Positions 1-64,000 of a DNA stretch of 64,000 nt are shown here, in pieces. Below the pieces are notes generated by a model. That model was not told the DNA's origin and made no database searches. It worked only from the letters and a program-made list of their open reading frames with translations. The stretch comes from an uncultured Solirubrobacterales bacterium. Its GTDB lineage: Bacteria; Actinomycetota; Thermoleophilia; Solirubrobacterales; Solirubrobacteraceae. The stretch covers positions 5,891-69,890 of the forward strand of contig CAVUST010000002.1 in the NCBI GenBank assembly GCA_963744245.1. The letters are read 5' to 3'. How positions within the stretch are numbered: position 1 is the first letter of the stretch; every line of letters begins with the position of its first letter. A program made the translations under genes and the position numbers.

Positions 1-1
1 C

Positions 2-316
2 GCCGGCGCGGTCGACGTGCTGCAGGCAGACGTGACGCGCTGCGGCGGCATCACCCAGATGCTGCAGGTGGGCGCGCTGTGCGCCGCGCGTGGCTTGCGG
101 CTCTCTGCGCACACGAGCCCGGCGCTGCACGCGCACGTGTGCGCGGCGATCGAGCCGCTCGCGCACGTCGAGTATTTCCACGACCACGCCCGCATCGAGG
201 GGATGCTGTTCGACGGCGCCCCGCCGCTGCGCGAAGGCGGGCTCTGGCCGGACCCGACAGTCCCTGGGATGGGGCTGTCGTTGCGTGAGGGCGAGGCGGA
301 GCGCTACGAGCACTGA
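2..316 (+). CDS. Enolase-superfamily (mandelate racemase/muconate lactonizing enzyme) protein, C-terminal part, 5'-truncated by the window
   Basis: AVDVLQADVTRCGGIT...LSAHT...VEYFHDH...PGMGL matches the MR/MLE C-terminal barrel. Confidence 0.8.
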   Translation, partial: AGAVDVLQADVTRCGGITQMLQVGALCAARGLRLSAHTSPALHAHVCAAIEPLAHVEYFHDHARIEGMLFDGAPPLREGGLWPDPTVPGMGLSLREGEAERYEH

Positions 317-951
317 TGCCGAACACGGCGCACGCCTACGAGCACGTGGAGGGGATCTACCTGCCGATCGCCGTGGGCGTGTTCGTGCTCGTGCTCGGCA
401 CGCTGCTGGTGCTGCTGATCGCAGGCGCGAGACGCAGGACGCCGGGGCGGCGCTCGCAGGCGCTCGTGCTGGAGACGGCGTATGCGTGCGTCCTGGCGGG
501 CGTGGTGGCTTTCTTGTTGTGGGTGACGTTCACCGCGGAGACGCCGATCGATCGCACGGCCGCGCATCCTGGGGTTCGGATCAAGGTGATCGCCGCGCAG
601 TGGAGCTGGCGCTTCATCTACTCGGACGGCGTGAGCATCGCCGATGTGGATACGTGGCATCCGACGCCGGCGTATGTGCCGACGGGCAGCGAGGTTGAAT
701 TCGTGGGTAGCTCTGAGGATGTGATTCACGGCTTCTGGGTGCCCGGTCTTCACTACCAGCGGCAGTTCGTGCCCGGCTACACGACCCGCTTTGATCTCCT
801 GTTCCAGACGCCCGGCTATTACGGCGGTGAGTGCTCGGTGCTCTGTGGAGAGGACCACAGCGAGATGCACTTCGCCATCCGGGCGGTCAGCCCGCAGCGC
901 TTCGCAGCGTGGCTCGCGCACGAAGCCGTCCGGCAGGGAGTGTCGTCGTGA
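316..951 (+). CDS. ctaC: Cytochrome c oxidase subunit II
   Basis: AAQWSWRF, DVIHGFWVP and the CuA motif GECSVLCGEDHSEM. Confidence 0.93.
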   Translation: MPNTAHAYEHVEGIYLPIAVGVFVLVLGTLLVLLIAGARRRTPGRRSQALVLETAYACVLAGVVAFLLWVTFTAETPIDRTAAHPGVRIKVIAAQWSWRFIYSDGVSIADVDTWHPTPAYVPTGSEVEFVGSSEDVIHGFWVPGLHYQRQFVPGYTTRFDLLFQTPGYYGGECSVLCGEDHSEMHFAIRAVSPQRFAAWLAHEAVRQGVSS

Positions 952-2546
952 ACGCGGTTGCGGTGCCTGCCCGCGCGGCGTCGCGCACGTTCGCCTCGAG
1001 TGACCACAAGCGGATCGCCGGCGCGGCCTGCATGGTCGCGTTCGTGTTCTTCCTGGCGGGTGGGCTGTTGGCGTTGTTGATGCGAAGCCAGCTCGCGGCG
1101 GACGGCGGCGTGGTCTCCCAGCAGACCTACAACGAACTTTTCACGATGCACGGCTCGACGATGGTCTACCTCGTGATCGTGCCGGTCGCGCTCGCGGTCG
1201 GCGTGTACTTCGTCCCCTTGCAGGTCGGGGCGGCGGAGATCGCAGGGCCGCGCGTGGCGCTGGCCGGGCTGTGGATGCTGTTGTGCGGCGGTGTGAGCAT
1301 GTGGTCGGGGTTTCTGACCAGCGGCGGCGCCGCGGCGGCCTCCTGGTGGGGGTTCGACCCGCTCTCAGATTCGATCCACTCCCCGGGCAGCGGCATGGAA
1401 CTGTGGATCTTCGGGGTGATGCTGGCGACGCTCGGGCAGATCCTGTGGGCGGGCTGCATCCTGTCGACCGCGCTTCGCCGGCGGGCGCCGGGGATGACGT
1501 TGATGCGGATGCCGGTGTTCACCTGGACGATGGTCGTGACCTGCGTGATGGTTGTGTTCGGGTTCCCCGCGCTGCTGCTCGCGCTCGGGTTGCTGTGGGC
1601 GCAACGGCACTTCGGGGATGTGCTCGTCGGCGGCGCCGGCGCGGTGGACTACCAGGCGCTGTTCTGGTTCTACGGGCACCCAGTTGTGTACGTGATGTTC
1701 TTCCCGTTCGTGGGGATGGTCGGCGAGGTGCTGGCCACGTTCTCATCCCGGCGGTTTTTCGGCTACTCCGCGTTCGTGGTCGCGCTGCTCGCTTTCGCTG
1801 GCTTGTCGATGACGGTGTGGGCGCACCACATGTACACGTTCGGGGTGCTCTCGAACAAGTATTTCGCGCTGACATCGACCGCTTTGATCGTCCCGGCGGG
1901 CATCGAGTATTTCGATTTCCTGGCGACGCTGTGGCGAGGCAGGCTGCGTTTCACCACCTCGTTCTTGTTCGCGCTCGGCTTCCTCGTGCAGTTCCTCGTG
2001 GGTGGGTTGACGGGGGTGATCCTTGCCTCGCCGCCGTTGGATTACGGGCTGAACATGTCGTATTTCGTGGTGGCGCATTTTCACTACACGATCTTCGCGG
2101 GCAGCGCGTTCGGCTTGTTCGCCGGCATCTACTACTGGTTTCCGAAGATCACCGGGGCGATGCTGCGCGAGCGTCTCGGCAAGCTGCACTTCGTGCTGAT
2201 GGTAATCGGGACGAACGTGACCTTTTTCCCGATGTTCATCCTGGGTGCTGAGGGCATGACGCGGCGGATCGCGCGCTATCCCGCCTCAACGGGTTGGCAG
2301 GGGTTGAACATTCTGGAGACTGCCGGGTCGGTCGTGATCGCGCTGTCGGTGCTGGTGTTCATGTGGAACATGCTGGTCTCGTTGCGTGACCGGCGCGAGG
2401 CTGGAGATGATCCTTGGGGGGCGCAGACGCTCGAGTGGGCGACGAGCTCGCCGCCACCCCGCCACAACTTCCACGAGCTGCCGCCGATACGCAGCTACGC
2501 GCCCCTTTTGGATCTGCGCGAGGCGCGCGAGGAGGTGGGCGTATGA
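948..2546 (+). CDS. ctaD: Cytochrome c oxidase subunit I (atypical channel residues)
   Basis: GTG at 948 overlaps the coxII stop (GTGA); ligands TMHG, YGHPVVY, WAHHMY, AHFHY. Confidence 0.95.
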   Translation: MNAVAVPARAASRTFASSDHKRIAGAACMVAFVFFLAGGLLALLMRSQLAADGGVVSQQTYNELFTMHGSTMVYLVIVPVALAVGVYFVPLQVGAAEIAGPRVALAGLWMLLCGGVSMWSGFLTSGGAAAASWWGFDPLSDSIHSPGSGMELWIFGVMLATLGQILWAGCILSTALRRRAPGMTLMRMPVFTWTMVVTCVMVVFGFPALLLALGLLWAQRHFGDVLVGGAGAVDYQALFWFYGHPVVYVMFFPFVGMVGEVLATFSSRRFFGYSAFVVALLAFAGLSMTVWAHHMYTFGVLSNKYFALTSTALIVPAGIEYFDFLATLWRGRLRFTTSFLFALGFLVQFLVGGLTGVILASPPLDYGLNMSYFVVAHFHYTIFAGSAFGLFAGIYYWFPKITGAMLRERLGKLHFVLMVIGTNVTFFPMFILGAEGMTRRIARYPASTGWQGLNILETAGSVVIALSVLVFMWNMLVSLRDRREAGDDPWGAQTLEWATSSPPPRHNFHELPPIRSYAPLLDLREAREEVGV

Positions 2547-2917
2547 GACGCGCGGCTGTCGTGCTGCTCGTCTGGGGGTTGTGGCTGGCGGTGCTGACCG
2601 GCGTGCAGGCCGTGTTCGCCCCGAAACTGATCCAGTTCGCGATCCCGGCGGTGGCCAGCGCAGCTTGTGTTCTCGTCGGGCTTGTGGTGTGGGCGCTCGA
2701 CATCCGCCAGGGGCAGGTTGATGGGCCGCGGCTGATCACCGACAGCTCCGTCGCTACGGTCGCGCTGGTCGTCGGGGTTGCCGTGGCGCTCATCGGCGCC
2801 GGGTTCGGGCTGTGGCTGATCTTGATCGGCGTCGGCATCACGGCGCTCGGCCTCGGCGGCGTGGTGCGTGAGCAGCGCGAGCGCTCGCGGGAGCTGCGTA
2901 GGGAAGGCTTGCGGTGA
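2543..2917 (+). CDS. Small multi-TM membrane protein, possibly an oxidase accessory subunit
   Basis: ATGA-coupled to ctaD; 124 aa with about 4 hydrophobic segments. Confidence 0.6.
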   Translation: MRRAAVVLLVWGLWLAVLTGVQAVFAPKLIQFAIPAVASAACVLVGLVVWALDIRQGQVDGPRLITDSSVATVALVVGVAVALIGAGFGLWLILIGVGITALGLGGVVREQRERSRELRREGLR

Positions 2918-3785
2918 GCGCGCAGCCGCCGACGCTTGTGCCGTCTGCTGGGTACGTGGACCTTGGACCCCGTGCTGCTCTGGTGTTGGGGATGACGGCG
3001 GCGGGCCTTTACGTGTGGGGCATGGCCGTGCCTCCGCGCGCTGGCCGATCTGGCGGGCGTTTCGTTTCTGGCGGGGCTGGTGGTCCTGGCGCTCGCGTTG
3101 ATGTCGGGGATCGACCAGTACGCGGATGAGCTGCTGTCGGTGCATGTGATCGAGCATCTGCTGCTGATCCTCGCTCGCACCGATGCTGATGTTGTGGGGT
3201 GCGCCGGTGCGCCTGGCGTTGAGCGCGTCCACGCCGGCTGCGCACGCGTGCTGTTAGTTTCTGCGTGGCCGCCCGGTGCGCTTGTTGACGAGGCCGGCGT
3301 GCGGGTTCGCGTTGTTCACGGTTGTGGTGCTCGCCACGCATTTGACGGGTGTCTATGAAGCGGCGCTGCGCGACCAGACGATCCATGCGCTCGAGCACGC
3401 CGCCTACTTCTGGACGGGCACGCTGTTTTTGCTGCCGCTGCTCGCGGCCGACCCGATCCCGCGCCCGCCTGGTGCGATCGCGAGGTTCTCGTGGCTGATG
3501 GCCGCGATGCTCGTGATGTCGATTCCTGCCGGCGTGTTCCTGTTCGATGAGCACGTCCGCTACCCGTTCTATTTGGCGCCGGCGCGGGCCCTGCACGTCT
3601 CGGCGCTGGCGGACCAGCAGACAGCTGGGGTGCTGATGCTGGTGGCTGGCGGCGTGGTGATGGGTGTGCTGGCGATCGTGATCGCGATGAGCGCGATGCT
3701 CGCCGAGGAGCGACGCCAGCAGCGCCGCGACCGCTACGCCGACCGGAGCACCGGGTTGCCGGTGCGGGAGCCGGCGGGCCGATGA
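2914..3785 (+). pseudogene. ctaG: CtaG/caa3-type cytochrome c oxidase assembly factor with about 4 frameshifts
   Basis: CtaG-like segments lie in successive frames: LYVWG / RWPIWR / SFLAGLVVLAL..DELLSVHVIEHLLL / APMLMLWGAP / RLLTRP..THLTG..IHALEH.. Confidence 0.75.
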
Positions 3786-4579
3786 GACGCCGGCTGATGA
3801 TGATGGTGGCGCTTGTGTGCGGCGCGCTCGCGCTGACTGACTTCGCCGCTCACTGGGACGCCAGCGCAACCCCCTCGCCCACTTCCACTGCCGCTCCTTC
3901 TGGGCTGGTGGCGCAGGGTCACGCGCTGTTCGACTCCTCCTGCGCGTCATGCCACGGTCTGAGCGCGCAGGGCATCAGTGGCCGCGCCCCGAGCCTGCAT
4001 GGCGTCGGCGCGCTGGCGGCGGACTTCTACCTGCAGACCGGGCGAATGCCGCTACCCAACCCGAAGGCGCAGCCGCTGCGGACGAGTCCCGCATTTCCGC
4101 CGAGCAAGATCAAGGCGCTCGTCGCCTATGTCGGATCGTTCGGCGGCCCTGGCATTCCAACGGTGCAGCCGAACCGAGGATCGCTCGCGGAAGGGCAGCG
4201 TCTGTTCGGACTGGACTGCGCGGGCTGCCACACGATCCAGGGTCAGGGCGGGATCGTGACCGGCGCGATCGTCCCTGCGCTGAATCAGGCGACACCGAGA
4301 CAGGTCGGTGAGGCGGTACGGATCGGCCCGTATGTGATGCCTCGCTTCGGCGAAGGCGAGCTCACCGACACGGAGGTGAACTCGCTCGCGCGCTACATCC
4401 AGAGCATCCAGCACCCAGACAACCTGGGCGGCTGGGGCATCGGTCGGATCGGCCCGATCCCCGAGGGAATGGTCGCGTGGCTGCTGGCCGCCGCCGCGCT
4501 GTTGTTGATCGCCAGGCTGCTCGGCGAGCGCACGAGCGAGCAGCCCGAACGTCCACCGCGGCCAGGGAGCAACGCATGA
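3782..4579 (+). CDS. qcrC: Cytochrome bc1 diheme cytochrome c subunit
   Basis: Two heme motifs CASCH and CAGCH, plus FYLQTGRMP, GPYVMPRF and GPIPEG. Confidence 0.92.
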   Translation: MRRRLMMMVALVCGALALTDFAAHWDASATPSPTSTAAPSGLVAQGHALFDSSCASCHGLSAQGISGRAPSLHGVGALAADFYLQTGRMPLPNPKAQPLRTSPAFPPSKIKALVAYVGSFGGPGIPTVQPNRGSLAEGQRLFGLDCAGCHTIQGQGGIVTGAIVPALNQATPRQVGEAVRIGPYVMPRFGEGELTDTEVNSLARYIQSIQHPDNLGGWGIGRIGPIPEGMVAWLLAAAALLLIARLLGERTSEQPERPPRPGSNA

Positions 4580-5547
4580 GCCGGGCCTGGAAGGCGATCG
4601 TGATGTTCGTGCTGTGGCGCACCGGAGCGCTGCGCGCACGCGGCCAGCAGCCCGAGGTGGACCCGTCTGAGCGGCACACAGGCGCACCCGCATGGGCGGA
4701 GCTATTGGTCGTGGCTGTGCTGCTGCTGGTGCCGGTCGCGGCGCTCGCGTTCGTCGCCTTGTTCGTGCTCGACCCGAATACGCAGCTGCTGGGTCTCGCA
4801 CTCGGCGCGGCGCTCGCTTTGCTGGCTTGTGCGCTGGTGCTCGCGGGCCGCTGGCTGGTGCCCCAAGAGACGAAGGTCGAGCAGCGCCCCCGGCTGGCCG
4901 ACCCGGACGCTGCTCGTGAGGTCATCGAGCAGGCCGCCGAGGGTGTGGAGGGCATCACGCGTCGGCGGCTGCTCGCCGGCGCCGCCGGGGTCGCGGGCGC
5001 CGGGCTGACGGCGGCGGTGGTGATTCCTGTGGCGGCGCTTGGCCCTGGTCTCGAGGAGCAGCTGCGACGCACACCGTGGCGGGCAGGGCGCGCGCTCGTG
5101 GACGAGCAGGGCAACCCGATGCTCGCGGCCGACATCATCGAACGGAGCTTTCAGACCGCGTTCCCGCAGGGCGCCGATCAGGAGGACCTGGGCTCCCCCG
5201 TCGTGGTGGTGCGCGTTGACCCCGCGACGCTGCGGCTACCCGCCGAGCGTGCCGGCTGGGCACCGCAGGGCATCCTTGCCTACTCGAAGATCTGCACCCA
5301 TGCCGCGTGCGCTATCTCGCTATTTCGAGACCCGCTCAGCCCATCAACCGAGTCCAAGGGGCCGGCGCTGGTGTGCCCCTGCCACTACTCCACGTTCGAC
5401 GTACTGGACGGTGGCAGCGTCGAGTTCGGCCCCGCCGGCAGGCCGCTGCCGCAGCTGCCGCTGACTATCGACAGCGCTGGTGTGCTGCGCGCTGCTGGGC
5501 CGATGTCGGGGCCTGTCGGCCCGTCCTGGTGGGGAGACCCATCGTGA
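4576..5547 (+). CDS. qcrA: Cytochrome bc1 Rieske iron-sulfur subunit
   Basis: YSKICTHAAC and CPCHYSTF Rieske motifs; ATG at 4576 overlaps the qcrC stop. Confidence 0.93.
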   Translation: MSRAWKAIVMFVLWRTGALRARGQQPEVDPSERHTGAPAWAELLVVAVLLLVPVAALAFVALFVLDPNTQLLGLALGAALALLACALVLAGRWLVPQETKVEQRPRLADPDAAREVIEQAAEGVEGITRRRLLAGAAGVAGAGLTAAVVIPVAALGPGLEEQLRRTPWRAGRALVDEQGNPMLAADIIERSFQTAFPQGADQEDLGSPVVVVRVDPATLRLPAERAGWAPQGILAYSKICTHAACAISLFRDPLSPSTESKGPALVCPCHYSTFDVLDGGSVEFGPAGRPLPQLPLTIDSAGVLRAAGPMSGPVGPSWWGDPS

Positions 5548-6968
5548 GCCACACCGCCAAGGAACGGCCGGTGGACGCGGTGGCGTTCGTGGATGAGCGG
5601 CTGGGCGCGGCGCGGGGAATGCGCTGGCTGATGGATTACGTGTTCCCTGACCACTGGAGCTTCCTGCTCGGCGAGATCGCCCTGTACTCGTTCGTGGTGC
5701 TGGTCCTCACGGGCACGTTTTTGGCGCTGTTCTTCGACCCGGACACGACGCAGACCGTCTACCACGGCAGCTACCAGGCATTGCAGGGCCAGAGCGTCTC
5801 AGACGCCTACGCCTCCACCCTGCACATCTCCTTTGATGTATCGGGCGGGCTGCTCGCCCGTCAGGTTCACCATTGGGCGGCGCTGGTGTTCGTCGCGGCG
5901 ATCACCCTCCATCTGCTGCGGATCGTGTTCACCGGCGCTTTCCGCAAGCCTCGCGACATCAACTACTTCATCGGCGTCACCCTGTTGGCGCTCGCGATCT
6001 TGGAGGGCTTCGCTGGCTACTCGCTCCCCGACGATCTGCTCTCGGGGATGGGGTTGGCGATCGCGTGGGCAGTCGCGATGTCGCTCCCTTTGATCGGCGG
6101 CCCGTTCGCGACGGCGTTGTGGGGCGGCAGGTTCCCTGGGTCGACGGCGTTTGAGTCGCGGCTGTTCATCGCGCACGTGTTCCTGCTACCAGCGATCATC
6201 GGTGGACTGATCGCGGTGCACTTGGCGATCATCATGCGCCAGCGCCACTCGCAGTTCCCCGGCCCCGGCCGGCGTGAGGACAACGTGGTGGGCACCCCGA
6301 TGTGGCCTGGGTATGCGCTGCGCTCGCTCGGCTTGTTCGCGGCAGTCGCCGCGGTGCTGGCCCTGATGGGCGGCCTGATCCAGATCAACCCGGTGTGGCT
6401 GTGGGGGCCCTATCACCCCTATATCGGCACGAACGGCGCCCAGCCGGACTGGTATCTGGGGTGGCTGATCGGCGCGCTGCGACTGATGCCGAACCTGGAG
6501 ATCCACGCCTTCGGACACACGCTCGTACCGAACCCGTTTTTTGGCGGGGTGTTGTTTCCCGGCATCGTGTTCGGGCTGTTGTATGCGCTGCCGTGGCTTG
6601 ACAGGCGCTTCATCAGCAGGGACTACCGGCGCCACGATCTGCTTGAGCGTCCGCGTGATAATCCGCGGCGCAGCGCGCTTGCCGCTGCGCTGCTCTCGGC
6701 GGTGGCGGTGGTGTTCGCGGCGGGCTCGGCCGACCGTCTGTTCTTCCAGTTCGGGTTTGGCTATGAAGGCGCGGTGTGGTTCTTCCGCGGCGCGTTCCTA
6801 GTCGTGCCGGTCATCGCCTATGCGGCAACGAAACGGGTGTGCGCGGGACTCGCGCGAGAGCAGGCGCATCCGTTGCGGGGCTGGAGTGGCCACGTCGTGA
6901 TCCGCAACCGCAGCGGGGGCTTCGACGCTGACGGGGAAGCTATCGAGCTTGATACGGCCGAGCGCTAG
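5544..6968 (+). CDS. qcrB: Cytochrome bc1 cytochrome b subunit
   Basis: VFPDHWSFLLGEIALYSF, RQVHHWAA, AHVFLLP and QPDWY. Confidence 0.95.
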   Translation: MSHTAKERPVDAVAFVDERLGAARGMRWLMDYVFPDHWSFLLGEIALYSFVVLVLTGTFLALFFDPDTTQTVYHGSYQALQGQSVSDAYASTLHISFDVSGGLLARQVHHWAALVFVAAITLHLLRIVFTGAFRKPRDINYFIGVTLLALAILEGFAGYSLPDDLLSGMGLAIAWAVAMSLPLIGGPFATALWGGRFPGSTAFESRLFIAHVFLLPAIIGGLIAVHLAIIMRQRHSQFPGPGRREDNVVGTPMWPGYALRSLGLFAAVAAVLALMGGLIQINPVWLWGPYHPYIGTNGAQPDWYLGWLIGALRLMPNLEIHAFGHTLVPNPFFGGVLFPGIVFGLLYALPWLDRRFISRDYRRHDLLERPRDNPRRSALAAALLSAVAVVFAAGSADRLFFQFGFGYEGAVWFFRGAFLVVPVIAYAATKRVCAGLAREQAHPLRGWSGHVVIRNRSGGFDADGEAIELDTAER

Positions 6969-7240
6969 AGATGAACGTAATCCCCTGCCGCTCGTTCAGC
7001 CTGATTGCGTGCGCCGCGTCTACCTTCCGCTCTGCTGCTGGTCTTTGATGGCGGCGCGCATGATCAGGCGGGCCCGGTGCGCCTCGCTGCGCAGACCGGC
7101 TCTTGAGATCATCGGCTCCGCGACGGGCGTGGGGGCTCTGAGGAGCCGGCGCGCTGCTTCGGAGAGGCTGGTGAGCTGTGGCCCCGGTGCGCCGCGCCAG
7201 CCTGGGGGGCGAGGCGTTGGCGCGGATGTGGCATGGGTGC

Positions 7241-8224
7241 TCATGCTGTGGTTGAGATGAGTGTTGAGGCGTCGCTGTTGAAGTGCGGCAGGATCTCGTT
7301 GGCGTAGGTCTGGAAGAAGCGTTCTTGGTCGGGGCCGATCTGCTGGATGTAGAGCTCGTCGAACCCGGCGTCGCGGTAGCGACGGATCGCCTGCAGGTGC
7401 AGGTCGAGGTCGGGGCCGCACGGGACGGCTTCGGCCACCATGTCCTCGCTGACGAGTTCGCTTGCTTGCTCGAAGTGTGCGGGGGTCGGCAGGATCTGCG
7501 CGAGCTCGCCGGGTAGCTGCTCGTTGGGCCACAGCCGGTGTGCGGTGGTGCGTGCTTGGTGCTCGTCAGGGGCCCAGCAGACCTTCATGCCGCCCGCGAC
7601 AGGCCCGTTTCCGCCGGCGTCGCGGAACCGTTTGACTTCTTCCTTCTCGGGCTGGACGGTGCAGTAGCCGTCGCCGATTCTGGCGGCGAGGCTGGTGGCC
7701 TTGGGGCCGAACCCGGAGATGAGGATCGGCGGTGTCTGCTCGGGCAGGTCGTAGATGCGGGCGTTCTCTACTTGGTAGTGGTGTCCGCGGTGGCTTTGCA
7801 TCCCGCCCTGCCAGAGGGTGCGGATGACCTGCACGGCCTCCTCGAGCATCTCTAGGCGCTCGTCAGCCGCAGGCCAGTGGTCGCCGAGGATGTGCTCGTT
7901 GAGCGCCTCGCCGCTGCCGAGGCCGAGCGCGAAGCGTCCCTCCAGCAGCACCGCGCAGGTCGCGGCGGCCTGTGCGATTACGGCCGGGTGGATGCGGACG
8001 GTGGGGCACGTCACTGCGGTTGTGACCTTCATCGTGGAGGTCGCCTGTGCGAGGGCGCCGATGGTCGACCAGACGAAGCCGCTGTGTCCCTGCTCGTCGT
8101 TCCAGGGGTGGTAGTGGTCTGAGATCCACAGCCCTTGGAAGCCGGCGTCCTCGGCCATGCGCGCCTGCGCGATGAGCTCGCGGGGGTCGAACTCCTCGCT
8201 GGACAAGAAATAGCCGATCCTCAC
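7241..8224 (-). CDS. F420-dependent LLM-class oxidoreductase (TIGR03557-like)
   Basis: GTG start giving RIGYFLSSEE; WISDHYHPW, TAVTCPT and GLGSGEALNEH; AAGGAG RBS upstream. Confidence 0.88.
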   Translation of the reverse strand: MRIGYFLSSEEFDPRELIAQARMAEDAGFQGLWISDHYHPWNDEQGHSGFVWSTIGALAQATSTMKVTTAVTCPTVRIHPAVIAQAAATCAVLLEGRFALGLGSGEALNEHILGDHWPAADERLEMLEEAVQVIRTLWQGGMQSHRGHHYQVENARIYDLPEQTPPILISGFGPKATSLAARIGDGYCTVQPEKEEVKRFRDAGGNGPVAGGMKVCWAPDEHQARTTAHRLWPNEQLPGELAQILPTPAHFEQASELVSEDMVAEAVPCGPDLDLHLQAIRRYRDAGFDELYIQQIGPDQERFFQTYANEILPHFNSDASTLISTTA

Positions 8225-8384
8225 CTCATGGTCTCCTTGATCGCGGGTTCGCGGCTTTTCTACCCCACGGCGGCGTGACTCAATCGTTGCGCAGCGTCTG
8301 AGCGCTGCGACTCGTGCAGTTCTTCTGGGAACGGATGAGCGCAGCGTCAGGAGGGTCATCGTGGCGCCCCTCGAATAGACATTG

Positions 8385-8909
8385 ATGGCCGACGCTCCCG
8401 AGGGCGTGGTGCTTGAGCGCAGCCGTGACCTGGTGGGCCGGCGGCACCATCCCTACTACCGCAGACTGTTGCTGTGCGTGATCGCCGTCTTGCCGGTGCT
8501 AGCGCTGCTTGGCGTGTTCGGCCAGAAGCCGAGCACGAGCTCCGCTGAGGCAGGCGCCGCGAGCCTGAGCGTCACCGCGCCCACGCGGCTGCGCAGCGGA
8601 CTGATCTTCCAGGTGAAGGTCAGGGTGATGGCCCACCGTCAGATCAAGAAGCCCGAAATCGTCTTCGATGAAGGATGGTGGGAATCGATGAGCGTCAACT
8701 CAATCGAGCCCGAACCGACAGAATCGAGCTCCAAGAACGGGCGAGTCGTCCTGTCATACGGCAAGCTCGAACCGGGCGAATCGTTGACCAGCTGGATCTA
8801 CTTCCAGGTGAACCCCACGAACGTCGGCAAGCGCCGTGAGGACGTTCAGCTCGATGACGGCGAAACCCCGCTCGTGAGCGTCCATCGTTCGCTGACGATC
8901 TTCCCTTAG
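8385..8909 (+). CDS. Hypothetical protein with N-terminal TM helix and Ig-like beta-rich domain
   Basis: ORF in an operon with DUF421; natural amino-acid composition. Confidence 0.7.
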   Translation: MADAPEGVVLERSRDLVGRRHHPYYRRLLLCVIAVLPVLALLGVFGQKPSTSSAEAGAASLSVTAPTRLRSGLIFQVKVRVMAHRQIKKPEIVFDEGWWESMSVNSIEPEPTESSSKNGRVVLSYGKLEPGESLTSWIYFQVNPTNVGKRREDVQLDDGETPLVSVHRSLTIFP

Positions 8910-8912
8910 CTC

Positions 8913-9356
8913 ATGGACCTCGTAATCCGCGCCACCGTCGTCTTCTTCTTCATCTTCCTGGTGACCCGCGTTGTCGGTCGGCGCCAGCTCTCAGACCTCG
9001 AGCCATTTGACTTCATTCTGCTCGTGGTCTTGGGTGATCTAGTCCAGCAGGGCATCACGCAGAGTGATCAGTCGGTGACGGGCACGCTGACTGTGATCTC
9101 GACGATCGCGCTCCTCTCGGTAGCGGTGAGCTGGATCTCATTCCGCTCTCCCCGCGCACGGCTGATCGCCGAGGGGGAGCCGATCGTGCTCGTGCAGGAC
9201 GGCCGGCCGATCGAGCGTAACATGCGACGAGAGCGCATCACGCTCGCAGACATCCAAGAGGAGGCCCGACAAGCACAGATCGTCTCAATCGGCGACATCC
9301 AGTGGGCGATCCTCGAGAACGACGGAAGGATCAGCTGCATTCCCCGCCGCGAGTAA
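8913..9356 (+). CDS. DUF421/YetF family membrane protein
   Basis: GRRQLSDLEPFDFILLVVLGD, GEPIVLVQDG and AILENDGRIS. Confidence 0.88.
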   Translation: MDLVIRATVVFFFIFLVTRVVGRRQLSDLEPFDFILLVVLGDLVQQGITQSDQSVTGTLTVISTIALLSVAVSWISFRSPRARLIAEGEPIVLVQDGRPIERNMRRERITLADIQEEARQAQIVSIGDIQWAILENDGRISCIPRRE

Positions 9357-9372
9357 CGGCGGGTAGGAACTG

Positions 9373-9903
9373 ATGATGGCCGGCGACGCTCAACCACCAC
9401 ACGCCGATCGCGAGAGTCGCGCCGGTGCCCCTGGGCGCCGGGAGACGGGCCTTGAGCGTCTGGATCGCAATCTGGAGGAGATGACCGGCGAGCTGCGCGT
9501 GGTCGTCACGGGCGTACAGGTGCTCTTTGCCTTTCTCTTGATCGTGCCGTTCAACACCGGGTTCGCGCATGTCGGGGATTTCGAGCGCACCGTGTATTTC
9601 GTGACGCTGGTGTTGGCGGCGCTCGCAGCGGTCTGCATGATCGCGCCGTCTGCTGAGCATCGCTTTCTTTTCCGTCACGACGATAAGCGCCACATCGTGT
9701 TCAACTCAAACCGGGTGGTGATCGCGGGCCTGGTGTGCTTGGCGCTCGCGATGTGTGGCTGTCTGTTGCTTGTCACGACCAAGTTGTTTGGTGTGAGCGC
9801 GGGGGTGGTGACGGCGGCGCTGGGCGCGGTCCCGTTTGTGCTGCTGTGGTTCGTGCTGCCGCTGAGGAGGTTGCGCCTGCTCGACGAGCGCGACCCGCCT
9901 TGA
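9373..9903 (+). CDS. DUF6328 family membrane protein
   Basis: LDRNLEEMTGELRVVVTGVQVLFAFLLIVPFN. Confidence 0.82.
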   Translation: MMAGDAQPPHADRESRAGAPGRRETGLERLDRNLEEMTGELRVVVTGVQVLFAFLLIVPFNTGFAHVGDFERTVYFVTLVLAALAAVCMIAPSAEHRFLFRHDDKRHIVFNSNRVVIAGLVCLALAMCGCLLLVTTKLFGVSAGVVTAALGAVPFVLLWFVLPLRRLRLLDERDPP

Positions 9904-9953
9904 GGTCGGTAGCGCGTCGGCGGCTTCGCCGAATGGCTGGTGAGCGAGTGGCT

Positions 9954-10500
9954 TCACCGTTTTCGGAACAGGGTGTCGGCGTCGGTGATCTTCGCTCGCA
10001 TGTTTGTTTTCATCATTTGTAGAGCAGCGTCAGCGAGGTGCTCGTGAATGTGCGCCACGGCGTCGCGGGGGACGATGACTTGGAAGTGACGGACGTAGGC
10101 GTCTAGGGCGGAGTAGAGGACGCACTGCTCGGCGACTTGGCCGGTCCAGGATCAGCCGCTCGATCCCTTGGTTTCGCAGTAGGTACTCCAGGGAGGTTTC
10201 GTAGAAGATCGAGTGCCGTGCCTTAGTGATGAACGCTGCCCCTGGCGGCGGCAGGATGGGCTCAACGAGGGCGCGGTGTGCTCCGGCGAGTGCTTGCTCG
10301 CAGAGCTCGGCGGGACCTGCGCTCCAGTCGTCATAGTTGTCGTTGACATAGACGATTGGGGCGTCTTGTTCGCGCGCTCGCGCGATTAGCGCCTGCATGA
10401 CGGGCAGCACCTCCTCGACGGAGTTCCTCAGCGTGTCGGCGTCGTCGTGCTCGTAGCGGTTGAGCATGTCGATGACGACTAGCGCGGTGCCTGCGGCCAT
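9954..10500 (-). pseudogene. Isochorismatase/cysteine hydrolase family with one +1 frameshift at about 10146
   Basis: ALVVIDMLN and KARHSIFY, then the shifted frame continues TGQVAEQCVLYSALDAYVRHF to a stop at 9954. Confidence 0.8.
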
Positions 10501-10510
10501 CGGCTTGCCC

Positions 10511-11152
10511 TCAGCGTTTGGCGGGGGTGCGTTTCGCTTTGGCTTTATTCGTAGCGGCTCGTTTGGGGCGTGCCCTGGTGGTTGCTTTGCGGCGTTGCGC
10601 GGGCGGGATCTCGGCTTGTACGACGGCTTTGGTGAGGACCGGGATCTGGCGCTCGAGGAAGCTAGCCATGCTTTGCTCCTCACGGCGGATCGCACGTGCG
10701 AGCTTGGCGGTTTGGGTGTCGCCGAGCGTTTCGGCGAGCGTCTCGATCGCGGTGTAGGTCGCGATCTCCTCGTGCTCGTCGGCGTACTCGCTCTTGGCGT
10801 TCTTGAGCATCTTCTCTTGCTCGCCGGTGCCGCGGATGGCGTGCAGGGGCCCTTGGACGAGCGCCGCAGCCCGCTGGGCACCAGCGACTGCGGTCTGCGC
10901 GATCCCGGAGACGGCGCCAGGGCCTGGGAGATCGATCGTCTCTGGCGTGCCCCCAAGCTGTTTAACGCGCCGCTGCACGTCGCGGCCGTGGCGCTTGGTC
11001 TCTGTGAGATGGGCGCGCAGACGCTGCTTGTAGATGGTGCGCGTCGCGAGCTCGAGGTGTGCCTGAAGGGCGGTCTCCAGCCTGCGCTCTAGGCCATACG
11101 CCTCATTGAGATACTGGATCAGCTTGATCTTACTCTCGGGCAAATCCGCCAT
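10511..11152 (-). CDS. DUF892/YciF ferritin-like protein
   Basis: YLNEAYGLE, HLTETKRH and EHEEIATYTAIETLAE; AAGGAGG RBS. Confidence 0.85.
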   Translation of the reverse strand: MADLPESKIKLIQYLNEAYGLERRLETALQAHLELATRTIYKQRLRAHLTETKRHGRDVQRRVKQLGGTPETIDLPGPGAVSGIAQTAVAGAQRAAALVQGPLHAIRGTGEQEKMLKNAKSEYADEHEEIATYTAIETLAETLGDTQTAKLARAIRREEQSMASFLERQIPVLTKAVVQAEIPPAQRRKATTRARPKRAATNKAKAKRTPAKR

Positions 11153-11600
11153 GGTGTCCTCCTTGGTCGTGTGTTCGCTGCTACTACCCAGTGTGCGCTT
11201 AGCTCTGACGTGCATTCCTGAGAAACATCTTTCCTGAGCGGGAGATCGCAGTCTGCGGGCGCTCCGACCACGAGGCATCCGGTGTATTGGCCTAATTCGC
11301 TGCGCTGTAGATCAACGGACCGGTTCTTGAGCGGCGCATGAGCCGATAGTCGCGCAGGCTCGCCTTTCGCTCCGCCAAGGGTTGCGAACACGCGCGAAAG
11401 TTCCGCCGGGGGCTCTGCTCTGCTCTGGCGCAACCCAAAAACCAAGCGGCCGAGACGGGTGTTACTAGCACCCGCCCCGGCCTTACAGCACCGAAGAAGA
11501 TGCCTTCGATGCCGCCGGCTAACCGTAGCTCCTACGGCTAGTTCGCCTTGCATGGATCGTGGCGCCTTCTTCGGTGTCGAACCGAAAGGAAGTGTCCCAA

Positions 11601-12020
11601 ATGGGCATGACGATCAATCGCCGGTATCGGGATGCGCTGTACGACGGCCTGATGACGGACCTCTCCGCGCACGACGACCTTTTCACGCTCCTGCGCAACG
11701 ACGAAGCGACGGAGGCGAAGCGGCTTCACCACCGTTTCAAGGGCGAGCTTCGGCTGCTCGATGATCTCGGGTGGGAGCGCGAGCCCGAGGCTGAGCAGTT
11801 CGAGTTGACGATGGCGCCGCGTGAGCTTCGGCCGATCATCGAACGCGTCTATTGGTCGGCGGTCGCCTCACTCAACAACGAACCGGATCAGTTGATCGAT
11901 GAGGCGCTTGCCAATCTCAACGAAGCCGTCGTGGCGTGCCCGGAGATGCTTGCCCGACTCGCCGACGAGTTCATGGACGGCCAGCAGGGCACGGGCGTCG
12001 AGGAGGCGGCGGCAGCGTGA
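11601..12020 (+). CDS. Hypothetical acidic helical protein
   Basis: GAAAGGAAG RBS before the ATG at 11601; coupled to the next gene. Confidence 0.65.
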   Translation: MGMTINRRYRDALYDGLMTDLSAHDDLFTLLRNDEATEAKRLHHRFKGELRLLDDLGWEREPEAEQFELTMAPRELRPIIERVYWSAVASLNNEPDQLIDEALANLNEAVVACPEMLARLADEFMDGQQGTGVEEAAAA

Positions 12021-12244
12021 GCGCGACTGCGACTCGAATCCACAGCCCGGAGCAGCTTGGCCGGGCGATCCGTGCGAGACGCCGCGAGCTTCATCTCACG
12101 CAGCAGACAGTGGCGGACCTTACGGGGGTCAATCGGGTCGTAGTCGGGCAGCTTGAGCATGGCAAGAGCACGGTCCAGCTTCGGATCGTGCTCTTGGTCG
12201 TGCAGGTGCTCGGCATGGACGTAGAGCTTCGGAGGCGTGGATGA
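12017..12244 (+). CDS. XRE-family HTH protein (HipB-like)
   Basis: QLGRAIRARRRELHLTQQTVADLTGVNRVVVGQLEHGK. Confidence 0.85.
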   Translation: MSATATRIHSPEQLGRAIRARRRELHLTQQTVADLTGVNRVVVGQLEHGKSTVQLRIVLLVVQVLGMDVELRRRG

Positions 12245-12346
12245 ACGCTGATCGTCCTCACCGTCGAGCATTGTCCGAAAACGAGCTGCTGGGTGTCTAT
12301 GTCGTGCTCGGAGCCGGTGTTGGGCTCGTGTTGGCGCTCGTGTTCG

Positions 12347-13770
12347 GGTCGCGTCCCTTCAGCCGGGGGAATTGAATAGACGGGCGTAGCCTCCGCTTTG
12401 ACCCTGAAGAAGTCGAAGATGGAGGTACGCCCGCATGGAGAAGGTAGTCCCGAGCGAGAGGTTCCGCTCTGAACTGGACGTGATGCTGGCCGGTGTTGGC
12501 GGGGAGGAGGACCCGATCGAGACGGTCGGTCGTCTCGGTGCCCGGCTGATCCTGCAGCAAGCGCTGGAGGACGAGGTCACCGAGTTTCTCGGCCGCCGGC
12601 GCTATGAGCGCGCCGGTGAGACGGTCAGTCACCGCAACGGCTATGAGAAAAGGACGGTCAAGACGACGAGCGGCGCGATGCGCTTGGAGCGCCCGAGGGT
12701 CCGTGACGCGAAGCGGCTCGGGTTCGAGAGCCGGATCCTCGGCAAGGGCGTCGCCCGTACCCACGCTTTGGAGTCGTTGGTGATCAGTGGGTTCCTCAGG
12801 GGCCTGTCGACGAGGGATGTCGAGGCGGCGCTGGAGGAGGTCTTCGAGGAGCCGATCGCCTCACGCTCGACGGTCTCGAGGATCTGTGAGGACACCCGCG
12901 AGCGATACCGGCAGTGGTGCCGCCGGCGCCTGGAGGCACACGACATCGTCTACCTGTTCCTGGATGCGATCTACCTGAAGTTGCGCCCCGACGACACACC
13001 CTCTGAGGGCGTCCTTGTCTGCTGGGGGGTGACGCTCGAGGGGCGGAAGATCCTGCTCGGATTGGCTCTCGGAAGCCGCGAGAGCTATGACGCGTGGCTC
13101 GCGTTCGCGCGCGACATGATCGACCGCGGGCTGCGCTCACCGGCGCTCGTGGTCGCGGACGGGGCACCGGGAATCTGGAAGGCGACCCGCGAGCTCTGGC
13201 CGCACGCGCTGGAGCAGCGTTGCACCGTCCACGCCCTCAGGAACGTCACCTCAAAGCTCCCGGAGCGCCACCACGCCGAGGTCAAGGCGCGCTGGTGGAA
13301 AGCGTTCGATGAGGCCCGCTCCCCGGGCGAGGTGACCCGCGAGCTGCAGGGCATCATCGTCGACTACAAGGCCGCCTACCCATCGGCGATGGCCGTCATC
13401 GAAACGGACCTTCCGGCCCTGGTCTCGCATCTACGGTTCCCGTCCGAGCACCGCAAGCGGATACGGACCACGAATCTCCTCGAGAGAACGTTCGTGGAGG
13501 TCCGCCGGCGCACCAAGGTCATCGGCCGCTTCCCCGGCGAGACCTCAGCGCTGTCTCTGATCTGGGCCGTGCTCGAGCTCTCCACCCGCGGCTGGAGAGG
13601 AGTGAAGATGAACCCCAAGACCGTCGCGGAGATCGAGCGGCTGCGCCGTCAGCTGCGCGAGGACCCAGCCCCACCCGTGACCGTCGACGCCGAGGAGGTG
13701 ATCGCCGCATAGGATCCGCAGCAAGCGGAGCTACGCCCCGGTGATTTCACCCGGGAACTGGGACGCGACC
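12347..13770 (+). mobile_element. IS256-family insertion sequence
   Basis: Terminal IR GGTCGCGTCCC / GGGACGCGACC; 8-bp TSD CGTGTTCG at 12339-12346 and 13771-13778. Confidence 0.93.
12435..13712 (+). CDS. IS256-family (Mutator) transposase
   Basis: YLFLDAIY, LVVADGAPG, QRCTVH and TTNLLER. Confidence 0.95.
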   Translation: MEKVVPSERFRSELDVMLAGVGGEEDPIETVGRLGARLILQQALEDEVTEFLGRRRYERAGETVSHRNGYEKRTVKTTSGAMRLERPRVRDAKRLGFESRILGKGVARTHALESLVISGFLRGLSTRDVEAALEEVFEEPIASRSTVSRICEDTRERYRQWCRRRLEAHDIVYLFLDAIYLKLRPDDTPSEGVLVCWGVTLEGRKILLGLALGSRESYDAWLAFARDMIDRGLRSPALVVADGAPGIWKATRELWPHALEQRCTVHALRNVTSKLPERHHAEVKARWWKAFDEARSPGEVTRELQGIIVDYKAAYPSAMAVIETDLPALVSHLRFPSEHRKRIRTTNLLERTFVEVRRRTKVIGRFPGETSALSLIWAVLELSTRGWRGVKMNPKTVAEIERLRRQLREDPAPPVTVDAEEVIAA

Positions 13771-13878
13771 CGTGTTCGGCTGGCCGCCGCTGCCGCACGT
13801 CACTCTCGGGGTCGTCGCGGGCTCGGTGAGGAGCGGTTGGGAAGGGTTGAAGCGCGAGTGGCATGACCGAGGCGATGG

Positions 13879-14450
13879 CTAGGTCTGTCCGAGCAACTGC
13901 CGGTAGACGAGGCGAGTCTCGCGGGCGGGCTCAAGGCCTAGCTGCTCGTCAAGGGAGCGGGTGAGTTCGTCGTAGCGGCGGGTGATTGACTCGCGCAGGC
14001 CGAGGGAGTGTTCGGCTTGCAGCGCCAGCCGCCAGCTTGGCTCGTGTAGCTCCTCTAGGGAGATGGCTTGCTCTGCGAGTTGCAGCGCGGCGCGGGCGTC
14101 GCCGTGCGCGAGTCGTGCCCGTCCTACGCGCTCAAGTAGATCGACGAGCGTGGCGTGAAGGTTGCGCCGCTCGCCTTCGGCCCATAGGAAGTCGCTGCCC
14201 TCCAGCGGTTCGCCGCGCCACAGCGCGAGCGCTGTTTCGAGCGCGGCGGGGTCGTCGCCGTCGTCGTTGCCGAGCTGCCCGTCGGTGTTCAGGCCCCAGG
14301 CCATGACTTTCCCGGTTTTCAACAGCGCGAGGCTATGCAGTTCGCCGCCCGCCACCGCGGTCGCTTCTGTCAGCACTTTAACCGCCACCGCTTCTTTCTC
14401 GGTCGTGGTATTGCCGTTGCCGAGCTGACTGTCGTTGTTCAAGCCCAAGC
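13879..14450 (-). pseudogene. Chimeric fragment: RCC1 repeat joined in frame to the C-terminal part of a BTAD domain
   Basis: GGELHSLAL..VMAWGLNTDGQLGN followed by ALETALALWRGEPLEG..EELHEPSWRL..LGLEPARET. Confidence 0.65.
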
Positions 14451-14709
14451 CGCCGCACCGGAAGATTCCGAGGCCGATGCCGGCACCACGCCTGCCAGGA
14501 CGAGCGTGGCGAGCAGAGCCGGCCAGAACAATCTCGTCCACTTGCGAGAGTGATCACGGGTGTGATGCGCCCTCGTCGCCTGTCGTCCCCCAGTCCGGCC
14601 CACTTGCCCCTCCTCGGTTGATTGGTGCCAACCTAACCGTTTCTAGGCAGATGTCAATATCCGGTATCGTCGAAATAAGCCGCAGTTTGCGAATTACCAG
14701 ACTAGTCCG

Positions 14710-14727
14710 ACTGACTATATAGTCAGT
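14710..14727. promoter_or_regulatory. Perfect 18-bp palindrome ACTGACTATATAGTCAGT, putative operator
   Basis: Lies in an AT-rich stretch 46 bp upstream of the ATG at 14774. Confidence 0.6.
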
Positions 14728-14773
14728 ACATGTGCAAAAGCTGCCTCTGTGCTGGTAGCACTACCCAACCACG

Positions 14774-15724
14774 ATGACCCGAACACAGGGGCCTGTAACT
14801 CCGCGACGCGGCTACCGTCGCTGGCACTACGCCCCCAACGGGAGCTGGAACGCCGCGCGGATCGCGACAGCCATGCGCGCCTGGGCGAGGGAGACTGGAT
14901 CACCCCCGCGCTCATGGGAGTGGTGTCCCGGTGCCGCGCGCAGCGCGGGTCTGATGAGCGAGACGGAGAGCAAGTGGGAGCGCGAGCATCCCCGCTGGCC
15001 AGGCAATACCACCGTCTACCGCTATTTCGACTCATGGGCCGCGGCACTGGACGCCGCCGGACTGCCGCCCTTTGCCCGGCACGTGTACGAACTGCCCCTG
15101 GCCGAACGCATAGCGATCGCGGAGAGCATGGCCGCGGCTGGCGTCCCGGTCCGTGAGATTGCCGTCGAGCTCGACGTAGGTATCGCAACCGCACGTCGCT
15201 ACCTGAAGGCCCGCCCCTGCGTGGACTGTGCGGAGCCAGTCGTCGGCGACGGTGAGCGGTGCCGGCGCTGCACTACGCGACGCTCCAACCCAAAGCGCTG
15301 GTCCGCTCAAGAGCTACTGGACGCGATCGTCGCATGGGAGCAGTTGGAAGGTCGCCCACCGGCTACCGCGGACTGGCGACCATCCACCGACGCTCAGCGC
15401 AACCGCTGGCAGCGAGAGTTCCCGCGCTGGCCACCCGCCAGCGCGGCGCGCATCGTGTTCGGCAGCTGGACCGAGATGATGGCCGCCGCCGGGTATCCCC
15501 CGTATCACCCGCCGTGGGATGATCAACGCGTGATCAAAGCGCTACAGCGCATGGCGCGCGCGCTCGGCCGCGCACCACTCAAGGAAGAGTGCGACGAATC
15601 CCCCGACGGCTACCCCTCAGCATCAACGATCAGACGACGCTTCGGTTCCTTCACAGCCGGCATCCGCGCCGCAGGGCTGGAGCCGATCGGACGCCGCGGC
15701 AATCGCCCACCCGAGGACTCCTAA
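14774..15724 (+). CDS. Homing-endonuclease-associated repeat protein (three repeats, HTH, CxxC..CxxC)
   Basis: Three W..(I)..A....G.PP...W...P......FGSW..A..AAG units, plus CVDC/CRRC. Confidence 0.75.
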   Translation: MTRTQGPVTPRRGYRRWHYAPNGSWNAARIATAMRAWARETGSPPRSWEWCPGAARSAGLMSETESKWEREHPRWPGNTTVYRYFDSWAAALDAAGLPPFARHVYELPLAERIAIAESMAAAGVPVREIAVELDVGIATARRYLKARPCVDCAEPVVGDGERCRRCTTRRSNPKRWSAQELLDAIVAWEQLEGRPPATADWRPSTDAQRNRWQREFPRWPPASAARIVFGSWTEMMAAAGYPPYHPPWDDQRVIKALQRMARALGRAPLKEECDESPDGYPSASTIRRRFGSFTAGIRAAGLEPIGRRGNRPPEDS

Positions 15725-15957
15725 CGGACACAGTACGTGGGCGCTAGCAACTTGCGGTCCTCGCCGATGAACAGTTCGCGTTCGGCGAGCTTGGCGAGGG
15801 CCAGTGCGACTCCGGGAAAACAGTACCGATTTGGTACCCGCATGATGCACTTGCGCTCCGCTTCCCGAGTCAAAAATCCCTCTGTCGCTTAGAGGTCGGA
15901 TTTGAGAAGCGCCGGTTTGTGTAGCTTTGCACCTGCTTGGCGCCCGGAACCCAGGCT

Positions 15958-16215
15958 CTACCGCGACCGGCCCCTCTTGCCATTCTCATGCCTCTCGGCC
16001 TCGCGCAGCAGCTCTGAGGCTGGGACGCCGAGCCCGTCCGCGAGCGCCCAGAGAGCGCGCACGCTGACATTGCGCTCGCCGCGCTCAGCATCCCCGACGT
16101 AGTTGGTCGTCAGGCCAGAGTGGTCGCCGAGGGCTTCCTGTGTGAGATCGCGCGCCTTGCGCAGCTCGCGCACGGCGTCGCCGAGGGCACGGTGTCTTGG
16201 GCTAAGTGGTGGCAC
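15958..16215 (-). CDS. XRE-family HTH regulator (start uncertain)
   Basis: ALGDAVRELRKARDLTQEALGDHSGLTTNYVGDAERGERNVS. Confidence 0.85.
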   Translation of the reverse strand: MPPLSPRHRALGDAVRELRKARDLTQEALGDHSGLTTNYVGDAERGERNVSVRALWALADGLGVPASELLREAERHENGKRGRSR

Positions 16216-16567
16216 CCCTGCACCCTCTCTGAGTGCCCCCTGTTCGTCCACCAACCATCAGGGTGTTTCAGTGCTACTGTCCACGCGCCCAATGTCACTT
16301 GCGAATGGCGCGCCGAACCCGCACGACGGTATCGGGGCCTCCAGCGCAGATGACCGAGGGCAATGCCCGCAGACAAGTTGGCCCCGGCGCAGGATTGCAG
16401 TCCCGCCCGGGGCCGTGACACAGGAGGTCTTATCTCCCATGCACGAGCAGCGTAGTCCAGAGAGGTCCGAGGATATCGCTCGACTTGATGGGGCGATCCT
16501 CGGGCTTCTCGCCAGCCCTGTCCAGCAGCGTCCTCTCTCATCCGTGGAGGTGGCCCATGAGGAGCGC

Positions 16568-16936
16568 ATGACGGACCCCCTGGAGGTCTCTGTCTCCCTC
16601 CCTCCTCCGAGCGTCTTCTGGCGCACAGGAGGCACCGAGCTGGGAGCGGCGATCAGGTCGCGCCGGCAGGCGCTCCAGCTAAGTATCGAGTTCCTTGCCG
16701 GCAAGGCAGGGATGCACCCAACGTATCTCTCTGGCATCGAGCGCGGCATCAGGAATCCGACCTGGGACAGGATCTCCGACCTGGCGGAAGTCCTCGGCGT
16801 GCCCGTCTCGACCCTGGCCTGTGAGGCTGAGGATCGCCGCATCAAGCAGGCGCTCAATGCCGCAGCCGTCAGCGCCTACCGCGCGGCCTGTGCCCGGCAC
16901 GGCCACGACGAGCACATGACACAGGGGAGCCGGTAG
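16568..16936 (+). CDS. XRE-family HTH regulator (start uncertain)
   Basis: ELGAAIRSRRQALQLSIEFLAGKAGMHPTYLSGIERGIRNPT. Confidence 0.85.
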   Translation: MTDPLEVSVSLPPPSVFWRTGGTELGAAIRSRRQALQLSIEFLAGKAGMHPTYLSGIERGIRNPTWDRISDLAEVLGVPVSTLACEAEDRRIKQALNAAAVSAYRAACARHGHDEHMTQGSR

Positions 16937-16938
16937 CC

Positions 16939-17178
16939 GTGGGCTTCGCCTATCCATCCAAGGAGTTCGGCCAGACCCCGCCGCCGGAGGATGGGAGCAT
17001 CGTCCCGTGCCCCACATGCGTCAAGGGCCAGCGGCGCATCGGACTCATCCACCTCATCGGGTGCCCTGACTGCCTGGGCTCGGGCGTGCAGGGGTATGGC
17101 TTCTCTGCTCTCTCGGTCTTCGAGGACTGGGTGGATGACCCTCCCTCGGATGGCGATGAGGCTGGTGAGGGTGGGTAG
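16939..17178 (+). CDS. Small Zn-ribbon-like protein
   Basis: CPTC...CPDCLGSG; GTG 2 bp after the XRE stop. Confidence 0.4.
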   Translation: MGFAYPSKEFGQTPPPEDGSIVPCPTCVKGQRRIGLIHLIGCPDCLGSGVQGYGFSALSVFEDWVDDPPSDGDEAGEGG

Positions 17179-17312
17179 TGAAGCGACTTCGCCTTACCAG
17201 CCCCATCACTACGTCGTAGGCTGTGTGCTGGGGGTCATCGGCATGTGGGATCGGGACGGCCAACCCACATCAGCGGGCGTCCCTGTCCTGCGGTCCTGGG
17301 CTATGGTGCCGA

Positions 17313-17522
17313 TCACCATGCCGCAGCGAAGCGCCTGAGCCTTGAGACCCATTCCTCCACATTCTCGACATCCCTGCGAAACGAGGCTCTAGCAGCCTCA
17401 CGATCCATGTTCTGGCCCATGTACTCGTCATCATCGCAACGGGCCAAGTTCGCCCGGCAGTCCTCCGCCATGCGCTCGTGCCGCACGATCTCCTCTTCTA
17501 GCTGCTCCTTTGAGCTGAACAT
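17313..17522 (-). CDS. Small charged coiled-coil hypothetical protein
   Basis: 69 aa with an amphipathic helical pattern. Confidence 0.45.
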   Translation of the reverse strand: MFSSKEQLEEEIVRHERMAEDCRANLARCDDDEYMGQNMDREAARASFRRDVENVEEWVSRLRRFAAAW

Positions 17523-17562
17523 GCTTCGACGGTAGTACCGTCACGCTGATGCTGAGGCTTTT

Positions 17563-18036
17563 GTGCCGTTCACTGACTACCTGGGAAGGCAATGGCGAGT
17601 CGCCCGAGTCGCTGACATCCCGTTCCCGACCTCCGTCGGCGGCAACACGACCGGATGCCCACTTGACGACATCTGCAAACGCGCCTACGCCAAGAAGGGC
17701 GAAAATGTCACGAGCAAGGAAGTCATAGCCTCGCTCACGGCCCGGCGATCAGAGGTGAGGGCCTGCTGGCATCACCGCTTCACCCGTGCTGAGCATCTGT
17801 ATGTGGCGGAGCTATCATGCTGGTTCGTTGAGCATGAAGTCGAGCCATATAGTGATAGCTTCGTGCCCGTCGTCAAGAGGGACGGCTTCTCGGTCGAGGT
17901 CCAGCACGCCGTCCAAGAGCTCTTTGAGTACCCTCTCCGCTGGTCATTCATCAAGGGCGGAGCCCTCCGCAACGGTCGCCACAAGCTATGCGCTCTGAAG
18001 GCGAACAGAATACCCCGCGTCGCCGTCAGGATATGA
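17563..18036 (+). CDS. Hypothetical protein with a weak ParB/Srx-like C-terminal motif
   Basis: LRNGRHKLCALKANRIPRVAV resembles DGxHRxxA...VPV. Confidence 0.5.
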   Translation: MPFTDYLGRQWRVARVADIPFPTSVGGNTTGCPLDDICKRAYAKKGENVTSKEVIASLTARRSEVRACWHHRFTRAEHLYVAELSCWFVEHEVEPYSDSFVPVVKRDGFSVEVQHAVQELFEYPLRWSFIKGGALRNGRHKLCALKANRIPRVAVRI

Positions 18037-18060
18037 GGTGAGAGGGGAAGCGTGAAGGCG

Positions 18061-19260
18061 TTACTCAGTTGTCTGGCTGAGTTTCTGCTGGAGCGACCTC
18101 ACGTAGTATTTGAATAGTGGCTCGTTAAACTTGTACAACCCGCGCGATACGGAAACCACAATGCCGAGCTTCTTCAGCGTTGTGATAAACGATGTGAGCG
18201 TTGCGCTTGGAAACGGCAGCTTCTCCTCAATAAACCTCAGAGGTACGTTTTCCTCTGGATACTCACTCATCGCAATCGCGATACTTCTCTTTGTGCCTTC
18301 GCCCGTGAGATCCCATAGTTTCTCCAGGTAGTCGCGCTGGTCCGCGATGACCACGTTGATACCCGCAATGAGGGATTCCTCGTTGATCTTGGCTTCCTCT
18401 GTCGCGTCAAAGGCAGCAGAGCCCAGCAGGTGGATCTGGTTCGGAATACCTCTCGCCAGCCTCGCGATTTCCGCAGCAACGGTGGCTTCAATGCTCACAT
18501 GACTATCGTTGAGAGCGCGATCTATCACGCCGAGCGATTCCATGCTGTCCAAAGGCATGAGCTTGATTTTCTTGAAGATCCGCGGCACGGATTGATGGCC
18601 CTGCTTTAGCGTCTCCTCAACCGTACTGATGCCCACTGGCAGCAAGATAACGCTCTCCAGTTCCCTCTTAGTCATCATTTCTGTCACCGTCTTGAAGAAG
18701 GTCGGTACGCCGTAATTGCTCGCAATTCTGTCTAGCTCATCGATCACGAGCAGAATGCCATCAAAATGGTCCGACAGCTTGTCCCATGCCTCACAGAGCT
18801 GGTCAATAAAAGAGGCAACTAGATCCTGAGGTGGCCTGGCAGCGTCGTCCAATTCGAATTTCAGCAACTTGAGATCAATCGTCGTCTTGACCTTTAGCGA
18901 AGCCGCCTTCTTTTGCTGTGCTCTATCCAACTCGTCCAGAAGGCCATTTACGATATCGATGATGCTGTGCCCGTCCTGCGCCGTATATTCCGCGACGACG
19001 AAGTTAAAGTGAAGTCCCTCGTATTCATGCGGCAGCAGACTCAAGTAACTCGTCTCACCCCGAGCTATCCCTTGCAGCTGGCTAGACAGAGAACTCTTGC
19101 CTACGCCGCTATCTCCGGTTATAAGGCCATGACGCACATTACCGTGGGCCGCCTGATGCAATAGCCGAGCACCCTCTTCAAGCTGTGCTCGCCTGCCCGA
19201 GAATAGCTCGGGATTACGAAGAATCTTTCCTGGTGAGAACGGGTTGGGACGAAGGGCCAT
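18061..19260 (-). CDS. STAND/AAA ATPase with C-terminal winged helix, no effector domain seen
   Basis: NPF.PG..FSGR N-terminus, Walker A GDSGVGKS, Walker B LLVIDELD; lower GC than flanks. Confidence 0.88.
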   Translation of the reverse strand: MALRPNPFSPGKILRNPELFSGRRAQLEEGARLLHQAAHGNVRHGLITGDSGVGKSSLSSQLQGIARGETSYLSLLPHEYEGLHFNFVVAEYTAQDGHSIIDIVNGLLDELDRAQQKKAASLKVKTTIDLKLLKFELDDAARPPQDLVASFIDQLCEAWDKLSDHFDGILLVIDELDRIASNYGVPTFFKTVTEMMTKRELESVILLPVGISTVEETLKQGHQSVPRIFKKIKLMPLDSMESLGVIDRALNDSHVSIEATVAAEIARLARGIPNQIHLLGSAAFDATEEAKINEESLIAGINVVIADQRDYLEKLWDLTGEGTKRSIAIAMSEYPEENVPLRFIEEKLPFPSATLTSFITTLKKLGIVVSVSRGLYKFNEPLFKYYVRSLQQKLSQTTE

Positions 19261-19311
19261 TAGACTATCTCGACTATAGAGCGGCAAATCCGAGCACGCG
19301 GGAATAACCCC

Positions 19312-19604
19312 TTCACGACTTTTGGCGATGCGCTCTCTGACAGGGGAGAGATCGCGTTTGCGACTCCAGGCGGCCCTTGAGTTAGCGGTCTGAGACGTTG
19401 TTCACGACTTTCGGCGATTCGACACAGATCTTCGAAATCGCCCTGTTGACGGGGGTTTTGCGGAGACGCCGCGCTATGGGCAAACCGTGGGCAAGGAGTT
19501 TACGACTTTTGGCGACACATCACGAGCCGAGCCGGCGAGTGCTTTACGACTTCCGGCGACACATCACGAGCGGTTGCGGATGGGCACTTTACGACTTTTG
19601 GCGA
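19312..19604. repeat. Five direct 17-bp repeats TTYACGACTTYYGGCGA
   Basis: Copies at 19312, 19401, 19499, 19543 and 19588. Confidence 0.9.
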
Positions 19605-19729
19605 CGCGTTGGAAGTGGCTCATAAATGTGGAACATGGGTGGCCCCAACGGCTGGGGTGAGGGACAGGATCACTAGCATGCCGTCATCTCTCAACTCGGC
19701 AGAGCACACTATAAGAATGGTGATTGCCA

Positions 19730-21034
19730 CTACGGCCTGAGTGACGGCATTCCTTCGGGGTCCGTCACACCACGCCTCTGCGCCAGCGGATGACCATGAT
19801 TGACGAGAAGCCACTCGCGGATTCGCTCGGCGTACTCGCGCTCGTCAGAGAGGTCGTTTAGGTGAAGGGCCATCAGGAGGAGTGCTCTGTCCAAGCGACC
19901 CTTGTTGGTGAATCGCCCTGCCCGGTAGCTGATCCTCGTGCGCAGCCAGTTGAGGTTCTGCTCCAAGGCGCCGGTCGCCCACGGGTTGGCCGGGTTGGGC
20001 CACGATGACCGCCGTTCGAGCTGTGGCGTCACGACCCGCTCTACCCCGCTCAGGTAGCTGGCGAGCTTCTTGCGCTGAGTGGGGTTCTGAATTGCCAGCC
20101 ATGCCCCCTTCATCTCATCGAAGCGCTTGACGGACGTGAAGGCCCTCTCGATCAGGTCGTAGGCTGGCGTCTCCGGTTGATCGAGCCCCAAGCCCTTCAG
20201 CTTCTCGTGACACCGCTTCTTCAAGTGGTGCTCGCAGTAATGCACCTCACTCTCGGGATAGACCTCGCCGACGGCTTTGACGAGCGATTTGCCCCGGTCA
20301 CAGACGATGCGCTCGGGTGTCCCCGTGAGCGAGCGCATGAAGCGCCCCCACGCTGGCGTCATGTCGCGCCGCTCGGGCACGGCTTCGAGGCGGAAGACGC
20401 GGATGACCCTGCGCTCGGCGTCCCAGCCCATGGCCGCCAGGATGCTGAAGGTGTGGCGTCCGCCGGGGACGCCCGTGTTGATGCGGAAGGGGACTTCATC
20501 GAAGAGGACGGAGCCCGACTCAGGCCAGGCGAAGTCGCGGTGGGGCTCATAGACGACAGGGCCGAAGACCTCGACCCAATCTGAGATGAGCTGCGCGTGG
20601 TGGGAGTAGCGCACTTCGTGCTTGTTGGCCTGTCTGCCACGTCTTGCGTGCTGGCGGGCGGCATGGGCGGCTTCCCGGTACGTGGCCCCTTCGCCGACGC
20701 GGATGAGGGCGCGGGCGATCTCGCGGATGGAGTAGAGGTGGTCACGCGCTCCCTGTGGCCCCTCTTGGGGCGAGTACATGCGCTCGCACTCATCGCAGAA
20801 GCCATCGTGGGTCATCTGCCTCGGCAGGACCTCGGAGAACTGGTGCGCCTTGTCCCCGTTCCCCGGCACGCACAGCCAGCGCGGCCTCTCGTGGCCCTCC
20901 GTGCCCTTCATCCCGTTCAGCCAGACCCGGCTGCCCTCATGTTCTGAACGTGGGCACTTCGGGCGCTGCGTCTCCTTCATCACGGCAGCCATGACGGACC
21001 TCCTTGTCCGAGTCTCGGCCTTCCAAGGGCTCAT
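19730..21034 (-). CDS. Mutator/MULE-like DDE transposase with N-terminal Zn-binding and HTH regions
   Basis: SVLFDE, IVCDRGKSLVKAVGEVYPESEVHYCEHH (D...C/DxxH) and GALEQ. Confidence 0.8.
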   Translation of the reverse strand: MSPWKAETRTRRSVMAAVMKETQRPKCPRSEHEGSRVWLNGMKGTEGHERPRWLCVPGNGDKAHQFSEVLPRQMTHDGFCDECERMYSPQEGPQGARDHLYSIREIARALIRVGEGATYREAAHAARQHARRGRQANKHEVRYSHHAQLISDWVEVFGPVVYEPHRDFAWPESGSVLFDEVPFRINTGVPGGRHTFSILAAMGWDAERRVIRVFRLEAVPERRDMTPAWGRFMRSLTGTPERIVCDRGKSLVKAVGEVYPESEVHYCEHHLKKRCHEKLKGLGLDQPETPAYDLIERAFTSVKRFDEMKGAWLAIQNPTQRKKLASYLSGVERVVTPQLERRSSWPNPANPWATGALEQNLNWLRTRISYRAGRFTNKGRLDRALLLMALHLNDLSDEREYAERIREWLLVNHGHPLAQRRGVTDPEGMPSLRP

Positions 21035-21130
21035 CTTGAGCTTAGGTCATGCTAGAGAGGGGCATGGACGCCAAATCCGACCTCTAAGCGACAGAGGCAA
21101 AAATCGCTAATTTGCAGGTATTTCCTCTGA

Positions 21131-21204
21131 TCGGGGAGACAGGATTTGAACCTGCGACCGCCCGGCCCCCAGCCGGGTGCGCTACCAGACTGCGCCACTC
21201 CCCG
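21131..21204 (-). tRNA. tRNA-Pro(GGG)
   Basis: CGGGGAG/CTCCCCG acceptor stem, CCCGG-CTGGGGG-CCGGG anticodon arm, GGTTCAAATCC T-loop. Confidence 0.95.
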
Positions 21205-21215
21205 TGGCACTGCAA

Positions 21216-21286
21216 AGCGGGCGACGGGAATTGAACCCGCCCTTAAAGCTTGGAAGGCTTTCGTGCAACCACAACACTTCGCCCGC
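21216..21286 (-). tRNA. tRNA-Gly(TCC)
   Basis: GCGGGCG/CGCCCGC acceptor stem, AAAGC-CTTCCAA-GCTTT anticodon arm, GGTTCAATTCC T-loop. Confidence 0.93.
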
Positions 21287-21372
21287 AAGCCGACCTCATG
21301 CTACCGCCTCGCGAACTCCTCGTGCTCGACCCGCCTCTCTGACAATCCGCGTCGTCCAGCTCGGCCATCTCC

Positions 21373-22344
21373 TCAAACCGGCCCGGTCCCCCGCCGCTCC
21401 TCCGTCGGCACCTCGCCCGCCTCCCCCGTCAGACCCGGAGGTGGCCAGGGGCCGAACCAGTTGTCTCGGCCTCCGTCCAGCGTGATCGTCGACCCGTTCA
21501 GCGCTCCTCCGAGCGGAGAGCACAGCAGTGCCACCAGCCACGCGTGCTCCTGGGGCTCGCCCAGACGCTGCATCGGGACCGAGCGGGCCATGCCCGCGCG
21601 GACCGTGTCGGGGTACTTGCCCATCGCCTCCGTGTCGAAATGACCCGCCGCGACCGCCGTCACGGCCACCTTCCTGTCCGACCAGCGCTCGGCCATTGCC
21701 CGTGTCAGCGTCTCGACCGTGGCCCGCGCCGCGCCCGAGTGGGCCATGCCCGGCATCCCATGGTGGGGGGACAGCGTCACGTTGACAATCGTGCCCCCGG
21801 ACGCCGCCCCCACTCCCCCCACGCCGCCCATGCCCCGCTCGACCGCCGCCTCGGACATGTTCAGCATTCCCTCCACGTTCAGCCGCCACACCGCGCGCCA
21901 GCCCTTCGGGGCGATGCCCTCGGCGGGGGTGAAGTACTGGCCGCCCGCGTTGTTCACGAGGACGTCCAGCCTGCCGCAGCGCTCGATCACCGTCTCGATC
22001 AGCCCTGTCGCGTCCGCCCGCTCGCGTACGTCCGCCGCCACCCAGTCCACCGGGACCGACCCATCGAGCCCATCCGTGCCAGCGCTCGTCGCAGTGTCCG
22101 CTGTGCCGCTCCCGCCTGCGCCTGTCGTGGTCTCTCCGGCGCCCGCACCGATCTCTCGCAGGATCTCCCCCGCGGCCGCTTCCAGCGTCTCCGCGCGCCG
22201 TCCCGCGATCGTCACCCTCGCGCCGCACCGTGCCAGCTCGATCGCGGTCGCCTTGCCGAGCCCCGTCCCGCCGCCCGTCACCAGCGCCACCTTGCCGCGC
22301 AGCAGCCCCTCGGCGAACACCTGTGAGCGCGCGCTGTCTGCCAT
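21373..22344 (-). CDS. SDR family oxidoreductase (citronellol/citronellal dehydrogenase-like) with a low-complexity insert
   Basis: VTGGGTGLG, NNAGGQY and HSGAARA; TATGAT 7 nt before the ATG (leaderless-type). Confidence 0.88.
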   Translation of the reverse strand: MADSARSQVFAEGLLRGKVALVTGGGTGLGKATAIELARCGARVTIAGRRAETLEAAAGEILREIGAGAGETTTGAGGSGTADTATSAGTDGLDGSVPVDWVAADVRERADATGLIETVIERCGRLDVLVNNAGGQYFTPAEGIAPKGWRAVWRLNVEGMLNMSEAAVERGMGGVGGVGAASGGTIVNVTLSPHHGMPGMAHSGAARATVETLTRAMAERWSDRKVAVTAVAAGHFDTEAMGKYPDTVRAGMARSVPMQRLGEPQEHAWLVALLCSPLGGALNGSTITLDGGRDNWFGPWPPPGLTGEAGEVPTEERRGTGPV

Positions 22345-22384
22345 AGCCGCGATCATACGAGCGTGACCGGCCCGTCGGTGAGCA

Positions 22385-22577
22385 GGGGTTCCCACCAGAA
22401 GAGATGGTGGGTTGAGGGGATCGGACCGTGGATGGCAGACGCCGCACGCTGGCCGATCGGAGATCGCTGTGGATCTCCGATCGGTAGACGTGCTGGTGGC
22501 ACGGCGAGCATCGGGGGTGGCGTATGACGCCGCGGAACGGCCGCCTCAACCCCGGCAGATATTCTGACGGGGGCCCC
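22385..22577. repeat. Structured dispersed element, copy A (193 bp)
   Basis: High identity to 23822-23982; ends base-pair; several internal hairpins. Confidence 0.85.
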
Positions 22578-23822
22578 AAGCGCCTGCGCTGGATCGCAGC
22601 CGGCCTCGTCGCGCTGCTCGTCGCGCTCGCCCTCGGCGGCTACCTGTACGAGCGTCATCGCACCGGCAGCATCTACCACCCCCACGCCCGCTTCATCCCC
22701 CAGCCCTCCCCCACGCTGCCCGCGCGCGGGCCCGCCCGGTCCGCCTGGCCGTTCTACGGCTACTCCCCTGCACACACCCGCTTCTTCCCCGCGCCCGCGC
22801 GCGTGTTTCCCCCGTTCCGGCGCCTGTGGGTCCGCAACGGCAGCTCGCTGCTCGAGTTCCCCCCCTCGCTCTACGGCGATCACATCTTCCAGCTCGCCGA
22901 CGACGGCGTGCTCAGCGCGATCAACCTCCACACCGGCCACACCTTCTGGCAGCGCCGCATCGGCTCGCTGTCCGCGTCCACGCCCGCGGCGGTCGGTCGT
23001 GTCGTCTATGCGACCGTGCTCGCGCGCGCCGATGGCGTCCGCAAGGGAGAAGTCCTCGCGCTCGCCTACGCCACCGGCAGGATCCTCTGGCGGCGAGCCC
23101 TGCCCAGCCCCAGCGAGTCCTCGCCGCTGCTCGACCACGGCATGCTGTTCTTCGGCTCCCAGGCCGGGACCGTCTATGCGCTGGGCGCCCACAACGGCAA
23201 CGTCATCTGGACCTACCACGCCGCCGGCGCCGTCAAGGCCAGCCCGACGCTGTCAGGCGGGATCCTCTACTTCGGCGACTACTCCGGCCACGTCCAGGCG
23301 CTCGCCGAGCGCACCGGCCGGCGGCTGTGGGACAGCGACTCCGGCGGCGCGCTGCTCGGCAGCGGCACCTTCTACTCGACCGCCGCCGTCATGTACGGGC
23401 GAGTGTTCCTGGGCAACACCGACGGGCGCATCTATGCCTACGACGCCTTCACCGGCCGCCTCGACTGGGCGGTGCAGACGGGCGCCTACGTATACGCCTC
23501 GCCCGCCATCGCCAACGCGCCCGGCCTCGGCCCCACCGTCTACGCTGGCTCCTACAACGGCGCCTTCTACGCCCTGAACGCCCGCTCCGGACACGTCGAG
23601 TGGCGCTTTCACCCCGGCGGGCGCATCTCCGGCTCCGCCACCGTCGTCGGGCGCGTCGTCTACTTCGCCGACCTCGCCAGCCACCGCACCTACGGCCTCG
23701 GCATCTCCACCGGCCGCATCGTCTTTCAGATGCACACCGGCTCCTTCGACCCCGTCATCAGCGACGGGCAGGACCTCTACCTGACGGGCTACACCGGCCT
23801 CTACGGCCTCGCGCCACGCTAG
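22524..23822 (+). CDS. PQQ-binding-like beta-propeller protein (BamB-like) with N-terminal TM anchor
   Basis: Repeated SSP....G.L(F/Y).G...G.VYAL...G...W units. Confidence 0.88.
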   Translation: MTPRNGRLNPGRYSDGGPKRLRWIAAGLVALLVALALGGYLYERHRTGSIYHPHARFIPQPSPTLPARGPARSAWPFYGYSPAHTRFFPAPARVFPPFRRLWVRNGSSLLEFPPSLYGDHIFQLADDGVLSAINLHTGHTFWQRRIGSLSASTPAAVGRVVYATVLARADGVRKGEVLALAYATGRILWRRALPSPSESSPLLDHGMLFFGSQAGTVYALGAHNGNVIWTYHAAGAVKASPTLSGGILYFGDYSGHVQALAERTGRRLWDSDSGGALLGSGTFYSTAAVMYGRVFLGNTDGRIYAYDAFTGRLDWAVQTGAYVYASPAIANAPGLGPTVYAGSYNGAFYALNARSGHVEWRFHPGGRISGSATVVGRVVYFADLASHRTYGLGISTGRIVFQMHTGSFDPVISDGQDLYLTGYTGLYGLAPR

Positions 23823-23982
23823 GGTTCGCGTCCCAATAGATGGCGGGTTGAGGGGGTCGGGCCGTGGATGGCAGACGCCGGACACGAGCGCAGGCGTGCT
23901 GGTGGCACGTCGAGCATCGTGGGTGGCGTCTGACGCCGCGGAACGGCGGCCTCAAGTCCGGCAGATATTTGGACGCGGACCC
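23822..23982. repeat. Structured dispersed element, copy B (161 bp)
   Basis: Homolog of copy A; terminal 17-nt arms pair at 15/17 Watson-Crick positions. Confidence 0.85.
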
Positions 23983-24095
23983 TTGGTCCCGCTCTTCGGC
24001 GCCAGGCATCACCGCGACGGGATGAGCGCCGACTGGATCCGTTCCCCACCGCCCGCACCCTCGCCCCACACGAGCCCGAACCGTGCTCCTCGACC

Positions 24096-25760
24096 TCAGT
24101 GACACTCGCCGCCCAGCCCCAGTGCCCGACTCAACGAGAACCGCGCACCGACCGCGATCGGCCCCCGCGCGTGGGCCTGCACGTACGTCCAGCCTCCGGG
24201 CGCGCTCGCCACGCAGCCGTGCCCCGCGACGACCGTGTCGTAGCGGGTGTAGTGCACTCGCACCAGCAGCCTCCCCGGAGCGTCGGCGTACAGCGCCAGC
24301 GTGTCGCTCCCGAGCGCAGTCAGCCGCCCCGCTCCTTCCAGCAGCGGCGTGGCGTCGCGGACCGCATACACCCGCCAGTGCCGGCTCGCCCACACCGGCT
24401 TCAGGTACCCCAGCCCGCCGCGGATCAACCTCCCCTCCCGCGCACTGGAGGGGTCCAGTGGCACGTCCGGCAGCGCGACGTAGGCGACCGCCTGTTCATG
24501 CAGCCAAGCTCCATAGGCGCTCGCCGTCAGACCGGGGACCAGCAGCGCCGCGTCATAGCGCTCGTCCAGCTGCTTCTCCCACCCCCGCGCCAGCGACACG
24601 CTCGGCGCCAGCATCGCCGCCTCCCAGTGCGAGCGCGTCAGCGGCACCTCCACCCGCTCCACTCCCGCGCCATGCGCCTGCAGATACCGCTCGAGCGGCG
24701 CATAGTAGGACGCTCGCGTCGCCGGCGAGCCCGCCACCGCCCGCGTCTCGCGCACCGGCCCCCACACGATCCACGCCACGATCGCGCACATCGCCACCCC
24801 GACCGCCACCCACCGGGGTGCCGACACAGACGCGGATTCGCGGGCGAATCGCGATGCCGGCATGAACGGGGACAGCCCGCCTCGAGGCAACCCTGCTCGC
24901 CGCCGGCCCCGGCGCCCCCGCAGCCGCCCGCCGCTGCCGGCGAGCCCGCACAGCAGCAGCGGCCCTGCGAGCAGCACCCCATAGCGCTCGACGTTGCTGC
25001 CCATCGGCGAGCGCACCACCAGGCACAGCAGGCACGCGAGCAGATACACGACCGCCCCCACCCGCAGCACCTGCCTGTCTCTCCCACCGCGCGGCAGCGC
25101 CCACAGAAACACGCACACGACGATCGCCGTGGCCGCGAACGACGTCGCCGGATACGGCTCATACCCGCCTTCCGGGAACAGCGCCCGCACCCCCAGCACC
25201 ACCAGCGCCACCGGTGCGGCGATCGCGAGCAGGACCATCGGCTCGCGCCGCGCAAGCGCGTAGGACAGCCCCGCCAGCACCAGCAGCACGCCCGCGACCG
25301 GGCTCGCCGCCGCGCACACCCCCGCCATCAGCGCCGCCACCACCGGCCGCTCGCGGGTGAGCGCGTACACGCACGCCAGCGCCAGCGCGACCCCCAGCGC
25401 GAACGTCAGCCGCCCGCTCCACACGTCGCCCACGGCCGCCACCGCGAACAGGCACGCCCCCAGCCGCACGCACGCCTCCTCGCCGTACACGCCGAGCACG
25501 ATCCGCTCGAACAGCGCCACCGACACGAGCACCGACACGACCGCCATCGCGCGCATCCCGATCAGCGACGCCAGCGGAGCGAACAGCAGGCTGTAGCCCG
25601 GCAGCGCGTGACCCGCATACCAGTGCTCGTCAAACACGCTCAGCCCCGCGCGTTCGTACAGCCCCAACCTGTACACCTGCGCCGCCAGATCGGGCGTGCG
25701 CGGATCGAGGAGCAGCCACACCACCAGCAGGCCGCCCGCCAGCAGCATCGCCACCGGCAT
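24096..25760 (-). CDS. Polytopic membrane protein (putative GT-C-like)
   Basis: TPDLAAQVYR..WYAGHALPGYSLL; many TM helices; start uncertain. Confidence 0.7.
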   Translation of the reverse strand: MPVAMLLAGGLLVVWLLLDPRTPDLAAQVYRLGLYERAGLSVFDEHWYAGHALPGYSLLFAPLASLIGMRAMAVVSVLVSVALFERIVLGVYGEEACVRLGACLFAVAAVGDVWSGRLTFALGVALALACVYALTRERPVVAALMAGVCAAASPVAGVLLVLAGLSYALARREPMVLLAIAAPVALVVLGVRALFPEGGYEPYPATSFAATAIVVCVFLWALPRGGRDRQVLRVGAVVYLLACLLCLVVRSPMGSNVERYGVLLAGPLLLCGLAGSGGRLRGRRGRRRAGLPRGGLSPFMPASRFARESASVSAPRWVAVGVAMCAIVAWIVWGPVRETRAVAGSPATRASYYAPLERYLQAHGAGVERVEVPLTRSHWEAAMLAPSVSLARGWEKQLDERYDAALLVPGLTASAYGAWLHEQAVAYVALPDVPLDPSSAREGRLIRGGLGYLKPVWASRHWRVYAVRDATPLLEGAGRLTALGSDTLALYADAPGRLLVRVHYTRYDTVVAGHGCVASAPGGWTYVQAHARGPIAVGARFSLSRALGLGGECH

Positions 25761-25877
25761 CCGCGAGGCGCCCACATAGGCCGGTGCCCGGGGTGCTACC
25801 CCACCGAGCCCCGGCCCATGCCTGTTAGAACCGGCGGGCCGTCTTGAAGTAGCGTCGATAATCGACACGCGCAGATC

Positions 25878-26606
25878 ATGACGAGGACACCAACATCACG
25901 AGCGACCGCCGGTTTGGCTCTGCTCTGCGCCGCCGCCGCAGTCGCCGCGCTCGCCGCGGGCTGTGGCACGACCAGGGCCCCCGGACCGATCGGCGCAAGC
26001 GAGCTGGCCGAAGCGCAGACGTTCCCCTACTACCGGATCTACTGGGCCGGCCCCACCTTCCAAGGACAGCCGCTCGTCGCCGCCGACGGGCGCAAGAGCT
26101 ACAACAACTCCGTCGGCGACAGCGTCTACTATGGCGACTGCGCCCGCGGCCACGGGGTGTTCGGAGGCGGCGGCTCCTGCCAGCTGCCGCTGCAGGTCAC
26201 GACCGTGATCTACCGGCTGCACTCCAACTCCCCGCTCGGCCCGCAACGCAACATGCTCATCCGCGGCGTGCCCGCGACCGTCTATGACGAAGGCCGCTCG
26301 ATCGAGCTCTACAGTGGCCGCCTCGCGATCGACGTCTTCTCCGACGCCTACTCCCGCGCCCACGCGGCCGCGCTGCAGCTGCGCCCGCTGAACGCCGCCG
26401 GCTCGGCCACCGGCCCGCTGCCGCCGCCCGTCTACTGCCCCGGGCTGTACGGAGCGCAGGAACCCCGCCTGCGGCGCGCGCTGGCCCATCTGCCCGGACA
26501 CGCCTGCCAGACCGCCGCCGCGGACGTCGCCTTCGCGAGCAGCCTGCGCCTCGCTACCTCGGGGTCGCGGGCGCGAGCGGACGCGTCAACTCGCGGCGGA
26601 GGCTGA
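25878..26606 (+). CDS. Hypothetical lipoprotein
   Basis: Signal peptide with lipobox LAAGC. Confidence 0.7.
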   Translation: MTRTPTSRATAGLALLCAAAAVAALAAGCGTTRAPGPIGASELAEAQTFPYYRIYWAGPTFQGQPLVAADGRKSYNNSVGDSVYYGDCARGHGVFGGGGSCQLPLQVTTVIYRLHSNSPLGPQRNMLIRGVPATVYDEGRSIELYSGRLAIDVFSDAYSRAHAAALQLRPLNAAGSATGPLPPPVYCPGLYGAQEPRLRRALAHLPGHACQTAAADVAFASSLRLATSGSRARADASTRGGG

Positions 26607-27615
26607 GGAACGCAGCCGAGCCGATCAGCGCCGGGACCCACAGCGAGATCGCCCGATACGTGACGACCGCGGCGAGCACCAGCGAGCCCGGACGCACCCC
26701 GAACGCCAGCAGCATTCCGAACAGCCCCCCTTCGACCGCGATCAGCCCCGCGGGGATCGGCAGCGAGTTGGCGAGCATGCCCACCAGATACGCCATCGCC
26801 ACCACCCACCACGACGGGGCGGGACCGTAGGCAAGCAGGCACGCATACAGCGCCCCGACGTCGAACAGGCAGTACCCCACCGCCCCCAGCAACCGCCAGT
26901 CACGGCGCGCGCGGATCAGCTCCAGCGCGTCGCCCACGCCGCCGCTCACGGCGACCAGCGCCACATACATCCGCCCGCGTGAGCGAATCCGGCGCGCGGC
27001 GCCCCGGCGCGCCCACTCCGCCAGCGCGATCGTCCCCACGATCGTCGCCACGGCCGCCGCCGCCGGCAGCAGCGTGAGCAGCGGATTGCGCGAGCCCGGC
27101 AGCAGCCCCAGCCACATCGGCACGCCGATCAGCGCCGTAGCGCCCACGTTCACGGCGCTCGTCAGCACGAATATCAGCACCGAGCGCTTCGCGATCCGCT
27201 GCACCGACACGCCCTTGCTGCGCAGCACCCACGCCCCCAGCGCGATCCCCGCCAGGCCGCTCACCGACACGACCGAGTTGACCGCCAGCTCCGACAGCGA
27301 CAGGCGCGAGTAGAGGCGCCTGCCCAGCATCCCGAACACGAGCCCGAACAGCACCACGTAGCCCGCGCACGAGGCCAGCTCCAGCCCGATCCCCGCCGCC
27401 ACCCACCCCGGGCGCGCGTCGCCGATGCGATCGGCCGCCGCGCGCAGCCCTGGCACGGACAGCAGCAGGGCGGCGACGAGGGCAAAGAAGACGGCCAGCC
27501 CGATCAGGCTGTTGCGCAACTTCCGCGACTGTGCCGCCATCGCGGCAGCCGGCTCCGCGGCCGTGTCCGCCGAAGCATCTTCTTCGTTAAGGCCGTTGTC
27601 GACGATCTCAGGCAT
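26554..27615 (-). CDS. Lysylphosphatidylglycerol synthase TM-region (YbhN/UPF0104) protein
   Basis: [16 protein letters not shown] and [12 protein letters not shown]. Confidence 0.82.
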
Positions 27616-27636
27616 CCTCTCCGCTTTAATCAGTTC

Positions 27637-28338
27637 ATGGCCGAGCAACTCGCTCGCATCCTCGTCGTCGACGACGAGCCTGCGGTCCAGAGCGCGCTCT
27701 CACGCGCTCTCACGCTAGAGCACTACACCGTCGCCCAGGCGATGGACGGGCGCCAGGCGCTCGAACGCCTCGGCTCAGACCCCTACGAGGCGGTGATCCT
27801 CGACGTCGCAATGCCCCACGTCGACGGCCTGGAGGTGTGCCGGCGCCTGCGCGAGGGCGGGGACCGCACGCCCGTGCTGATGCTCACCGCGCGCGAAGAG
27901 ATCGACGACCGCGTAGCGGGATTGGACGCCGGCGCGGACGACTACCTGGTCAAGCCCTTCGCGCTGCGCGAGCTGCTCGCCCGCGTGCGCGCGCTGCTGC
28001 GCCGCGCCGGTGACGAGGACGACGATGACGAGCAGGACCGCACGCTCGCCTTCGAGGACCTGCGCCTGGACCGGCTCGCCCACGAAGCCTGGCGCGGCGA
28101 TCGCCTGCTGGCGCTCACCCGCACCGAGTTCCTGCTGCTCGAGATGTTCCTGCGCCACCCCCGCCAGGTGCTCACGCGCTCGGCGATCTTCGAACACGTC
28201 TGGGGCTATGACTTCGGGGCGACCTCCAACTCGCTCGGCGTCTACATGGGCTACCTGCGTCGCAAGACCGAGTCCGACGAGGAGCCGCGGCTGCTGCAGA
28301 CCGTCCGCGGCGTCGGCTACGTGCTGCGTGCGCCATGA
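27637..28338 (+). CDS. OmpR-family response regulator (MprA-like)
   Basis: [24 protein letters not shown] and LQTVRGVGY. Confidence 0.93.
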
Positions 28339-29849
28339 GCTTCAGACGGCGCATCATCTTTGCCTCAGCGGCCGCAGTCGCCGTCGCCGTGCTGCTCGCC
28401 TCGGTGCTGGTGTACGTGCTCACCTCCAACGAGCTCCACGGCCAGGTCGACGCGCAGCTGCGCAGCCGCTCGGACAACCTGCGACTGATCGAGCACCATC
28501 CCACACACCACCGCGGCGACCGCCTGCTCGACGCACTGGCCGGCCGTGGTGGCGTCTCGGCGCAGCAGCTGTTCGAAAGCGGCCCTCAGCAGCCCGGCGA
28601 GGCGCTCAGCAACGTCGCCCCCCGGCCCAATCAGGTGCGTGGCTATCAGCAGCTCGTCGACGCCGGCGGCAAGGTCCTGTTCCGCTCGGGCGCCAAGAAC
28701 GTGACGCTCCCCGTCGAAGCGCGCACACGCGCGCTGGCGGCGGGCAAGGGCCAGGCCTTCTTCCGCGACGCCACCGTCAACGGCCTTCCCCTGCGCATCC
28801 TCGCCGAGCACCTCGCCCCCGGACGCGTCGTGCAGTTCGCCCAACCGCTGAGCGAAATCGACGAACTGCTCAGCCATCTGCGCCTGATCCTCGTGCTGCT
28901 CGGACTCGGCGGCATCCTGCTGGCAGCGCTGCTGGGACAGCTGGTCGCGCGCGCCGCCGTGCAACCCGTCAGGCGGCTCACCCGCGCCGCCGAGCACGTC
29001 GCCGAGACGCAGGACCTGTCCGGGCGCATCGCGCCGACCGGCGACGACGAGGTCGGGCGGCTGGCGATCAGCTTCAACGCGATGCTCGACGCGCTCGAGG
29101 TCTCGATGGCGGCCCTGGACGCCTCCGTGCACGCCCAGCGCCAGCTGGTGGCCGACGCCTCACACGAGCTGCGCACCCCCGTGACGAGCCTGCGCACGAA
29201 CATCGAGATCCTGCAGCACGCCCCCGACATGGACGACTCTGAGCGCGAGCGCCTGCTGGACGACGTGGTGGAGCAGATCGGCGAGCTGACATTGCTGATG
29301 AACGACCTGATCGACCTCGCCCGCAACGAGGAACAGCGCGCCGACGCCGAGGACGTGCGCCTGGACATAGTCGTTCAGGAGTCGGTCGCGCGCGCCCAGC
29401 GCAACTCACCGGCCACGCCGCTGCTGAGCACCCTGGAGCCGGTCCTCCTCAGCGGCGTCGCGGCCCGGCTCGACCGCGCCATAGCGAACCTGATCGACAA
29501 CGCGATCAAGTACAGCCCCGCCGGCGAGCCCGTCGAGATCGAGCTTCAGGACGACGAGCTCACGGTCCGCGACCACGGCCACGGGATCTCCGCCGAGGAC
29601 CTGCCGCACGTGTTCGACCGCTTCTACCGCGGCGCCGAGGCACGCGGGCGTCCCGGCTCGGGGCTGGGACTTGCGATCGTCAGGCAGGTCGTCGCCCAGC
29701 ACGGCGGGACGGTCACCGCCGAGCGCGCCCCCGGCGGCGGCACGCTGATGCGGGTCACGCTGCCGGGGGTCGAGCCATTGGCTCATGACGGTGCGCAGGG
29801 GGCGACCGCCGCGGCCGGCGTGGCGGCGAATCCACACGTCCACGCGTAG
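28335..29849 (+). CDS. HAMP sensor histidine kinase (MprB-like)
   Basis: [24 protein letters not shown] and GSGLGLAIV. Confidence 0.93.
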
Positions 29850-30207
29850 GGCTCCTCGCGGCGTGCCGTAGCGCACGATTGCGAAACAGGGCGGGCGAGA
29901 GCCCGTAGCGGCGGCGAAACGCGCGCGCGAAGTACGAGCTCGGATAGCCCACCAGCCGCCCCACGTCGCTGACCGGGATCGACCGCTGCTCGCTCAGCAG
30001 CTGCGCCGCGACCGCCATCCGCCGCGCATACAGGTCCTCGTGAAAGGAGTCGCCGAACTGCGCGTACGCGCGCTGCAGCTGCCGCGGCGAGGTCGACAGC
30101 GCCCGCGCGACCGCCGCGAGCGTCAGCGGCCGGCGATAGTGGCGCGAGACGACCACCCGCGCCAGCAGATACAACCGGCGGCGTTCGCTGAGCGTCTCTG
30201 GGTGCAC
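29755..30207 (-). CDS. AraC-family HTH-only regulator
   Basis: LTLAAVARALSTSPRQLQRA and VGY.SSYFARAFRRRYGLSP; GTG start inferred. Confidence 0.8.
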   Translation of the reverse strand: MHPETLSERRRLYLLARVVVSRHYRRPLTLAAVARALSTSPRQLQRAYAQFGDSFHEDLYARRMAVAAQLLSEQRSIPVSDVGRLVGYPSSYFARAFRRRYGLSPALFRNRALRHAARSPTRGRVDSPPRRPRRSPPAHRHEPMARPPAA

Positions 30208-30359
30208 ACCTCCCCCAACCGACCTACCCCGCCCATCGGGACACGCGTGCGCCGACCAGGAAAGACAGTTGGAAGCGGCGAGACGGCGGCTCGGGCGGGC
30301 GAGGCAGGCTGTGCGATACGGACGTGCTGGCCCAGGCTGAGCAGCGCGCGGCGCGGTCG

Positions 30360-32189
30360 TTACTCCTCGCCCAGCTCCAGCACCGCGAGGAACGCCTCCT
30401 GGGGCACCTCTATGCGCCCGACCTGCTTCATCCGCCTCTTGCCCTCCTTCTGTTTGGCCAAGAGCTTTTTCTTGCGCGTGACGTCCCCGCCGTAGCACCC
30501 CGCGATCACGTCCTTGCGAAACGCCTTCACGGTCTCCCGCGCGATCACGTGCGAGCCGATCGCCGCCTGGATCGGCACGTCGTACTGCTGGCGCGGAATC
30601 CGCTTGCGCAGCTTCTCCGTCAGCGTGCGCCCCATCTCATACGCCTTCTCGCGATGCACCACCATCGACAGCGCATCCACCGGGTCGCCCGCCAGCAGCA
30701 CGTCGAGCTTGACCAGATCCGACGAGCGCACGCCCTCCAGCTCGTAGTCCAGCGAGGCGTACCCGCGCGTGCGCGACTTCAGCTGATCGAAGAAGTCCAG
30801 CACGATTTCCGCCAGCGGCAGGTCGTAGGTCATCTGCACCCGCTCCGGCGAGAGGTAGTGCATCCCCACGTGCTCGCCCCGGCGTTCCTGGCAGAGCTCC
30901 ATGATCGCCCCCACATACCCTTTCGGCGCGATCACCTGCGCCTTGATGAACGGCTCGCGAATCTCCTCGATCGTGCCCGGATCGGGCATGTCCGAGGGGT
31001 TGTGCACCTCCGTCTCCTCGCCGTTCGTCAACGTCACGTCGAACTCCACCGAGGGCATCGTCGCCAGCAGCTCCAGGTCGTACTCGCGTTCCAACCGCTC
31101 TTTCACGATGTCCATGTGCAGCAACCCCAGGAACCCGCAGCGGAACCCGAACCCCAGCGCGTCCGAGGTCTCCGGCTCCCACGACAGCGCCGCGTCGTTC
31201 AGCGTCAGCTTTTCCAGCGCGTCGCGCAGGTCCGGATAACGGTCGGAGTCGATCGGGAACAGCCCGCAGAACACCATCGGTTTGACCTCCCGATACCCCG
31301 GCAGCGGCTCGCTGGCCTCACCTGCGCGGCCGGCCGAGCCGCCCGCTCTCGCGCGCGTCGTCAGCGTGTCTCCCACGCGCAGCTGCGTCACGTCCTTGAT
31401 GCCCGTGATCAGGTACCCCACCTCGCCCGCCGCCAGTCGCTTGGTGGGCACCATGCGCGGGGAGAAGCAGCCGACGTCGTCGATCTCCGCCTCCGTCCCC
31501 GTCGCCATCGCGCGGATCGCCTCGCCCTTCTCGAACACTCCGTCGACCACCCGGACGTAGGCGATCACGCCGCGGTACTGATCGAACTCCGAGTCGAATA
31601 TCAGCGCCCTTGGTGGCGCCTGCGGATCGCCGGACGGCGGCGGCACGCGGCGGATCAGCTCCTCCAATACCTCCCCCACTCCTTCGCCCGTCTTGCCGCT
31701 GATGCGCAGGATCGAGTCCGCCGGCTCGCCGATCAGATCGGCGACTTCGCCCCCCACCCGCTCGGGCTCCGCGCCCGGCAGGTCGAGCTTGTTCAGGCAC
31801 GGGATCAGCTCCAGCCCCGACTCCACCGCCAGGTATGTGTTCGCGACCGTCTGCGCCTCCACCCCCTGCGCCGCGTCCACCACCAGCAATGCCCCCTCGC
31901 ACGCCGCCAAAGAGCGCGAGACCTCATACGTGAAGTCCACGTGCCCCGGCGTGTCGATCAGGTGCAGCTGATAGCTCGCGCCGTCCTGCGCCGTGTACAG
32001 CACCCGCACCGCCTGCGCCTTGATCGTGATCCCCCGCTCGCGCTCCAGATCCATCGAGTCCAGCACCTGCGCGCGCATCTCCCGCGCCGCCACCGTGTGC
32101 GTCAGCTCGAGGATGCGGTCGGCCAGCGTCGACTTGCCGTGGTCGATGTGGGCGATGATCGAGAAGTTGCGGATGTGCGACTGGTCCAT
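30360..32189 (-). CDS. lepA: Elongation factor 4
   Basis: [28 protein letters not shown] and [11 protein letters not shown]. Confidence 0.98.
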
Positions 32190-32254
32190 GGGCGGCTACA
32201 GCGTAGATGGCCGGGGTCGATTGCCCTCCCAGCCCTGGCGTTGCAATAGCTAAC

Positions 32255-32286
32255 CCACAACTATCATAGTTGTGGCTATCATAGTT
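32255..32286. promoter_or_regulatory. Palindrome CCACAACTAT-C-ATAGTTGTGG plus a second CTATCATAGTT, putative operator
   Basis: Lies in the divergent lepA/ATPase intergenic region. Confidence 0.55.
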
Positions 32287-32304
32287 ATGCCCATGATATC
32301 TGCA

Positions 32305-33726
32305 ATGTCCTTCTACAACCGTGCTGACGAGCTGACGGCCCTCGAAGAGCGGTGGCAATCGCCGCGAGCCGAGTACGTCGTGATCTACGGGCGCCGGCGC
32401 ATCGGCAAGACCGAGCTCATTCTCCGCTTTGCCGAGCACAAGCGTGCTCTCTACTTCGAGGCCACCTCCGGCACCGAGAACGACCATCTGGACGACCTGT
32501 CCAGAGCCCTCGCTCAGACCAGCGGACGCGAGCTGTTCGCCACCCAGCCACTGAGCGGATGGCCGTCGTTCTTCGCCGCCCTCGCCGAGGAGCTCGCGCG
32601 CGGCCCGCTGCTCGTCGCTCTCGACGAGTTCCAGTTCATCGCCCGCGAGACCCCCCAGGTCGGCTCGCTGATCAACCGCTTCTGGCGCGAGCACAGGGAC
32701 AACCCCAACCTGTTCCTGATCCTCTCCGGCAGCGACGTCTCCTTCTTCGAGCGCGAGATCATCGGCTACACCGCCACCACCTACGGCAGGCGCACCGGCT
32801 CACTGCACCTGCAGCCGTTCCCATTCGTGGAGGTCAAGCACTTCCTCCCCGACTGGACTCCCGAGAACCTCATCCGCGCCTATGCCGCATTCGGCGGCGT
32901 CCCCTACTACCTGGAGGCGCTCGATCCGACCGTGACCGTGGAGGAGAACATCGAGCGCCAGATCCTCTCACCCGACGGCCTGCTTCGCCAGGAGCCCCGC
33001 TTCCTCTTCGCCCAGCACTCCGACCTGCGCGAGGACAGCGTCTACTTCTCCGTCCTGCGCGCGATCGCCTCAGGGCGCACCCGCCGCAACGAGATCGCCT
33101 CCCGCATCGGTCGCAGCGACGCCGCCACCGGACAGCTCCTGGACAAGCTGACCGAGATGGGCCTGGTACGCCGCGTCCACCCGATCACGGTCGTCAACCC
33201 CAATCGCACGAGGATCGTCCGCTTCGCCATCGAGGACCCGTTCCTGCGCTTCTGGTTCGCCTTCGTGCACCCCTACGAGGGGCGCCTGCACAGCCGTGCC
33301 GACGCCCAGCGCCATCTCGAGGGGTTGGTCCGTCCCAACCTCGAGCGCTTCGTCTCGCGACCGGCCTTCGAGCAGGTCTGCCAGAGCTGGCTGCACACCC
33401 ACACCGATGCAGCGGCCGTGGGCTGGTGGTGGGGCCGGGTCCGAGAGACCACCGACGATGGCCCGCGAGACGTGCAACGCGAGGTCGACGTGGTCGCCGT
33501 AGACCACGAGCACACAGTCCTCGCCCTCGGCTCCTGCAAGTGGACGACCGGCGCCATGTCCCACCGAGAACTCACGCTGCTGCGTCGCCTCGCCGCCCGC
33601 ATCGCCTCAGACCAGCACGAGCCCGACCTGTATCTGTTCTCGCGCGCCGGTTTCGAGTCCGAGCTCGTCCAGCTAGCCCACCGCGATCCAGCGTGCTATC
33701 TGATCGAGGTCGGGGACCTATTCTGA
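32305..33726 (+). CDS. Archaeal-type AAA ATPase with wHTH and DUF234/PD-(D/E)xK-like C-terminus
   Basis: FYNRADEL, YGRRRIGKT, LDEFQ and FEQVC..GWWW..EVDVV..GSCKW. Confidence 0.88.
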   Translation: MSFYNRADELTALEERWQSPRAEYVVIYGRRRIGKTELILRFAEHKRALYFEATSGTENDHLDDLSRALAQTSGRELFATQPLSGWPSFFAALAEELARGPLLVALDEFQFIARETPQVGSLINRFWREHRDNPNLFLILSGSDVSFFEREIIGYTATTYGRRTGSLHLQPFPFVEVKHFLPDWTPENLIRAYAAFGGVPYYLEALDPTVTVEENIERQILSPDGLLRQEPRFLFAQHSDLREDSVYFSVLRAIASGRTRRNEIASRIGRSDAATGQLLDKLTEMGLVRRVHPITVVNPNRTRIVRFAIEDPFLRFWFAFVHPYEGRLHSRADAQRHLEGLVRPNLERFVSRPAFEQVCQSWLHTHTDAAAVGWWWGRVRETTDDGPRDVQREVDVVAVDHEHTVLALGSCKWTTGAMSHRELTLLRRLAARIASDQHEPDLYLFSRAGFESELVQLAHRDPACYLIEVGDLF

Positions 33727-33909
33727 CCGGCACCGGATAGCCCGCTAGCATTCAGACCACCGGCGGATCGCCAACTCGACAAGGATGTACTCAGCCGCGG
33801 CAACGCGCCTGCCCTCGGGCCGGCGGCCTGTCCAGGTGTCGAGAGTGTCACGCCGCCCAGGCAAGACACATAGTCCTGGGACGTAAGTAGTAAGCGGCGA
33901 TCTTTGACC

Positions 33910-33948
33910 GGATGCAGCCGGGCGGGTCATTGGCCCGTCCGGCTTCAT
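33910..33948. terminator. Long GC-rich hairpin between convergent genes
   Basis: GATGCAGCCGGGCGGG / CCCGTCCGGCTTCATC imperfect stem; no U-tract. Confidence 0.4.
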
Positions 33949-33967
33949 CGCCGCGCGATTTTGAAGG

Positions 33968-35698
33968 CTAAGCCCGCCCGAACTGCGTGCGGATCAGCCG
34001 GTTGACCTGGTGCGCCTCGGGAATGCGCATCGCGAGGACAGCCCGCGCGTAGACGAACAAACCCGCCGCGGCGGCCCCGCCGACGCTGATGATCTGAGCG
34101 GGCAACGAGGCGCCGAAGATCCGGTTGAGCACGGTCCAGACGACCCACGAGACGGCCCCCAGCAGAGCCGAGGCGAGCAGGATCCGCACGGTGATCATCG
34201 TCGTCTGCGCGCCTTCCAGGCTGCCGTTGAAGCCGATGCGCAAGCGATGGAACTGCAGCGCGGTCATCACCGCGTTGGCCGCGACCGTGCCGATGATCAG
34301 CCCGGCGATCCCCAGCGGCTTGTACAGGCCGATCGAGACGATGATGTCCACGATGATGTTCAGCCCCGCCAAGCGCGTCGGGATCCACGGGCGCTGCACG
34401 GAGAAGAACACGCGCGTCAGCAATAGGTTCAGCCCGCCGAACGGCAGGCTGAAGGCGAACCAGAACAGCGCTTCGGAGACCAGGCTGGTGGATTTTGCGT
34501 CGAAATGGCCGCGTTCGAATATGAGGCGCACGATCGGGGTTGTGAGCACGAGCATGAACACCGCCGAGGGAATCAGCAGCAGGTTGATCTGACGCATGCC
34601 CACGCCGATCGTGCGGCGCATGTTGTGAACGTCGTGCCTGGCGGCCATACGGCTGAGGGTCGGGAACAGCACCGTGGCGACCGCCACGCTGAACAGACCC
34701 TGCGGGAGCATGTAGATGCGAAACGCGTTGTCGATCGCCCGCGGAGCTTCTTCGGAGACGAGCGTACCGAACACCGAGTTGATCAGCTGATCGAGGTTGA
34801 CGATGCCAAGCCCGATCGTGACCGGCAGCATCAGCGTGAACACCTGGCGGATGCGCGGGTCGTGCCAGTCGATCGAGAACTGCAGGCGGAAGTCGATCCG
34901 CCGCAGCGCTCCGAACACCATCAGCATCTGCACGAACGTCGCAATCAGGATCGCAATCGCGTAGGCATACAGCTGATCGCCGTTCTTGTAGCCGCCCTGA
35001 AAGTGAGGACGCAGGACCACGAGCAGCACGATGATCACCACGTTCCACACCGCCGGGGCGATCGCCGGGATCGTGAAGTGTTCGTATGACTGCAAGATGC
35101 CGACGAGCAGGCCGATCAGCCCGATCAACAGCACCACCGGGAACAGCACCTGCGAGAGCCCGACCGTCAGCGAGTCGAGCGCACCGTTGAACGTGGGGCC
35201 CGTGAACAGCGGCATGATCACCCCCGCCGCCAGCACGAACACGGCGGTGATCGCCCCGAGGACGATCAGCATGATCCAGAACAGCGTCGACGCCAGCCGG
35301 AAGGCCTCGCGCTTACGACCCTGCTGGAGCAGATCGGTGAACACCGGCACGAACGCCGCCGACAGCGCCGCGTTGGCGAACAGGTTGCTCACCAGGTTCG
35401 GGATCTGAAAGGCGATCGTGAACGCCGAGGCGGGACCGCCGGTCCCGAAGAAGCTCGCCGCGACGATTTCCCGCCCCAGCCCCGCAACGCGCGAGATCCC
35501 CGTCGCGAACGACACGATCGCGGTGTTGCGCGCAACGCGCTCTCTCCCGCCGCCGGGTCCCTCTCCACCGCCATCCGCAGTCATCTGCTCGGGCTCGGGC
35601 TGACCGAGTCCGCCATATTCCTCGCCGAAGCTCGCATCGGGTATGCCTACGAACTCGACCCGCGGATCCGCCGGCGGCTCTGGTGGGATCGTGGACAA
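33968..35698 (-). CDS. murJ: Lipid II flippase
   Basis: SRVAGLGRE, AFTIAFQIPNL, LSAAFVPVF and YMLPQGLF. Confidence 0.95.
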   Translation of the reverse strand: MSTIPPEPPADPRVEFVGIPDASFGEEYGGLGQPEPEQMTADGGGEGPGGGRERVARNTAIVSFATGISRVAGLGREIVAASFFGTGGPASAFTIAFQIPNLVSNLFANAALSAAFVPVFTDLLQQGRKREAFRLASTLFWIMLIVLGAITAVFVLAAGVIMPLFTGPTFNGALDSLTVGLSQVLFPVVLLIGLIGLLVGILQSYEHFTIPAIAPAVWNVVIIVLLVVLRPHFQGGYKNGDQLYAYAIAILIATFVQMLMVFGALRRIDFRLQFSIDWHDPRIRQVFTLMLPVTIGLGIVNLDQLINSVFGTLVSEEAPRAIDNAFRIYMLPQGLFSVAVATVLFPTLSRMAARHDVHNMRRTIGVGMRQINLLLIPSAVFMLVLTTPIVRLIFERGHFDAKSTSLVSEALFWFAFSLPFGGLNLLLTRVFFSVQRPWIPTRLAGLNIIVDIIVSIGLYKPLGIAGLIIGTVAANAVMTALQFHRLRIGFNGSLEGAQTTMITVRILLASALLGAVSWVVWTVLNRIFGASLPAQIISVGGAAAAGLFVYARAVLAMRIPEAHQVNRLIRTQFGRA

Positions 35699-35725
35699 GG
35701 CTCGCTATAGTACGGCGCTCACACG

Positions 35726-35992
35726 ATGGCCAACATTCATTCACAGAAGAAGCGCATCCTGCGCTCCGAGCGCGAGCGGCTCGAGAATCGCCAGTACACC
35801 TCGGCGATCAAGACCTACTTCCGCCACCTCGAGGCGGCGGTGCAGAGCGGCGACGGCGAGACCGCCGCCAGCGAGCATCGCCGGCTCGTGAGCACGATCG
35901 ACAAGGCCGTCAAGCGCGGCGCGATGCACAAGCACACGGGCGCCCGGCGCAAGTCGCGCGCAGCCCGCACGCTCGCCGGCTCCTCTTCGTAG
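35726..35992 (+). CDS. rpsT: 30S ribosomal protein S20
   Basis: MANIHSQKKRI..IDKAVKRGAMHKHTGARRKSR. Confidence 0.97.
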   Translation: MANIHSQKKRILRSERERLENRQYTSAIKTYFRHLEAAVQSGDGETAASEHRRLVSTIDKAVKRGAMHKHTGARRKSRAARTLAGSSS

Positions 35993-36025
35993 GCTCCATC
36001 CAAGCCCGCAAGCACGGTCGCGGGC

Positions 36026-37048
36026 CTAACGGCCGGTGGCGGTGATTGCCTCGATTGCACGCAGGGCGAGCGTCTCCTCGTCCAAGCCCGACGTGCGCGA
36101 GCGGGCCTCGGGCAAAGGCGAGCCGCCGCGGGTGTCGAGCTCGAGGTCGGCGAGCACCGCAAGCGCGGCGCGCAAACGCTCGGGCTCGGTCCGAGCGACG
36201 TCCCGCACGAAGCGCTCGGCCGCGCGGGGCGGCATCCGCAGCCCGCGCCTGACCTCGGCCGCGGACTCCCCCGCGCGCAGGCGCAACGAGATCGCGAGCG
36301 CGTCGCGCAGGCGCGAGGCCATCAGGTATGTGAGCCCGGACAGCCGCTCGCCCTGCTCGCGCAGACGGACATATGCGCGGGTAGACTCGCGGGCATCCCC
36401 CGCGACGAGCGCGTCGGCGAGGGTGTAGGCGCGGTACTGGGCGGAATGGGCGGCACGGGCTTCGACGTCCTCCGCGCTCACACGACGCGGCGCGGCGTCA
36501 TCGCCGTCGAGTTCCAGCGTGAGCTTCTCGAGCTCGCGCAGCAGTCGCTGCTGGCGCTCGCCGACCTGCCCGACCAGCGCGGTGGCGGCCGCCATGTCGA
36601 GCTCGAGACCCATGCGCGAGGCCTGCGCGCGCGCCCACTTGGGCAGATCCCAAGGCTTGACCGTCGCCTGCGCGACGACCTGCCCGCCGGCCTGCTTGAC
36701 GGCGGTGTGCAGCGCCGCGGGCGCCTTCGCGCGACCCTCCTCGCGCGCGAACAGCGCAATGGTCGTATTGGGCGGCATCGCCGCAAGGGCGGGCACGAGC
36801 GCCTGCTCGACCTCGGCCTGCTTCCAGCGCTCGACGCCCTCGACCAGGATCACGCGCCGCCCGACCATCAGCGTCATCGCCGCCAGCGCCCCCGCGACGC
36901 CCTCCGGAGTGGCCGACTCGCCCTCCAGCGCCTCCACGCTGTCGGAACCCCCCTCACGTTCGGCCAGTGCACGCAGGCCCGCGCGACGCTCGGCGACCGC
37001 GCCGTGATCGTCGCCGTGAATCAGATACGCGGGCTTGAGCTCGGCCAC
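36026..37048 (-). CDS. holA: DNA polymerase III delta subunit
   Basis: KPAYLIHGDD and LLRELEKL; usual position between rpsT and leuS. Confidence 0.9.
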   Translation of the reverse strand: MAELKPAYLIHGDDHGAVAERRAGLRALAEREGGSDSVEALEGESATPEGVAGALAAMTLMVGRRVILVEGVERWKQAEVEQALVPALAAMPPNTTIALFAREEGRAKAPAALHTAVKQAGGQVVAQATVKPWDLPKWARAQASRMGLELDMAAATALVGQVGERQQRLLRELEKLTLELDGDDAAPRRVSAEDVEARAAHSAQYRAYTLADALVAGDARESTRAYVRLREQGERLSGLTYLMASRLRDALAISLRLRAGESAAEVRRGLRMPPRAAERFVRDVARTEPERLRAALAVLADLELDTRGGSPLPEARSRTSGLDEETLALRAIEAITATGR

Positions 37049-37079
37049 TGCCGCCAGTCTAGGCGTGTGAGCAGACCCG

Positions 37080-39791
37080 CTACTTGACGACGAGGTTCAC
37101 CAACTTGCCCGGCACGACTATCTCCTTGACGATCTCCTTGCCGTCCACGTGCGCGCGCACGTTCGGGGCGGCGTGGCAGAGCGCCTTGAGCTCGTCCGGG
37201 CTCGCGTCCGAGGCGGCCTGCACGCGGTCGCGCAGCCGGCCGTTGACCTGACACACGAGCTCGTAAGTGTCGCGCTCGAGCATCTCCTCCTCCGCCCGCG
37301 GCCACGGCTGCTCCCACACGCGCTCACCGGTCAGCATCTCGTAGACCTCCGCGCTGACATGCGGCGCGAATCCGAACAGCAGCGAAGCGGCCGTCGCGAG
37401 CGCGAAGCGCTGGCTGTCAACGCTCACCTCCTCGCGCAGGCGCGAGCACTCGTTCAACAGCTCCATCACCGCGGCGATCGCCGTGTTGAACGCGAACCTG
37501 CGCAGATCTCCACTGACCTTGTCGATCGCCCAGTGGGACTTACGCAGGAGGGTGAGGTCGGGGTCATCGCCGCCCGTTGTGCCGCCCGAATGCGCCCGTG
37601 AGGCCGGTGTACCGGTCGGCGCATCCTCAGGAGCGGGCGGGTCCGCATGCTCTTGAAAAGCTGATGTTGTTCGGGGTGGCGCATGCGCCACCCCGCCGGG
37701 CGGCACATGTGCCGCCCGGGGCAGGGTCGCATGCGACCCTGCCGGAGGAGCCGCATGCGGCTCCTCCCTCCCCCTCTCCGAGACCTCGGCCGCCAACCGC
37801 CACAGCCGGCTCAGGAACCGGTGCACGCCCTCCATGCCCTCGTCCGACCAGTCGGCGTCCTGGTCGGGCGGGCCGATGAACAGGATGTAGCAGCGCGCCG
37901 TGTCCGCGCCGTAGCGCTCGACGATCGACGCGGGCGAGACGACGTTGCCGCGAGACTTGCTCATCTTCGCGCCGTCCTTCGTGATCATCCCCTGCGTGAA
38001 CAGCGCCCGGAAGGGCTCCTGGAAGTCGAGGTGGCCGAGGTCCGCGAGCGCCTTGCAGAAGAAGCGCGCGTACATCAGGTGCAGGATCGCGTGCTCGACC
38101 CCGCCGATGTACTGATCGACGGGCATCCACTCTCCCAGCACCGCCTCCTCCCAGGCGGCCTTCTCGTTGGCGGCGTCGCAGTAGCGCAGGAAGTACCAGG
38201 AGGAGTCCACGAACGTGTCCATCGTGTCCGTCTCCCGGCGGGCCGGGCCCTTGCACTCGGGGCAGCTCGTCTGCACCCACTCCTCGGCGGCCGCCAGCGG
38301 CGAGCGTCCCCGCGGCGCGTAGTCCTCGACGTCCGGCAGCTTCACCGGGAGATCCTGCTCGGGCACCGGCACCGCCCCGCAGCCCTCGCAGTAGACAATC
38401 GGGATCGGCGTGCCCCAGTAGCGCTGGCGGGAGATCAGCCAGTCGCGCAGCCGGTAGTTGACCGAGGCGTGCCCCTTGCCCTCGCGGTCCAGCCAGCGCA
38501 CGATCTCGCCCAGCGCCTTGCGGTTGCGTATGCCGTCGAAGTCGGGGTGCGAGTCGACCAGCAGGCCATCGCCCGTGTAGGGCAGGCTCTGAGCGGAGAA
38601 CTCCCAAATGTGGGGGTCGGGCACGAAGTCGCGAGGCGCCTCGCCGTCGGCGCCCATGATCACGCGCCTGATCGGCAGCTCGAAGGCGCGCGCGAACGCG
38701 TAGTCGCGCTCGTCGTGCCCCGGCACCGCCATGATCGCGCCCGTGCCGTACTCCATCAGCACATAGTCGGCGACATACATCGGGATCTGCTCGCCGTTCA
38801 CCGGATTGGTGACCGTCCGTCCCAGCGCCACGCCCGTCTTGGGCTTCTCAGCGTTCCCGCGCTCCTCGCCGGACTCGGTGATCGCATGGCTGACGTACTC
38901 GCGCACTTCCTGCTCGCGCTCGGTGTGAGCGACGAGGCGCAGCACGTCCGGGTGCTCGGGAGCCATCACGAAGAACGTCGCGCCGAACAGCGTGTCCGGG
39001 CGGGTGGTGAACACGGGGTAGTCGATGCCGAGCTCCTCGCAGCGGAACGTCACCTCCGCCCCCTCGCTGCGCCCGATCCAATTTCGCTGCATGGTCTTCA
39101 CGTGCTCGGGCCACTCGATCTGATCGAGATCGTTCAGCAGGCGCTCGGCATAGTCGGTGATGCGCAGGAACCACTGCTCCAGCTGCCTCACTTCGACCGT
39201 CGCGCCGCAGCGCTCGCACGTCCCGTCGGGTGAGACCTGCTCGTTGGCGAGCACCGTCTGGTCTTTCGGACACCACTTCACCGCCGCCTCCTTGCGGTAT
39301 GCGAGCCCGGCGTCGAACAGCTGCAGGAAGATCCACTGCGTCCAGCGGTAGTAGCTCGGTTCGTGCGTGGCCAGCTCGCGCGACCAGTCGATCGAGATGC
39401 CCCACTCGCGAAACTGGCGCTGGAAGGAGGCGATCGAGGCGTCCGTGGACGCACGGGGGTGGACGCCCGTCTTGATCGCATGGTTCTCCGCCGGCAGCCC
39501 GAACGAGTCGTAGCCCATCGGGTGCAGCACGCGCCGGCCGAGGCGGCGGTGGTAGTGGGCGATCGCGTCTCCCACCGAATAGACCTTCAGGTGGCCGATG
39601 TGCGGCTCGCCGCTCGGGTAGGGCAGCATCTCCAGCACGTAGGAATTGGTCTGCTCGCCGACATCGCTGCTCGTGCCCCGGCCCTGCTGGGGCTTCGCGC
39701 CCTCGTTGGCGACCTCCCAGGTGCGCTCGTCGGCCCACACCGCCTGCCAGCGGGGCTCGATCTGCTGCGGGTCGTAGCGGTTCTCTGTCAT
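37080..39791 (-). CDS. leuS: Leucine--tRNA ligase with an in-frame palindromic insert
   Basis: [13 protein letters not shown] (HIGH), [11 protein letters not shown] and KMSKS. Confidence 0.98.
37672..37767. repeat. Four abutting perfect 24-bp palindromes centred on RCATGY
   Basis: Units at 37672-37695, 37696-37719, 37720-37743 and 37744-37767, each checked base by base. Confidence 0.97.
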
Positions 39792-39922
39792 CCCGTCGGA
39801 GGTTATCGGTCGCTTCGGGGATGGCTCATTCCCCGCGTGCGCGCCGCGATGACCTCCCTGTCGACACGATCAGCGAGCGACCGATCGACCGCGAGCGCTC
39901 GTCGCCGACGCGACCTCCGAGA

Positions 39923-40594
39923 TCAGCGACCGCCGAAGATGCGCAGCAGGGTGAGGAAGACGTTGATGACGTTGATGAACACGCCCGTCGCGATCCAGAT
40001 CACGTCGCGCTCGGTCGCCCGGCGGCGGATGATCTGAAAGTAGATCGCCAGGTACGCGCTCACGATCACGTAGATCGCGAGGTTCAGCAGGAAGCTTTCG
40101 CCCGAGCCGATCAGGATCAGCACGATCGCGAGCCCGAACACGCCGAGCAGCGCGAAGAACAGCGGCCGCATCCAGCGGATCAGATCGCGCGAGGTCGCAA
40201 AGCCGTAGGAGCCCATCACCCCGACCGTCAGCGCGGTGCCGCCCGCGGCCTGGTAGATGGCGCTCTGATCGACCGTCGCGTACTCGTTGATCACCGGCCC
40301 CAGGCCGAGCCCGAGCAGCAGCGCGAGCCCGAACATCCACGTCATTCCCGTCGACCCCTCCCGCAGCCTCGGCACGAACATCTGCACGATCAGCATCCCG
40401 AGCGCTCCGAGCTCGAGGACCAGCCCGGTGCCGTAGCTCAGATCGCGCCCGATGTAGGTCCCTACCGCGAAGAACGCAAGCGCCACGGCGACCAGGAACA
40501 TGACCTGGCCGAGCAGCAGCGACGCCGTGCTCGCGCGCGTACCGGCGTGTGAGGTGAATATGCCGAGTTCCCCGCCGGATGACTCCACTGTCAT
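39923..40594 (-). CDS. Bax inhibitor-1/YccA family membrane protein
   Basis: Seven TM segments; ATGVFINVINVFLTLLRIFG C-terminus. Confidence 0.85.
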   Translation of the reverse strand: MTVESSGGELGIFTSHAGTRASTASLLLGQVMFLVAVALAFFAVGTYIGRDLSYGTGLVLELGALGMLIVQMFVPRLREGSTGMTWMFGLALLLGLGLGPVINEYATVDQSAIYQAAGGTALTVGVMGSYGFATSRDLIRWMRPLFFALLGVFGLAIVLILIGSGESFLLNLAIYVIVSAYLAIYFQIIRRRATERDVIWIATGVFINVINVFLTLLRIFGGR

Positions 40595-40689
40595 GCCCCC
40601 TGGATCCGAGTGACTTGTCGGGCCTCACGGTAGCGAAGACGGCAGATCCGGCGGGCCCGCGGGACCCGAGCGCGGCAACGGGTCGCGCG

Positions 40690-41697
40690 TCAGGCCGCTG
40701 CTGCGCCGACCGGGTGATAGCGGCGGCGGTACTCGGCCGGGGCCACGCCCAGCGCACGCAGGAACGTGCGGCGCATCGTCTCCGGCGTGCCGAACCCGCA
40801 GGCCGCCGCGACGGTGGCGATCGGCTGTGAGGTGTCCTCCAGCTCGCGCCGCGCCGCCTCCAGGCGCACACGCTCGACGTAGCGCCCGGGCGTGACCCCC
40901 GTCTCGGCCGCGAACGCGCGCGCGAAGTTGCGCGAGCTCATGTGTGCCCGCTCGGCCAGCGCTTGCACGGTCAGGTCGTCGGACAGGTTCTCCACGACAA
41001 AGCGCTGCACCTCTCGCAGCGGCTCGCGCTCGGGCTGCTGCGCCGCGAGGGTCGCGCTGAACTGCGACTGGTTGCCGGGCCGGCGCAGGAACAGCACGAG
41101 GTGGCGCGCGATCGTCAGCGCGGCCTCGCGGTCGAGGTCCTCCTCGACCATCGCCAGCGCCAGGTCCATGCCGGCGGTCACACCGGCCGAGGTCCACACC
41201 GGGCCGTCGTGCACGTAGATCGCCTCGGGATCGACCTGCACCGTCGGGTAGCGCTCGGCGAGTTTTGCCGCGGACGCCCAGTGCGTGGTCGCACGACGCC
41301 CGTCCAGCAGACCGGCAGCCGCCAGCACGAACGCACCCGTGCACACCGACGTCACGCGACGCGTCCTCGACGCCACCGCCCTGACCCAGTCGAGCGTGGC
41401 CTCGTCTGCACTTGCCGCTGCCGAACCGGCGCCGCCGGGGACGAGCAGCGTGTCGATCCGCTTGGGCGCACCCGCGAGACTCGTGTCGGGGACGATCCGC
41501 AGGCCACTGGAGGTCGTGATCGGCGCACCGTCGAGACTGGCCACGGTGATGCGGTAGCCGGGCTCTGCGCGTCCGGTGCGCTCAATCAGCTTGTGCGCGC
41601 CGGCGAACACCTCCTGCGGGCCGACGAAGTCGAGGCTCTGCACGTTCGGGAACACGACGATGACGACGTTCTTGGGGCTCTGCGCTGGGTTTGTCAT
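40690..41697 (-). CDS. GlxA-family (DJ-1/AraC) transcriptional regulator
   Basis: SVCTGAF, RATTHW, WTSAGVTAGMDLAL and RRPGNQSQFS. Confidence 0.93.
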   Translation of the reverse strand: MTNPAQSPKNVVIVVFPNVQSLDFVGPQEVFAGAHKLIERTGRAEPGYRITVASLDGAPITTSSGLRIVPDTSLAGAPKRIDTLLVPGGAGSAAASADEATLDWVRAVASRTRRVTSVCTGAFVLAAAGLLDGRRATTHWASAAKLAERYPTVQVDPEAIYVHDGPVWTSAGVTAGMDLALAMVEEDLDREAALTIARHLVLFLRRPGNQSQFSATLAAQQPEREPLREVQRFVVENLSDDLTVQALAERAHMSSRNFARAFAAETGVTPGRYVERVRLEAARRELEDTSQPIATVAAACGFGTPETMRRTFLRALGVAPAEYRRRYHPVGAAAA

Positions 41698-41821
41698 GGC
41701 TCCCATCATGACTCAGTCAAACTCTGTCCGCGAGGACATATTTCAAACAATCTCTGCCATGCTCTGCCGGGATGCGAGCGCTGCCGTGACGGCCGGTGAC
41801 GCTCGGGTCTAGGATTGCCAG

Positions 41822-42736
41822 GTGGACTCCTCCGATGCCCCGCACACCGCTTCCGAGCACGTAGCGAGCATCATCGAAGCGGCCGAACGGACGGCCGCGG
41901 AGCTGCGCGAGCAGGCCGAGTCCCGCGCGCGCGAGCGCATCGCCGAGGCCGACCGCGCCGCCGAGCACCGCGTGCGGGCGGCCGAGGAGGAGGCCCAGGA
42001 GATCCTGCACACCACACGTTCCCAGGCGGAGACCGCTCGCAACGAGGCGCTCGCGTCGGTCGCGGAGATCCACGGCGAGGCCGACGAGCGACTGCGCGAG
42101 GGACAGCGGGCCCTGGAGCAGGCGCGCGAGGAGGCCGCGCAGATCGCGGCTGCCGCGCGCGAGGAGGCCGAGCAGACACAGACGACGGGCCGCGCACAAG
42201 CAGAGGAGGTGCTGGCCGCGGCCCACGAGCAGGGGAACCAGACGACCGCCACGGCACAGGAGCAGGCCGCGCGCCTGCTCGAGAACGCGCAGGCCGAGTC
42301 CGAGCAAGCCCTGGCTGCAGCGCGCGAGGAGGCCGGCGGCATCATCGACAGCGCACACCAAGAGGCCGAGCGGCTGAGCGCCACCGCCGAGGAGCAGCTC
42401 ACGGGTCGCCAAGCCGAGGCGCACAGCCGAGCCCAGGACATTCGCGCGGTCGCGCGCGCCGAGGCCCGCGAGATCGTCAGCGAGGCCCACGCCGTCGCCC
42501 ATGACGTCGTGCGCGAGGGAACCGAGGTCTCTCGCAACCTGCGCGAGCTCTCCTCCTCGCTGCGCAACAACGCCGAGCGCCTGCTGCGCGACGTGCGGCT
42601 CACGCACGGGAGCATGACCGCACGCCTTGATCAGGTCGGGCCTGGAGCCGAGCCGGGTCGCCGGCGATCGGGCGGGCGACGGACCGACGAACCGGGCGAG
42701 GACCTTGACGTTCCGGAGTTCATCCCACGCGGGTGA
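41822..42736 (+). CDS. Coiled-coil DivIVA/Scy-like protein
   Basis: Long A/E/R-rich heptad region; LDVPEFIP C-terminus. Confidence 0.7.
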   Translation: MDSSDAPHTASEHVASIIEAAERTAAELREQAESRARERIAEADRAAEHRVRAAEEEAQEILHTTRSQAETARNEALASVAEIHGEADERLREGQRALEQAREEAAQIAAAAREEAEQTQTTGRAQAEEVLAAAHEQGNQTTATAQEQAARLLENAQAESEQALAAAREEAGGIIDSAHQEAERLSATAEEQLTGRQAEAHSRAQDIRAVARAEAREIVSEAHAVAHDVVREGTEVSRNLRELSSSLRNNAERLLRDVRLTHGSMTARLDQVGPGAEPGRRRSGGRRTDEPGEDLDVPEFIPRG

Positions 42737-42829
42737 GACAGGCCGATCCGCCGAGTGCGCGGCTCGAGTCGTAGTCGCCGATCGCAAACCGTCGACCGAC
42801 CGATAGCGTTGTACGATGTCCTGGCACAG

Positions 42830-42902
42830 GGGGCTATAGCTCAGCTGGGAGAGCGCTACCGTGGCACGGTAGAGGTCGTCGGTTCGAGCCCGACTAGCTC
42901 CA
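42830..42902 (+). tRNA. tRNA-Ala(GGC)
   Basis: GGGGCTATAGCTCAGCTGGGAGAGCG..CTACC-GTGGCAC-GGTAG..GGTTCGAGCCC..TAGCTCCA. Confidence 0.96.
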
Positions 42903-42927
42903 TTCTGGGGAGGAAAGCGGCGCTAAT

Positions 42928-44451
42928 GAGGCTGTTGCGCAAAGGTCGTCGTGAGGCGGCCTTTGTCGTTTGGTGGGGATCGGGACGAGTCGTGTCGAGA
43001 GCGGTACTCCCGATCAGTGCCGGAAACGTGCCGGCTCAGGCGGCTGAGGGGCCGATCCCGGTGCGATAGAGCTTGAGGAGGTTGTGAGTGGCTGCGATCA
43101 GGCGCCATTCGGCGCGGCAGGCGGCTAACCCGCGTCGGTGGAACCTGGTGATCCCTCGGTTGAACTTGGTGTTGGCGAACACGGGCTCGATCATTTGTTG
43201 TCGGCGCCGGTAGAGCGCCTTCCCGTCTGGGGTATCGAGCAGCCTGTCGATCCGTTCGGCCTCGGGTCCCTGCTTCGGTGACAGCTTCCGCGGTTTCGTT
43301 CGATGGGAGGCGCTTGTCGGGACGATCACGTTGATGGCGTCCTGTCCGAGCGCGGCGATCTGCGGTGAGTTCCAGTAGCCGCCGTCCGCGAGCACCGTCC
43401 CAACCGCCCGATCAACACCCGCGGCCACAACGGTCGTGAGCGCTTGTCGGATCATCGGTTCCAGTTGCCCACCATCGCTTGAGTCCTGAGTGATGTCGGC
43501 AGCAACGATGATCTGGCCGGTCGTCGCGACAGCCTGGGCGTTATAGCCCTGGACGGGGGCTCGTCCTCTGCGGGCGATCAGCCGCGAGTCCGGATCGGTC
43601 GTATTGATCGACGCCGACTCAAGCGCCGCCGGGTCGGGCGGGAACGGCTTGCGTCCGCCGAGCTTGCGGCCATGTTCCGCCTCCCACTCAGCACGACGTC
43701 GCAAGTGCTCTTGGTGGGCCTGCTCAGCACGAGCCTGCTCGGCCTCGAGCTCCTCGCGGCAACGACGCAACCGAGCAAGCCTGGAGCGACGGTCGCTCAG
43801 CTCGGCCGGCATCTCGTCACCGCGGGCCTCACCGAACTGCTCGTCTTCGCGTGCGTCCGTTTCGGCAGCCTCACCAAGGATCCGGTCGACCTCTTCCCGG
43901 ATAGACGCGTGCGTCCGCGTCGACGCCCACGCCGCATTCGCCGCGATCGCGGTGCCATCCACCGCCAGCAGCCCAACCGACACCAAGCCAGCCCGCCCAC
44001 ACAACTCGAGCACCTGCGTAAAGATCTGCGCAAGCGCCGTCTGATGACGCGCGCGGAACCGCGCGATCGTGGTGTGATCCGGCGCTCGATTAGCGCAAAT
44101 CACCCTGCTCGGAACGTCCTCCCGACAACGCCGCTCGATCGCCCTGGAGGACCGCTCGCCCACGGCATAGCTATAGAGCAACAACGCGACCATCATCGCC
44201 GGATCGTGCGCCGCGCGACCGTGCCCGTCAGCCCGATAAGCACCATAGAACCCGGCGAGATCAAGCGTCTCGACGGCGTCCAACACGAACCACGCGACAT
44301 GGCCCTCATCCAGCCAGTCCCGCAAGCTGGGCGGCAACAACAGCTCCTGCTCCCGATCACACAACAAGAAGTTCTGAGCCATACCCAAGAAGTCTTAACC
44401 CCGCCCCGGACGCAACAAACCCCGCTTACACGGGGTTTGCGCAACAGCCTC
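42928..44451 (-). mobile_element. IS1182-family insertion sequence
   Basis: 16-bp IR GAGGCTGTTGCGCAAA / TTTGCGCAACAGCCTC; TAAT TSD at 42924-42927 and 44452-44455. Confidence 0.93.
43036..44382 (-). CDS. IS1182-family transposase
   Basis: HDPAMMVALLLY, PDHTTIARFR, AVDGT, TTDPDSR, GYNAQ, LADGGY and IEPVFANTK. Confidence 0.95.
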   Translation of the reverse strand: MAQNFLLCDREQELLLPPSLRDWLDEGHVAWFVLDAVETLDLAGFYGAYRADGHGRAAHDPAMMVALLLYSYAVGERSSRAIERRCREDVPSRVICANRAPDHTTIARFRARHQTALAQIFTQVLELCGRAGLVSVGLLAVDGTAIAANAAWASTRTHASIREEVDRILGEAAETDAREDEQFGEARGDEMPAELSDRRSRLARLRRCREELEAEQARAEQAHQEHLRRRAEWEAEHGRKLGGRKPFPPDPAALESASINTTDPDSRLIARRGRAPVQGYNAQAVATTGQIIVAADITQDSSDGGQLEPMIRQALTTVVAAGVDRAVGTVLADGGYWNSPQIAALGQDAINVIVPTSASHRTKPRKLSPKQGPEAERIDRLLDTPDGKALYRRRQQMIEPVFANTKFNRGITRFHRRGLAACRAEWRLIAATHNLLKLYRTGIGPSAA

Positions 44452-44558
44452 TAATCGAACCCATTTGGGTCGCTGCATGTGGGCTGCCGCAGGCGCGTTC
44501 AGTTCACTGGGGCCTCACGGCGCGCTCCAGCGTCGCCGAGTTGCCACGGCAAACCCAT

Positions 44559-45164
44559 TCACTCCGCATACCAACCCGATATCTGCAAGTACAGGCCGGC
44601 GGGCGCGTTGGAAGGCGACCACGGCCTCGCCAAGGAAACCCTGACCAGCGTCTTCGGCTCGATTCGGTTCACGGGATCGGCAACGCCAACATAACGAATC
44701 CGTCGCCGCCCACCGTCGGCGCGAAACACATATCTACTGTCACCGTCGAACTCCAAGGTCTCGTCTGGGAGCCAGTAGCCGGTACTACAGGATGGGAACG
44801 GCCCCTCGATTGGCACGTAACCCGTACCGCTGTCGGTCCGTCGCAGCGTGCCCTCGAACGGTACTCCCGCCCATGCGCTGACCCTCGTGCGCAGGAACGT
44901 ACCGAGCGGCTTGATGGTATCCACGTGCCGCGCCCCGTGGAGATCCACATAAACGTCCTCCACGTGCGGCGGGTGAGCGTGTGGGACTACTTGGTAGCCG
45001 AGTTCCCATACTTGCCCGATCTCGAATCTTGTGTCAGCTGGCATGTTGGTGCCGTCTGGGAGCAGCAGACGTAGGCTGCGCATGCCCTCATCGAGGTCGT
45101 GGCCGCCAACGCAGACGTGGTCGCCGCGCATGCGGGTCTTTGATACCACGAGGACCCGGCTCAC
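44559..45164 (-). CDS. Putative dual OB-fold domain protein
   Basis: VLVVSKTRM.G..VCVGG..and YLQISGWY; beta-rich; coupled to DUF488 genes. Confidence 0.6.
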   Translation of the reverse strand: MSRVLVVSKTRMRGDHVCVGGHDLDEGMRSLRLLLPDGTNMPADTRFEIGQVWELGYQVVPHAHPPHVEDVYVDLHGARHVDTIKPLGTFLRTRVSAWAGVPFEGTLRRTDSGTGYVPIEGPFPSCSTGYWLPDETLEFDGDSRYVFRADGGRRRIRYVGVADPVNRIEPKTLVRVSLARPWSPSNAPAGLYLQISGWYAE

Positions 45165-45646
45165 GGCATCAGATGCTCGACCGGCACGCCGTGATCAGCG
45201 GCGAGGCGTTCGGCGATCAGGCTGCGGTGGCACGCTCGCGGATCGCGCTCAACGCACAGCAGTGCGGCGATGATGGAATCGTCGAAGCCGGCCAGCAGGC
45301 CCTTCAGGTCTGCCGGCTCCAGGATTCGCTCGACATAGGCGCGCTTGAAGTCATCGCTGAGTTCAGTCCGCGTGCGCTTGCCCTCCCCAGCAGCCGCGTC
45401 GGCTGCGTACTGCCCTGCTCGAATCTCCGATGTCGGCGCGAGTTCCTTGAGGTGCTCGTAGGCGATGCCATGGTCGGTCAGGGCTTGCTGGAGGCGCCTC
45501 GAGTTCGCCCACGCGTACTCAGACCCCCGCACGCCCCGGCGCTGACGCACGTCGAGTAGCACATCCACTTCGGCCCGGTCGAGCGCCGCCAGGAACTGCT
45601 CGGCAGTGAACCCGTATGCACCAACGGTCACCAGTCGCCCCACCAT
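45161..45646 (-). CDS. DUF488 family protein
   Basis: TVGAYG, LLDVRQ, YEHLKELAP and LLCVERDPRACHRSLIA. Confidence 0.88.
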   Translation of the reverse strand: MVGRLVTVGAYGFTAEQFLAALDRAEVDVLLDVRQRRGVRGSEYAWANSRRLQQALTDHGIAYEHLKELAPTSEIRAGQYAADAAAGEGKRTRTELSDDFKRAYVERILEPADLKGLLAGFDDSIIAALLCVERDPRACHRSLIAERLAADHGVPVEHLMP

Positions 45647-45651
45647 GGCGT

Positions 45652-46209
45652 TCAGAAGGCCGCGATGGCGCGCCGTGAGCGCGTGGCCTCACTCGACCCA
45701 CCGAGCAGGCTCATCTGCGCGTCATGTAGGCGCTCCATCACCGCGCTATGGCTCCTCAGCGATCCGTCCGCGTCGATGTGCTCGACCGGCACGCCCATCT
45801 CCGACATGGCCTCAGCGATCAGCTTGGTGCGATGGCAATGCTCCGGGCGCAACTCGCTGCAGAAGATCGCCGCCCCCGCCTCCTGCTCGAAGGCGGACCG
45901 CAACCGCTCGAACCCGCACCTGAAGTCGGGGTGCTCACGGCATGCGGTGTAGTCGACGTGCCCGGCCTCGTCGTAGCAGGATTCGTCACCGGGCCTGCCG
46001 CCCAGCGTGTCGCCCATGAACACATAATGGATCCCCGCCTTCTCGATAGCGCTCGCCAGGTTGGCCCTCGAGAAGGCCGGATTGAACCGCGAGTACGGAG
46101 CTGAGCGGACATCGATCAGGTACCGCACCCCGTGCGCGCGGAGCAGCGCGAGCACATCGTTCAGCGTGCGGTTGCCGTAGCCAACGGTGAGCAGGGACCG
46201 GGGCACCAT
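45652..46209 (-). CDS. DUF488 family protein
   Basis: TVGYGNRT, LIDVRSAPYSR, LGGRP and FCSELRPEHCHRTKLIA. Confidence 0.88.
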   Translation of the reverse strand: MVPRSLLTVGYGNRTLNDVLALLRAHGVRYLIDVRSAPYSRFNPAFSRANLASAIEKAGIHYVFMGDTLGGRPGDESCYDEAGHVDYTACREHPDFRCGFERLRSAFEQEAGAAIFCSELRPEHCHRTKLIAEAMSEMGVPVEHIDADGSLRSHSAVMERLHDAQMSLLGGSSEATRSRRAIAAF

Positions 46210-46274
46210 GCAACGGTACCGCGCGCCCCGGACCTACTCCCGATGCTCATGGCCACCATTGACGCTCCGCTGAT

Positions 46275-46619
46275 TCAACGGGCCGCCAGCACGTACCGCC
46301 CCCTCGCCACTCGCACGAGGCGAGGCGAAGCACCCGAGACGTTGCCGGCGAGGGCAGCCTTGACCGAAGCCCAACGCACCGGCTCCCCCAGCGACGCCTC
46401 AACGGCTGCATGGATGTCTTTGGCTCGCATCGGCTCGTCCCGATCGGCCAGCACTTGTACGACCGCTTTCAGCACCCAGCCTGGCCAGCGAGGTCGCTGC
46501 CGGCACGCCACAACCGCCCGTCGAGGGCCGCCGCTGGCCCGCACGGCGGCCAGTTTCTTCGCCGCACGGCGCAAGGACCCCTGTAGCTCGTGGTTCGATA
46601 GAACTCCGACTAGCTCCAT
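46275..46619 (-). CDS. Winged-helix protein whose start codon lies in the attR repeat
   Basis: ATG GAG CTA GTC GGA read from the attR reverse strand; VVQVLA..EPMRAKDIHAAVE..RVARGRY. Confidence 0.65.
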   Translation of the reverse strand: MELVGVLSNHELQGSLRRAAKKLAAVRASGGPRRAVVACRQRPRWPGWVLKAVVQVLADRDEPMRAKDIHAAVEASLGEPVRWASVKAALAGNVSGASPRLVRVARGRYVLAAR

Positions 46620-46699
46620 TTTTCTTGTTTGCGCGTCACTCTTGATTGCAGTCGCGCCGTCCGCCGGTGCTCCCAGGGGGTCCGCGTCGCTTGGCATCC

Positions 46700-47030
46700 T
46701 GGGGGGATGGAAGAATCTGGACATCCCCCGTTATCGCGACAACGAGGGCTCGCGCTTCTACAGGGCGGGCCGCTCCTCGCCCGAGGAGACATGGCAGGCT
46801 CTCGGGGACGAGCTGGGACGCGTTCTCGATGATGCGGAGGGGGCCTTTTGGCGCAAGCCGCTGCGCATGGACACAGAGCGCGTGCGGTGGTGGCACGGTG
46901 CGATCTTCGCTCGTCACTTTCCCCACGATGGTGGGCGCTTCCGCCAAGAGCGGGCGTTCTTTGGCGTGGTGATGCCGAGCGGCGGGATGCGGCAGTTGGA
47001 GGGGGTTGCCCCCGAGGTATTCTCAAGGCA
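46700..47030 (+). pseudogene. Fic/DOC-like N-terminal fragment
   Basis: RWWHGAIF...GGRFRQ; no HPFxxGNGR catalytic motif follows. Confidence 0.5.
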
Positions 47031-47740
47031 TGAAAAATGGTGCTCGTCCTCCATACCAAGGACTCGATCGTGCCCATACCGTGTGTGGGGACCGCCTCGT
47101 TGAGACCACACCGGAGGTCAATCGCGAAGTTGCCGAAAGCGCGATGCTGCTCTCCCAGGGCGCCCGTCGCGCGATCGAGATGAAGCGCGCAGCCAACAAC
47201 GCAAGCACGGACCCAACGGTGCCCGCTACTCCAGCGGCAGCCGAAGCGCGCCCCTCCTGAGCGCAAGCAAGCACCCGCGTCAACCGACGTCCACCGCTGG
47301 CGCCGCCATCAGCGCGTGGTTTGCGCACAGAGAAGTTTCGCCCATCGGCCCTGACGGTGGTCGAACCGACAGTATTGAAAACGTCGGTTCGATCGCGTCG
47401 CGGGCGTCTATGCGGACTTCCTCGGTCAGTTCTTGTTTCGCCCATATAACCCGGCTCCATGCGGCGTCGCGGATCGCTCGTAGTCACCGCCTGAGAGTTT
47501 TTCGAGGCGTTGATTTGGCCCCAGGCCGACTTCCCACGAGAAGGACGTCGGGGCTTCGGAGGACCGCAGCTGCAGTAGCGTCGTCGCGCCGAGGGCGTCG
47601 GGGCGCACGATCGTGTCGGTCGCGTCTGAGGCGCCCGCGAGTTCGCTGGCGTGGCATTCGAGCGTCTGGCCTGCTCGCTGAGGGCGGCAATGCGAGGCGC
47701 CCATAATCCGATCTCCGAACAAGCCCGATGTAGTCTTGGC

Positions 47741-48028
47741 TCAGAGCTTGTCGATGGCTCGGTGCAGGTCGCGGCGGTCGATGACTCGCGCTACCAGATA
47801 GCGCGAGTCGGCCTCGCCGGTGAGTGCGCGGTAGAGCACGCGATGCTCACCGGCGCGCAGGCGCCTCCACGGAGCGTGTCCGGCGACTGGTTTGATGTCG
47901 AGGTTCGCGGCGTCTGCCGCGAGAGCCTCGAAAGCCTGTCGTACCCGCCTGCGGGTCGCAGGGTCCAAGCGCTTCAGGTCTCGGCTTGCGCGTGGCGCAA
48001 GCGTGATGTTGCTCAGAAAGCCCGTCAT
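47741..48028 (-). CDS. RelE/ParE-family toxin
   Basis: ASRDLKRLD..DIKPVAG..WRRLRAGEHRVLY..VIDRRD. Confidence 0.88.
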   Translation of the reverse strand: MTGFLSNITLAPRASRDLKRLDPATRRRVRQAFEALAADAANLDIKPVAGHAPWRRLRAGEHRVLYRALTGEADSRYLVARVIDRRDLHRAIDKL

Positions 48029-48055
48029 CGACGACGAACCGCCTGTCCGCAGCCT

Positions 48056-48331
48056 CTATTGCGCTGTGTCTTGCGCGTCCAGTTCCGCGAACACATCAGC
48101 GGCTGAGCGCGTTTGGCCTGCTGCCAACGCCTGATCTGCGGCGGCCATGTCCTCGGCGAAACTGGGGACCTTCGAGAGTAGATAGTCCTCGAGATCCTGG
48201 GCGTCAATCGGCACCAGCGCAGCGACGGGCTCACCATGCCTTGTGACCAAGGCGGTGTGCTTGGACTCGGCGACATCAGTAATGACGCCACTGGTATTGC
48301 GTTGCAGATCACGAATGCTGACAGTGCTCAT
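48056..48331 (-). CDS. Phd/YefM-family antitoxin
   Basis: MSTVSIRDLQRN..VTRHGEPVAALVP. Confidence 0.9.
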   Translation of the reverse strand: MSTVSIRDLQRNTSGVITDVAESKHTALVTRHGEPVAALVPIDAQDLEDYLLSKVPSFAEDMAAADQALAAGQTRSAADVFAELDAQDTAQ

Positions 48332-48619
48332 TGGGCGCCTTTGCCTTCCCGGGATGATGTCCGACAAGTATACGTACATTCTGTGCAGCGTCAAGGCCTG
48401 GCGTCCAGCGCAGCCAACCTGTGTCTCAGCCGACCCCAACGGCTGGAGCCACTATCACCGCCTGGTTTGCGCGCCGACAAGTTTCGCCCATGAAACCCGA
48501 CTCAATGCGAACTGCGGGTACGCGGAAAGTCGCTCAGATCGACGAGTTGCCTGTTCAGGCCTTGGTCGCTCTCTCGACCTTCCCGACTCGTCCAGAGCCA
48601 CAAACGAGACCGGCGCGGC

Positions 48620-49357
48620 TCAGTCCGGGTACTCGTCCTTGCGGAAGCTGCGAGGCTCGTCGGACTGGGGCTTGGGCGTGCGGTCGAGCAGGAAGTTGAA
48701 GTATGGCGCGACGAACGGGTCGGGCGCCCTCACCGTGTAGGTGTGGTAGACGGTCCCGTTCTCGCGCGCGAAGGCGATCCAGGCCGGGGCCTCGCGCAGC
48801 CCGTCCTTCAGCTCGGCGCCGATCTGGTGCGACCACTCGACCAGCCAATCGGGCGGATTGTCGACCATCTCCTTGATTTGGGGAACGTGTTGCGCCTGCT
48901 CCTCGGTCAGCGCGAGCTCGAAGTCGAAGGGGAACTCGGTGTTGCAGGTGGACACGTAGGGAAACTCCCAGCCCATCCGCTCCTTGTAGGCCGTAAGCCG
49001 CTCGATCGGCGCCCGCGAGAAGCACAGCAGCGTCACGTCGCGGTGGTTGAGGTGGACGAGCGACCCGTCGAGGCCGTCGCCGAGGGACGTGCACCCGGGA
49101 CACGCGCCGCCCGAGTAGTCGGGGCCGAACATGATGTTATAGGCCAGGAGCTGGGAGCGGCCGTCGAAGAGCTCGGCGAGCGTCTTCTTTCCGTCTTCGG
49201 TGTCGAACTCGTACTCCTTCTCCACACGGACCCAGGGCAGCGCCCGTCGCTTCTCCTTGATCTTCTCGTTGCGGTCTGCCTGCTCGGCCTCGAGCTTCGC
49301 GAGCTCGTCACGAGCCGCCTGCCATTCCTTCCGCGTTCCGATTCGCTGGTCAGCCAT
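48620..49357 (-). CDS. DUF899 thioredoxin-like protein
   Basis: EWQAARDEL, RRALPWV, LAELFDGRSQL and CPGC. Confidence 0.9.
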   Translation of the reverse strand: MADQRIGTRKEWQAARDELAKLEAEQADRNEKIKEKRRALPWVRVEKEYEFDTEDGKKTLAELFDGRSQLLAYNIMFGPDYSGGACPGCTSLGDGLDGSLVHLNHRDVTLLCFSRAPIERLTAYKERMGWEFPYVSTCNTEFPFDFELALTEEQAQHVPQIKEMVDNPPDWLVEWSHQIGAELKDGLREAPAWIAFARENGTVYHTYTVRAPDPFVAPYFNFLLDRTPKPQSDEPRSFRKDEYPD

Positions 49358-50099
49358 TGTGCCTCCCTGTCTCCTCGTACTCATCATGTCGGCGAATCCA
49401 CAACGGCGTCGAGGCGCTCTCGTCGCGTCCCTTCGGCGTCCGGTCCAGCAGGCCGTAGTAGGCCATTGCGGGCTCGAGGCCACGGGCGCTCGTCACGTAG
49501 GTCCGGTAGACGGTCCCGTCCGACAGCGCGTACACGCTCAGGCCCGGCCCCTCGGAGACGTACCCCGCCGCGTCTGTCCCGCACATGCGCGCGTTCTGCT
49601 CGACGGTGGCCGGGATCTCGCCTGCAAGGAACGGCTTCAGCTCAGCCTCTGTGTGCAGGAAGCCGAGGTCGCGGTTGAAGTCGCTGCCGCCGCTCGAGAC
49701 CCAGTCGATGCCCCAGCCCATCCGCTCCCTGAAGGCGAGCAGCCTCTGCAGCGGCGCGCGGGAGGCGAGCAGCAGAGTGGTGTCCCTGGCCTTCAGGTGG
49801 ACGACCTGGGGGTCGAGTGTGTCCGCGATCGAGGAGCAGACCGGGCAGCCTGCCTCGTAGGGCGGCCCGAACATGAAGTGGTAGACGAGCAGCTGGGAGC
49901 GGCCGTCGAAGAGCTCGGCGAGCGTCTTCGTGCCATCCTCGGTCTCGAACCGGTAGCCCTTCTCGACTGGGACCCAGGGCAGTTCGCGCCTCTTGCGGAC
50001 CAGCTCGTCGCCGCGGCGGGTGAGCTCCTTCTCCTGCGTCAGCAGCTCGTCGCGCTCCGCCTGCCACTCATGCTGCGTGGCGATCCTGTGTTCGGCCAT
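49350..50099 (-). CDS. DUF899 thioredoxin-like protein
   Basis: EWQAERDELL, RRELPWV, LFDGRSQLLVYHFMFGP and CPVC. Confidence 0.9.
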   Translation of the reverse strand: MAEHRIATQHEWQAERDELLTQEKELTRRGDELVRKRRELPWVPVEKGYRFETEDGTKTLAELFDGRSQLLVYHFMFGPPYEAGCPVCSSIADTLDPQVVHLKARDTTLLLASRAPLQRLLAFRERMGWGIDWVSSGGSDFNRDLGFLHTEAELKPFLAGEIPATVEQNARMCGTDAAGYVSEGPGLSVYALSDGTVYRTYVTSARGLEPAMAYYGLLDRTPKGRDESASTPLWIRRHDEYEETGRHNG

Positions 50100-50192
50100 G
50101 ACTCCCATGATGTCTCGTTTCTCCCAAAGGGCCTATACCCGACGCGACCATACCTCAGACGCGCCGCGAGAAAAGTTACAGAGAGGTGGCAT

Positions 50193-51083
50193 TCACTTCC
50201 CCTTCATCGGAGCCATTGCACGCCCCGGCATGCTTCCGCTTACGCGGTGCATCGCGGGCATCGTGCGCATCGCTGCCCCGGCCTGCGGCGAGTCGGGCAG
50301 CGTGAGACCCGGGACGTGCCGTGGCGCGAGGGCAACGCCGAGCCCGAGCACGACCAGCGTGATGGCGATGAGGCGGTTCGCGACGTCCTTGCGGGGCAGC
50401 AGCTTCTCGACTGCGATCAGGCCCGCGATGGCGACCATCCAGGTCAGGCTCATCACGCCGAGGGCAAACAGTGCGGCCATCAATCCCCAGCAGCAGCCGA
50501 CGCACCATGCGCCGTGCACCATGCCCATGCGGAGCGCTCCCGCGGGCCCGTCACGCCAGTGGGTGAGCACGAAGTCAAGCGGTCCGCGGCAGCGGCGCAG
50601 GCAAGCATCCTTGATGGGAGTGAGCTGGTAGGTCGCAGCCGCCAGGAGCACCCCGCCGGCGAGATAGGGTCCGCCGCGATGCCACGACAGCTCGGGGATC
50701 GAGAGCGAGCGCACGCCAACATAGAGGCCGTACGCCAGCAGCCCGAACGCTGTCCATGCCAGGAGATATCCGCCGACGAACACCCACGAGGAGACAGCGC
50801 GATCCACCGACCCGCGATCGCGTCGGCGGCGCTGGACGAACCCAAACGCGAGCACCATCGGCACGATCGAGGGAAACATCATCGCGCTCGTCATCACCAC
50901 CCACGACACGACGTAGAAGCCGAGACTCCCGGGGTCCGTGCCGGGACCGGCATCCATGCCCAGCATGCGTTCGTGCGTCAAGAGCCAGGCAAGGGCGGCC
51001 AGCCCGAGCAGCGACGCGAGGACGCCGACTTGAAACCGCGCGGCCGGACGTTGCGCGGCGGGATGCTGCACGGCGGATGCCAT
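50193..51083 (-). CDS. DUF2182 predicted metal-binding membrane protein
   Basis: WVVMTSAMMFPS, YQLTPIKDACLRRC and CVGCCWGLM. Confidence 0.9.
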   Translation of the reverse strand: MASAVQHPAAQRPAARFQVGVLASLLGLAALAWLLTHERMLGMDAGPGTDPGSLGFYVVSWVVMTSAMMFPSIVPMVLAFGFVQRRRRDRGSVDRAVSSWVFVGGYLLAWTAFGLLAYGLYVGVRSLSIPELSWHRGGPYLAGGVLLAAATYQLTPIKDACLRRCRGPLDFVLTHWRDGPAGALRMGMVHGAWCVGCCWGLMAALFALGVMSLTWMVAIAGLIAVEKLLPRKDVANRLIAITLVVLGLGVALAPRHVPGLTLPDSPQAGAAMRTMPAMHRVSGSMPGRAMAPMKGK

Positions 51084-51169
51084 TGCACATCGACCGTAAC
51101 GCAAGAGCGTCGGCCGGGCAACCCCAAGCCATCGAGGATGAGTAGCTGAGCTGCTCATCCCAGTCGTCG

Positions 51170-51250
51170 CGCCGAGCTGCGCCGCTTGCGCGGGCACCCA
51201 GTTCGATCAGCGCGTCGTCGATGCGTTCCTCGCGAGGCTCGGGCGCGAGG
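51170..51250 (+). pseudogene. HD-GYP C-terminal remnant
   Basis: CAGTQFDQRVVDAFL with no upstream gene body. Confidence 0.5.
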
Positions 51251-51317
51251 GTGACCGCGCCGAGGTGGCGCTCGCCATCGCCGACACGGCTACCGATCTA
51301 CTCGTCATCGCCACGGC

Positions 51318-51980
51318 CTACTCCTCGATCAGCCGCCGGTGCACCGCCCAGCGGGTCAGCTCGTGGCGGCTGGAGAGCTGGAGCTTGCGCAGAACCGCGG
51401 AGACGTGCGCCTCGACGGTCTTCGCCGAGATGCCGAGCTGGGCGGCGATCTCCTTGTACATGTATCCACGCGCGATGTGCTGGAGCACCTCGCGCTCGCG
51501 CGGCGTGAGCAGATCGAGCTCCGGGTCGACCTGCGCGACCGGGATCTCACCGGCGAAGGCGTCGAGCACGAAGCCCGCCAGGCGCGGCGAGAAGACGGCG
51601 TCGCCGTCGCGCACGCGGCACACGGCGTCGGTGAGCTCGGGCCCGGAGATCGTCTTAGTCACGTAGCCGCGCGCGCCCGCGCGGATCAGCGCGATCACGT
51701 CCTCGGCGGCGTCGCTGACCGACAGCGCGAGAAAGCGAACGGCCGGGCGACTCTCGCCGAGCCGCCGGATCACCTCCGCGCCACCGCCCCCCGGCATGTG
51801 GACGTCCAGCAGCACGACGTCGGGCTCGAGCTCCTCGATCGCACGCACCGCGTCTCGCACCTCGCCGCTCTCGGCCACGACCTCGACCCGCGGTCCGAGG
51901 CTCGTGCGCACCCCGGCGCGGAACAGGTCGTGATCGTCGACGATCACGACCCGTGCGACCGATCCCGATGCGTCGCTCAC
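51318..51980 (-). CDS. NarL/LuxR-family response regulator
   Basis: VVIVDDHDLFR, LLDVHMP and LTPREREVL..KTVEAHVSAVLRKL. Confidence 0.92.
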   Translation of the reverse strand: MSDASGSVARVVIVDDHDLFRAGVRTSLGPRVEVVAESGEVRDAVRAIEELEPDVVLLDVHMPGGGGAEVIRRLGESRPAVRFLALSVSDAAEDVIALIRAGARGYVTKTISGPELTDAVCRVRDGDAVFSPRLAGFVLDAFAGEIPVAQVDPELDLLTPREREVLQHIARGYMYKEIAAQLGISAKTVEAHVSAVLRKLQLSSRHELTRWAVHRRLIEE

Positions 51981-52035
51981 GGCCGATCCCCGAGCGATCT
52001 CCGGGCCCGCCCTGCGGCCGGTCTGACACTCACCC

Positions 52036-53088
52036 TCACCGACGGCGCTCGCGATCGATCGCGATCTCGACCTCTGTACCCCCGTCCGGCAGGGCATGCA
52101 CCGTCGCGCTGCCGCCGGCACGACGCATGCGTCCGACGATCGACTCGCGCACGCCGCGTCTGCCCGGCGGCACACCCGCCGGGTCAAAGCCGGCGCCACG
52201 ATCGCGGACGAACACCTCGACGCGCTCGTCGGTGAGCTCGGCGTACACGGACACCGGCGCCTGCCCGGCGAACTTCGCGGCGTTGAGCATCGCCTCGCGA
52301 GCGGCGCCGAGGACGGCGCCGGCGGGCTCGTCCAGCGGGCAGTCACCGACGGCCACGACCTCGACGACCGTGCCGCCCGCCGCAGCCTCCACTTCGGCGG
52401 CGGCTGTCTCCAGGGCGACGGCGAGCCGCTCACCGTGCTCGCGCGAGTCTCCTCCGGCCAGCCAGCCGCGCAGCTCGCGCTCTTGCCGGCGGGCAAGCGC
52501 CGCCACCCGCTGCGGGTCCTCGGCGCTGCGCTGGATCAGCGCGAGCGTCTGCAGCACCGAGTCGTGCAGGTGCGCCCCGACGTCGGCACGCTCCTGGGAG
52601 CGAACCCGCTCGGTCCGCTCGGCCGCGAGGCTGCGCGCCAGACGACGCCAGGAGGGGGCGAAGATCAAAGCGAGCGCGATCAGCACGGCGAGGCCCGCGA
52701 GCACCGTTTCGCCGGCCGGCCGCAACGCCCCGTTGGCCCACAGAAACGCAAAGCCACCGGCGAGCACGAGCGTTACGCCGAGCCCACCGCGGCTCACTTC
52801 GGGCCGTCCGAGCACGCGCACCCGCGCGGATGGCTCGCGCGGGGGCACGGCAGGCGAGGGCTCGGGCGGGCGATGGGCAGCCCAGCCGCGACGGCGCGCG
52901 GGCGGGACGCCGGACGCCCGCCAAAGCAAGAGGGCGCCCAGCGCGGCGACCGCGGCCGGCCAGACGATCGCGTCTCCCGGCCAGGGCCCCGCCGCGCGCA
53001 CGAACAGCAGGCCGCTCACGACCAGCAGGCCCGCGCCGATCGCGATTCTCATACCGCCGCGCGGCCGGTGCGCCGGGTGGTAGGACAT
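52036..53088 (-). CDS. Membrane sensor histidine kinase of the PspC-associated type
   Basis: AHLHDSVLQTL, AREAMLNAAK, RDRGAGF and GVRESIVGRM. Confidence 0.9.
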   Translation of the reverse strand: MSYHPAHRPRGGMRIAIGAGLLVVSGLLFVRAAGPWPGDAIVWPAAVAALGALLLWRASGVPPARRRGWAAHRPPEPSPAVPPREPSARVRVLGRPEVSRGGLGVTLVLAGGFAFLWANGALRPAGETVLAGLAVLIALALIFAPSWRRLARSLAAERTERVRSQERADVGAHLHDSVLQTLALIQRSAEDPQRVAALARRQERELRGWLAGGDSREHGERLAVALETAAAEVEAAAGGTVVEVVAVGDCPLDEPAGAVLGAAREAMLNAAKFAGQAPVSVYAELTDERVEVFVRDRGAGFDPAGVPPGRRGVRESIVGRMRRAGGSATVHALPDGGTEVEIAIDRERRR

Positions 53089-53102
53089 CGCCGCTCATCA
53101 TC

Positions 53103-53291
53103 TCAGCCGCGACCCCGGCCACGCCCGAGGAGGCCACTGACGAGCAGGATCGCCCCCAGCGCGCCTACGAGCACGGGCGCCATGTAGGCAAAACGGAGGT
53201 CGATCGTGCCATTCGCGTCGAGCACGAGCAGCACGCCCAGCGCGAAGACGGCGACGCCCGTCAGCAGGACGGTGACGTTCGGCGAGCGCAT
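53103..53291 (-). CDS. Small two-TM membrane protein
   Basis: 62-aa hydrophobic ORF coupled within the psp operon. Confidence 0.6.
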   Translation of the reverse strand: MRSPNVTVLLTGVAVFALGVLLVLDANGTIDLRFAYMAPVLVGALGAILLVSGLLGRGRGRG

Positions 53292-54442
53292 CAGCGGATC
53301 GCCCCCGCCGGGAGATCGCAGGCTTCGTTGGCGCCGAGCTCACCTGTGTGTGAGTGAGTGCCGAACCAGCCACCCCCGCGGTACCAGCCGCGTTCGATCG
53401 GGTGGTCGGCCACGAGCAGCACGCCGAGCCCGACGTCCCCGTCCAGCACCAGTCGCGGCGTGTGCAGGGGAGGCGAAGGACGTTCGGACCAGTCCACGTC
53501 GAGGCCTCCGGACCTCTGTTCGAGCGCCCCGGCATAACCGCCGCCGATCTGCGCGCTGGTCGCGACGCAGACGTCGCGGGGCACCAGGACGACGAGCGCG
53601 CCCGCGCCCAGCTGGACGTGCAGATGGGTGTCGCCCGGCGGGAACGCGACCCCACGCAGGTCGACTTCCAGGCGACCCGCTCCAAGCCGGTAGTCGTGGC
53701 GCACTTCGCTCAGGAGGTGCGGGCGATAGGTGCGTTCGCCCACGCCGCCGTGCAGGTCGACGTGGGCCGCGGCGATCACCGCCACCGACACCACGAACGC
53801 GACGGCCGGTAGCACCAGCCGGCGAGCCCGGCCCGTGAACGCGCTCAGCACGAGCGCCGCGCCGATCGCGACCACCACCCACGCGGCGAGGCGCCCGTCG
53901 ATGCCCGCAAGCCACGCGCCCGCCACCGCGAACAGGACCGACCAGATGGCGATGGCCGCTACGAGCGCGAGCCAGCCGAGCAGCCGGCGATCGGCGCTCG
54001 CGCGCCCCGCATCACCGGCGGGCCGGCGCAGCCGCAGCCAAACCAGGGCGGCGATGCTCCCCGCCAGCACGAGCGACCCAATTCCCACACCGAACCCCCA
54101 CGCGCCGCGACGTCCCGCGTGGCCGGCTGCATGGAGGGCGATCCCCACCGCCACGACCACCACGACGATGCCGAGCACGCTCAGCCAGGACGAGCGGCCA
54201 AGCCGGATCGGCGCCCGGCCAGCTCCCTCCTCCGGCGTCAACAACAGGATCGCGAGGTACAGCGCGATTCCCACTCCGGAGAAGACCGCGAGCGCCACGA
54301 ACACGATCCGAAACAGGATCGGATCGACGTCGAAGTGAGCCCCCAGCCCGCTGCACACGCCGCCAAGCAGGCGCCCGCGCCGTGTGCGGACGAGCCGGGG
54401 GCGGCGGGGGCGCTGCTCGCGCCCGCCCTCAGCGCTGGACAT
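53291..54442 (-). CDS. PspC domain-containing protein with LiaF-like C-terminus
   Basis: LVRTRRGRLLGGVCSGLGAHFDVDPILFR and YRLGAGRLEVDL. Confidence 0.88.
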   Translation of the reverse strand: MSSAEGGREQRPRRPRLVRTRRGRLLGGVCSGLGAHFDVDPILFRIVFVALAVFSGVGIALYLAILLLTPEEGAGRAPIRLGRSSWLSVLGIVVVVVAVGIALHAAGHAGRRGAWGFGVGIGSLVLAGSIAALVWLRLRRPAGDAGRASADRRLLGWLALVAAIAIWSVLFAVAGAWLAGIDGRLAAWVVVAIGAALVLSAFTGRARRLVLPAVAFVVSVAVIAAAHVDLHGGVGERTYRPHLLSEVRHDYRLGAGRLEVDLRGVAFPPGDTHLHVQLGAGALVVLVPRDVCVATSAQIGGGYAGALEQRSGGLDVDWSERPSPPLHTPRLVLDGDVGLGVLLVADHPIERGWYRGGGWFGTHSHTGELGANEACDLPAGAIR

Positions 54443-54616
54443 CGACTGCGCCGCGGGTGACTGCGCGGAGATCGGTGATCGTCTCGAACATGGGCACAGT
54501 CTCGCCCCGCGGCGGTGCCCGCGCAATTGGGGATGTCCCTTACTCGTGCCTGGCTTCGCATCGCGCGCGGAGCGGGGTCGCTCGGCACTGCGACGGTCTG
54601 CTGACGAGCGCCGGCG

Positions 54617-57490
54617 CTATCGCCGCTCGGCCTCAGTGGGCATGGGGAGTTCCTGTTGACCGACGCGCCGCGGTCCGCGACGGGCACTGGCATATCGTGC
54701 GGGCGCAAGGCCGGTTTGGCGCGCCCAGTCGAGCATGATCTTTGCTTGGGTCTCCGCCGTACCGTCTCCCCAATGAAGATGCAGGCGGCTGCTCAGTGCC
54801 TTGCCCAAGCTGCGGTTGCTCAAGAGCCCGGTCGCCTCGTCATTCAAGATCGCCACGAATTCCGCAAACGCCCGATCCCGCAGTACTTGCTCACCAATTA
54901 TCTTCCCACGACTCTTCGCGTCCGCGCGATAAAATGAGAGCGCTATGGGTTCAAGGATCAAAGAAGGACCCTGACGGCGCAAAAAGCCCAGATCGGTCAA
55001 CACACGAAGAGCCTTCGAGGCCGTGCTCTTGCGAAAGTCAGTCCACTCCGGCGCCCGTTGCGCAGCCGCAGCCTGGGCGATTCTCTCCACAACCGCCTCG
55101 ACGGGTGCGTATTGCACTCGAAGCATGAAGGCGGACCGCCGTCTCGCCGGCAGAATGCTTCGCTCTCGCACCTCTGCACCAACACTGAGCTGCCGGATGA
55201 CTCCGTCGTGCTTGTCAAAAACAGCGAGATCGGCGAAGTCCAGCCAGTCTGCAAGCACAAGAGCGTACTGTCGCCAGGTCCTGCTTGTCGCGGACACGTA
55301 TGTTGCGAGTCCTGCAAGCAGGTCAGTGCACTCGCCGATTGACAGCCTTTCCTTCTCCTCGAGATGGGCGAGGATGCCCTGGGCCGTCCGATTACGCGTC
55401 AGGCGATCTTTGAGGAAAACCCGAAAGCTGCCATCCACGTCATCCCCGTCCGTGGACAGCTTTACGCGAATCGACCCGTCGGCCACCTCGACGAGTCCGA
55501 GCATGCGCATGTCACGTACCACGTTGTACAGGCTTCTTTGACTCAATTCGACTCGTGAAATGAAGTCTTCCATGTGGAGTTCGCCTCCACTGTCAATGAG
55601 TGTCTTGACCCGTGAAAGAACGGCGCCTGCGGACATCCGCAGGATGTAGTTCTCCTGGATGGGCAAGCGTCCCGTGTTGAGGAAATCACGAAAAATGTCC
55701 CAATAGACGTCATATCTGCTCCCGATGCGGACTATCAAACGTCGGTTGAGGAGGCGTTGAACAACAGCAGCGTCAAACTCCTCTCCCAGATCTGCGACCG
55801 CAATTGGCGCCGCTCTGGCAATCGCTCGAAGAACATCCTCCTCCTGAGGAGAAAGTCCTTGCATGTCCTCTCGGAAAAGCTCGTCTACGTTCAGGACACT
55901 TGTCGCGATGTCAGCCTGCTTGGCACCGAGGACCTTCTGGGCTCGCACGTGGGCGCAGAGCTTCATGAGAAGCCAGGGATAGCCCTGGGAGAACTCCGAA
56001 AGCAGGAACCGCAGGTCTTGCCTCAACGAGGCCACACGCATTTCACTACGTAGCTTGTCCAAGACGAGCGCAGTCTCTTCCTCACCGAACGGAGGCAGAG
56101 CTATGACATGGCTGACTGCGCGTATCTCGTCTCGCTGCATGAAGGGGAAGTCATCCATCACCCCCACCAGATCCGTCTTCCATGCGAAGGCGATGACGAC
56201 ATTGCCAGAGTGGTCGACTATTCGAGTGAAAAGATCGTAGATGGGATCCAGCACGCTTGGCGTGAAGAACACACTCTCAAACTGATCTAGAAAGACGAAC
56301 AGAAGCTCACCACGCTCCTGCAACACTTCGTCGATCGCCACGAGCTGCTGCATCGCCCCATCGAAGCCGGGTATGGGGAAATTTCGCATGCCCTCTGGGA
56401 GGACCTCGTGAAGCGATGCCAGTGTCGGGAGTTCAGCAATCAGTTGGAGGACAAATTGACCTGACGAAGCGGAACGGCTGTCAATCGCCATCGCGTGGTG
56501 ACCCGAATCGGACAGACGTTGCACAGCGGACAGAACGAAGGAGCTCTTTCCCCAACCGGAAGACGCCTCGATCAGCATTGAGCGCGCCGATGTAGTCCGT
56601 GTGAGAATGTCGCCGACGAAAGCGTCAAATCTGAGAAACGACTGATGACGTCCGACAAAGTACTCAGGCGAGGCTGGAAACTGGTACTCGAAGTAGGAAG
56701 AGCTCGCCTTGACTTCTACGATGGCCTCGCCCAGGTCGGCGTTCGAGGGCTGAGCTGGTTGCAGATCGTCAACAATCCAGTCGACGCCGTCAAGTTCAGG
56801 ACAGGCGCGTGAAAGCAATTCAGCAAAGGCCTCGTCCACTACGTGCTTGCCCTGCTGGTCGAGAAGGAGCGCCGCGGTTGGAGTTGAGTCCCCAGGTCGG
56901 ATGACGTATTGCGCCCAAAAGACGCCGCGATCGGTATAGAGCATGAGCCTGTCTCCAGGCGACCCGTGCCCTGGCCTCACCGCAGATTCGATCAGTACCT
57001 CCGGCACCGTTATGCCCGCGGCAACAACGAGCTCGACGACGCGATCCTGCTCGAGTATTTCAATGGAGCGCTTGACGGACGCCGCATTCTCCTCGTGGAA
57101 GGCCCAGACCGCACCATTCACACACGGCAACGCAATGAAGAGTCCCTGAGCGTGTTCGTCTTTGAGGTATCGGCTTGCGAACTTCCCAAAGAAGGCATGG
57201 TAGGCTGGCGCCGTTACGGGCTCTGAATGACACTTGCACTCGGCGTAGACCGGGTTCGAGCCGAGATCCGTGCGGGCTTCGACGTCGATCTCCATGCCCG
57301 CATAGTTCCTACGTGGCACATTTGTCGTTGTAGCGCCACGACGCCTGATGATCTCCGAGACGAGGCTCTCGAAGAGTCGCCCGCGAGCAGCAGCGGCGGC
57401 CTCTTGATTGGCATTGGTCGAAATGATGCGAAGTGTCGGCACAGCAAAAGGCGGTGGGGGATCGTCAACAATAGACTCCCCGGTGCTCAA
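54617..57490 (-). CDS. Restriction-endonuclease (Mrr-like PD-(D/E)xK) + STAND-like ATPase + C-terminal helical/wHTH domains
   Basis: GRLFE..EIDV..AECK; FVGR; Walker A ASSGWGKS; Walker B VFLDQFE; lower GC than flanks. Confidence 0.85.
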   Translation of the reverse strand: MSTGESIVDDPPPPFAVPTLRIISTNANQEAAAAARGRLFESLVSEIIRRRGATTTNVPRRNYAGMEIDVEARTDLGSNPVYAECKCHSEPVTAPAYHAFFGKFASRYLKDEHAQGLFIALPCVNGAVWAFHEENAASVKRSIEILEQDRVVELVVAAGITVPEVLIESAVRPGHGSPGDRLMLYTDRGVFWAQYVIRPGDSTPTAALLLDQQGKHVVDEAFAELLSRACPELDGVDWIVDDLQPAQPSNADLGEAIVEVKASSSYFEYQFPASPEYFVGRHQSFLRFDAFVGDILTRTTSARSMLIEASSGWGKSSFVLSAVQRLSDSGHHAMAIDSRSASSGQFVLQLIAELPTLASLHEVLPEGMRNFPIPGFDGAMQQLVAIDEVLQERGELLFVFLDQFESVFFTPSVLDPIYDLFTRIVDHSGNVVIAFAWKTDLVGVMDDFPFMQRDEIRAVSHVIALPPFGEEETALVLDKLRSEMRVASLRQDLRFLLSEFSQGYPWLLMKLCAHVRAQKVLGAKQADIATSVLNVDELFREDMQGLSPQEEDVLRAIARAAPIAVADLGEEFDAAVVQRLLNRRLIVRIGSRYDVYWDIFRDFLNTGRLPIQENYILRMSAGAVLSRVKTLIDSGGELHMEDFISRVELSQRSLYNVVRDMRMLGLVEVADGSIRVKLSTDGDDVDGSFRVFLKDRLTRNRTAQGILAHLEEKERLSIGECTDLLAGLATYVSATSRTWRQYALVLADWLDFADLAVFDKHDGVIRQLSVGAEVRERSILPARRRSAFMLRVQYAPVEAVVERIAQAAAAQRAPEWTDFRKSTASKALRVLTDLGFLRRQGPSLILEPIALSFYRADAKSRGKIIGEQVLRDRAFAEFVAILNDEATGLLSNRSLGKALSSRLHLHWGDGTAETQAKIMLDWARQTGLAPARYASARRGPRRVGQQELPMPTEAERR

Positions 57491-57541
57491 AGGCAGGCTG
57501 CCGGCTACGTGGCAGACCGATCGGGGATCGACGGGGATCTC

Positions 57542-58717
57542 TCACAGCTCGGCGATGCGCCCCGCCAGAAAACGCCGCTCGGGATCAGTGTGAACCAGCT
57601 CCAACGCACGCTCGTACGCCGCGCGGGCCTCCTCGGGGCGGTCCAGGCGGCGCAGCAGGTCGGCGCGGGCGGCGTGGTAGTAGTGGTAGTCCCCAAGCCC
57701 ATCCACCCGGTCGATCGCCAGCAGTCCCTCCCGCCAGCCCTGCGCGTGCGCGAGCGCTGCTGCGCGGTTGAGCTCCACCACGGGAGAGTCGGTCACCCGC
57801 GCGAGCTCGTCATACAGCGCGACGATCTCCACCCAGTCGCTCTCCTGCCGGGCGTGCAGCGAGGCGATCGCGGCCTGCAACACGTAGGGACCGCGGCCGT
57901 GCAGTGCCAGCGCGCGCTGCAGCGCCGCGCGGCCGGCCTGGATCTGCTCGCCGTCCCACAGCGCGCGATCCTGATCGGCGAGCAGCACGAGCGCCCCGTC
58001 GCGATGGCGGGCCGCGCTGCGCGAGTCGTGTAGCAGCATCAGCGCGAGCAGGCCGCACACCTCGGGCTCGTCGGGCATCAGTTCGACAAGCGCCCGACCG
58101 AGCCGGATCGCCTCCGCGGACAGCTCGCCACGCCCGTCATAGCCGGAGTTGAAGATCAGATACACGACCGCGAGCACGGCGCTCAGCCGGTCCGGCAGCA
58201 GGTGCGCGGACGGGATCCTGAAGGGGATGCCCGCAGCCTTGATCTTGCGCTTGGCCCGCACCAGCCGCTGCGCCATCGCCGGCTCGGCCACGAGAAACGC
58301 ACGGGCGATCTCCTCGGTGGTCAATCCCCCGAGCGTGCGCAGGGTCAGCGCGACCTGCGCGTCGGTGGCGAGCGCCGGATGACAGCAGGTGAACACCAGC
58401 TCGAGGCGCTCGTCCGGAAACGTGCTCGTCTCCATGTCGACTTCCTGTTCAGCCATCTCGGACGCCTGCAGCAGGCGGGTCTTCGCGGCGAGCGTGCGAT
58501 CGCGACGCAGGCGGTCGATCGCGCGGTTGCGCGCCGTCGCCACCAGCCATCCGGCCGGATTGGCGGGAGCTCCCTCGCGCGGCCAGCGCTCGGCGGCGAT
58601 CGCGAACGCCTCCTGGGCGGCCTCCTCGGCGAGGTCGACGTCGCCGAGGAAGCCGATCAGCGCCGCCAGCACGCGCCCGGAGTGATCGCGAAACGTCTGC
58701 TCGAGGTGAGCCGTCAC
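57542..58717 (-). CDS. ECF RNA polymerase sigma factor with C-terminal DUF6596/TPR extension
   Basis: [33 protein letters not shown] and [10 protein letters not shown]. Confidence 0.9.
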
Positions 58718-59067
58718 TCCACGATCGGGCGGACCTCGATCGCGCCGCCCATGCTCGCCGCCGGGATGCGCGCGGCCAGCTCGATCGCCGCGTCGAGGTC
58801 GTCGGCCTCGTAGAACAGGTACCCGCCGAGCGCCTCCTTGACCTCGACGAACGGGCCGTCCGTCGTCAGCGTCTGCCCGTCGCGCACCCGTACCGTGGTC
58901 GCCGTCTCGGGGGGCTGCATGCGCATGCCGGGGGTTGCGTGCGGGTCTTCGTTGATCGCCCGATACGCGCCGTAGACCGCTCCCTGCTCGGTCTCGGACA
59001 GGTCCTCCCACTCCGGCGAGCCCGGCAGCGGGGTCGTGCCCTGATGGATCAGCAGCATGTACTTCAT
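58714..59067 (-). CDS. YciI family protein
   Basis: [22 protein letters not shown] and IEVRPI. Confidence 0.92.
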
Positions 59068-59187
59068 CGAGATTCTCCTTCGTAGGGTACGTGGATGGTC
59101 TCCTCTAGGACGAATGGGTACGTCGAAAGTCGACAGCTCCGCCAAGTCCGTACGATCTGACCGGTGAGCACCAAGCAGAGCCGTGGC

Positions 59188-60051
59188 ATGGGGTATGTGC
59201 TGGCGATCGGGGGCGTCGCGTCCGCGCTGATCGTCCTGATCGTCGGGGCGAGCACGATCGCGGCGGTCGGCCACGAAGTGCCGAAGGAACTGTGGGCGAT
59301 CGGCGGCGCGCTGAGCGGGTCGCTCGTCGGCATTCTCGCCAAGTCGCCCCAGCCCCGCGGTTCAGGCAAAGAGGCGGCGCCACTGACGGCCGCCCAGGAA
59401 ACGATCGACGCCGCCAACAAAGCGGCGCACGCCAGCGCCGCAGCGCAGGCGCCGGGCGATCAAGCCGCCGTCACGAGCGCGAACAAGGCCGTGCGAGACG
59501 TCGAAAGCATGGGCGAGCAGGCCAAGCAGGAGCTGGCGAGCATGACCGGCATCGGCGCAGTGGGACCCGACGTCCAGACCGCGACGCTGACGGCCGCCAC
59601 GAGCGTCGTGCACGCCCAGGGGCAGCAGCTGCTCAGGATCGCCGACGAAGCGAAGGCAAAACCCCAGGACGATGTCCTGGCGGCCTCCCTGCGCGTCCAC
59701 GAAGCCGCCCAGAACGCCGCCGTGACGACGGCGGCGGTGGCCGCCACGCCGAGCGATCCCGGCTGGCTGTCCGGGCTGAAGGCGATGGTGAGCGAACCCA
59801 AACTTCTGGTCCCGTTCGGCCTGTTCGTGATCACCGTCACGCTCGGCATCCTGCTCGGCCTGGGCGTCATCCAGCCGGCGGCCTGTCCGTCTGGCCTGAC
59901 ATGCACCTATGCCAAGACGACCGAGCAGGCCGCGAACGTGATGATCTCGCTCGCCTCGGCGTCTGTGGGCGCCCTGATCGGCATGTTCGCGACGGCCTCC
60001 GCCGGTACGACACCCGCCAAAGCGCCCGGTGGCGCAGGCAAACCGGCCTGA
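59188..60051 (+). CDS. Hypothetical membrane protein (2 TM + helical linker + 2 TM)
   Basis: Hydrophobic segments at both ends with an Ala-rich middle. Confidence 0.6.
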   Translation: MGYVLAIGGVASALIVLIVGASTIAAVGHEVPKELWAIGGALSGSLVGILAKSPQPRGSGKEAAPLTAAQETIDAANKAAHASAAAQAPGDQAAVTSANKAVRDVESMGEQAKQELASMTGIGAVGPDVQTATLTAATSVVHAQGQQLLRIADEAKAKPQDDVLAASLRVHEAAQNAAVTTAAVAATPSDPGWLSGLKAMVSEPKLLVPFGLFVITVTLGILLGLGVIQPAACPSGLTCTYAKTTEQAANVMISLASASVGALIGMFATASAGTTPAKAPGGAGKPA

Positions 60052-60188
60052 TCCCCGCCCAGTCGCTCTCCCGCCGGGCGTGCAGCGTGGCGATCTCGCC
60101 GCCGCGGAGGCGGTCGAGGAGGCGGCGGCGATCTTCTGAACGATTCCGCAGACACCCGAGTCGCAACCGCGGACGTCGCAACATGCAG

Positions 60189-60229
60189 TTGACAGCCTCC
60201 TCAGATTCATGTTACTATCGGTAATCTGA
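60189..60229 (+). promoter_or_regulatory. Sigma70-type promoter with overlapping inverted repeat
   Basis: TTGACA at 60189, 18-bp spacer, TGnTACTAT at 60210-60218; TCAGATT..AATCTGA at 60201-60229. Confidence 0.6.
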
Positions 60230-60348
60230 AATGGGGATGACCCTTTGCGGACGGCGAGGTGCGCGGCATGTCGGCAACCGAGCGAGGAACGTGTGATGCA
60301 GCTCAAGATCGGAGTCCCGTGCCCAGGCGGGTAGTCGAGCGATACACC

Positions 60349-61212
60349 ATGACAACCGTGCCGCTGCGCGTTCCCCAAGCGGTTGCGGCCGAAGCTCCGC
60401 GCGCACGCGCCCGAGCACGGCATACTGCTCATCAGGTGAACCCGCTGCGGATGGACATAGCCGGCATGCGCGCCACCGGCGCGGGGGGAGTCGCCCGCAC
60501 GGCGGTCGTCGCGCTGTCGATCTGCGCCGGGCTGGCCGGCACCGCGCATGCGGAAAACTTCGCTTCGATCACACCCTCCCTGTCGCCCAACCGGCTGCAC
60601 GCCAAGGCCGCCCTGACATTCACGATGCGCTTTTCGGGCAGTCAGTTCGGCATCGCCGCCCCCCTGAGCCGGTCGATCGTGCGCCTGCCCGCCGGAATGA
60701 CGCTCGACGTCCCGCATCTGAGCAGCTGCACCGCGGCCCGCCTGCGCGCCCGCGGCCCGAGCGGCTGTCCCGCGCAATCGGAGCTCGGCCGCGGACATGC
60801 GCTCGTGGAGGTGCACGCGGGAACCGGAAACATCACCGAGGAAGCCGAACTGTGGGCGTTCCTCGGGCCACCGAACAACCTGCAGCCGACGTTCGAGATC
60901 CTCGCCCAGGGCTATACGCCGATCGACGAACGGAAGGTGCTCGCCGGAAGCGTGCTCCCGGCGAGCGCTCCCTACGGGGAAGAGCTCGAGATGTCGGTCC
61001 CCCCGATCCCCACGCTGATGTTCGAGCCCGACGCCTCGATCGCCACGTTCACGCTGACGATCGGCACGAGCGCACAGCACGGCAAGCACAGCGCCAACGC
61101 GGTCCTCACGCCCTCCACCTGCCCGGCGGGCGGGTGGCCGTTTGCCGCCGAATTCACCTACGCCGACGGCTCGGTCGGCGCCGCGCTCGCCACCACCCCC
61201 TGCCCGGCATGA
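60349..61212 (+). CDS. Hypothetical secreted beta-rich protein (true start probably further downstream)
   Basis: Signal-like VVALSICAGLAGTAHA; ends CPAGGWPFAAEFTYADG. Confidence 0.7.
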   Translation: MTTVPLRVPQAVAAEAPRARARARHTAHQVNPLRMDIAGMRATGAGGVARTAVVALSICAGLAGTAHAENFASITPSLSPNRLHAKAALTFTMRFSGSQFGIAAPLSRSIVRLPAGMTLDVPHLSSCTAARLRARGPSGCPAQSELGRGHALVEVHAGTGNITEEAELWAFLGPPNNLQPTFEILAQGYTPIDERKVLAGSVLPASAPYGEELEMSVPPIPTLMFEPDASIATFTLTIGTSAQHGKHSANAVLTPSTCPAGGWPFAAEFTYADGSVGAALATTPCPA

Positions 61213-61706
61213 GCGGATCGGCGACACCCGCCCGCGCCCTCACGGCCCTCGTGCTGTGTCTGCTCGCGCTGCTGGTGCTCGCGCCGCTCAGCGCCGGCGA
61301 GCGCACGTCGCCAAGCAGCCCGTCCGCGCACGCGTCGCGGACGATCTCGCTGAACGAGACCGGCCGGCTGCACCTCACGAGCAAGCACAACTTCACGCTC
61401 AACGAGCAGGGCTCGGCGTCGGGCACGGTCACGGGCACGATCTACGTGCACCTGACCACCGTCTCGAGCACTCGCGTGACGGCCGAAGTCAACATCTATG
61501 CCCACGGGGCATCCTTCTCGGGCAACGGCAACGCGAGCTACCACCGGGCGAGCACGACGGCCAGCTTCTCCGGCTCGATGTCGATCGACCGCGGGACCGG
61601 GAGCTACGCCCACGTCCGTGGATCGGGCCTGAGCTTCAGCGGCACGATCGCGGAATCGCGGAACGACCCGATCACCGTGCACGTCAGCGGCAGGGTGTCG
61701 GACTGA
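61209..61706 (+). CDS. Hypothetical secreted protein
   Basis: ATGA-coupled; signal peptide followed by a Ser/Thr/Gly beta-rich domain. Confidence 0.7.
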   Translation: MSGSATPARALTALVLCLLALLVLAPLSAGERTSPSSPSAHASRTISLNETGRLHLTSKHNFTLNEQGSASGTVTGTIYVHLTTVSSTRVTAEVNIYAHGASFSGNGNASYHRASTTASFSGSMSIDRGTGSYAHVRGSGLSFSGTIAESRNDPITVHVSGRVSD

Positions 61707-61761
61707 TGAGGATCGCCGGGGATCACCTCGGCGGCCATCCCTGAATTGAATCGAGACACAG

Positions 61762-62529
61762 GTGCTGGAGCTGCGCAACCTCGTCAAGCACTACCCGGCC
61801 GTGGGCGGCGAGCCCGTGCGCGCCGTGGACGGCGTCTCGCTGACGGTCGCCCCGGGTGAAACCATCGCGGTGTACGGGCCGAGCGGGTCGGGCAAGACGA
61901 CGCTGCTGCTGATGGTGGCGATGCTGCTGGCGCCCACCGCCGGCACGATCCTGATCGGCGAGCGCGACGTCTCCACGCTGTCTGAGCGCGAGGCCTCGCA
62001 CTTCCGGCTCGCCGAACTGGGTTTCATCCGCCAGAGCTTCGACCTGCTGCCGGGCGTCAGCGCGATCGACAACGCGATGCTGAAGCTGCTCAAGACCAGG
62101 CGCTGGCGCCAGGCGCGGCGCGAGATCGCGCCGCTGCTTGAGCGACTCGGGCTGGGCGAGCGCATGGATCATCGCTCGGAGACGCTGTCGATGGGCGAGC
62201 GCCAGCGGGTGATGATCGCCAGGGCCCTCTCGACCTCGCCCCGTCTGCTGCTCGCCGACGAGCCGACCGGCAGCCTCGACAGCCGGCGCGGGCGCGAAGT
62301 GCTCGAGCTGCTGCGCGAGCTCAGCCGTGAGCGCGGGGTCGCCTCGGTGATCGTCAGCCACGACCCGATGGCGGCCGAGTACGCCGATCGCGTGCTCGCG
62401 TTGCTCGACGGGCAGCTCTCGGACTACCGGGCCACCCAGCAGGCCACCCAGCCATCCCCGCGCCCGGCGCTGGATGGCGAACCCACGGGCGGCGCGGATG
62501 GGCTTGCCGTCTCCGCCGACGCGGGATAG
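61762..62529 (+). CDS. ABC transporter ATP-binding protein (LolD/MacB-type)
   Basis: GPSGSGKT, LSMGERQRV, LLADEPTGSLD and VSHD. Confidence 0.93.
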   Translation: MLELRNLVKHYPAVGGEPVRAVDGVSLTVAPGETIAVYGPSGSGKTTLLLMVAMLLAPTAGTILIGERDVSTLSEREASHFRLAELGFIRQSFDLLPGVSAIDNAMLKLLKTRRWRQARREIAPLLERLGLGERMDHRSETLSMGERQRVMIARALSTSPRLLLADEPTGSLDSRRGREVLELLRELSRERGVASVIVSHDPMAAEYADRVLALLDGQLSDYRATQQATQPSPRPALDGEPTGGADGLAVSADAG

Positions 62530-62531
62530 CC

Positions 62532-64000
62532 GTGAAGCCGCTCAACGCCCTGCACCTCTACCGCGTGCGCCTGCGCGCCCGGTTCTGGCAGGAGTGCTTT
62601 GCGATCGTGGGCATCGCCGCCGGGGTCGCGCTGCTGTTCGCCTCGCAGGTCGCGAGCTCGAGCCTGCAGAGCTCGGTCAGCCAGCTTTCGCGCGGGATCG
62701 CCGGCAACGCGACGCTGCAGCTGCTGGCGCGCGACCCGCACGGCTTTCCACAGAGCACGCTGGCGCGCGTGCGCGCGATCCCCGGCGTGCGCGTCGCCGC
62801 GCCGGTGCTGGAATCCGGGGCGAACGCGATCGGCCCCACCGGCAGGGAGTCGGTCGAGCTGATCGGCGCCGATGCGAGCCTGTCCCGGCTCGGCGGCGCG
62901 CTCGTGCGCGGGACGAATCTCAGGCCGTTCGGGGGCATCGGCGCGGTCGTGCTGCCCGCTCCGCTGGCGCACAGGATCGGGGCGACGCAGTTCGGCCAGG
63001 AAGTCGTCTTTGCACTCGACGGGCACACGGCCGAGGCGCCGCTGTACTCCCAGCTGCACGCGAGCCAGATCGGGCCGTTGACCGCCAGTGCGGTCGCGAT
63101 CGTGCCGCTGTCGCTCGCCCAGGAAATGACCGGCCTGGGCGCACGCGTGAGCCGCATCCTCATACAGCCGGCCGCCGGCGCCGAAGCGCAGGTTCGATCC
63201 GCACTCCAGCGGCTGGCCGGCGGGCGTCTGAACGTCGAGGCGGTCGACTACGAAGAACGACTGTTCGCCAAGGCGGCCGCGGCGAGCAACCAGTCGACCG
63301 CGCTGTTCTCCGCGATCAGCGCGCTGGTGGGGTTCCTGTTCGCGTTCAACGCCATGCTGCTGACCGTCCCGCAGCGCCGGCGGCTGATCGTCGATCTGCG
63401 CCGCGACGGGTACACGCCGCGGACGGTGATCGCGGTGCTGCTGCTCGACGCCGTCGTGCTCGGCCTGCTGGCATGCGCGCTCGGGCTGGCGCTGGGCGAG
63501 GAGCTCTCGATGCATTTGCTGCACTCCAACCCGGCGTTCCTGTCGCTGGCGTTCGCCGTCGGCTCGGAGCGCTTCGTCAGCTGGCAGAGCGTCGCGTTCG
63601 CCACCGCCGGTGGGATGCTGGCCGCGATCGTGGCGGTGCTCACCCCGTTGCGCGACATCCTCTCGCGCGATCCGCTCGCCGCGATCGGGGGTCGGGAGGG
63701 CTCGGGCAAAGCCGCATCCGCAGGGTCCTCGACTCGCGCGCCCGTGCGCGCGGCGCTGGCCGGGGTGGCGTGTCTGGCCGCCGCCACGGCGATCCTGCTC
63801 GCCGCGCCCGACGCGGCGATCCCCGGCATGGTCCTGCTGGTGGCGGCGCTGCTGCTGGTGCTGCCGTTCGCGCTCGCCGTCACGCTCGCGCTCGTCCGCA
63901 GGCTCGCCAGGATGATCGCCGGCGTCGTCCCGCACGTCGCGACGATGGAGTTGAGCGCGGCCCGGGCGCGGGCCGTCGCGATCGCGGCGACCGGCGCGAT
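62532..64000 (+). CDS. FtsX/MacB-like ABC permease, 3'-truncated by the window
   Basis: GTG start MKPLNALHLYRVRLR..GIAAGVALLFASQV; LLTVPQRRRLIVDLRRDG; absent from the ORF track because it runs off the end. Confidence 0.85.
   Translation, partial: MKPLNALHLYRVRLRARFWQECFAIVGIAAGVALLFASQVASSSLQSSVSQLSRGIAGNATLQLLARDPHGFPQSTLARVRAIPGVRVAAPVLESGANAIGPTGRESVELIGADASLSRLGGALVRGTNLRPFGGIGAVVLPAPLAHRIGATQFGQEVVFALDGHTAEAPLYSQLHASQIGPLTASAVAIVPLSLAQEMTGLGARVSRILIQPAAGAEAQVRSALQRLAGGRLNVEAVDYEERLFAKAAAASNQSTALFSAISALVGFLFAFNAMLLTVPQRRRLIVDLRRDGYTPRTVIAVLLLDAVVLGLLACALGLALGEELSMHLLHSNPAFLSLAFAVGSERFVSWQSVAFATAGGMLAAIVAVLTPLRDILSRDPLAAIGGREGSGKAASAGSSTRAPVRAALAGVACLAAATAILLAAPDAAIPGMVLLVAALLLVLPFALAVTLALVRRLARMIAGVVPHVATMELSAARARAVAIAATGA

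Follow-up and report, generated by a model that had tools for sequence, protein, structure and literature searches.

Prokaryotic Mutator-like (p-MULT) elements are recognized by terminal inverted repeats (TIRs) of 18–39 bp and direct repeats of 8–9 bp, and their groups 3 and 4 correspond to the TnGBS/ISLre2 and ISAzba1/ISKra4 groups (Guerillot et al. 2014, PMC3942029). The transposases of these two groups move both insertion sequences (ISs) and passenger-carrying transposons, and some of their lineages keep a set spacing between the insertion and a sequence signal, the region upstream of sigma-A promoters serving as target. The IS256 family, including ISCth4 (6xg8, 6xgx), presents one transposase gene adjoining one end, a DDE triad with spacings of about 67 and 112 residues, a CxxH motif that follows the second Asp, an 8-bp target site duplication (TSD), and copy-out/paste-in transposition via a circle. 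The IS1249 group (NF033544) comprises simple ISs of ~1.3 kb from actinobacterial hosts, whose transposases have a Cys-rich N-terminus. Other systems also spare genes by inserting between them, into palindromes or terminators: Tn7 inserts at the glmS terminator and uses the target selector TnsD, and REP-targeting ISs such as ISPpu9 rely on IS110-type recombinases.

In the window, i.e., the whole stretch of 64,000 nucleotides analyzed from an uncultured Solirubrobacterales bacterium, positions 15879–21097 (5219 bp) very probably constitute one intact and recently inserted cargo transposon, whose transposase belongs to a large family of soil Actinomycetota within the Mutator/IS256 superfamily, outside every IS family model tested. 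The initial annotation had described a Mutator-like, cargo-carrying transposon with a single transposase, perfect 26-bp TIRs and an exact 8-bp TSD, and these features were all found in place (Table 1). The TIRs matched each other at 26/26 positions and had only these two matches in the window, none being expected from 100 shuffles; the 3.09-Mb genome held the same two matches and no others, indicating a single copy of the element. The TSD CAAAAATC encloses the whole 5.2 kb, and the lengths of both repeats fit the p-MULT definition. A distance of 26 bp separates the element from the tRNA-Pro gene, whose 3′ end faces it.

Table 1. Features of the element and its insertion site, in window positions.
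Feature	Position	Strand	Remark
TSD, left copy, CAAAAATC	15871..15878	.	Single homologous copy in the G007 empty site
TIR, transposase-distal end, begins CCTCTGTCGCTTAG	15879..15904	+	26/26 complementary to 21072-21097; core common to relatives
XRE-type HTH regulator, 98 aa	15958..16254	-	Pfam HTH_3, E 2e-13
Second XRE-type HTH gene, divergent from the first	16103..16936	+	Pfam HTH_3, E 1e-12, residues 184-236
79-aa ORF, two CxxCxGxG motifs (DnaJ-type zinc finger)	16939..17178	+	Starts 3 nt past the XRE stop
157-aa ORF	17563..18036	+	Coding-like GC3
AAA+ ATPase, C-terminal winged helix, Orc1/Cdc6-like fold	18061..19287	-	AAA_16, E 3e-12
Five direct repeats of ~22 nt, core TTACGACTTTTGGCGA, spacings 89, 98, 44, 45	19311..19608	.	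Between ATPase start and transposase stop
DDE transposase, distant member of the Mutator/IS256 superfamily	19730..21034	-	434-aa ORF; probable start M15 at 20992
TIR, transposase-proximal end	21072..21097	-	Pairs with 15879-15904
TSD, right copy, CAAAAATC	21098..21105	.	
Host target motif: tRNA-Pro trailer	21106..21130	-	Minus strand reads CCTGCAAATTAGC, then the T-run that became the TSD
tRNA-Pro(ggg)	21131-21204	-	

An empty site in a related genome, which the initial annotation had proposed to look for, was found in a congener (G007). Its orthologous site is uninterrupted, the whole 5.2 kb being missing beside the adjoining tRNA-Pro gene, and the reconstituted site of the window aligned with it without a break across the junction (84.8% over 164 nt). 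Within the genus, its occurrence was sporadic (3 of 61 genomes), and both of its junctions were spanned without mismatch by assembled contigs of one public soil run. No circle and no excision or empty-site joint was seen in the public runs, whose data consist of short assembled contigs, not reads. The recent activity proposed earlier is consistent with the perfect ends and TSD, an undamaged transposase gene, the empty site and the patchy distribution; with one copy in the genome and no such joint in the contigs, the element is at most a candidate for current activity.

The 434-aa ORF carries the D-D-(C/D)xxH-E arrangement and the N-terminal Cys/His cluster that had been read from the sequence, and an alignment of 27 homologues confirmed the conservation of both. 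The catalytic residues are D179, D246, the CxxH at 267–270, and E358, with spacings of 67 and 112 residues; D179, D246 and H270 were invariant, most members kept the Cys in C-E-x-H-L, and position 358 was E or D. In the N-terminal cluster, C27/H32/C55/H64 and C80-x-x-C83 were nearly or fully invariant, and the homologues suggest M15 as the true start. The family profile matched the ISCth4 transposase (E 7e-4) with both Asp residues and CxxH aligned, and the five PDB folds ranking highest for the AF2 model (pLDDT 79.7) were all ISCth4 chains (E 3e-9 to 3e-6). Thus, the DDE triad, the C/D-x-x-H motif and the ISCth4-type fold place the protein in the Mutator/IS256 superfamily in the p-MULT sense, which is characterized by such a triad set on an RNase H-like fold with an alpha-helical insertion and by a circular transposition intermediate in which the ends abut. 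It fell below the gathering thresholds of Pfam MULE (PF10551; 20.8 vs 27.6 bits) and Transposase_mut (PF00872; 14.2 vs 21 bits), and MULE was matched by 18 of the 27 homologues at E <= 0.01 (best 2.6e-6).

At E <= 1e-30, the family comprises 522 sequences, each representing one cluster at 50% identity; its members were obtained mostly from metagenome-assembled genomes (MAGs) and metagenome contigs, and its hosts are soil Actinomycetota, mostly Thermoleophilia; searches of plasmids, phages and IMG/VR gave no match for the transposase. Homologous transposases are bounded by related TIRs, with the shared core TGTCGC(T/A)TAG, and 8-bp TSDs also occur in them; the lack of such ends, which the initial annotation had named as a refutation, was therefore not observed. 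Distant relatives are multi-copy simple ISs of 1.34–1.46 kb that target CTAG-N6-CTAG; for example, at least 13 near-identical copies of 1.44 kb were found in one MAG and three copies in each of two others. All bounded members of the window's clade (support 100/99) are cargo carriers of 3.4–9.2 kb, and ten of ten presented cargo and perfect TIRs (~26–69 bp), with perfect 8-bp TSDs in nine. Their cargo of 2–8 kb is changeable, including NYN, DNA methylase, LRAT, XRE pairs and AAA+ ATPases, and looks like conflict or accessory genes. Modules recur at an equal relative position across different elements and, in one genome with two copies, both end modules are held in common and the middles differ. 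A 423-aa gene beside the element L071, considered as a second transposase, proved to be unrelated.

The cargo of the window's element includes the two divergent XRE genes and the repeat array announced by the initial annotation, both genes matching HTH_3. The listed ORF of the second overlaps the first, so its translation probably begins at a Met further inside (16292, 16439 or 16568); its HTH part is shared with the element L081. The 79-aa ORF had no Pfam match and showed 72–74% identity to ORFs at the equal relative place in L073 and L099. The 157-aa ORF had no match in Pfam, NCBIfam or PADLOC, and an Atlas search retrieved unnamed clusters only. The ParB-like ORF reported earlier was not supported, since no small ORF had a Pfam or NCBIfam ParB match, the Atlas search giving a weak lead at rank 25. 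Similarly, of the STAND ATPase, the ATPase assignment stood (AAA_16) and the STAND label did not, the protein scoring 20.5 vs 27.1 bits for nSTAND1 and 15.8 vs 26.7 bits for NACHT. Its AF2 model (pLDDT 83.9) had as top folds the archaeal Walker-type ATPase PABY2304 and Orc1/Cdc6, and in Foldseek residues 24–399 matched Orc1/Cdc6 structures and models (E 1e-10 to 6e-12), including base, lid and winged helix. The database gene call is 366 aa long and would place the start near 19161, and the ATPase and the repeat array share one low-GC block (0.51–0.56).

The choice of target is non-random, the end of the element abutting a T-run 20–21 bp away from where a CCCTGCAAAT-type terminator motif begins. 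This arrangement was observed in 11 of 14 elements, the rough chance expectation being 0.017 per element, and the motif was missing at L003, L110 and L079. The motif sites sometimes lie directly after a tRNA gene, as in the window, and some relatives occupy non-tRNA sites. Because the motif may stand on either side of the element, is absent from three of the 14, and about half of the sites correspond to a generic strong terminator, it is a candidate for the exact feature recognized. Two other readings of sequences at these sites were discarded. The CCTGCAAAT motif is not an outward extension of the TIR, being one-sided in all but one complete element and having a matching stretch (CCTGGAAAT) in the G007 empty site, and TTGCAG is not a –35 box, as no –10 element follows it and transcription would run antisense into the tRNA gene.

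On these grounds, we tentatively propose, at somewhat less than even confidence, an unnamed large family of the Mutator superfamily in which a single transposase would pick its target by sequence: one clade would be directed to CTAG-N6-CTAG, and the window's clade would be a dedicated carrier of accessory genes for which the T-run of a CCCTGCAAAT-type terminator hairpin, in tRNA trailers among other places, would offer a safe harbour to home to. By analogy with IS256/ISCth4, the N-terminal zinc-finger and helical region may bind the 26-bp ends, copy-out would yield a circle in which the two ends abut, and paste-in would proceed by 8-bp staggered cuts. The two XRE regulators, the small zinc-finger protein, the 157-aa ORF and the low-GC ATPase-repeat module would ride along with transposition. 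The element shares with IS256 the catalytic spacing, the CxxH motif, the TSD length, the gene position next to one end and, presumably, the circular route, the family also providing the nearest solved fold, and differs from it in the N-terminal Cys/His cluster, the sequence-selective targets and the clade's cargo. From Tn7 and ISPpu9 it differs in that those involve other enzyme classes or accessory selectors, and the only candidate for selecting the target here is one DDE protein of the Mutator-like type.

Whether the family is new depends on its distance from those already described. The transposase could belong to a divergent, already catalogued subgroup of IS256, for example near IS1249, leaving nothing new at the family level, which we regard as rather unlikely. 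In fact, IS256 and IS1249 gave its weak best matches, IS1249 being the best weak HMM relative of some members (E 1e-8); hhalign against IS1249 returned a probability of 94.8%, the Cys-rich N-terminus is common to both, and one homologue bears the UniRef label "Mutator family transposase". However, the hhalign alignment covered only 70 profile columns, and the model scores were about tenfold or more under the cut-offs, with 15.9 bits against 150 for IS256 (NF033543; best family member E 1e-6) and 14.6 bits against 300 for IS1249. On the same models, the true IS256 transposase resident in the genome scored 315.7 bits and true IS1249 members 434–484 bits. BLASTP against the resident IS256 transposase revealed no significant pairwise similarity (E 0.35), and the RefSeq name of a homologue is "hypothetical protein". 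The ends also differ: those of the element start with CC...TGTCGCTTAG, whereas those of IS256 start with GG, the resident copies beginning with GGTCGCGTCCC (GGTCGCG), and IS1249 begins with GGACAAAAAGTG, the TIR of its true members being GGACAAAAAGTGTG. Moreover, none of the 27 members matched the NCBIfam models of ISKra4 or ISLre2, the element, unlike the passenger-carrying transposons of those groups, lacks conjugation genes and targets a terminator-type motif (CTAG-N6-CTAG in the sister clade) instead of sequences upstream of sigma-A promoters, and matches to the ISH6 model in 3 of 27 members (E >= 6e-4) did not amount to membership. Therefore, the distinct family suggested by the initial annotation is supported by the related ends of the homologues, the different ends of the families tested and the low model scores, and its description as undescribed is probable rather than proven, judging from NCBIfam models and terminal sequences; it may have been named before, or classed within IS256 as a subgroup.

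The remaining alternatives concern the structure of the element. That it is a one-off composite, in which a simple IS and a stray second end trapped host DNA, might be imagined from the simple sister ISs of 1.3–1.5 kb and from the variation of the cargo, but is highly improbable given the uniform cargo-bearing structure of the bounded clade members, the recurrent placement of modules, the two related copies in one genome and the absence of the entire 5.2 kb from the congener. That the element is an integrative island linked to a tRNA gene and mobilized by site-specific recombination, which the nearby tRNA-Pro gene brings to mind, has a practically negligible probability, since the element carries no integrase gene, is delimited by inverted ends and an 8-bp duplication, not by a repeat of a tRNA 3′ end, and has relatives away from tRNA genes. 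Another proposal would complement the transposon reading instead of competing with it, namely that the circle, once excised, doubles as a small replicon, replicated by the Orc1/Cdc6-like ATPase acting as initiator on the five repeats as iterons. The full-length fold similarity to archaeal Orc1/Cdc6, C-terminal winged helix included, and the phased repeats directly upstream in the same low-GC block point in this direction, and other Mutator-like elements of prokaryotes have been shown or suggested to replicate in their circular form (PMC3942029). TnGBS uses a plasmid-like replicase. This added layer is nevertheless much less likely than the transposon reading to which it would be joined, and improbable in itself: TIGR02928 (Orc1/Cdc6) gave 19.4 bits against a cut-off of 181.3, the PDB structure that the protein matches best, an archaeal Walker-type ATPase, has no known role, the ATPase-repeat module does not occur in other elements of the clade, and the repeats could be ordinary operator sites. 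In addition, a homologue of the ATPase pairs with a hydrophobic 275-aa protein, which is more like a two-gene conflict system; no trace of this partner was found in the window.

The hundreds of 50%-identity clusters of the family, mostly annotated as hypothetical, correspond to mobile DNA that is being missed in soil Actinomycetota MAGs, an annotation gap that an HMM built from the family would remedy. A compact, several-kb transposon depending on one protein and preferring terminator trailers could also serve as a tool for insertion in high-GC Gram-positive bacteria. Moreover, sister clades with one protein each and distinct sequence-defined targets could show how targets are selected by Mutator/IS256-type transposases, which has been studied mostly in TnGBS until now, and the changing cargo offers a route for the spread of conflict or accessory genes.

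The 5.2-kb unit is an insertion. As the initial annotation had claimed, it has perfect 26-bp terminal inverted repeats (TIRs; 26/26 complementary) and an 8-bp target-site duplication (TSD), CAAAAATC on both sides, and no chance match was expected for such a pairing. In the whole 3.09-Mb assembly, the end sequence was found in two copies only, both belonging to the element. The reconstructed site, composed of the left flank, one TSD copy and the right flank, aligned unbroken to a congener (G007), matching at 84.8% along the 164 nt that span the junction and ending in the same tRNA-Pro(ggg), and the entire 5.2 kb was absent from this orthologous site. Both element junctions were also crossed with zero mismatches by contigs of one public soil run, which gave no independent support because this run may be the source sample of the assembly itself. 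Of 61 genomes sampled from this genus, three gave transposase matches to the family profile: the element's own, another carrying two copies and a third carrying a fragment. A hairpin conserved in the congener, just left of the insertion site, is probably a terminator. On G007 contig C1, the homologue of the left-flank gene lay on the other strand and ~6.8 kb away from the empty site (L092 vs L098), and the neighbourhood has therefore been rearranged between the two genomes.

Coordinates and sizes of the transposon, neighbouring features and related loci (L-numbered rows in coordinates of their own loci, all others in the window)
Feature	Position	Strand	Size	Remark
Window element	15879-21097		5219 bp	
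Left TIR	15879-15904		26 bp	perfect reverse complement of right TIR
Right TIR	21072-21097		26 bp	perfect reverse complement of left TIR
TSD	15871-15878 and 21098-21105		8 bp	directly abuts both element ends
Transposase ORF	19730-21034	-	434 aa	begins 38 bp inside right end
Hairpin	15823-15850	-		GGTACCAAATCGGTAC, then TGTTTTC
tRNA-Pro trailer	21106-21130			
Resident IS256-family IS	12347-13770		1424 bp	
Resident IS256 transposase	12435-13712			
L081			3362 bp	long element
L005			3483 bp	long element
L110	8086-11779		3694 bp	long element
L003	9866-14053		4188 bp	long element
L073			4284 bp	long element
L099			4761 bp	long element
L076	32-4794		4763 bp	long element
L071			6684 bp	long element
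L004	9878-19104		9227 bp	long element
L025	9922-11265			simple IS
L015	9919-11265			simple IS
L119	56-2188			ATPase homologue and adjoining gene

The alignment of 27 homologues, which begin at Met15 of the ORF, bore out the proposed D-D-(C/D)xxH-E transposase with an N-terminal Cys/His cluster: D179, D246 and H270 were invariant (spacings of 67 and 112 residues), position 358 was E or D, the cluster was conserved, and H270 formed part of a C-E-x-H-L motif whose Cys was kept in most homologues. Searched alone, the transposase matched MULE and Transposase_mut of Pfam below threshold and scored 14-17 bits on the NCBIfam models of IS6, IS256 and IS1249, whose cut-offs are 125-300. The family profile retrieved the IS256-family ISCth4 transposase from the PDB (E 7e-4) in an alignment that paired both Asp and the CxxH, and the five best PDB folds for the AlphaFold model (pLDDT 79.7) were ISCth4 chains (E 3e-9 to 3e-6), the next best, Hermes, being at least a thousand-fold weaker. 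The Mutator-like assignment thus held, also by the MULE matches of 18 of the 27 members (E ≤ 0.01). Member by member, the only recurrent NCBIfam matches were IS256 (best E 1e-6) and IS1249 (best E 1e-8), and those of ISKra4 and ISLre2 gave none. In profile-profile comparison with true IS1249 transposases just 70 columns aligned, around the second Asp, and BLASTP against the resident IS256 transposase gave nothing significant. Therefore, the transposase is placed inside the Mutator/IS256 superfamily and outside the families tested.

A first homologue search recovered 31 relatives, nearly all unnamed. The Cellulomonas alba homologue is "hypothetical" in RefSeq and a "Mutator family transposase" in UniRef. 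GTDB genomes yielded 68 loci, mainly in Solirubrobacterales and Thermoleophilia MAGs and also in Kribbella, Cellulomonas and Actinotalea, and an exhaustive profile search gave 522 cluster representatives with E ≤ 1e-30, a number that rose to 1254 when the limit was E ≤ 1e-10. Relatives at 30-40% identity behaved as classical ISs: a 1.44-kb element occurred 13 times or more in one MAG, at ~99.5% identity, and two other genomes had three copies each. The homologous transposases were bounded by ends with a core in common with that of the window element (CCCCCAGTCGCAT, CCCCTCTCGCATAG, TGTCGCTTAGCGTGGAT), as the initial annotation had required of them, whereas IS1249 members start with GGACAAAAAGTGTG and all six copies of the resident IS256 with GGTCGCGTCCC. 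These six copies, at least 99.8% identical, had 8-bp TSDs at two of the three inspected, and their transposase scored 315.7 bits on NF033543.

Every bounded element with a transposase at least 49% identical to that of the window was long (n=10), with perfect TIRs of about 26-69 bp in all ten and a perfect 8-bp TSD in all except L076; the repeat of L099 could also be read as 9 bp. In the maximum-likelihood tree, long elements formed one clade (12 rows, support 100/99), separate from a group of ten 1.34-1.45-kb ISs. Cargo varied within the clade, including an NYN-domain gene, LRAT and NOV_C genes, XRE regulators and, in L004 (69-bp ends), an 832-aa N6-adenine methylase-like protein with nested IS5-family transposase fragments (DUF4096, DDE_Tnp_1). 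Some genes recurred at the same relative position: the window element, L073 and L099 share a 79-aa double-CxxCxGxG ORF; L003, L110 and L071 share a distal gene; and L071 and L076 share a 255-aa gene. L003 and L110, ~43 kb apart in one genome (G065), were 92% identical at the transposase end and 89% in a 1-kb distal module, with the central cargo exchanged. The clade looks like a lineage of small passenger-swapping transposons. L076 was the closest relative (transposase 77% identical, TIR identical); its lack of a TSD and the target motif on both flanks are expected after two-copy recombination or insertion between two facing terminators.

When each flank was read toward the element end, C[TC]G[CG][AT][AT] lay on one side, which may be either element end, at a distance from the junction of exactly 20 or 21 nt in 11 of 14 clade elements and in one outlier IS (rough chance estimate, 0.017 per element). 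In the profile of 12 half-sites, positions -20 (C) and -18 (G) never varied, positions -16 and -15 (both A) and -10 (G) agreed in 10-11, and positions -5 and -4 (both T) in 11-12, giving the consensus CCCTGCAAAT-N2-GG-N2-CTTTTG, whose T-run forms the TSD. The cue read by the transposase may be the sequence or the hairpin. Strong hairpin and T-run terminators (-13 to -21 kcal/mol) were present at 6 of 13 motif-bearing half-sites, the others retaining the 5′ half with no good pairing. Several insertions lay 23-25 nt past a tRNA gene: tRNA-Pro (window), tRNA-Val (L073, L077) and tRNA-Met (L030). In the element's own genome, the motif with T-run occurred at nine sites, four directly after tRNA genes. 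There, a trailer GCCTGC(T/A)AAT-N7-8-TTTTGGG, which may be a lineage-typical terminator form, follows tRNA-Lys, tRNA-Ala, tRNA-Asp and tRNA-Pro (e.g., G000:C1:944639, 911111 and 707609); downstream of other tRNAs there are GC-rich hairpins plus a T-run, the loop being of the AAAT type in some of them. The sister IS clade differed from the window's clade in its target, which was very clear: CTA|G-N6-C|TAG. This striking palindrome, CTAG-N6-CTAG, or a near-variant such as CTAG-N6-TTAG, was almost always the insertion site of the 1.34-1.45-kb relatives (L006-L068), with the central 7-8 bp duplicated.

As for the cargo, the two divergent XRE genes and the repeat array of the initial annotation were present, and no ParB-like ORF was found. 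The 79-aa ORF, a small zinc-finger gene, begins 3 nt past the point where the second XRE gene stops, and a 157-aa ORF received no assignment from Pfam, NCBIfam, PADLOC or Atlas searches. A low-GC block (0.51-0.56 vs 0.61-0.68 elsewhere in the element) contains the ATPase and five repeats. The ATPase itself stood, and its STAND label found no support: STAND and Orc1/Cdc6 sequence models fell well under cut-off, and the structural model (pLDDT 83.9) matched an archaeal Walker-type ATPase and proteins of the Orc1/Cdc6 type from end to end, winged helix included. An initiator with its iterons is an attractive reading of the ATPase and repeats because a replicating circular form is known or has been proposed in other Mutator-like elements of prokaryotes (PMC3942029); it is nevertheless improbable, and a defence-type or regulatory role is at least as likely. 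Just seven homologues of the ATPase were detectable. One of them, in L119 (38% identical), has a largely hydrophobic protein of 275 aa encoded immediately behind it with no gap, which hints that the family may normally be a two-gene system; a partner of this type was absent from the window.

The element is shown to be an intact and discrete unit flanked by a TSD, its transposase has a conserved DDE core, and the family multiplies in genomes. By analogy with IS256 and ISCth4 (PMC7780238, PMC3942029), transposition would proceed by copy-out/paste-in via a circle with abutted ends, and the target would be cut with an 8-bp stagger. In a comparison confined to Pfam and NCBIfam models rather than ISfinder entries, the family differs from named families by every model applied, and its ends differ as well; its proposed distinctness is probable. 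The superfamily and general mechanics are shared with IS256 and p-MULT elements, whereas the ends, the apparently sequence-selective targets and a clade seemingly specialised in cargo carriage set the element apart from them.

Follow-up and report, generated by a model that had tools for sequence, protein, structure and literature searches.

A phased array of 17-bp direct repeats beside a Cdc6/Orc1-like ATPase gene in the cargo of a Mutator/IS256-like transposon

The transposon and its cargo

The repeat array described here lies inside a 5,219-bp Mutator/IS256-like transposon in the window, by which we mean the whole 64-kb stretch of DNA that was analysed. The element is bounded by terminal inverted repeats of 26 nt, at 15879–15904 (low-coordinate end, + strand) and 21072–21097 (high-coordinate end, − strand), which are perfect partners over all 26 bp (100% complementary), and outside these an 8-bp target-site duplication, CAAAAATC, can be read from the sequence at 15871–15878, with its second copy at 21098–21105. 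The transposon, which is single-copy in the genome, is inserted 26 bp away from the tRNA-Pro 3′ end. The transposase, a Mutator/IS256-like DDE enzyme of 434 aa (19730–21034, − strand), has a weak MULE match (20.8 bits, below cut-off) and an IS256 match that is likewise weak and below cut-off; 31 protein homologs were found, and D179, D246 and C267-x2-H270 are conserved. The D, D and CxxH columns, the inverted repeats and a target-site duplication of 8 bp, where 8–9 bp is expected, are those of a Mutator-type element.

The low-coordinate part of the element encodes an XRE/Cro-CI-type helix-turn-helix (HTH) regulator (16103–16936, + strand; HTH_3, 1.3e-12), to which PADLOC assigns control-protein and HTH matches. 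The HTH occupies residues 179–246 of a 277-aa ORF, so the true XRE gene is probably shorter. Relatives of the regulator occur in L130, L016 and L012, three homologs being counted among 150 loci of transposase relatives. The neighbouring orf79 (16939–17178, + strand) is a backbone gene, shared at 70–75% amino acid identity (tblastn) with the related transposons L094 and L095, and with a DNA match at 16950–17137. Beyond it lies orf157 (17563–18036, + strand), a conserved cargo gene with 10 homologs at 59–87% identity, for which searches returned no PDB fold match, no Pfam family and no DNA-binding family. A ParB-like identity for orf157 had been suspected from its NGRHRLCA motif and from an Atlas entry in which 23% of members carry ParB_N, but was rejected for lack of any Pfam or PDB fold match. 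Convergent with orf157 is the ATPase gene (18061–19287, − strand; Pfam AAA_16, 2.6e-12, and AAA_22), whose product is a Cdc6/Orc1-like AAA+ protein that carries a winged helix at its C terminus.

A 200-bp profile gives a GC content of 0.48–0.59 at about 17400–19800, a stretch that takes in orf157, the ATPase gene and the array, and higher values elsewhere in the element (0.63–0.70 in the transposase gene, 0.64–0.71 on the XRE side). The array belongs to this low-GC cargo block, orf96-orf157-ATPase-array, which fills the cargo slot of the transposon.

Structure of the array

Read on the − strand, the direction of the flanking genes, the array (19267–19632) follows the end of the transposase gene and precedes the start of the ATPase gene, where the first-pass annotation had placed it. 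It is a decayed head-to-tail tandem repeat with a period of 44–45 bp, made up of seven or eight units, one of them 53 bp long. Its 17-bp core, TTYACGACTTYYGGCGA, occurs five times on the + strand with no mismatch, as first annotated, at 19312–19328 (copy 1, TTCACGACTTTTGGCGA), 19401–19417 (copy 2, TTCACGACTTTCGGCGA), 19499–19515 (copy 3), 19543–19559 (copy 4) and 19588–19604 (copy 5). A repeat finder returned the same core-to-core spacings as that annotation (89, 98, 44 and 45), and the extension that it had noted behind copies 3 and 4 is a shared 12 bp, CACATCACGAGC. The multiples of about 44.5 bp to which it drew attention prove to be the trace of the longer, seven- or eight-unit head-to-tail repeat. 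A decayed sixth core, TTTGCGACTCCAGGCGG, matching at 13 of 17 positions, is found in phase at 19357–19373 (+ strand), 45 bp past copy 1 and 44 bp short of copy 2. Unit alignment places two further units in phase, each needing indels and each possible only: one has the uncertain decayed core TTGACGGGGGTTTTGCGGA, with a 2-bp insertion, at 19446–19464, and the other, equally uncertain, has a 1-bp insertion and lies at 19267–19284 (both + strand). TRF reports a period of 44 at 19499–19605, with 2.4 copies and 79% matches.

The array is real and strongly non-random. With up to three mismatches allowed there is no additional TTYACGACTTYYGGCGA site in the 64-kb window, and dinucleotide shuffles hold 0.80 sites on average and four at most, none of 100 reaching five. 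Scored against the consensus, 11 positions in the window (both strands) reach 13 or more, six of them in the array and five elsewhere. In the 3.09-Mb genome the five array sites are the only exact ones; at two mismatches, two sites appear on the other contig, against one for a control pattern. The single orientation of the cores and the lack of the motif elsewhere in window and genome point to a locally encoded factor rather than to a host regulon.

The constraint on the array is specific to the core. Mean pairwise identity among five units is 0.91 over the 17-bp core versus 0.31 over the next 27 bp, and the 44–45 bp phase is held over six units whose spacers are of near-random identity. Units 5 and 6, which match at 32 of 44 positions (15 in the core, 17 in the tail), are the only pair to share more. 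This difference between core and remainder, together with the kept phase, argues for selection on a putative protein-binding site, since neutral decay or homogenisation of whole units would not yield a core-only pattern, whereas selection on a short site at fixed spacing would. We consider it somewhat more likely than not that the array has some specific protein-binding role. The imperfect dyad CGAC-N4-GGCG of the first-pass annotation can be read in the sequence, but it is weak, with three of four positions complementary. The broader proposal of a protein-loading or iteron-like array stands in its generic form, which the common orientation, equal spacing and core-only conservation all fit, but the specific forms in which it was put fare badly, as the comparisons below indicate.

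Comparison with related transposons

The motif in gene orientation is absent from all 149 loci encoding transposase relatives, in which the only match is one reverse-strand site with two mismatches (L106). Within 1 kb downstream of the transposase in the 10 closest loci there is no array and no repeat family of more than two copies, and no clustered array is present anywhere in seven whole related transposons bounded by inverted repeats. Absence of the array downstream of homologous transposases had been named in the first-pass annotation as the first half of what would speak against its reading, and absence is what these loci show. DNA homology to the closest relatives ends exactly at the transposase stop codon (window 19728–19731). 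Seven close relatives are transposons of 3.4–4.8 kb with the same kind of inverted repeat, and their cargo differs between elements; in this clade of IS256/Mutator-like elements, the stretch that begins right after the stop codon of the transposase gene holds cargo that can be exchanged. Across the 150 loci with relatives of the transposase, neither the ATPase nor orf157 has a homolog. The array is cargo and not transposition machinery. It adjoins the ATPase gene, has the same composition and, like that gene, is private to this element, which suggests that array and ATPase travel together.

These comparisons bear directly on a reading of the array as internal transposase-binding sites, whether as an enhancer, as remnants of the ends of a once shorter IS, or as sites at which transposase and ATPase would act together in the way of MuA/MuB or TnsB/TnsC. 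Several same-way sites of about 20 bp near a transposase and AAA+ gene pair do recall the subterminal repeats at the ends of Mu, Tn7 and related transposons, and VIA-align matches the AAA+ core of the ATPase, and that core only, to TnsC (7mbw, Z 17.3, rmsd 3.3 over 263 residues) and MuB (8xvb, Z 15.2). In contrast to the Mu and Tn7 repeats, however, the present sites are internal and not terminal, the nearest element end being about 1.5 kb off, and they are unrelated to the inverted repeats: the local alignment of the core to the element ends is matched by 42–84% of shuffles. The relatives, besides lacking the motif, transpose without any such ATPase. Transposase binding, including the internal end-binding sites first proposed, is on this evidence extremely improbable. 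The associated idea of an ancestral shorter IS form is borne out to the extent that simple IS relatives exist, in 28 of 47 loci examined, with inverted repeats 1.34–1.49 kb apart (distant relatives, 35–40% identity), but no vestigial inverted repeat is found at 19288–19790, around the array.

The adjacent ATPase

The ATPase ORF runs for 408 aa from TTG 19287, and an alignment with six relatives makes ATG 19260 the more likely start. In the AlphaFold (AF2) model of the protein (pLDDT 83.9, pTM 0.78), the C-terminal end forms a winged helix of the helix-helix-hairpin kind. The top Foldseek match is the archaeal Walker ATPase PABY2304, followed by Orc1/Cdc6 bound to DNA. In VIA-align, residues 9–404 of the model align with the Orc1/Cdc6–DNA structures 2qby_A (Z 22.4 over 335 residues) and 2v1u_A (Z 22.2), and further matches are to 1w5t_A (Z 22.1) and 1fnn_A (Z 20.9) and to the archaeal AAA+ plus winged-helix ATPases 2qen (Z 20.0) and 2fna (Z 18.6). 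The modelled fold is thus of Orc1/Cdc6 type. At sequence level TIGR02928, the model for Orc1/Cdc6, gives 19.4 bits, far below its cut-off of 181.3, and for this reason membership of that family is not claimed.

A profile search returned 10,178 representatives of the ATPase family at E ≤0.001 and 669 at E ≤1e-30. The protein matches phrog_6841 (3.8e-21), its relatives are labelled ‘Cdc6-like AAA superfamily ATPase’ in some sources, and PADLOC gives weak SspC P-loop matches only. The closest relatives by protein are P0033, at 46% identity, and others below this. No relative of the ATPase was confirmed in IMG/VR. Family members are also carried on phages, plasmids and defence-like islands, and distant homologs are found, for instance, next to a restriction-modification pair, within a variable region of P2-like kind and midway along the genome of a Gordonia phage. 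Such defence-like settings of the distant homologs suggest a different role for the ATPase family, and in STAND and AAA+ proteins a winged helix does not always bind DNA. Both points weigh against binding of the array by the ATPase.

Possible function of the array

The best explanation that we can offer, held tentatively and with a probability somewhat short of even, is that the array consists of autoregulatory or loading sites bound by the adjacent Cdc6/Orc1-like ATPase. The cores, five intact and one to three decayed, would serve as docking sites, alike in orientation and spacing, for a protein that recognises a specific DNA sequence, and the ATPase encoded immediately downstream is the most likely candidate. 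ATP-bound ATPase protomers would fill the cores head to tail and so build an oligomer over about 300 bp. The intact core nearest the ATPase start, copy 1, lies 52 bp before ATG 19260, and a −10-like hexamer, TATAGT (19278–19273, − strand), lies 13 nt before the same ATG inside the possible decayed unit at 19267; an oligomer extending over both would thus cover the gene's own promoter region. The ATPase would then be expected to regulate its own gene, and it might also stop transcription that runs on from the transposase gene. We infer here that the array binds protein, that the ATPase is the binder and that binding would affect transcription. A scan of 18900–19900 for sigma-70 promoters and intrinsic terminators returned no site, and the lack of a sigma-70 promoter counts against docking of this kind.

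The parallel that we draw is with archaeal Orc1/Cdc6 acting on ORB boxes beside its own gene. In haloarchaea, ORB repeats directly adjoin orc/cdc6 genes, and their specificity is for the protein encoded next to them (PMC3528665); an Orc1 paralog is reported to act as a transcription regulator (PMC9738581). Like archaeal ORB and mini-ORB boxes, the present cores occur in several copies in an intergenic region beside an AAA+ plus winged-helix gene, and the best alignments of the ATPase model are with DNA-bound Orc1/Cdc6. Unlike them, the cores are in a bacterial host and a transposon setting, repeat with a regular 44–45 bp period, are all direct and have no AT-rich element, and the neighbouring protein falls short of the Orc1/Cdc6 sequence model.

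Should the ATPase prove to bind the array, the locus would supply the Cdc6-like ATPases of bacteria and phages, a very large and unstudied family, with a defined ligand on DNA, and five near-identical sites at fixed spacing would make an ideal footprinting and cryo-EM substrate for an AAA+ oligomer on DNA. We see a slim chance of something more elaborate, a self-contained, transposon-borne module of the Orc1/Cdc6 type, in which an AAA+ plus winged-helix protein would assemble in an ATP-dependent manner on its own phased boxes, either for replication or maintenance of the excised circle or as a cis-anchored DNA-sensing switch (e.g. in defence or addiction). In either case the bacterial Cdc6-like ATPases, a large and uncharacterised family, would gain their first described recognition array of ORB-like type.

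Alternative explanations

The binder might instead be another protein of the element, the XRE regulator or the product of orf79, orf96 or orf157, the array being an operator at which a dimer on the weak dyad TCGCC-N4-GTCGT would repress or activate the ATPase gene. The element does encode a Cro/CI-type HTH, supported by the HTH_3 and PADLOC matches given above; a 17-bp site with an imperfect dyad, its half-site centres about 9 bp apart, would suit an HTH dimer; and orf157, in the same low-GC block as the array, is a real conserved gene. However, the motif, even with up to three mismatches, is missing from the surroundings of the XRE gene and of the transposase promoter, the XRE gene itself is in the high-GC part of the element, and its relatives in the three loci already named are without such an array. 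The dyad, moreover, is poor, the sites all point the same way, and orf157 has neither a DNA-binding family nor a PDB fold match, and we rate this reading as unlikely. A functionless origin of the whole array, as a neutral intergenic VNTR-like minisatellite arising from slippage or unequal crossing-over, appears improbable on the pattern of conservation. Actinobacterial MIRU/VNTR minisatellites consist of head-to-tail units of 40–100 bp between genes of the same orientation, and in the present array, too, the units are head to tail between genes of one orientation. The 44–45 bp period and the TRF call agree with such an origin, the likeness of units 5 and 6 resembles a recent duplication, and there is no homolog of the array anywhere and no promoter, terminator or RNA signal was detected. 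Units alike over their full length, a VNTR feature, are not seen, only 17–19 bp per unit being conserved here; neutral decay should strike core and spacer equally, against the observed divergence between the two and a phase kept without indels over most units, and recombinational homogenisation would affect whole units and not 17 bp. Copy number that varies between strains is another VNTR feature; here four soil DNA runs yielded only short contigs identical to parts of this element, no contig extending across the array and no junction bearing on it. Were the array neutral, the finding would be ordinary.

A role in replication, partition or RNA production is harder to accommodate. An iteron- or ORB-like origin, with the Cdc6-like ATPase as initiator or loader for replication of the excised, circular transposon, draws on the Orc1/Cdc6-type fold and on a distant homolog in an archaeal virus that is annotated as a putative Orc1/Cdc6 initiator, and, as in archaeal origins, the repeats immediately adjoin the gene (PMC3528665). 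The same source describes ORB boxes as inverted around an unwinding element, but the repeats here are all direct and no AT-rich unwinding stretch is present: the lowest 40-bp GC content is 0.475 within the array (19267–19632) and 0.425 in a scan of 19200–19800, the latter inside the ATPase gene. There is no DnaA box near the array, none like TTGTCCACA within 13 kb of it, the three matches in the window lying elsewhere and 92 of 100 shuffles also reaching three. Neither a helicase nor a primase family is present in the element, which is single-copy with a clean target duplication, and the TIGR02928 score of the ATPase is far under its cut-off. The lack of an AT-rich stretch and of a DnaA box also tells against the replicating circular stage of the first-pass annotation, and we judge an origin very unlikely. 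Plasmid iterons are same-way direct repeats of 17–22 bp, with a period of about 22 bp, that lie beside the gene of their presumed binder and may serve in its autoregulation. The array shares with them the same-strand direct repeats in the 17–22 bp class (five exact 17-bp cores and one decayed) beside the gene of a presumed binder, but differs in its 44–45 bp period and in lacking a Rep family as well as the DnaA box and AT-rich region; Pfam, NCBIfam and PHROGs reveal no Rep initiator family in the element ORFs, the neighbour being an AAA_16/AAA_22 ATPase. The sopC region of the F plasmid is built of tandem 43-bp units, each with a SopB-binding core, and so resembles the array in its tandem unit of about 43–45 bp with a short conserved core, protein-binding in sopC. 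The present units differ in not being conserved outside the core, and the neighbouring gene encodes an ATPase of the AAA+ class and not one of the Walker ATPases of ParA type. Neither a ParA nor a ParB family was found among the reading frames of the element, and the ParB-like binder of the first-pass annotation accordingly has no candidate there. The same annotation had allowed for a repetitive non-coding RNA, which could be a protein sponge or a guide-type array of conserved repeats and unique spacers, and the constant period, conserved repeats and unrelated spacers do have a guide-array-like form. Against this, Rfam matches amount to two tRNAs and two weak chance matches only, with no Rfam family in 15800–21300, and the folding energy is ordinary, no better than that of shuffles (z 0.68 on the − strand, −0.33 on the + strand). 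The repeat, of 17–19 nt, is shorter than the 23 nt or more of CRISPR-like or guide arrays and is without a stable hairpin, and no Cas-like or other RNA-guided protein family occurs in the element reading frames. Searches with 19288–19729 (blastn) gave no match at E ≤1 to 72,556 plasmid records or to a phage collection. An RNA of this kind is highly improbable. Nor do the searches point to a plasmid, a phage or a virus as the source of the DNA: blastn gave the negative result just stated, and in IMG/VR the motif occurs in 116 stretches, which by our own estimate is about chance level; the 80 of these that were listed have a single site per stretch and no array.

Repeats upstream of other ATPase genes

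The proposal that the ATPase docks on the array can also be set against the loci of its distant homologs. We examined 14 loci with homologs of 22–33% identity from 400 genomes of the same order, 27 from 400 genomes of the phylum (two loci of genome G082 being left out), and five plasmid or phage loci. No comparable long-core array is present in the 41 genome loci or in the five plasmid or phage loci. The closest homolog among the loci examined (L297, E 6e-90), which adjoins two tRNA genes, is likewise without one, and the array is a single case, with no second instance in any locus compared, which counts against the docking proposal. Four other repeats were considered and rejected as parallels: that of L177 (23 bp, 2.9 copies) sits downstream of the gene, and those of L164, L170 and L173 have the look of noise from coding or GC-rich sequence. 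Short phased repeats do occur upstream of the ATPase homolog in two distant lineages. In L316 the heptamer TGCAAAA is repeated six times right before the gene with a 9–10 bp period, a result exceeded by none of 200 shuffles, and in L307/L308 four AAATCAA-like repeats precede a TATACT hexamer just upstream of the gene. Because their motifs and period (9–11 bp) are unlike those of the present array, they amount to a weak hint of a link between ATPase and array and not to support for one.

Results and discussion

The element, a 5,219-bp Mutator/IS256-like transposon (window 15879-21097), shares DNA homology with its closest relatives (L011, L012 and L093) precisely as far as the stop codon of the transposase gene (window 19728-19731), and the cargo behind the transposase is different in every relative, with an LRAT-like protein, an M78 peptidase and unknown ORFs among the examples. 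An exchangeable cargo slot seems to be a feature of a clade of IS256/Mutator-like elements. Seven relatives of the transposase, at 49-78% identity, are carried by cargo transposons of 3.4-4.8 kb. Relatives at 35-40% identity belong to simple insertion sequences: at 28 of 47 loci (L098-L143 and others) inverted repeats flank the element at a distance of 1.34-1.49 kb from each other. Many copies are present in each of several genomes.

Among the cargo genes, orf157 (window 17563-18036, forward strand), convergent with the gene for the Cdc6/Orc1-like ATPase, has ten homologs of 59-87% identity, in which the Cys and His columns are invariant and an NGRHRLCALKA motif is present. Its predicted model (pLDDT 76.5) found no fold match in the PDB.

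Distant homologs of the ATPase adjoin a type II restriction-modification pair in an Acinetobacter plasmid (L160), are flanked by the Tum gene and the portal gene in a P2-like Salmonella plasmid (L161), and occupy the central region of an actinophage (gene 34 of Gordonia phage Cashline, L178), settings that are typical of defence or accessory genes. The closest genomic homolog (L297, E 6e-90) is directly preceded by two tRNA-like genes (L297:1008-1159), and this placement 3' of tRNA-like genes resembles that of an island.

Short repeats also occur near distant ATPase homologs. At L316 about eight TGCAAAAG repeats with a period of 9-10 bp (L316:1020-1135) separate a terminator-like hairpin from the homolog's GTG start. 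In two genomes of one genus (L307 and L308) four AAATCAA-like repeats with a period of ~10-11 bp, just upstream of a TATACT hexamer, are placed ~100 bp 5' of the homolog's ATG. At L177 a 23-bp tandem repeat (2810-2877; 2.9 copies, 93% matches) separates the 3' ends of the homolog and a convergent gene.

Outside the element, 2 kb away, is a second transposase gene of the classical IS256 family (window 12435-13712, forward strand; Transposase_mut, 7.8e-78). It adjoins a 220-residue ORF (13879-14541, reverse strand) joining RCC1 repeats to a BTAD domain, which may be the remnant of a larger regulator gene.

Follow-up and report, generated by a model that had tools for sequence, protein, structure and literature searches.

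The two related DNA segments found at the ends of a PQQ-propeller gene in an uncultured Solirubrobacterales bacterium are copies of a small jumping element of soil Solirubrobacterales, which, as far as we could find, has not been described previously. We consider it probable that the element is a non-autonomous MITE of ~161 nucleotides, of the type with terminal inverted repeats (TIRs) and a target-site duplication (TSD), which is moved by transposases of the IS5 family and the hairpin of which is maintained on the G-rich strand. MITE identity and strand-specific structure are compatible properties and not alternatives.

The window, that is, the whole stretch of 64,000 nucleotides analysed, had been reported in a first-pass annotation to contain two copies, A and B, in direct orientation. 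Alignment with 71 family members bore out this orientation and the proposed positions with an offset of at most 1 nucleotide, and the shared blocks and both closing stems quoted at that time were found in copies A and B. The relevant features are as follows.

22363–22527, + strand: 54-codon frame opened by the ancestral GTG of the PQQ gene (from the translation; relatives start at the homologous GTG)
22383–22385, + strand: left flank of copy A, CAG, read as a degenerate TSD (two of three positions match the right flank)
22386–22576, + strand: copy A, 191-nt long form of the hairpin element, a probable MITE (boundaries from the alignment with 71 family members)
22453–22484, + strand: nested 32-nt perfect palindrome in copy A, CCGATCGGAGATC-GCTGTG-GATCTCCGATCGG, on the 5′ arm
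22524–23822, + strand: present PQQ-propeller ORF, 432 aa (from the ORF list, its translation and a Pfam PQQ_2 match, 4.6e-60)
22577–22579, + strand: right flank of copy A, CAA, read as the other TSD copy
23819–23821, + strand: left flank of copy B, CTA (right flank TTG, 23983–23985; one of three positions matches)
23822–23982, + strand: copy B, 161-nt short form of the same element (boundaries from the same alignment)

A covariance model built for the family scored copy A at 101 bits and copy B at 167.9 bits. The predicted folds of the two copies had energies of -111.6 kcal/mol (z = -6.9 against shuffles) and -109.1 kcal/mol (z = -10.3), respectively. Counted over the whole 3.09-Mb genome, the family comprises 18 full copies and 2–3 fragments, which are dispersed. 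Beyond this genome, the model found matches in 25 of 151 genomes, representing 14 of 55 genera and four of the six families of Solirubrobacterales; the copies measure 154–209 nt, typically ~161 nt. The remaining 126 genomes had no match, and no conserved single-copy ‘source gene’ was seen.

The first-pass suspicion of a new mobile family is supported by the database and literature searches. No Rfam family reached its gathering score with the element: at the gathering threshold the window contained tRNAs only, and at E <= 10 only chance, miRNA-like matches were added, far under the threshold. We found no paper that links MITEs with Solirubrobacter or describes the family, and Solirubrobacter, Conexibacter and Thermoleophilia are all absent from the main text of a MITE census of 183,232 genomes. 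The internal frames of the element are short ones only; the possibility that the core encodes a small protein was rejected, as the variable sites of the alignment sit at codon positions 1 and 2. Neither promoter-like sites nor U-tailed, terminator-like sites were found in or around the copies.

Target-site duplications and candidate transposases

Identical 3-nt flanks were present in 22 of the 71 copies, whereas 2000 shuffles averaged 5.2 and never exceeded 13. Among these 22 perfect duplications, T occupied the first position in 18 and A the third position in all 22, giving a 3-bp TSD of the form TNA. The flanking triplets differ among copies (TTA, TAA, TCA, ATA and CAA) and agree on both sides of a copy. 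The earlier statement that no TSD is visible was fair for copy A (CAG/CAA) and copy B (CTA/TTG) and does not hold for the family. In copy B the duplication is no longer recognisable; an orthologue of this copy, present at the identical position in another MAG (L112), is flanked by GTA/TTA.

Comparison with orthologous sites, a check that the first-pass annotation had proposed, showed that none of the seven tested loci is occupied in the five nearest relatives. The site of copy A is empty in G023, G086, G003, G007 and G071, and that of copy B in G023, G086, G003 and G071. Two filled/empty pairs were clean: at C1:249949 the empty site reads GCGTT-TCA-GCTCC and the filled one has TTA on both sides of the element, and at C1:2045819 three relatives have the empty site AGCT-TCA-GCATGG where the filled one has TCA on both sides. 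The junction of the copy at C1:1025706 is heavily rearranged in relatives.

The ends of the element form TIRs, with GGGYYC..AATAGATGG on the left and CAGATATT..GRRCCC on the right, columns 1–21 of the alignment pairing with columns 147–167. These repeats have a bipartite look, in which a conserved GGGYYC tip and a conserved AATAGATGG box are separated by a variable 7-nt spacer. The family therefore shows the features by which MITEs are recognised: a size below ~500 bp without a transposase gene of its own, TIRs, a TSD of fixed length and presence/absence polymorphism.

The bacterium carries seven identical copies of an 850-bp insertion sequence (IS) with a DDE_Tnp_1 domain, the transposase of which is matched by both PF01609 and PF13586. 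This resident IS makes TWA duplications, identical in kind to those of the element. IS427-group ISs have been described as ~830–865 bp long with direct repeats of 2–4 bp (PMC3281130); the IS427-like ISs found here measure 850–900 bp and have TTA/TAA duplications. Some ends of sister subfamilies match IS427-like ISs of the genus, and an element of one genome (L218) and an IS of others (L232/L236) have GAAGCTGTCTC in common, both with TAA/TTA duplications. On these sequence grounds, the family is most likely moved by IS5-family (IS427-like) DDE transposases, which would mobilise it in trans.

Searches of this genome, four copy-rich relatives and ~60 transposase loci yielded no autonomous element bearing GGGTTCGCG..AATAGATGG at its ends. 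Short-BLAST of the 28-nt termini against the genome retrieved only a solo left end (C2:298191-298211); this end adjoins a CoA-ligase-like gene. An IUPAC pattern of the ends gave no pair at IS spacing in five genomes, and comparison of the termini with ~60 DDE_Tnp_1 loci was likewise negative. One relative with eight copies has no PF01609 match, and several copy-bearing relatives are without an IS427-like transposase at E <= 1e-10. The eukaryotic relatives of IS5-family MITEs are the Tourist-type MITEs mobilised by PIF/Harbinger. The present family may be linked to PIF/Harbinger and to the mPing-like end (GTCACAAT); no Harbinger-type DDE domain (PF13359) was found.

Pairing on one strand and the core of the element

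The consensus folds over its whole length into a single long, unbranched hairpin of 55 pairs with zero branch points, and the initial description of a multi-hairpin element must accordingly be abandoned. Of the inner stems listed then, GGGTTGAGG/CCTCAACCC and GTGC..GCAC do pair, as segments of the long hairpin and not as separate stems, whereas the bases of the supposed local stem GGCGT-N3-ACGCC pair across the hairpin with GGCAGACGCC. The perfect 12-bp hairpin noticed in copy A is present and proved to be a nested insert in the 5′ arm. It is missing from copy B and most other copies; the one at C1:1025706 has it, as does the orthologue of copy B in L112. Its arms have 19 and 23 further occurrences across the genome. 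Its assignment to the leuS palindrome family was rejected (CCGATCGG-type versus GCATGC-centred).

Compensatory double changes were detected in 33 of the 55 pairs, so that the covariation first proposed for the ends is confirmed and spans the rest of the hairpin too. While 97.8% of the cells were paired, the shuffles gave 88.6%, and none of 500 shuffles attained any of the measures; the copies share descent, and these shuffle controls therefore overstate the significance of the covariation. Slid controls yielded only 9–16 pairs. Across the family, the opposed positions comprise 3128 Watson-Crick, 537 G·T and 6 A·C combinations. Such an imbalance shows strand-specific covariation beyond what a double-stranded inverted repeat explains, and it upholds the early suggestion of a structured single-stranded form by pointing to RNA or ssDNA of one strand. 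G·T wobble is tolerated in ssDNA hairpins as well and fits either molecule. Switches from one Watson-Crick pair to another invariably proceeded via G·U, and at least 12 columns switch only through G·U. The + strand folded better than its complement in every copy, 59 close and 19 distant ones, with a mean advantage of ~27–34 kcal/mol, and the strand-specific wobble was seen in every subfamily. Replication-strand bias was considered as a source of the wobble asymmetry and rejected, because the orientation of the copies is mixed (5 versus 11, from a weak skew signal).

Under the reading that we prefer, an IS5-moved MITE with a one-strand hairpin, the element enters TNA(G) sites with duplication of 3 bp; in this genome of 68% G+C its targets are the places that can accommodate AT-containing triplets, such as stop codons, start codons and short spacers. 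Pairing is kept on the G-rich strand only, and the core has been retained throughout the order although the ends vary. The element would be read as RNA within neighbouring transcripts, where selection may see this folded strand. The fold could be a compact insert that is tolerated, or it could work in the mRNA as a 3′-end, processing or terminator-like structure. The orientation of the copies relative to neighbouring genes is mixed (20 antisense versus 11 sense among co-directional contexts, a rough count from crude GC-frame gene calls). This places, if anything, the weaker-folding strand in the mRNA, which is awkward for selection of the + strand RNA in host transcripts.

The distant subfamilies keep a common core of ~85 nt yet bear different inverted-repeat ends, so that one core stands behind at least eight end classes, almost every one of which shows TAA/TTA duplications. 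A possible, more tentative explanation is that the true unit is this strand-specific hairpin core (~85–110 nt), a structured RNA or ssDNA module for which the MITE is merely the vehicle; it would have repeatedly acquired different ends, or co-evolved with or retuned them, to exploit whichever IS427-like transposase was available. The conservation of the core over the ends, the reverse of the usual MITE pattern, speaks for this explanation, but the difference is just 74% identity across subfamilies versus ~58%, a background level, for the terminal 22 nt, from 19 copies, and ends and transposases that slowly diverged together would look no different, with no capture needed. The core has no similarity to IS interiors, by which its derivation from them was rejected, and some copies with eroded ends survive as the core alone. 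Both facts agree with an independent unit, as does the wobble common to all subfamilies; no Rfam match, single-copy source gene or evident promoter was found to go with it. Resident orthologous copies also appear to evolve several times slower than their flanks (97.5–98.8% identity within the copies and 81–94% in the flanks), an argument that depends on two orthologous pairs only.

An ordinary MITE with no RNA role seems to us unlikely. Its arms would be kept complementary by their shared fit to the transposase and by self-correction of the palindrome, via template switching or repair inside an extruded DNA hairpin. The classical TSD, the TIRs, the empty sites and the mixed orientation relative to transcription are all expected from such an element, but double-stranded symmetry predicts equal numbers of G·T and A·C, at odds with the 537 and 6 counted, and leaves unexplained the columns that switch only through G·U. 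Mismatch repair would erase G·T, but G·U has become fixed at several positions, in 54–59 of 59 copies. Furthermore, the covariation reaches through the core, far past any plausible transposase-binding site.

Comparison with known palindromic elements

It is very improbable that the element is REP/REPIN-like, or a palindromic element derived from IS200/IS605 (PATE), and that a Y1 (HUH) transposase moves it as ssDNA: a hairpin constrained on one strand would suit ssDNA recognition, and copies A and B are without a clear duplication, but the genome has no match to Y1_Tnp (PF01797), whereas controls were positive in six of 14 genomes, the 3-nt flanks differ from copy to copy and agree within each, which marks a true duplication as opposed to a fixed cleavage site, the ends are similar to the inverted repeats of IS427-like elements, and 161 nt far exceeds REP units. 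The linked HUH/RAYT gene that the first-pass annotation had suggested looking for is thus missing, and its proposal of a REP-like element, as opposed to a TIR-type MITE, is not supported in view of the 3-bp TSDs, the IS427-like ends and the lack of a Y1/RAYT gene. REP/REPIN sequences with their RAYTs share with the present family dispersed extragenic palindromes, possible long hairpins and compensatory change between arms; they differ in having units of 20–40 nt, no target duplication and a tie to a Y1 RAYT gene, whereas this genome lacks a RAYT and this element duplicates its target. PATEs insert 3′ to an invariant tetra- or pentanucleotide with no duplication, unlike what we see here.

The closest likeness to our favoured MITE is with the IS5-family (IS427-like) MITEs of bacteria, which are also small and non-coding, have TIRs starting with G, duplicate 3 bp (TNA/TWA) and are polymorphic in presence/absence between close relatives. 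The present family differs from them in that the search gave no partner IS with the ends of the GGGTTC.. subfamily, conservation is stronger in the interior than at the ends, and only one strand of the hairpin is under constraint.

ERIC, like this element, is an imperfect palindrome of ~130–160 nt that occurs in short intergenic spacers and at gene 3′ ends, with strong sequence conservation across genera. It belongs to another phylum, its sequence is unlike by eye, and it duplicates TA, in contrast to the 3-bp TNA here. ERIC is co-transcribed with its neighbours and has orientation-dependent effects on mRNA, including an RNase E site unmasked in the 3′ TIR (PMC10969869); RNA effects are thus demonstrated for ERIC and putative in the present family. 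The Correia elements (CREE/NEMIS) of Neisseria are likewise MITEs of 100–200 nt located at the borders of genes. In transcripts, the inverted repeats of these elements form a paired structure that RNase III cleaves, and the elements can provide expression signals for adjoining genes (PMC10969869). Correia elements pair mainly TIR to TIR and have promoters and an IHF site, whereas the present element pairs over its whole length and no promoter-like site was found in it.

The PQQ-propeller gene and the meaning of the family

The two copies had been said to bracket the PQQ-propeller gene. This is true of copy B; copy A lies within the ancestral 5′ coding end, beyond mere flanking, having been inserted in codon 7/8 of the ancestral reading frame. 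Excising copy A together with 3 nt restores GTG AGC AAG CGC, in frame with CTC CCC AAG CGC of the relatives. The 54-codon frame that begins at the ancestral GTG enters copy A and ends at the TGA at 22525–22527. The start ATG of the present ORF falls inside copy A and overlaps this stop (ATGA). As judged from the reading frames, the start of the PQQ gene is now most likely this ATG, and because the old frame stops on the overlapping ATGA, translation may proceed via re-initiation. Copy B lies between convergent genes, immediately behind the first two letters (TA) of the stop codon of the PQQ gene, and the resulting TAG borrows its G from the first nucleotide of the copy. Transposition has put copy A into the seventh/eighth codon and copy B onto the stop codon of one gene.

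In the usual account, a MITE is a short-lived deletion product of an IS and is conserved at its ends. The pattern here is the opposite, with stronger conservation inside than at the ends, in a family that has spread through an order of uncultured soil Actinomycetota. With dozens of independent compensatory changes, the family offers a natural data set on whether selection can act on a bacterial transposon as RNA or as a single strand. A further question to which it is relevant is whether copies, once inserted, turn into useful parts of operons, as 3′ ends, as spacers such as that of rpsJ-rplC, or as new start codons. If the core is the true unit, purifying selection would keep the resident copies, and the folded RNA would serve the neighbouring genes or the element itself. 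For the annotation of Solirubrobacterales, the family provides a covariance model and an explanation of odd gene starts and stops beside repeats, and the element can be used as a presence/absence marker between close lineages.

Fold, covariation and strand bias of the hairpin element

As described in the first-pass annotation, two copies of the repeat are present in direct orientation around the PQQ-propeller gene. Alignment to family members placed them as follows.

22386-22576, + strand: copy A, 191 nt
23822-23982, + strand: copy B, 161 nt

All of the shared blocks and closing stems quoted in that annotation were found, but the inner stems that it had listed separately proved to be segments of one end-to-end hairpin. 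Copy B folds into this single hairpin at -109.1 kcal/mol (z = -10.3 relative to dinucleotide shuffles), compared with only -76.6 kcal/mol for its reverse complement; copy A adopts the same fold with one side branch. Two adjoining tRNA genes, which score 63 and 57 bits with the Rfam tRNA model, lie on the minus strand at 21131-21286, ~1.1 kb ahead of copy A.

RNAalifold assigned 55 pairs, 33 of which showed compensatory double changes. The fraction of cells paired in the same structure was 97.8%, versus 88.6% with shuffled partners, and on each of five measures all 500 shuffles fell short of the observed value; these figures overstate the significance because the copies are kin and not independent. 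Free of that effect are the wobble asymmetry and a control in which the 3' partners were slid by 1-3 columns, which gave 30-48% pairing and 9-16 double-change pairs. At opposed positions, including symmetric internal loops, we counted 3128 Watson-Crick, 537 G·T and 6 A·C combinations along with 558 transversion mismatches, among which G·A, A·G and G·G predominate. Watson-Crick switches go via G·U and never via A·C in a dozen or more columns. All 59 close and all 19 distant copies fold more stably on the G-rich strand (on average, -108 versus -74 kcal/mol for close copies and -117 versus -90 kcal/mol for distant ones), which has 8-10 wobble pairs versus about 2 on the other strand.

The excess of G·T over A·C indicates that a single-stranded form of one strand is constrained, since a double-stranded inverted repeat, a cruciform, or arms sharing a transposase would treat both combinations alike. 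The proposal of covarying ends and a structured single-stranded form is thus borne out. RNA is the simplest candidate for this form, with ssDNA possible too; the chances that the constraint acts on RNA are about even. Orientation counts, which rest on crude gene calls, placed 25 copies no more than 30 nt from the stop of a gene that would transcribe the C-rich strand and 13 after a gene that would transcribe the G-rich strand; between co-directional genes, 20 were antisense versus 11 sense. Copy orientation does not track replichores, and neither a sigma-70-like promoter nor a U-tailed terminator was predicted within the two window copies or near them. The RNA reading is weakest on the question of which strand is transcribed.

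Target duplication and transposase

We aligned 71 copies with their flanks and used 2000 shuffles of the right flanks as a control. The 3 nt on either side were identical in 22 of the 71 copies (shuffles: mean 5.2, maximum 13), and the duplicated triplet was TNA-like, with T in 18/22, A in 22/22 and often a G next to it. Two clean pairs of empty and filled sites were also obtained. At C1:249949, relatives have the empty site GCGTT-TCA-GCTCC and the host genome has TTA-element-TTA; at C1:2045819, three relatives have AGCT-TCA-GCATGG and the host genome has TCA-element-TCA. The family therefore duplicates 3 bp at TNA-like sites; the first statement that no target duplication is visible holds for the two window copies. 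The orthologue of C1:2045819 in one relative, G023, reads TCA-GCATGGGGTCC-TCA, in which the 11-nt insert ends with the last five bases of the element and may be an excision footprint. None of the seven loci tested is filled in the five nearest relatives, so that the copies are either young or easily lost.

Elsewhere in the genome, copies fill the spacer between rpsJ and rplC, interrupt other genes just past the start codon, or touch stop codons. The copy in the spacer of the S10 ribosomal-protein operon (C1:1374986-1375146; 7-9 nt in relatives) presents its C-rich strand in the mRNA, with the rplC ATG 4 nt from its end and no obvious Shine-Dalgarno sequence.

A REP-like or HUH-driven element, proposed at first, is contradicted by the 3-bp duplication, the IS427-like ends and the absence of any Y1/RAYT transposase gene from the host genome. 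The host genome also has no Harbinger-type DDE transposase. It does contain a resident IS5-family (IS427-like) IS of ~850 bp in seven identical copies, one at C1:400.5-401.4 kb and the rest likewise outside the window, whose transposase has DDE_Tnp_1/DDE_Tnp_1_2 domains and whose ends are GAGCGCCTAACAAAAAG. Its duplications are TTA/TAA in five of the seven copies and mismatched TTA/TAA in two, and its relatives number at least 40 in a single genome within the genus (G233). Its size and duplication fit the range given for the IS427 group of the IS5 family (PMC3281130). IS427-like elements in the genus, all with TTA/TAA duplications, have GAAGCTGTCTCAATACC (1.4 kb), GAAGGTCTTTCAAAATGA (900 bp) and GAGCGCCTAACAAAA (850 bp) ends, which belong to the same classes as the MITE ends; in one MITE subfamily (L218) the first 12 nt are those of one IS (L232/L236).

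No similarity was found between the IS interiors and the MITE core, and a search of the host genome, four copy-rich relatives and about 60 transposase loci turned up no IS with the ends of the window subfamily, GGGTTCGCG..AATAGATGG; one relative has eight MITE copies and no DDE_Tnp_1 match. We infer the partner of the window subfamily from what type of duplication it makes and what type of ends it has. By every feature tested except an identified partner, the element is a MITE of the IS5/IS427 kind, and mobilisation by a DDE transposase is very probable.

Insertions at the PQQ-propeller gene

In relatives, the gene starts with GTG GCC CGC CCC TCG CTC CCC AAG CGC. In the host, seven codons separate the homologous GTG (22363) from copy A, into which the old frame, 54 codons long, continues to a TGA stop at 22525-22527. 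This TGA overlaps an ATG at 22524 that shares its frame with the remainder of the gene, giving the product, a PQQ_2 beta-propeller, an 18-residue substitute N-terminus before the hydrophobic anchor. When the element is excised together with three bases, the ancestral frame returns, so that its CAG/CAA flanks most likely represent a duplication that has decayed. Copy B comes right after the TA of the gene's stop codon, to which it contributes the G. At the site orthologous to ~22380 in genome G058 (contig C37), an internally deleted MITE derivative of ~48 nt, retaining only the two ends, has GAG/GAG flanks 3 nt from the site of copy A and is an independent insertion within the same few bases of the gene's 5' end.

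The perfect 12-bp hairpin recognised earlier in copy A proved to be a separate palindrome, whose arms occur elsewhere in the genome 19-23 times.

22453-22484: nested perfect 12-bp hairpin in copy A, a separate small palindrome

It is also found in two other MITE copies, one being the copy B orthologue in another MAG. It represents a second family of small perfect palindromes, of the CCGATCGG type (CCGATCGGAGATC / GATCTCCGATCGG) and nested in some MITE copies, whose arms occur at about 40 other places in the host genome, for instance C1:79494, C1:1067833 and C1:1377930, and a related insert, ACCGATCGTCCGGGATCGG, occupies the apical loop of other MITE copies.

Distribution of the family and conservation of its core

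The host genome (3.09 Mb, 2 contigs, 68% G+C) contains 18 full MITE copies and 2-3 fragments. A covariance model built from 59 clean copies matched 25 of 151 genomes across the order, in 14/55 genera and 4/6 families, with 1-18 copies per genome. One search of relatives took in 81 genomes, including the unpublished G057, on which no claim rests. The element had no match in Rfam, whether gathering scores or E <= 10 served as the cut-off, and we found no paper describing the family. A solo left end, preceded by TAA, lies outside the window at C2:298191-298211; it aligns with a copy found in a different genome over 28/28 nt, with one mismatch, and then gives way to unrelated sequence ahead of a CoA-ligase-like gene.

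Orthologues of two copies occur in other MAGs, and each pair shares its flanks and its locus-specific variants. The orthologous elements are 98.8% and 97.5% identical, and their 400-nt flanks 91.7/93.5% and 91.1/81.0%. Flank divergence of ~9% predicts ~14 differences in 161 nt, and two were seen; the resident copies thus appear to be conserved. Genomes G023, G003 and G086 are no more distant at these loci, yet their sites are empty, an oddity for which repeated precise loss, recurrent insertion and lineage recombination are possible explanations.

Distant members share the same central ~85 nt, in which CGAGCATCGYGGGTGGCG is almost invariant, with a mean identity to copy B of 74%. Their termini show about 58% identity, no more than the background for 22-mers; among the end classes are GAGCCTGTCTCAGAACC, GAACCTGTTTCGAAATGAGG, GAAGCTGTCTCGAAACC, GGAAACGTCGATGAATAA and GTGCCTATCCCGG, nearly all with TAA or TTA flanks. 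Core-only hairpin remnants of about 90 nt, with no recognisable ends, occur at an orthologous position in two Solirubrobacterales MAGs (L036 and L129).

The core may outlast the ends. Taken jointly, the MITE reading and a constraint on RNA are, in our moderately confident judgement, the best explanation of the element. The family stands out for keeping its core throughout an order while its ends change, and for a hairpin kept on one strand only.

Follow-up and report, generated by a model that had tools for sequence, protein, structure and literature searches.

The REP, BIME and REPIN sequences of Proteobacteria are short, GC-rich hairpin palindromes that occur in tens to hundreds of dispersed copies, mostly extragenic and often directly after genes, form head-to-tail clusters and show insertion/deletion polymorphism between relatives. 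The REPs of one genome have a common sequence, imperfect stems, a GTAG/CGTC tag and a partner RAYT (a Y1 transposase). In Rickettsia, RPEs are palindromic repeats lying in frame in essential genes, including genes of the aminoacyl-tRNA synthetase type, where translation adds a surface segment and leaves the protein unbroken. Each RPE is one element 100-150 bp long that has loops and mismatches, and the copies resemble one another in sequence. MITEs and the pneumococcal BOX elements are small, non-autonomous and modular, with variable internal modules between end modules.

A mutational process rather than an element is the other relevant precedent. Template switching at quasi-palindromes (the Ripley model) makes imperfect inverted repeats perfect in a single event, and predicts mirrored changes and very few lasting mismatches (PMC7202029, PMC8794818). 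It is documented in E. coli (PMC7202029), can both create and repair perfect stems (PMC8794818), and was proposed to explain perfect coding palindromes in hairworm mitochondria (PMC6649704). The hairworm repeats are perfect inverted repeats in functional coding genes, with no excess of imperfect copies, and their authors infer an active conversion between arms, naming template switching.

Here, we analysed a window of 64,000 nucleotides from an uncultured Solirubrobacterales soil MAG (G000, 94% complete), in which four abutting palindromes lie within leuS, together with the rest of that genome and its relatives. Our best reading is that they belong to a REP/RPE-like hairpin repeat family, the arms of which are identical through copy-correction at the DNA level rather than through selection or an integrase. 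REP and RPE remain the functionally closest known elements. The sequence-only reading had set the locus apart from both, which is fair as to membership. The general REP traits listed above are shared, and 39 of 42 arrays are intergenic, dispersed and clustered (the leuS copy itself is intragenic); in contrast to REPs, 159 different arms occur among 221 units, 98% of the stems are perfect, the centre YRCA/TGYR (the slash marks the axis) is alone common, and G000 has no RAYT (PF01797). As with RPEs, in-frame insertions leave genes intact (leuS, a lysA-like gene, an ABC-F gene, and 29 related LeuRS genes). However, only 3 of the 42 copies are coding, and a loop-free array of fixed, perfect 24-bp units with differing arms is not the architecture of RPE-1 to RPE-10, nor was there an Rfam or library match. 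The modular build recalls MITEs and BOX, but perfect palindromes serve as internal modules, many arrays lack the lineage-restricted end module, alignments of filled and empty sites show no target-site duplication, and no autonomous transposon appeared, the end motif occurring only beside arrays. An IS200/IS605-derived (PATE-like) origin finds neither TnpA (Y1, PF01797) nor TnpB (PF07282) in G000. The hairworm repeats differ from the present ones in being long (up to 284 bp) and single, without arrays, located in conserved parts of mitochondrial proteins, and in forming no mobile dispersed family. Quasi-palindrome template switching is familiar as a mutational hotspot and, in the evolution of RNA genes, as a rare event; it is not known to have been described as the standing upkeep of a whole family of several hundred dispersed palindromes. 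A literature search on perfect tandem or in-frame palindromes, on Solirubrobacterales and on RPE/REP in Actinobacteria returned no relevant description.

The palindrome array in leuS

The leuS product carries the editing, catalytic and anticodon-binding Pfam domains, the complete LeuRS set, and matches a LeuRS of the PDB with an E-value of 5e-252. A genome search gave a single match, so this is the only leuS copy. Within it, positions 37672-37767 consist of four different 24-bp palindromes, each perfect and abutting the next, with no loop, gap or mismatch (Table 1). Their centres are, in order, GCATGC, ACATGT, GCATGC and GCATGC; the arms of units 1 and 2 are identical at 9/12 positions and those of units 3 and 4 at 8/12. 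The minus-strand leuS frame translates the four units as 8-residue, His-containing repeats (32 residues). Coordinates, sequence, arm identities and the recurrence of His every 8 residues in frame were rechecked and are as originally read. When folded in silico, the array is predicted to form four strong hairpins (-54 kcal/mol, z = -10).

Table 1. Features of leuS and of its palindrome-bearing insert, in positions of the window
Feature	Position	Strand	Description or basis
leuS (leucyl-tRNA synthetase), host gene of the insert	37080..39791	-	ORF of 903 aa, intact
Whole in-frame insert, ~aa 673-743	37563..37775	-	Unaligned against 1h3n; linker longer than in unit-free orthologues
Insert tail, degenerate and fast-changing	37563..37639	.	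Repeat search
End module	37640..37671	.	Half unit ending GCATGC, then AAAGCTGATGTTGTT
Unit 1, arm CGGGGTGGCGCA	37672..37695	.	Perfect 12+12; predicted DNA hairpin
Unit 2, arm CCGGGCGGCACA	37696..37719	.	Perfect
Unit 3, arm GGCAGGGTCGCA	37720..37743	.	Perfect
Unit 4, arm GGAGGAGCCGCA	37744..37767	.	Perfect

The 96 bp almost certainly form the central part of an insertion that spans about 210 bp, keeps the frame and is itself one copy of a dispersed hairpin-repeat family. The insertion lies in the length-variable linker joining the catalytic core of LeuRS to the anticodon-binding domain, and starts about 65 residues C-terminal to KMSKS. When aligned with the T. thermophilus enzyme (1h3n), query residues 673-743 face chain residues 701-716 (16 residues), leaving about 55 extra aa; relative to the unit-free orthologue of G007, about 61 aa are extra. 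The insert announced after KMSKS is thus present, although the 67 aa first given for it is somewhat high, because these alignments yield about 55 and 61 aa. The linker as a whole measures 84 aa in the G000 LeuRS, against 20-30 aa in unit-free orthologues.

On the forward strand, the four units are preceded by an end module and, before it, by a tail holding decayed half units (such as GCATCC and GAATGC) and an 11-nt copy of a unit-2 arm. Contigs from related strains have 79-80 different bases in place of 37561-37635, and between G000 and its closest relative, G023, the tail has diverged whereas the four leuS units have not. The end module flanks about 10 arrays of G000, pointing inward every time. 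In some elements (L155; G000 C1:568573-568800) inverted copies of it sit at the two ends; most have it at one end or at neither. Among five relatives searched, it was found in G023 and G003 only, and not in G020, G007 and G022, genomes that do contain arrays. An 8-mer, AAGCTGAT, was rejected as a marker of the element, since its 164 copies mostly encode Lys-Leu-Ile within genes; the longer end module, unlike the 8-mer, is specific.

A family of arrays in one genome and in its relatives

The suspicion that leuS had been equipped with a special device did not hold: its array is one of 42 in G000, of 3-8 units each and 224 units in total, 219 of which (98%) are perfect over the inner 11 pairs. 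Palindromes with arms of at least 12 number 205 in the genome, against 0-2 in first-order Markov simulations, and the distribution of arm lengths has a sharp maximum at exactly 12 (175 cases, vs 34 at 10 and 19 at 13). Each unit combines a fixed 8-bp core, YRCA/TGYR, with outer arms that vary freely. In 181 perfect units, arm positions 9-12 are always Y, R, C and A; the core recurs at a spacing of 24 bp, slightly above two helical turns, and neighbouring units always differ from each other. With 159 distinct arms, 123 of them singletons, copying between units is not what lies behind arm symmetry. An all-against-all BLAST of array flanks returned only short shared modules of at most 46 nt, thus the arrays are not part of a larger conserved element. 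A permissive Rfam scan of the region gave chance matches only (best RsmW, 30.7 bits vs a cut-off of 52). Outside the arrays there is no sign that CATG is avoided because of restriction, or enriched, since it occurs 9190 times genome-wide against about 9100 expected from base composition (our own arithmetic).

The three coding arrays (leuS, a lysA-like decarboxylase and an ABC-F ATPase) all keep a strict 24-nt spacing and the His frame, and all three genes remain open across them. Unit 3 of leuS recurs in the lysA-like gene array, where unit 4 again adjoins it; unit 3 is also identical in G023, G008 and L040.

The family extends to related genomes. The array pattern, which has 134 matches in G000 vs 0-1 for a reversed control pattern, was present in 18 of 24 other genomes of the genus; 16 genomes from other families in the order had none. 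When 250 genomes of the bacterial family were drawn more widely, it turned up in genera g1 and g14, and a few further genera had traces of it. The repeats are confined to a few genera of uncultured Solirubrobacterales. The sequence-only reading would have been refuted had such palindromes occurred nowhere else; palindromes and arrays of this kind do occur elsewhere, both in G000 and in its relatives. In LeuRS itself, the linker contains 1-6 units in 29 of about 100 related genes (27 of the 29 in the His frame), and 91 of 106 leuS units are perfect. Seven whole arrays of G023 are absent from the same sites of G000. Where arrays are orthologous, unit order is kept across species, while single mirrored substitutions and gains or losses of units change their content, so that unit numbers vary. 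The leuS gene of G003 has a hybrid unit, made of the left arm of one unit and the right arm of another.

Mirrored change in the arms

Orthologous units were compared between G000 and G023 over the array loci and 20 targeted regions. In 71 unit pairs, 107 internal arm differences were mirrored in the partner arm and 4 were not, as expected if arms are resolved to identity in one step. One change in unit 2 was caught in three states, C/C in G000, T/C in G023 (an unmirrored C>T) and T/T in L040. Between the leuS units of G000 and G008, 7 arm positions differ and 7/7 are mirrored. Ordinary duplication and drift are unable to explain such symmetry, as the sequence-only reading had argued, and a palindrome-correcting process, with template switching among the options then raised, fits the ratio of 107 to 4. 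Mirrored divergence reached 27% at arm positions 3-6, a value truncated because units counted as orthologous only from 8/12 arm identity upward, vs 19.9% at leuS 4-fold sites; the rate is only approximately neutral, since 4-fold sites at about 98% GC3 are not strictly neutral.

These rates, together with the near absence of mismatches, suggest that a template-switch type of conversion probably keeps the arms perfect. During replication, one arm would be resynthesised with the other as template, and a mutation in a single arm would soon be either reverted or mirrored; arms would therefore drift in sequence yet stay perfect. Slippage or recombination at the cores that units have in common may add or remove units and would also yield hybrid ones, to be perfected by the same correction. 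As for the level at which symmetry is upheld, we infer DNA rather than RNA, because G-T pairs are nearly absent (3 of 2464 stem pairs, other mismatch types being similarly frequent).

Arm-to-arm copying leaves the strict core unexplained: CA core positions show 0 changes in the 71 unit pairs. An added constraint is thus called for, be it structure, a binding protein or a function in mobility. Moreover, change between G000 and G023 was smaller in the leuS units than in intergenic ones (0 mirrored and 1 unmirrored difference, about 6 expected), hence some selection acts on the leuS copy.

Selection on functional hairpins as the source of symmetry itself, with arrays acting in RNA or DNA as terminators, mRNA 3'-end protectors or REP/BIME-like structures and their arms matched by compensatory point mutations, is unlikely. 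The clear constraint on the 8-bp core, the stronger conservation of leuS units than of their flanks and the predicted fold of the leuS array would all suit it, as would the intergenic position of most arrays, many of which begin within a few bases of a stop codon. The bias toward gene 3' ends is weak, however, with 3 of 36 arrays in divergent gaps vs about 17% of all gaps, a figure that comes from a crude gene caller covering 69% of the genome and on which we do not lean. Mirrored changes here proceed about as fast as 4-fold sites, whereas two independent mutations under selection should, by Kimura's theory of compensatory mutation, reach fixation slower by orders of magnitude; the changes are thus far too fast for independent pairs of selected point mutations. 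G-U-compatible pairs are almost absent, unlike in selected RNA helices, and perfection reaches the outermost pairs and the coding copies alike.

Mobility, binding and the coding copies

A more speculative extension of template-switch upkeep, to which we give a similarly low chance, sees in the arrays a selfish DNA of a new kind that persists without a transposase: slippage and template switching would make the units, and a protein recognising the invariant core or the tip of the hairpin could move arrays. Slippage at YRCA/TGYR cores would generate hybrid units, which template switching would turn into new palindromes, and arrays would thereby create, diversify and preserve their own units. The putative reading protein could carry whole arrays to new sites, essential genes included.

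Less probable still is a dedicated enzyme that writes or moves 24-bp units, each unit being the footprint of an event: a transposase that forms or opens hairpins, an HUH enzyme, a recombinase with the CA/TG core as its target, or a unit-adding integrase. The fixed unit length is suggestive, and the invariant CA/TG centre resembles two abutted transposon ends, for which termini of the type 5'-TG..CA-3' are known; the arrays filled in G023 and empty in G000, and the inverted end modules of some elements, also speak for such an enzyme. Against it, profile searches that matched control genomes detected no Y1/HUH gene (PF01797) in the 94%-complete G000, and TnpB (PF07282) is likewise absent, which leaves the co-occurring HUH genes that the earlier reading thought worth seeking without a counterpart in this genome. 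The end module is missing from more distant array-bearing genomes and, in G000, lies solely beside arrays, so no larger autonomous element is seen. Filled and empty sites reveal no target-site duplication, and searches of plasmid and phage collections gave no match. Nor is there a sign of the integrase once envisaged as adding 24-bp units one by one: across species, orthologous arrays preserve their order and differ by single mirrored changes and by gain or loss of units, without the polarised growth that was to be looked for.

We consider it slightly more doubtful again that the arrays line up binding sites for a core-recognising dimeric protein, nucleoid-associated or regulatory. The core is invariant in kind and its spacing, a bit over two helical turns, would suit such a protein. 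Recognition of the core, however, gives no reason for complementarity in the outer 8, variable arm positions, and nine terminal units have perfect stems although their centres are mutated; the dimer-binding array that the sequence-only reading had offered thus fails to explain the symmetry. A dimer-binding protein could nevertheless be an added layer behind the conserved core.

Finally, an artefact of assembly or polishing in a long-read MAG is refuted as the source of the palindromes and has practically no probability left: the closest relatives do appear to be long-read MAGs, and assemblers can be confused by palindromes, but independent short-read contigs (Logan, rhizosphere run X5) are identical to the window over 37711-37767 and differ from it once over 37635-37700, short-read MAGs of other projects (L040, L041) have nearly the same four units in leuS, the two genome surveys place such palindromes in dozens of genomes, and the reading frame of an essential gene is intact throughout.

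The family provides a natural test case for the upkeep of perfect DNA hairpins: dozens of genomes hold hundreds of units each, and orthologous arrays are available in which arms demonstrably co-change at about the background rate. With this large natural data set, the role of template switching as maker and keeper of perfect stems (PMC8794818) becomes directly testable in bacteria. The coding copies, in turn, extend the Rickettsia type of translated selfish palindrome in essential genes to a clade of soil actinobacteria, where the frame is kept because the element has a fixed 24-nt period.

The leuS copy may owe its survival to several circumstances. The insertion would have hit a surface linker of LeuRS that naturally varies in length, the exact 24-nt spacing of units would have been retained, and reading in the His frame (CAT = His), nearly free of stops, would yield a linker-like peptide rich in Ala, Pro, His and Gly. 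Over 181 units, the His frame meets stops in 5 vs 12 and 16 in the two other frames, and it avoids the 14% Cys or 31% Arg that these would encode. Most likely, LeuRS tolerates this peptide rather than profits from it. Arrays of this kind account for odd 8-residue repeats, rich in His, Pro and Ala, within the housekeeping proteins that Solirubrobacterales MAGs encode; in annotation they should be taken neither for assembly errors nor for functional domains.

Palindrome arrays in leuS and across the source genome

The sequence-only reading had described four adjoining perfect 24-bp palindromes (units) inside the leucyl-tRNA synthetase gene of the window, translated in frame. Both points held on re-reading: the units follow one another without gap, loop or mismatch, and each is translated into 8 residues in an unbroken frame, the central CAT supplying a His. 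LeuRS residues 673-743 were aligned opposite a linker of only 16 residues in the Thermus enzyme. A fold prediction for the array as single-stranded DNA gave four hairpins, each with a 10-bp stem and a CATG loop (-54 kcal/mol, z = -10). A genome search found leuS to be single-copy in the source genome (G000; 3.09 Mb, 68% GC, two contigs), which like its relatives is an uncultured Solirubrobacterales/Solirubrobacteraceae soil MAG. The gene sits on C2, the smaller contig (504 kb), of which the window covers G000:C2:5891-69890; C2 may be either a second replicon or an unjoined part of the chromosome.

Positions of the arrays and associated features (window positions unless prefixed; C1 and C2 are the contigs of G000)
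Feature	Position	Strand	Description
leuS ORF	37080..39791	minus	903 aa; editing, catalytic and anticodon-binding domains of leucyl-tRNA synthetase
leuS array (coding)	37672-37767		4 units; arms in order CGGGGTGGCGCA, CCGGGCGGCACA, GGCAGGGTCGCA, GGAGGAGCCGCA
End module at leuS	37640-37671
Array in lysA-like (diaminopimelate decarboxylase-type) gene (coding)	G000:C1:10622-10765		6 units
Array in C-terminal part of ABC-F ATPase gene (coding)	G000:C1:1704021-1704116		4 units; second hairpin module follows
Second hairpin module	G000:C1:10586-10617, C1:1704131-1704150, C1:2241735-2241753, others		often beside or within arrays
Separate palindrome	51926-51951 (G000:C2:57816-57841)		perfect, 26 bp, GTCGAC centre; outside the CATG-centred family

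Genome-wide, we found 185 perfect CATG-centred 24-mers and 40 with 11 of 12 pairs, the single mismatch being nearly always the outermost pair. The units group into 42 arrays of 3-8 units, spaced centre to centre by 24 (n = 112), 23 (n = 28) or 25 (n = 36) nucleotides. The inner 11 pairs are perfect in 219 of 224 array units, with mismatches at only 8 of 2464 internal pairs (3 G-T, 1 A-C, 1 A-A, 2 G-G and 1 C-T). The last four arm positions (9-12) never depart from Y, R, C and A, and the centre is therefore always YRCATGYR; positions 1-8 are free to vary, and 159 distinct arms were counted among 221 units (123 singletons). A mutated centre, such as CAAG, CGTG or CACG, was seen in nine array-end units, yet their 11-12-bp stems are still perfect. 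Across all arrays, units shared the same class in 12% of cases at lag 1, 2% at lag 2 and 42% at lag 3, which suggests a superperiod of three units, or about 72 bp.

Neither chance nor assembly error accounts for the palindromes: the genome holds 205 perfect palindromes with arms of at least 12, against 0-2 in first-order Markov simulations, and arm lengths peak sharply at exactly 12. The leuS array was also recovered in independent short-read contigs from other studies, exactly over 37711-37767 in one and with one difference over 37635-37700 in another, and short-read MAGs of other projects carry nearly identical four units in leuS.

Mirrored divergence of the arms

In the closest relative (G023), array flanks are 84-94% identical, and 82 of 412 leuS 4-fold sites differ (19.9%). 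About 18 of the G023 arrays that we fetched lie at sites orthologous in the source genome and about 7 at sites that are empty there, most of them immediately downstream of a stop codon or between two coupled genes; no target-site duplication was seen between filled and empty sites in these ~7 cases. In 71 aligned orthologous unit pairs, 718 arm-pair positions were identical, 113 carried a mirrored and 21 an unmirrored difference. The outermost position accounted for 17 of the 21, and the count at internal positions was 107 mirrored versus 4 unmirrored. Mirrored divergence fell from 27% at arm positions 3-6 to 8% at positions 7-10 and to zero at the CA positions. In leuS itself, all 7 arm-position differences between the leuS units of the source genome and those of G008, another relative, are mirrored, and one change in window unit 2 (third in reading direction) is seen at three stages: C/C in the source genome, T/C in G023 and T/T in a short-read MAG (L040). 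In place, both arms of a unit change in concert, about as fast as 4-fold sites do, and mismatched arm states are very short-lived. By our own arithmetic, which sets the 4 present mismatches against the 107 changes already completed, a mismatch lasts for about 2% of the divergence time; resolution is thus estimated to be a few hundred times as fast as substitution per site.

How, then, is symmetry kept? Copying of arms from other units is unlikely, as most arms are unique within the source genome. Selection at the RNA level would leave many G-U-compatible pairs, and such pairs are nearly absent (3 G-T in 2464). The observed rate of mirrored change is out of reach for separate point mutations in the two arms under selection, since standard theory of compensatory mutation, following Kimura, predicts a rate of roughly 2u²/s, which is much lower than u. 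With these three set aside, we infer that one arm is converted by the other. Replication template switching at quasi-palindromes, the known process with this outcome (PMC7202029, PMC8794818), is probably responsible; template switching has likewise been proposed to explain perfect palindromes in coding sequence of hairworm mitochondria (PMC6649704). Arm conversion accounts for neither the invariant core nor the arrival of whole arrays at new sites.

Coding copies and the leuS site in relatives

Only three arrays of the source genome are flanked on both sides by coding-type GC3 in their frame. In each of them the units are spaced at strictly 24 nt, the length is a multiple of 3, and the frame is the same (CCG CAT GCG, Pro-His-Ala); intergenic array lengths leave any remainder on division by 3. 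Of 181 perfect units, only 5 contain a stop in the His frame, whose product is mostly Ala, Pro, His, Arg and Gly; translation in the other two frames meets more stops and yields 14% Cys or 31% Arg. The use of the His frame in coding copies thus looks like the result of selective filtering and not of targeting. The lysA-like array has two adjacent units (48 bp) that are identical to leuS units 3 and 4, an identity that suggests a recent common source of the two coding arrays or gene conversion between them. The ABC-F orthologue in G023 differs in having five units plus an end module.

Among ~100 related LeuRS genes, most have only 20-30 aa in the linker that follows the FLSRLWR motif. In 29 of the ~100 genes this linker holds 1-6 units (106 in total, 91 perfect), always spaced by 24 except in one gene, L055, where spacings of 25 then 23 place one unit in another frame before the frame is restored. 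Of these 29 genes, 27 read their units in the His frame; a clearly homologous three-unit array is read in the Ala-Cys frame in L111, and one unit in the Met frame in L042. In another relative, G003, the leuS gene (L009) has one perfect unit and a hybrid unit (7 of 12 pairs) with left and right arms from different unit types; the hybrid probably arose when the DNA from one GCATGC core to another was deleted. Units are absent from this linker in the other families of the order, and for this reason the insertion is derived. Between the source genome and G023, leuS units show 0 mirrored and 1 unmirrored differences versus ~6 expected. Because they changed more slowly than intergenic units while the insert tail diverged strongly (and was replaced outright in related strains), the coding copy is under some extra constraint. 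In the LeuRS of G008 and relatives (L017, L054 and L075), a separate Asn/Ser/Thr-rich repeat, SNTSSNTSTNT, lies just upstream of the units, encoded by a TCCAATACC-type tandem repeat.

Distribution, known elements and accessory hairpins

A pattern of three unit centres matched 134 times in the source genome, versus 0-1 for a reversed control pattern. Elsewhere in the genus, 18 of 24 genomes contained it (up to 158 matches); none did among 16 genomes that represent five further families of the order. In a 250-genome draw of the bacterial family, it occurred in genera g1 (6/8) and g14 (6/9), with few matches in g46, g61 and others, for a total of 7 of 51 genera. Rfam contains no family for the array, we found no plasmid or phage matches to it, and the source genome yielded no Y1/HUH or TnpB genes. 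Like REP/BIME clusters, the arrays are dispersed extragenic hairpins, and like Rickettsia palindromic elements, the leuS copy is translated in frame in an essential gene; on membership tests, they fall outside both groups and outside IS200/IS605-derived elements, and, as to target-site duplication and a related autonomous transposon, outside MITEs. No prior description of the family was found in the searchable literature, and its interest lies in what it reveals on mechanism.

An end module, which consists of a half unit and then AAAGCTGATGTTGT, closes many arrays in the source genome and G023 and, rarely, in G003; in some elements it is found at both ends in inverted orientation. Since the module was seen only beside arrays and is absent from three relatives (G020, G007 and G022) although arrays are present there, it is probably a lineage-specific accessory and not a defining terminal repeat. 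A second hairpin module is built on CCGATCGAAG...CTTCGATCGG; GATCGAAGATCG has 17 copies in the source genome, and within genes the module is translated as ...SIGQHAP...
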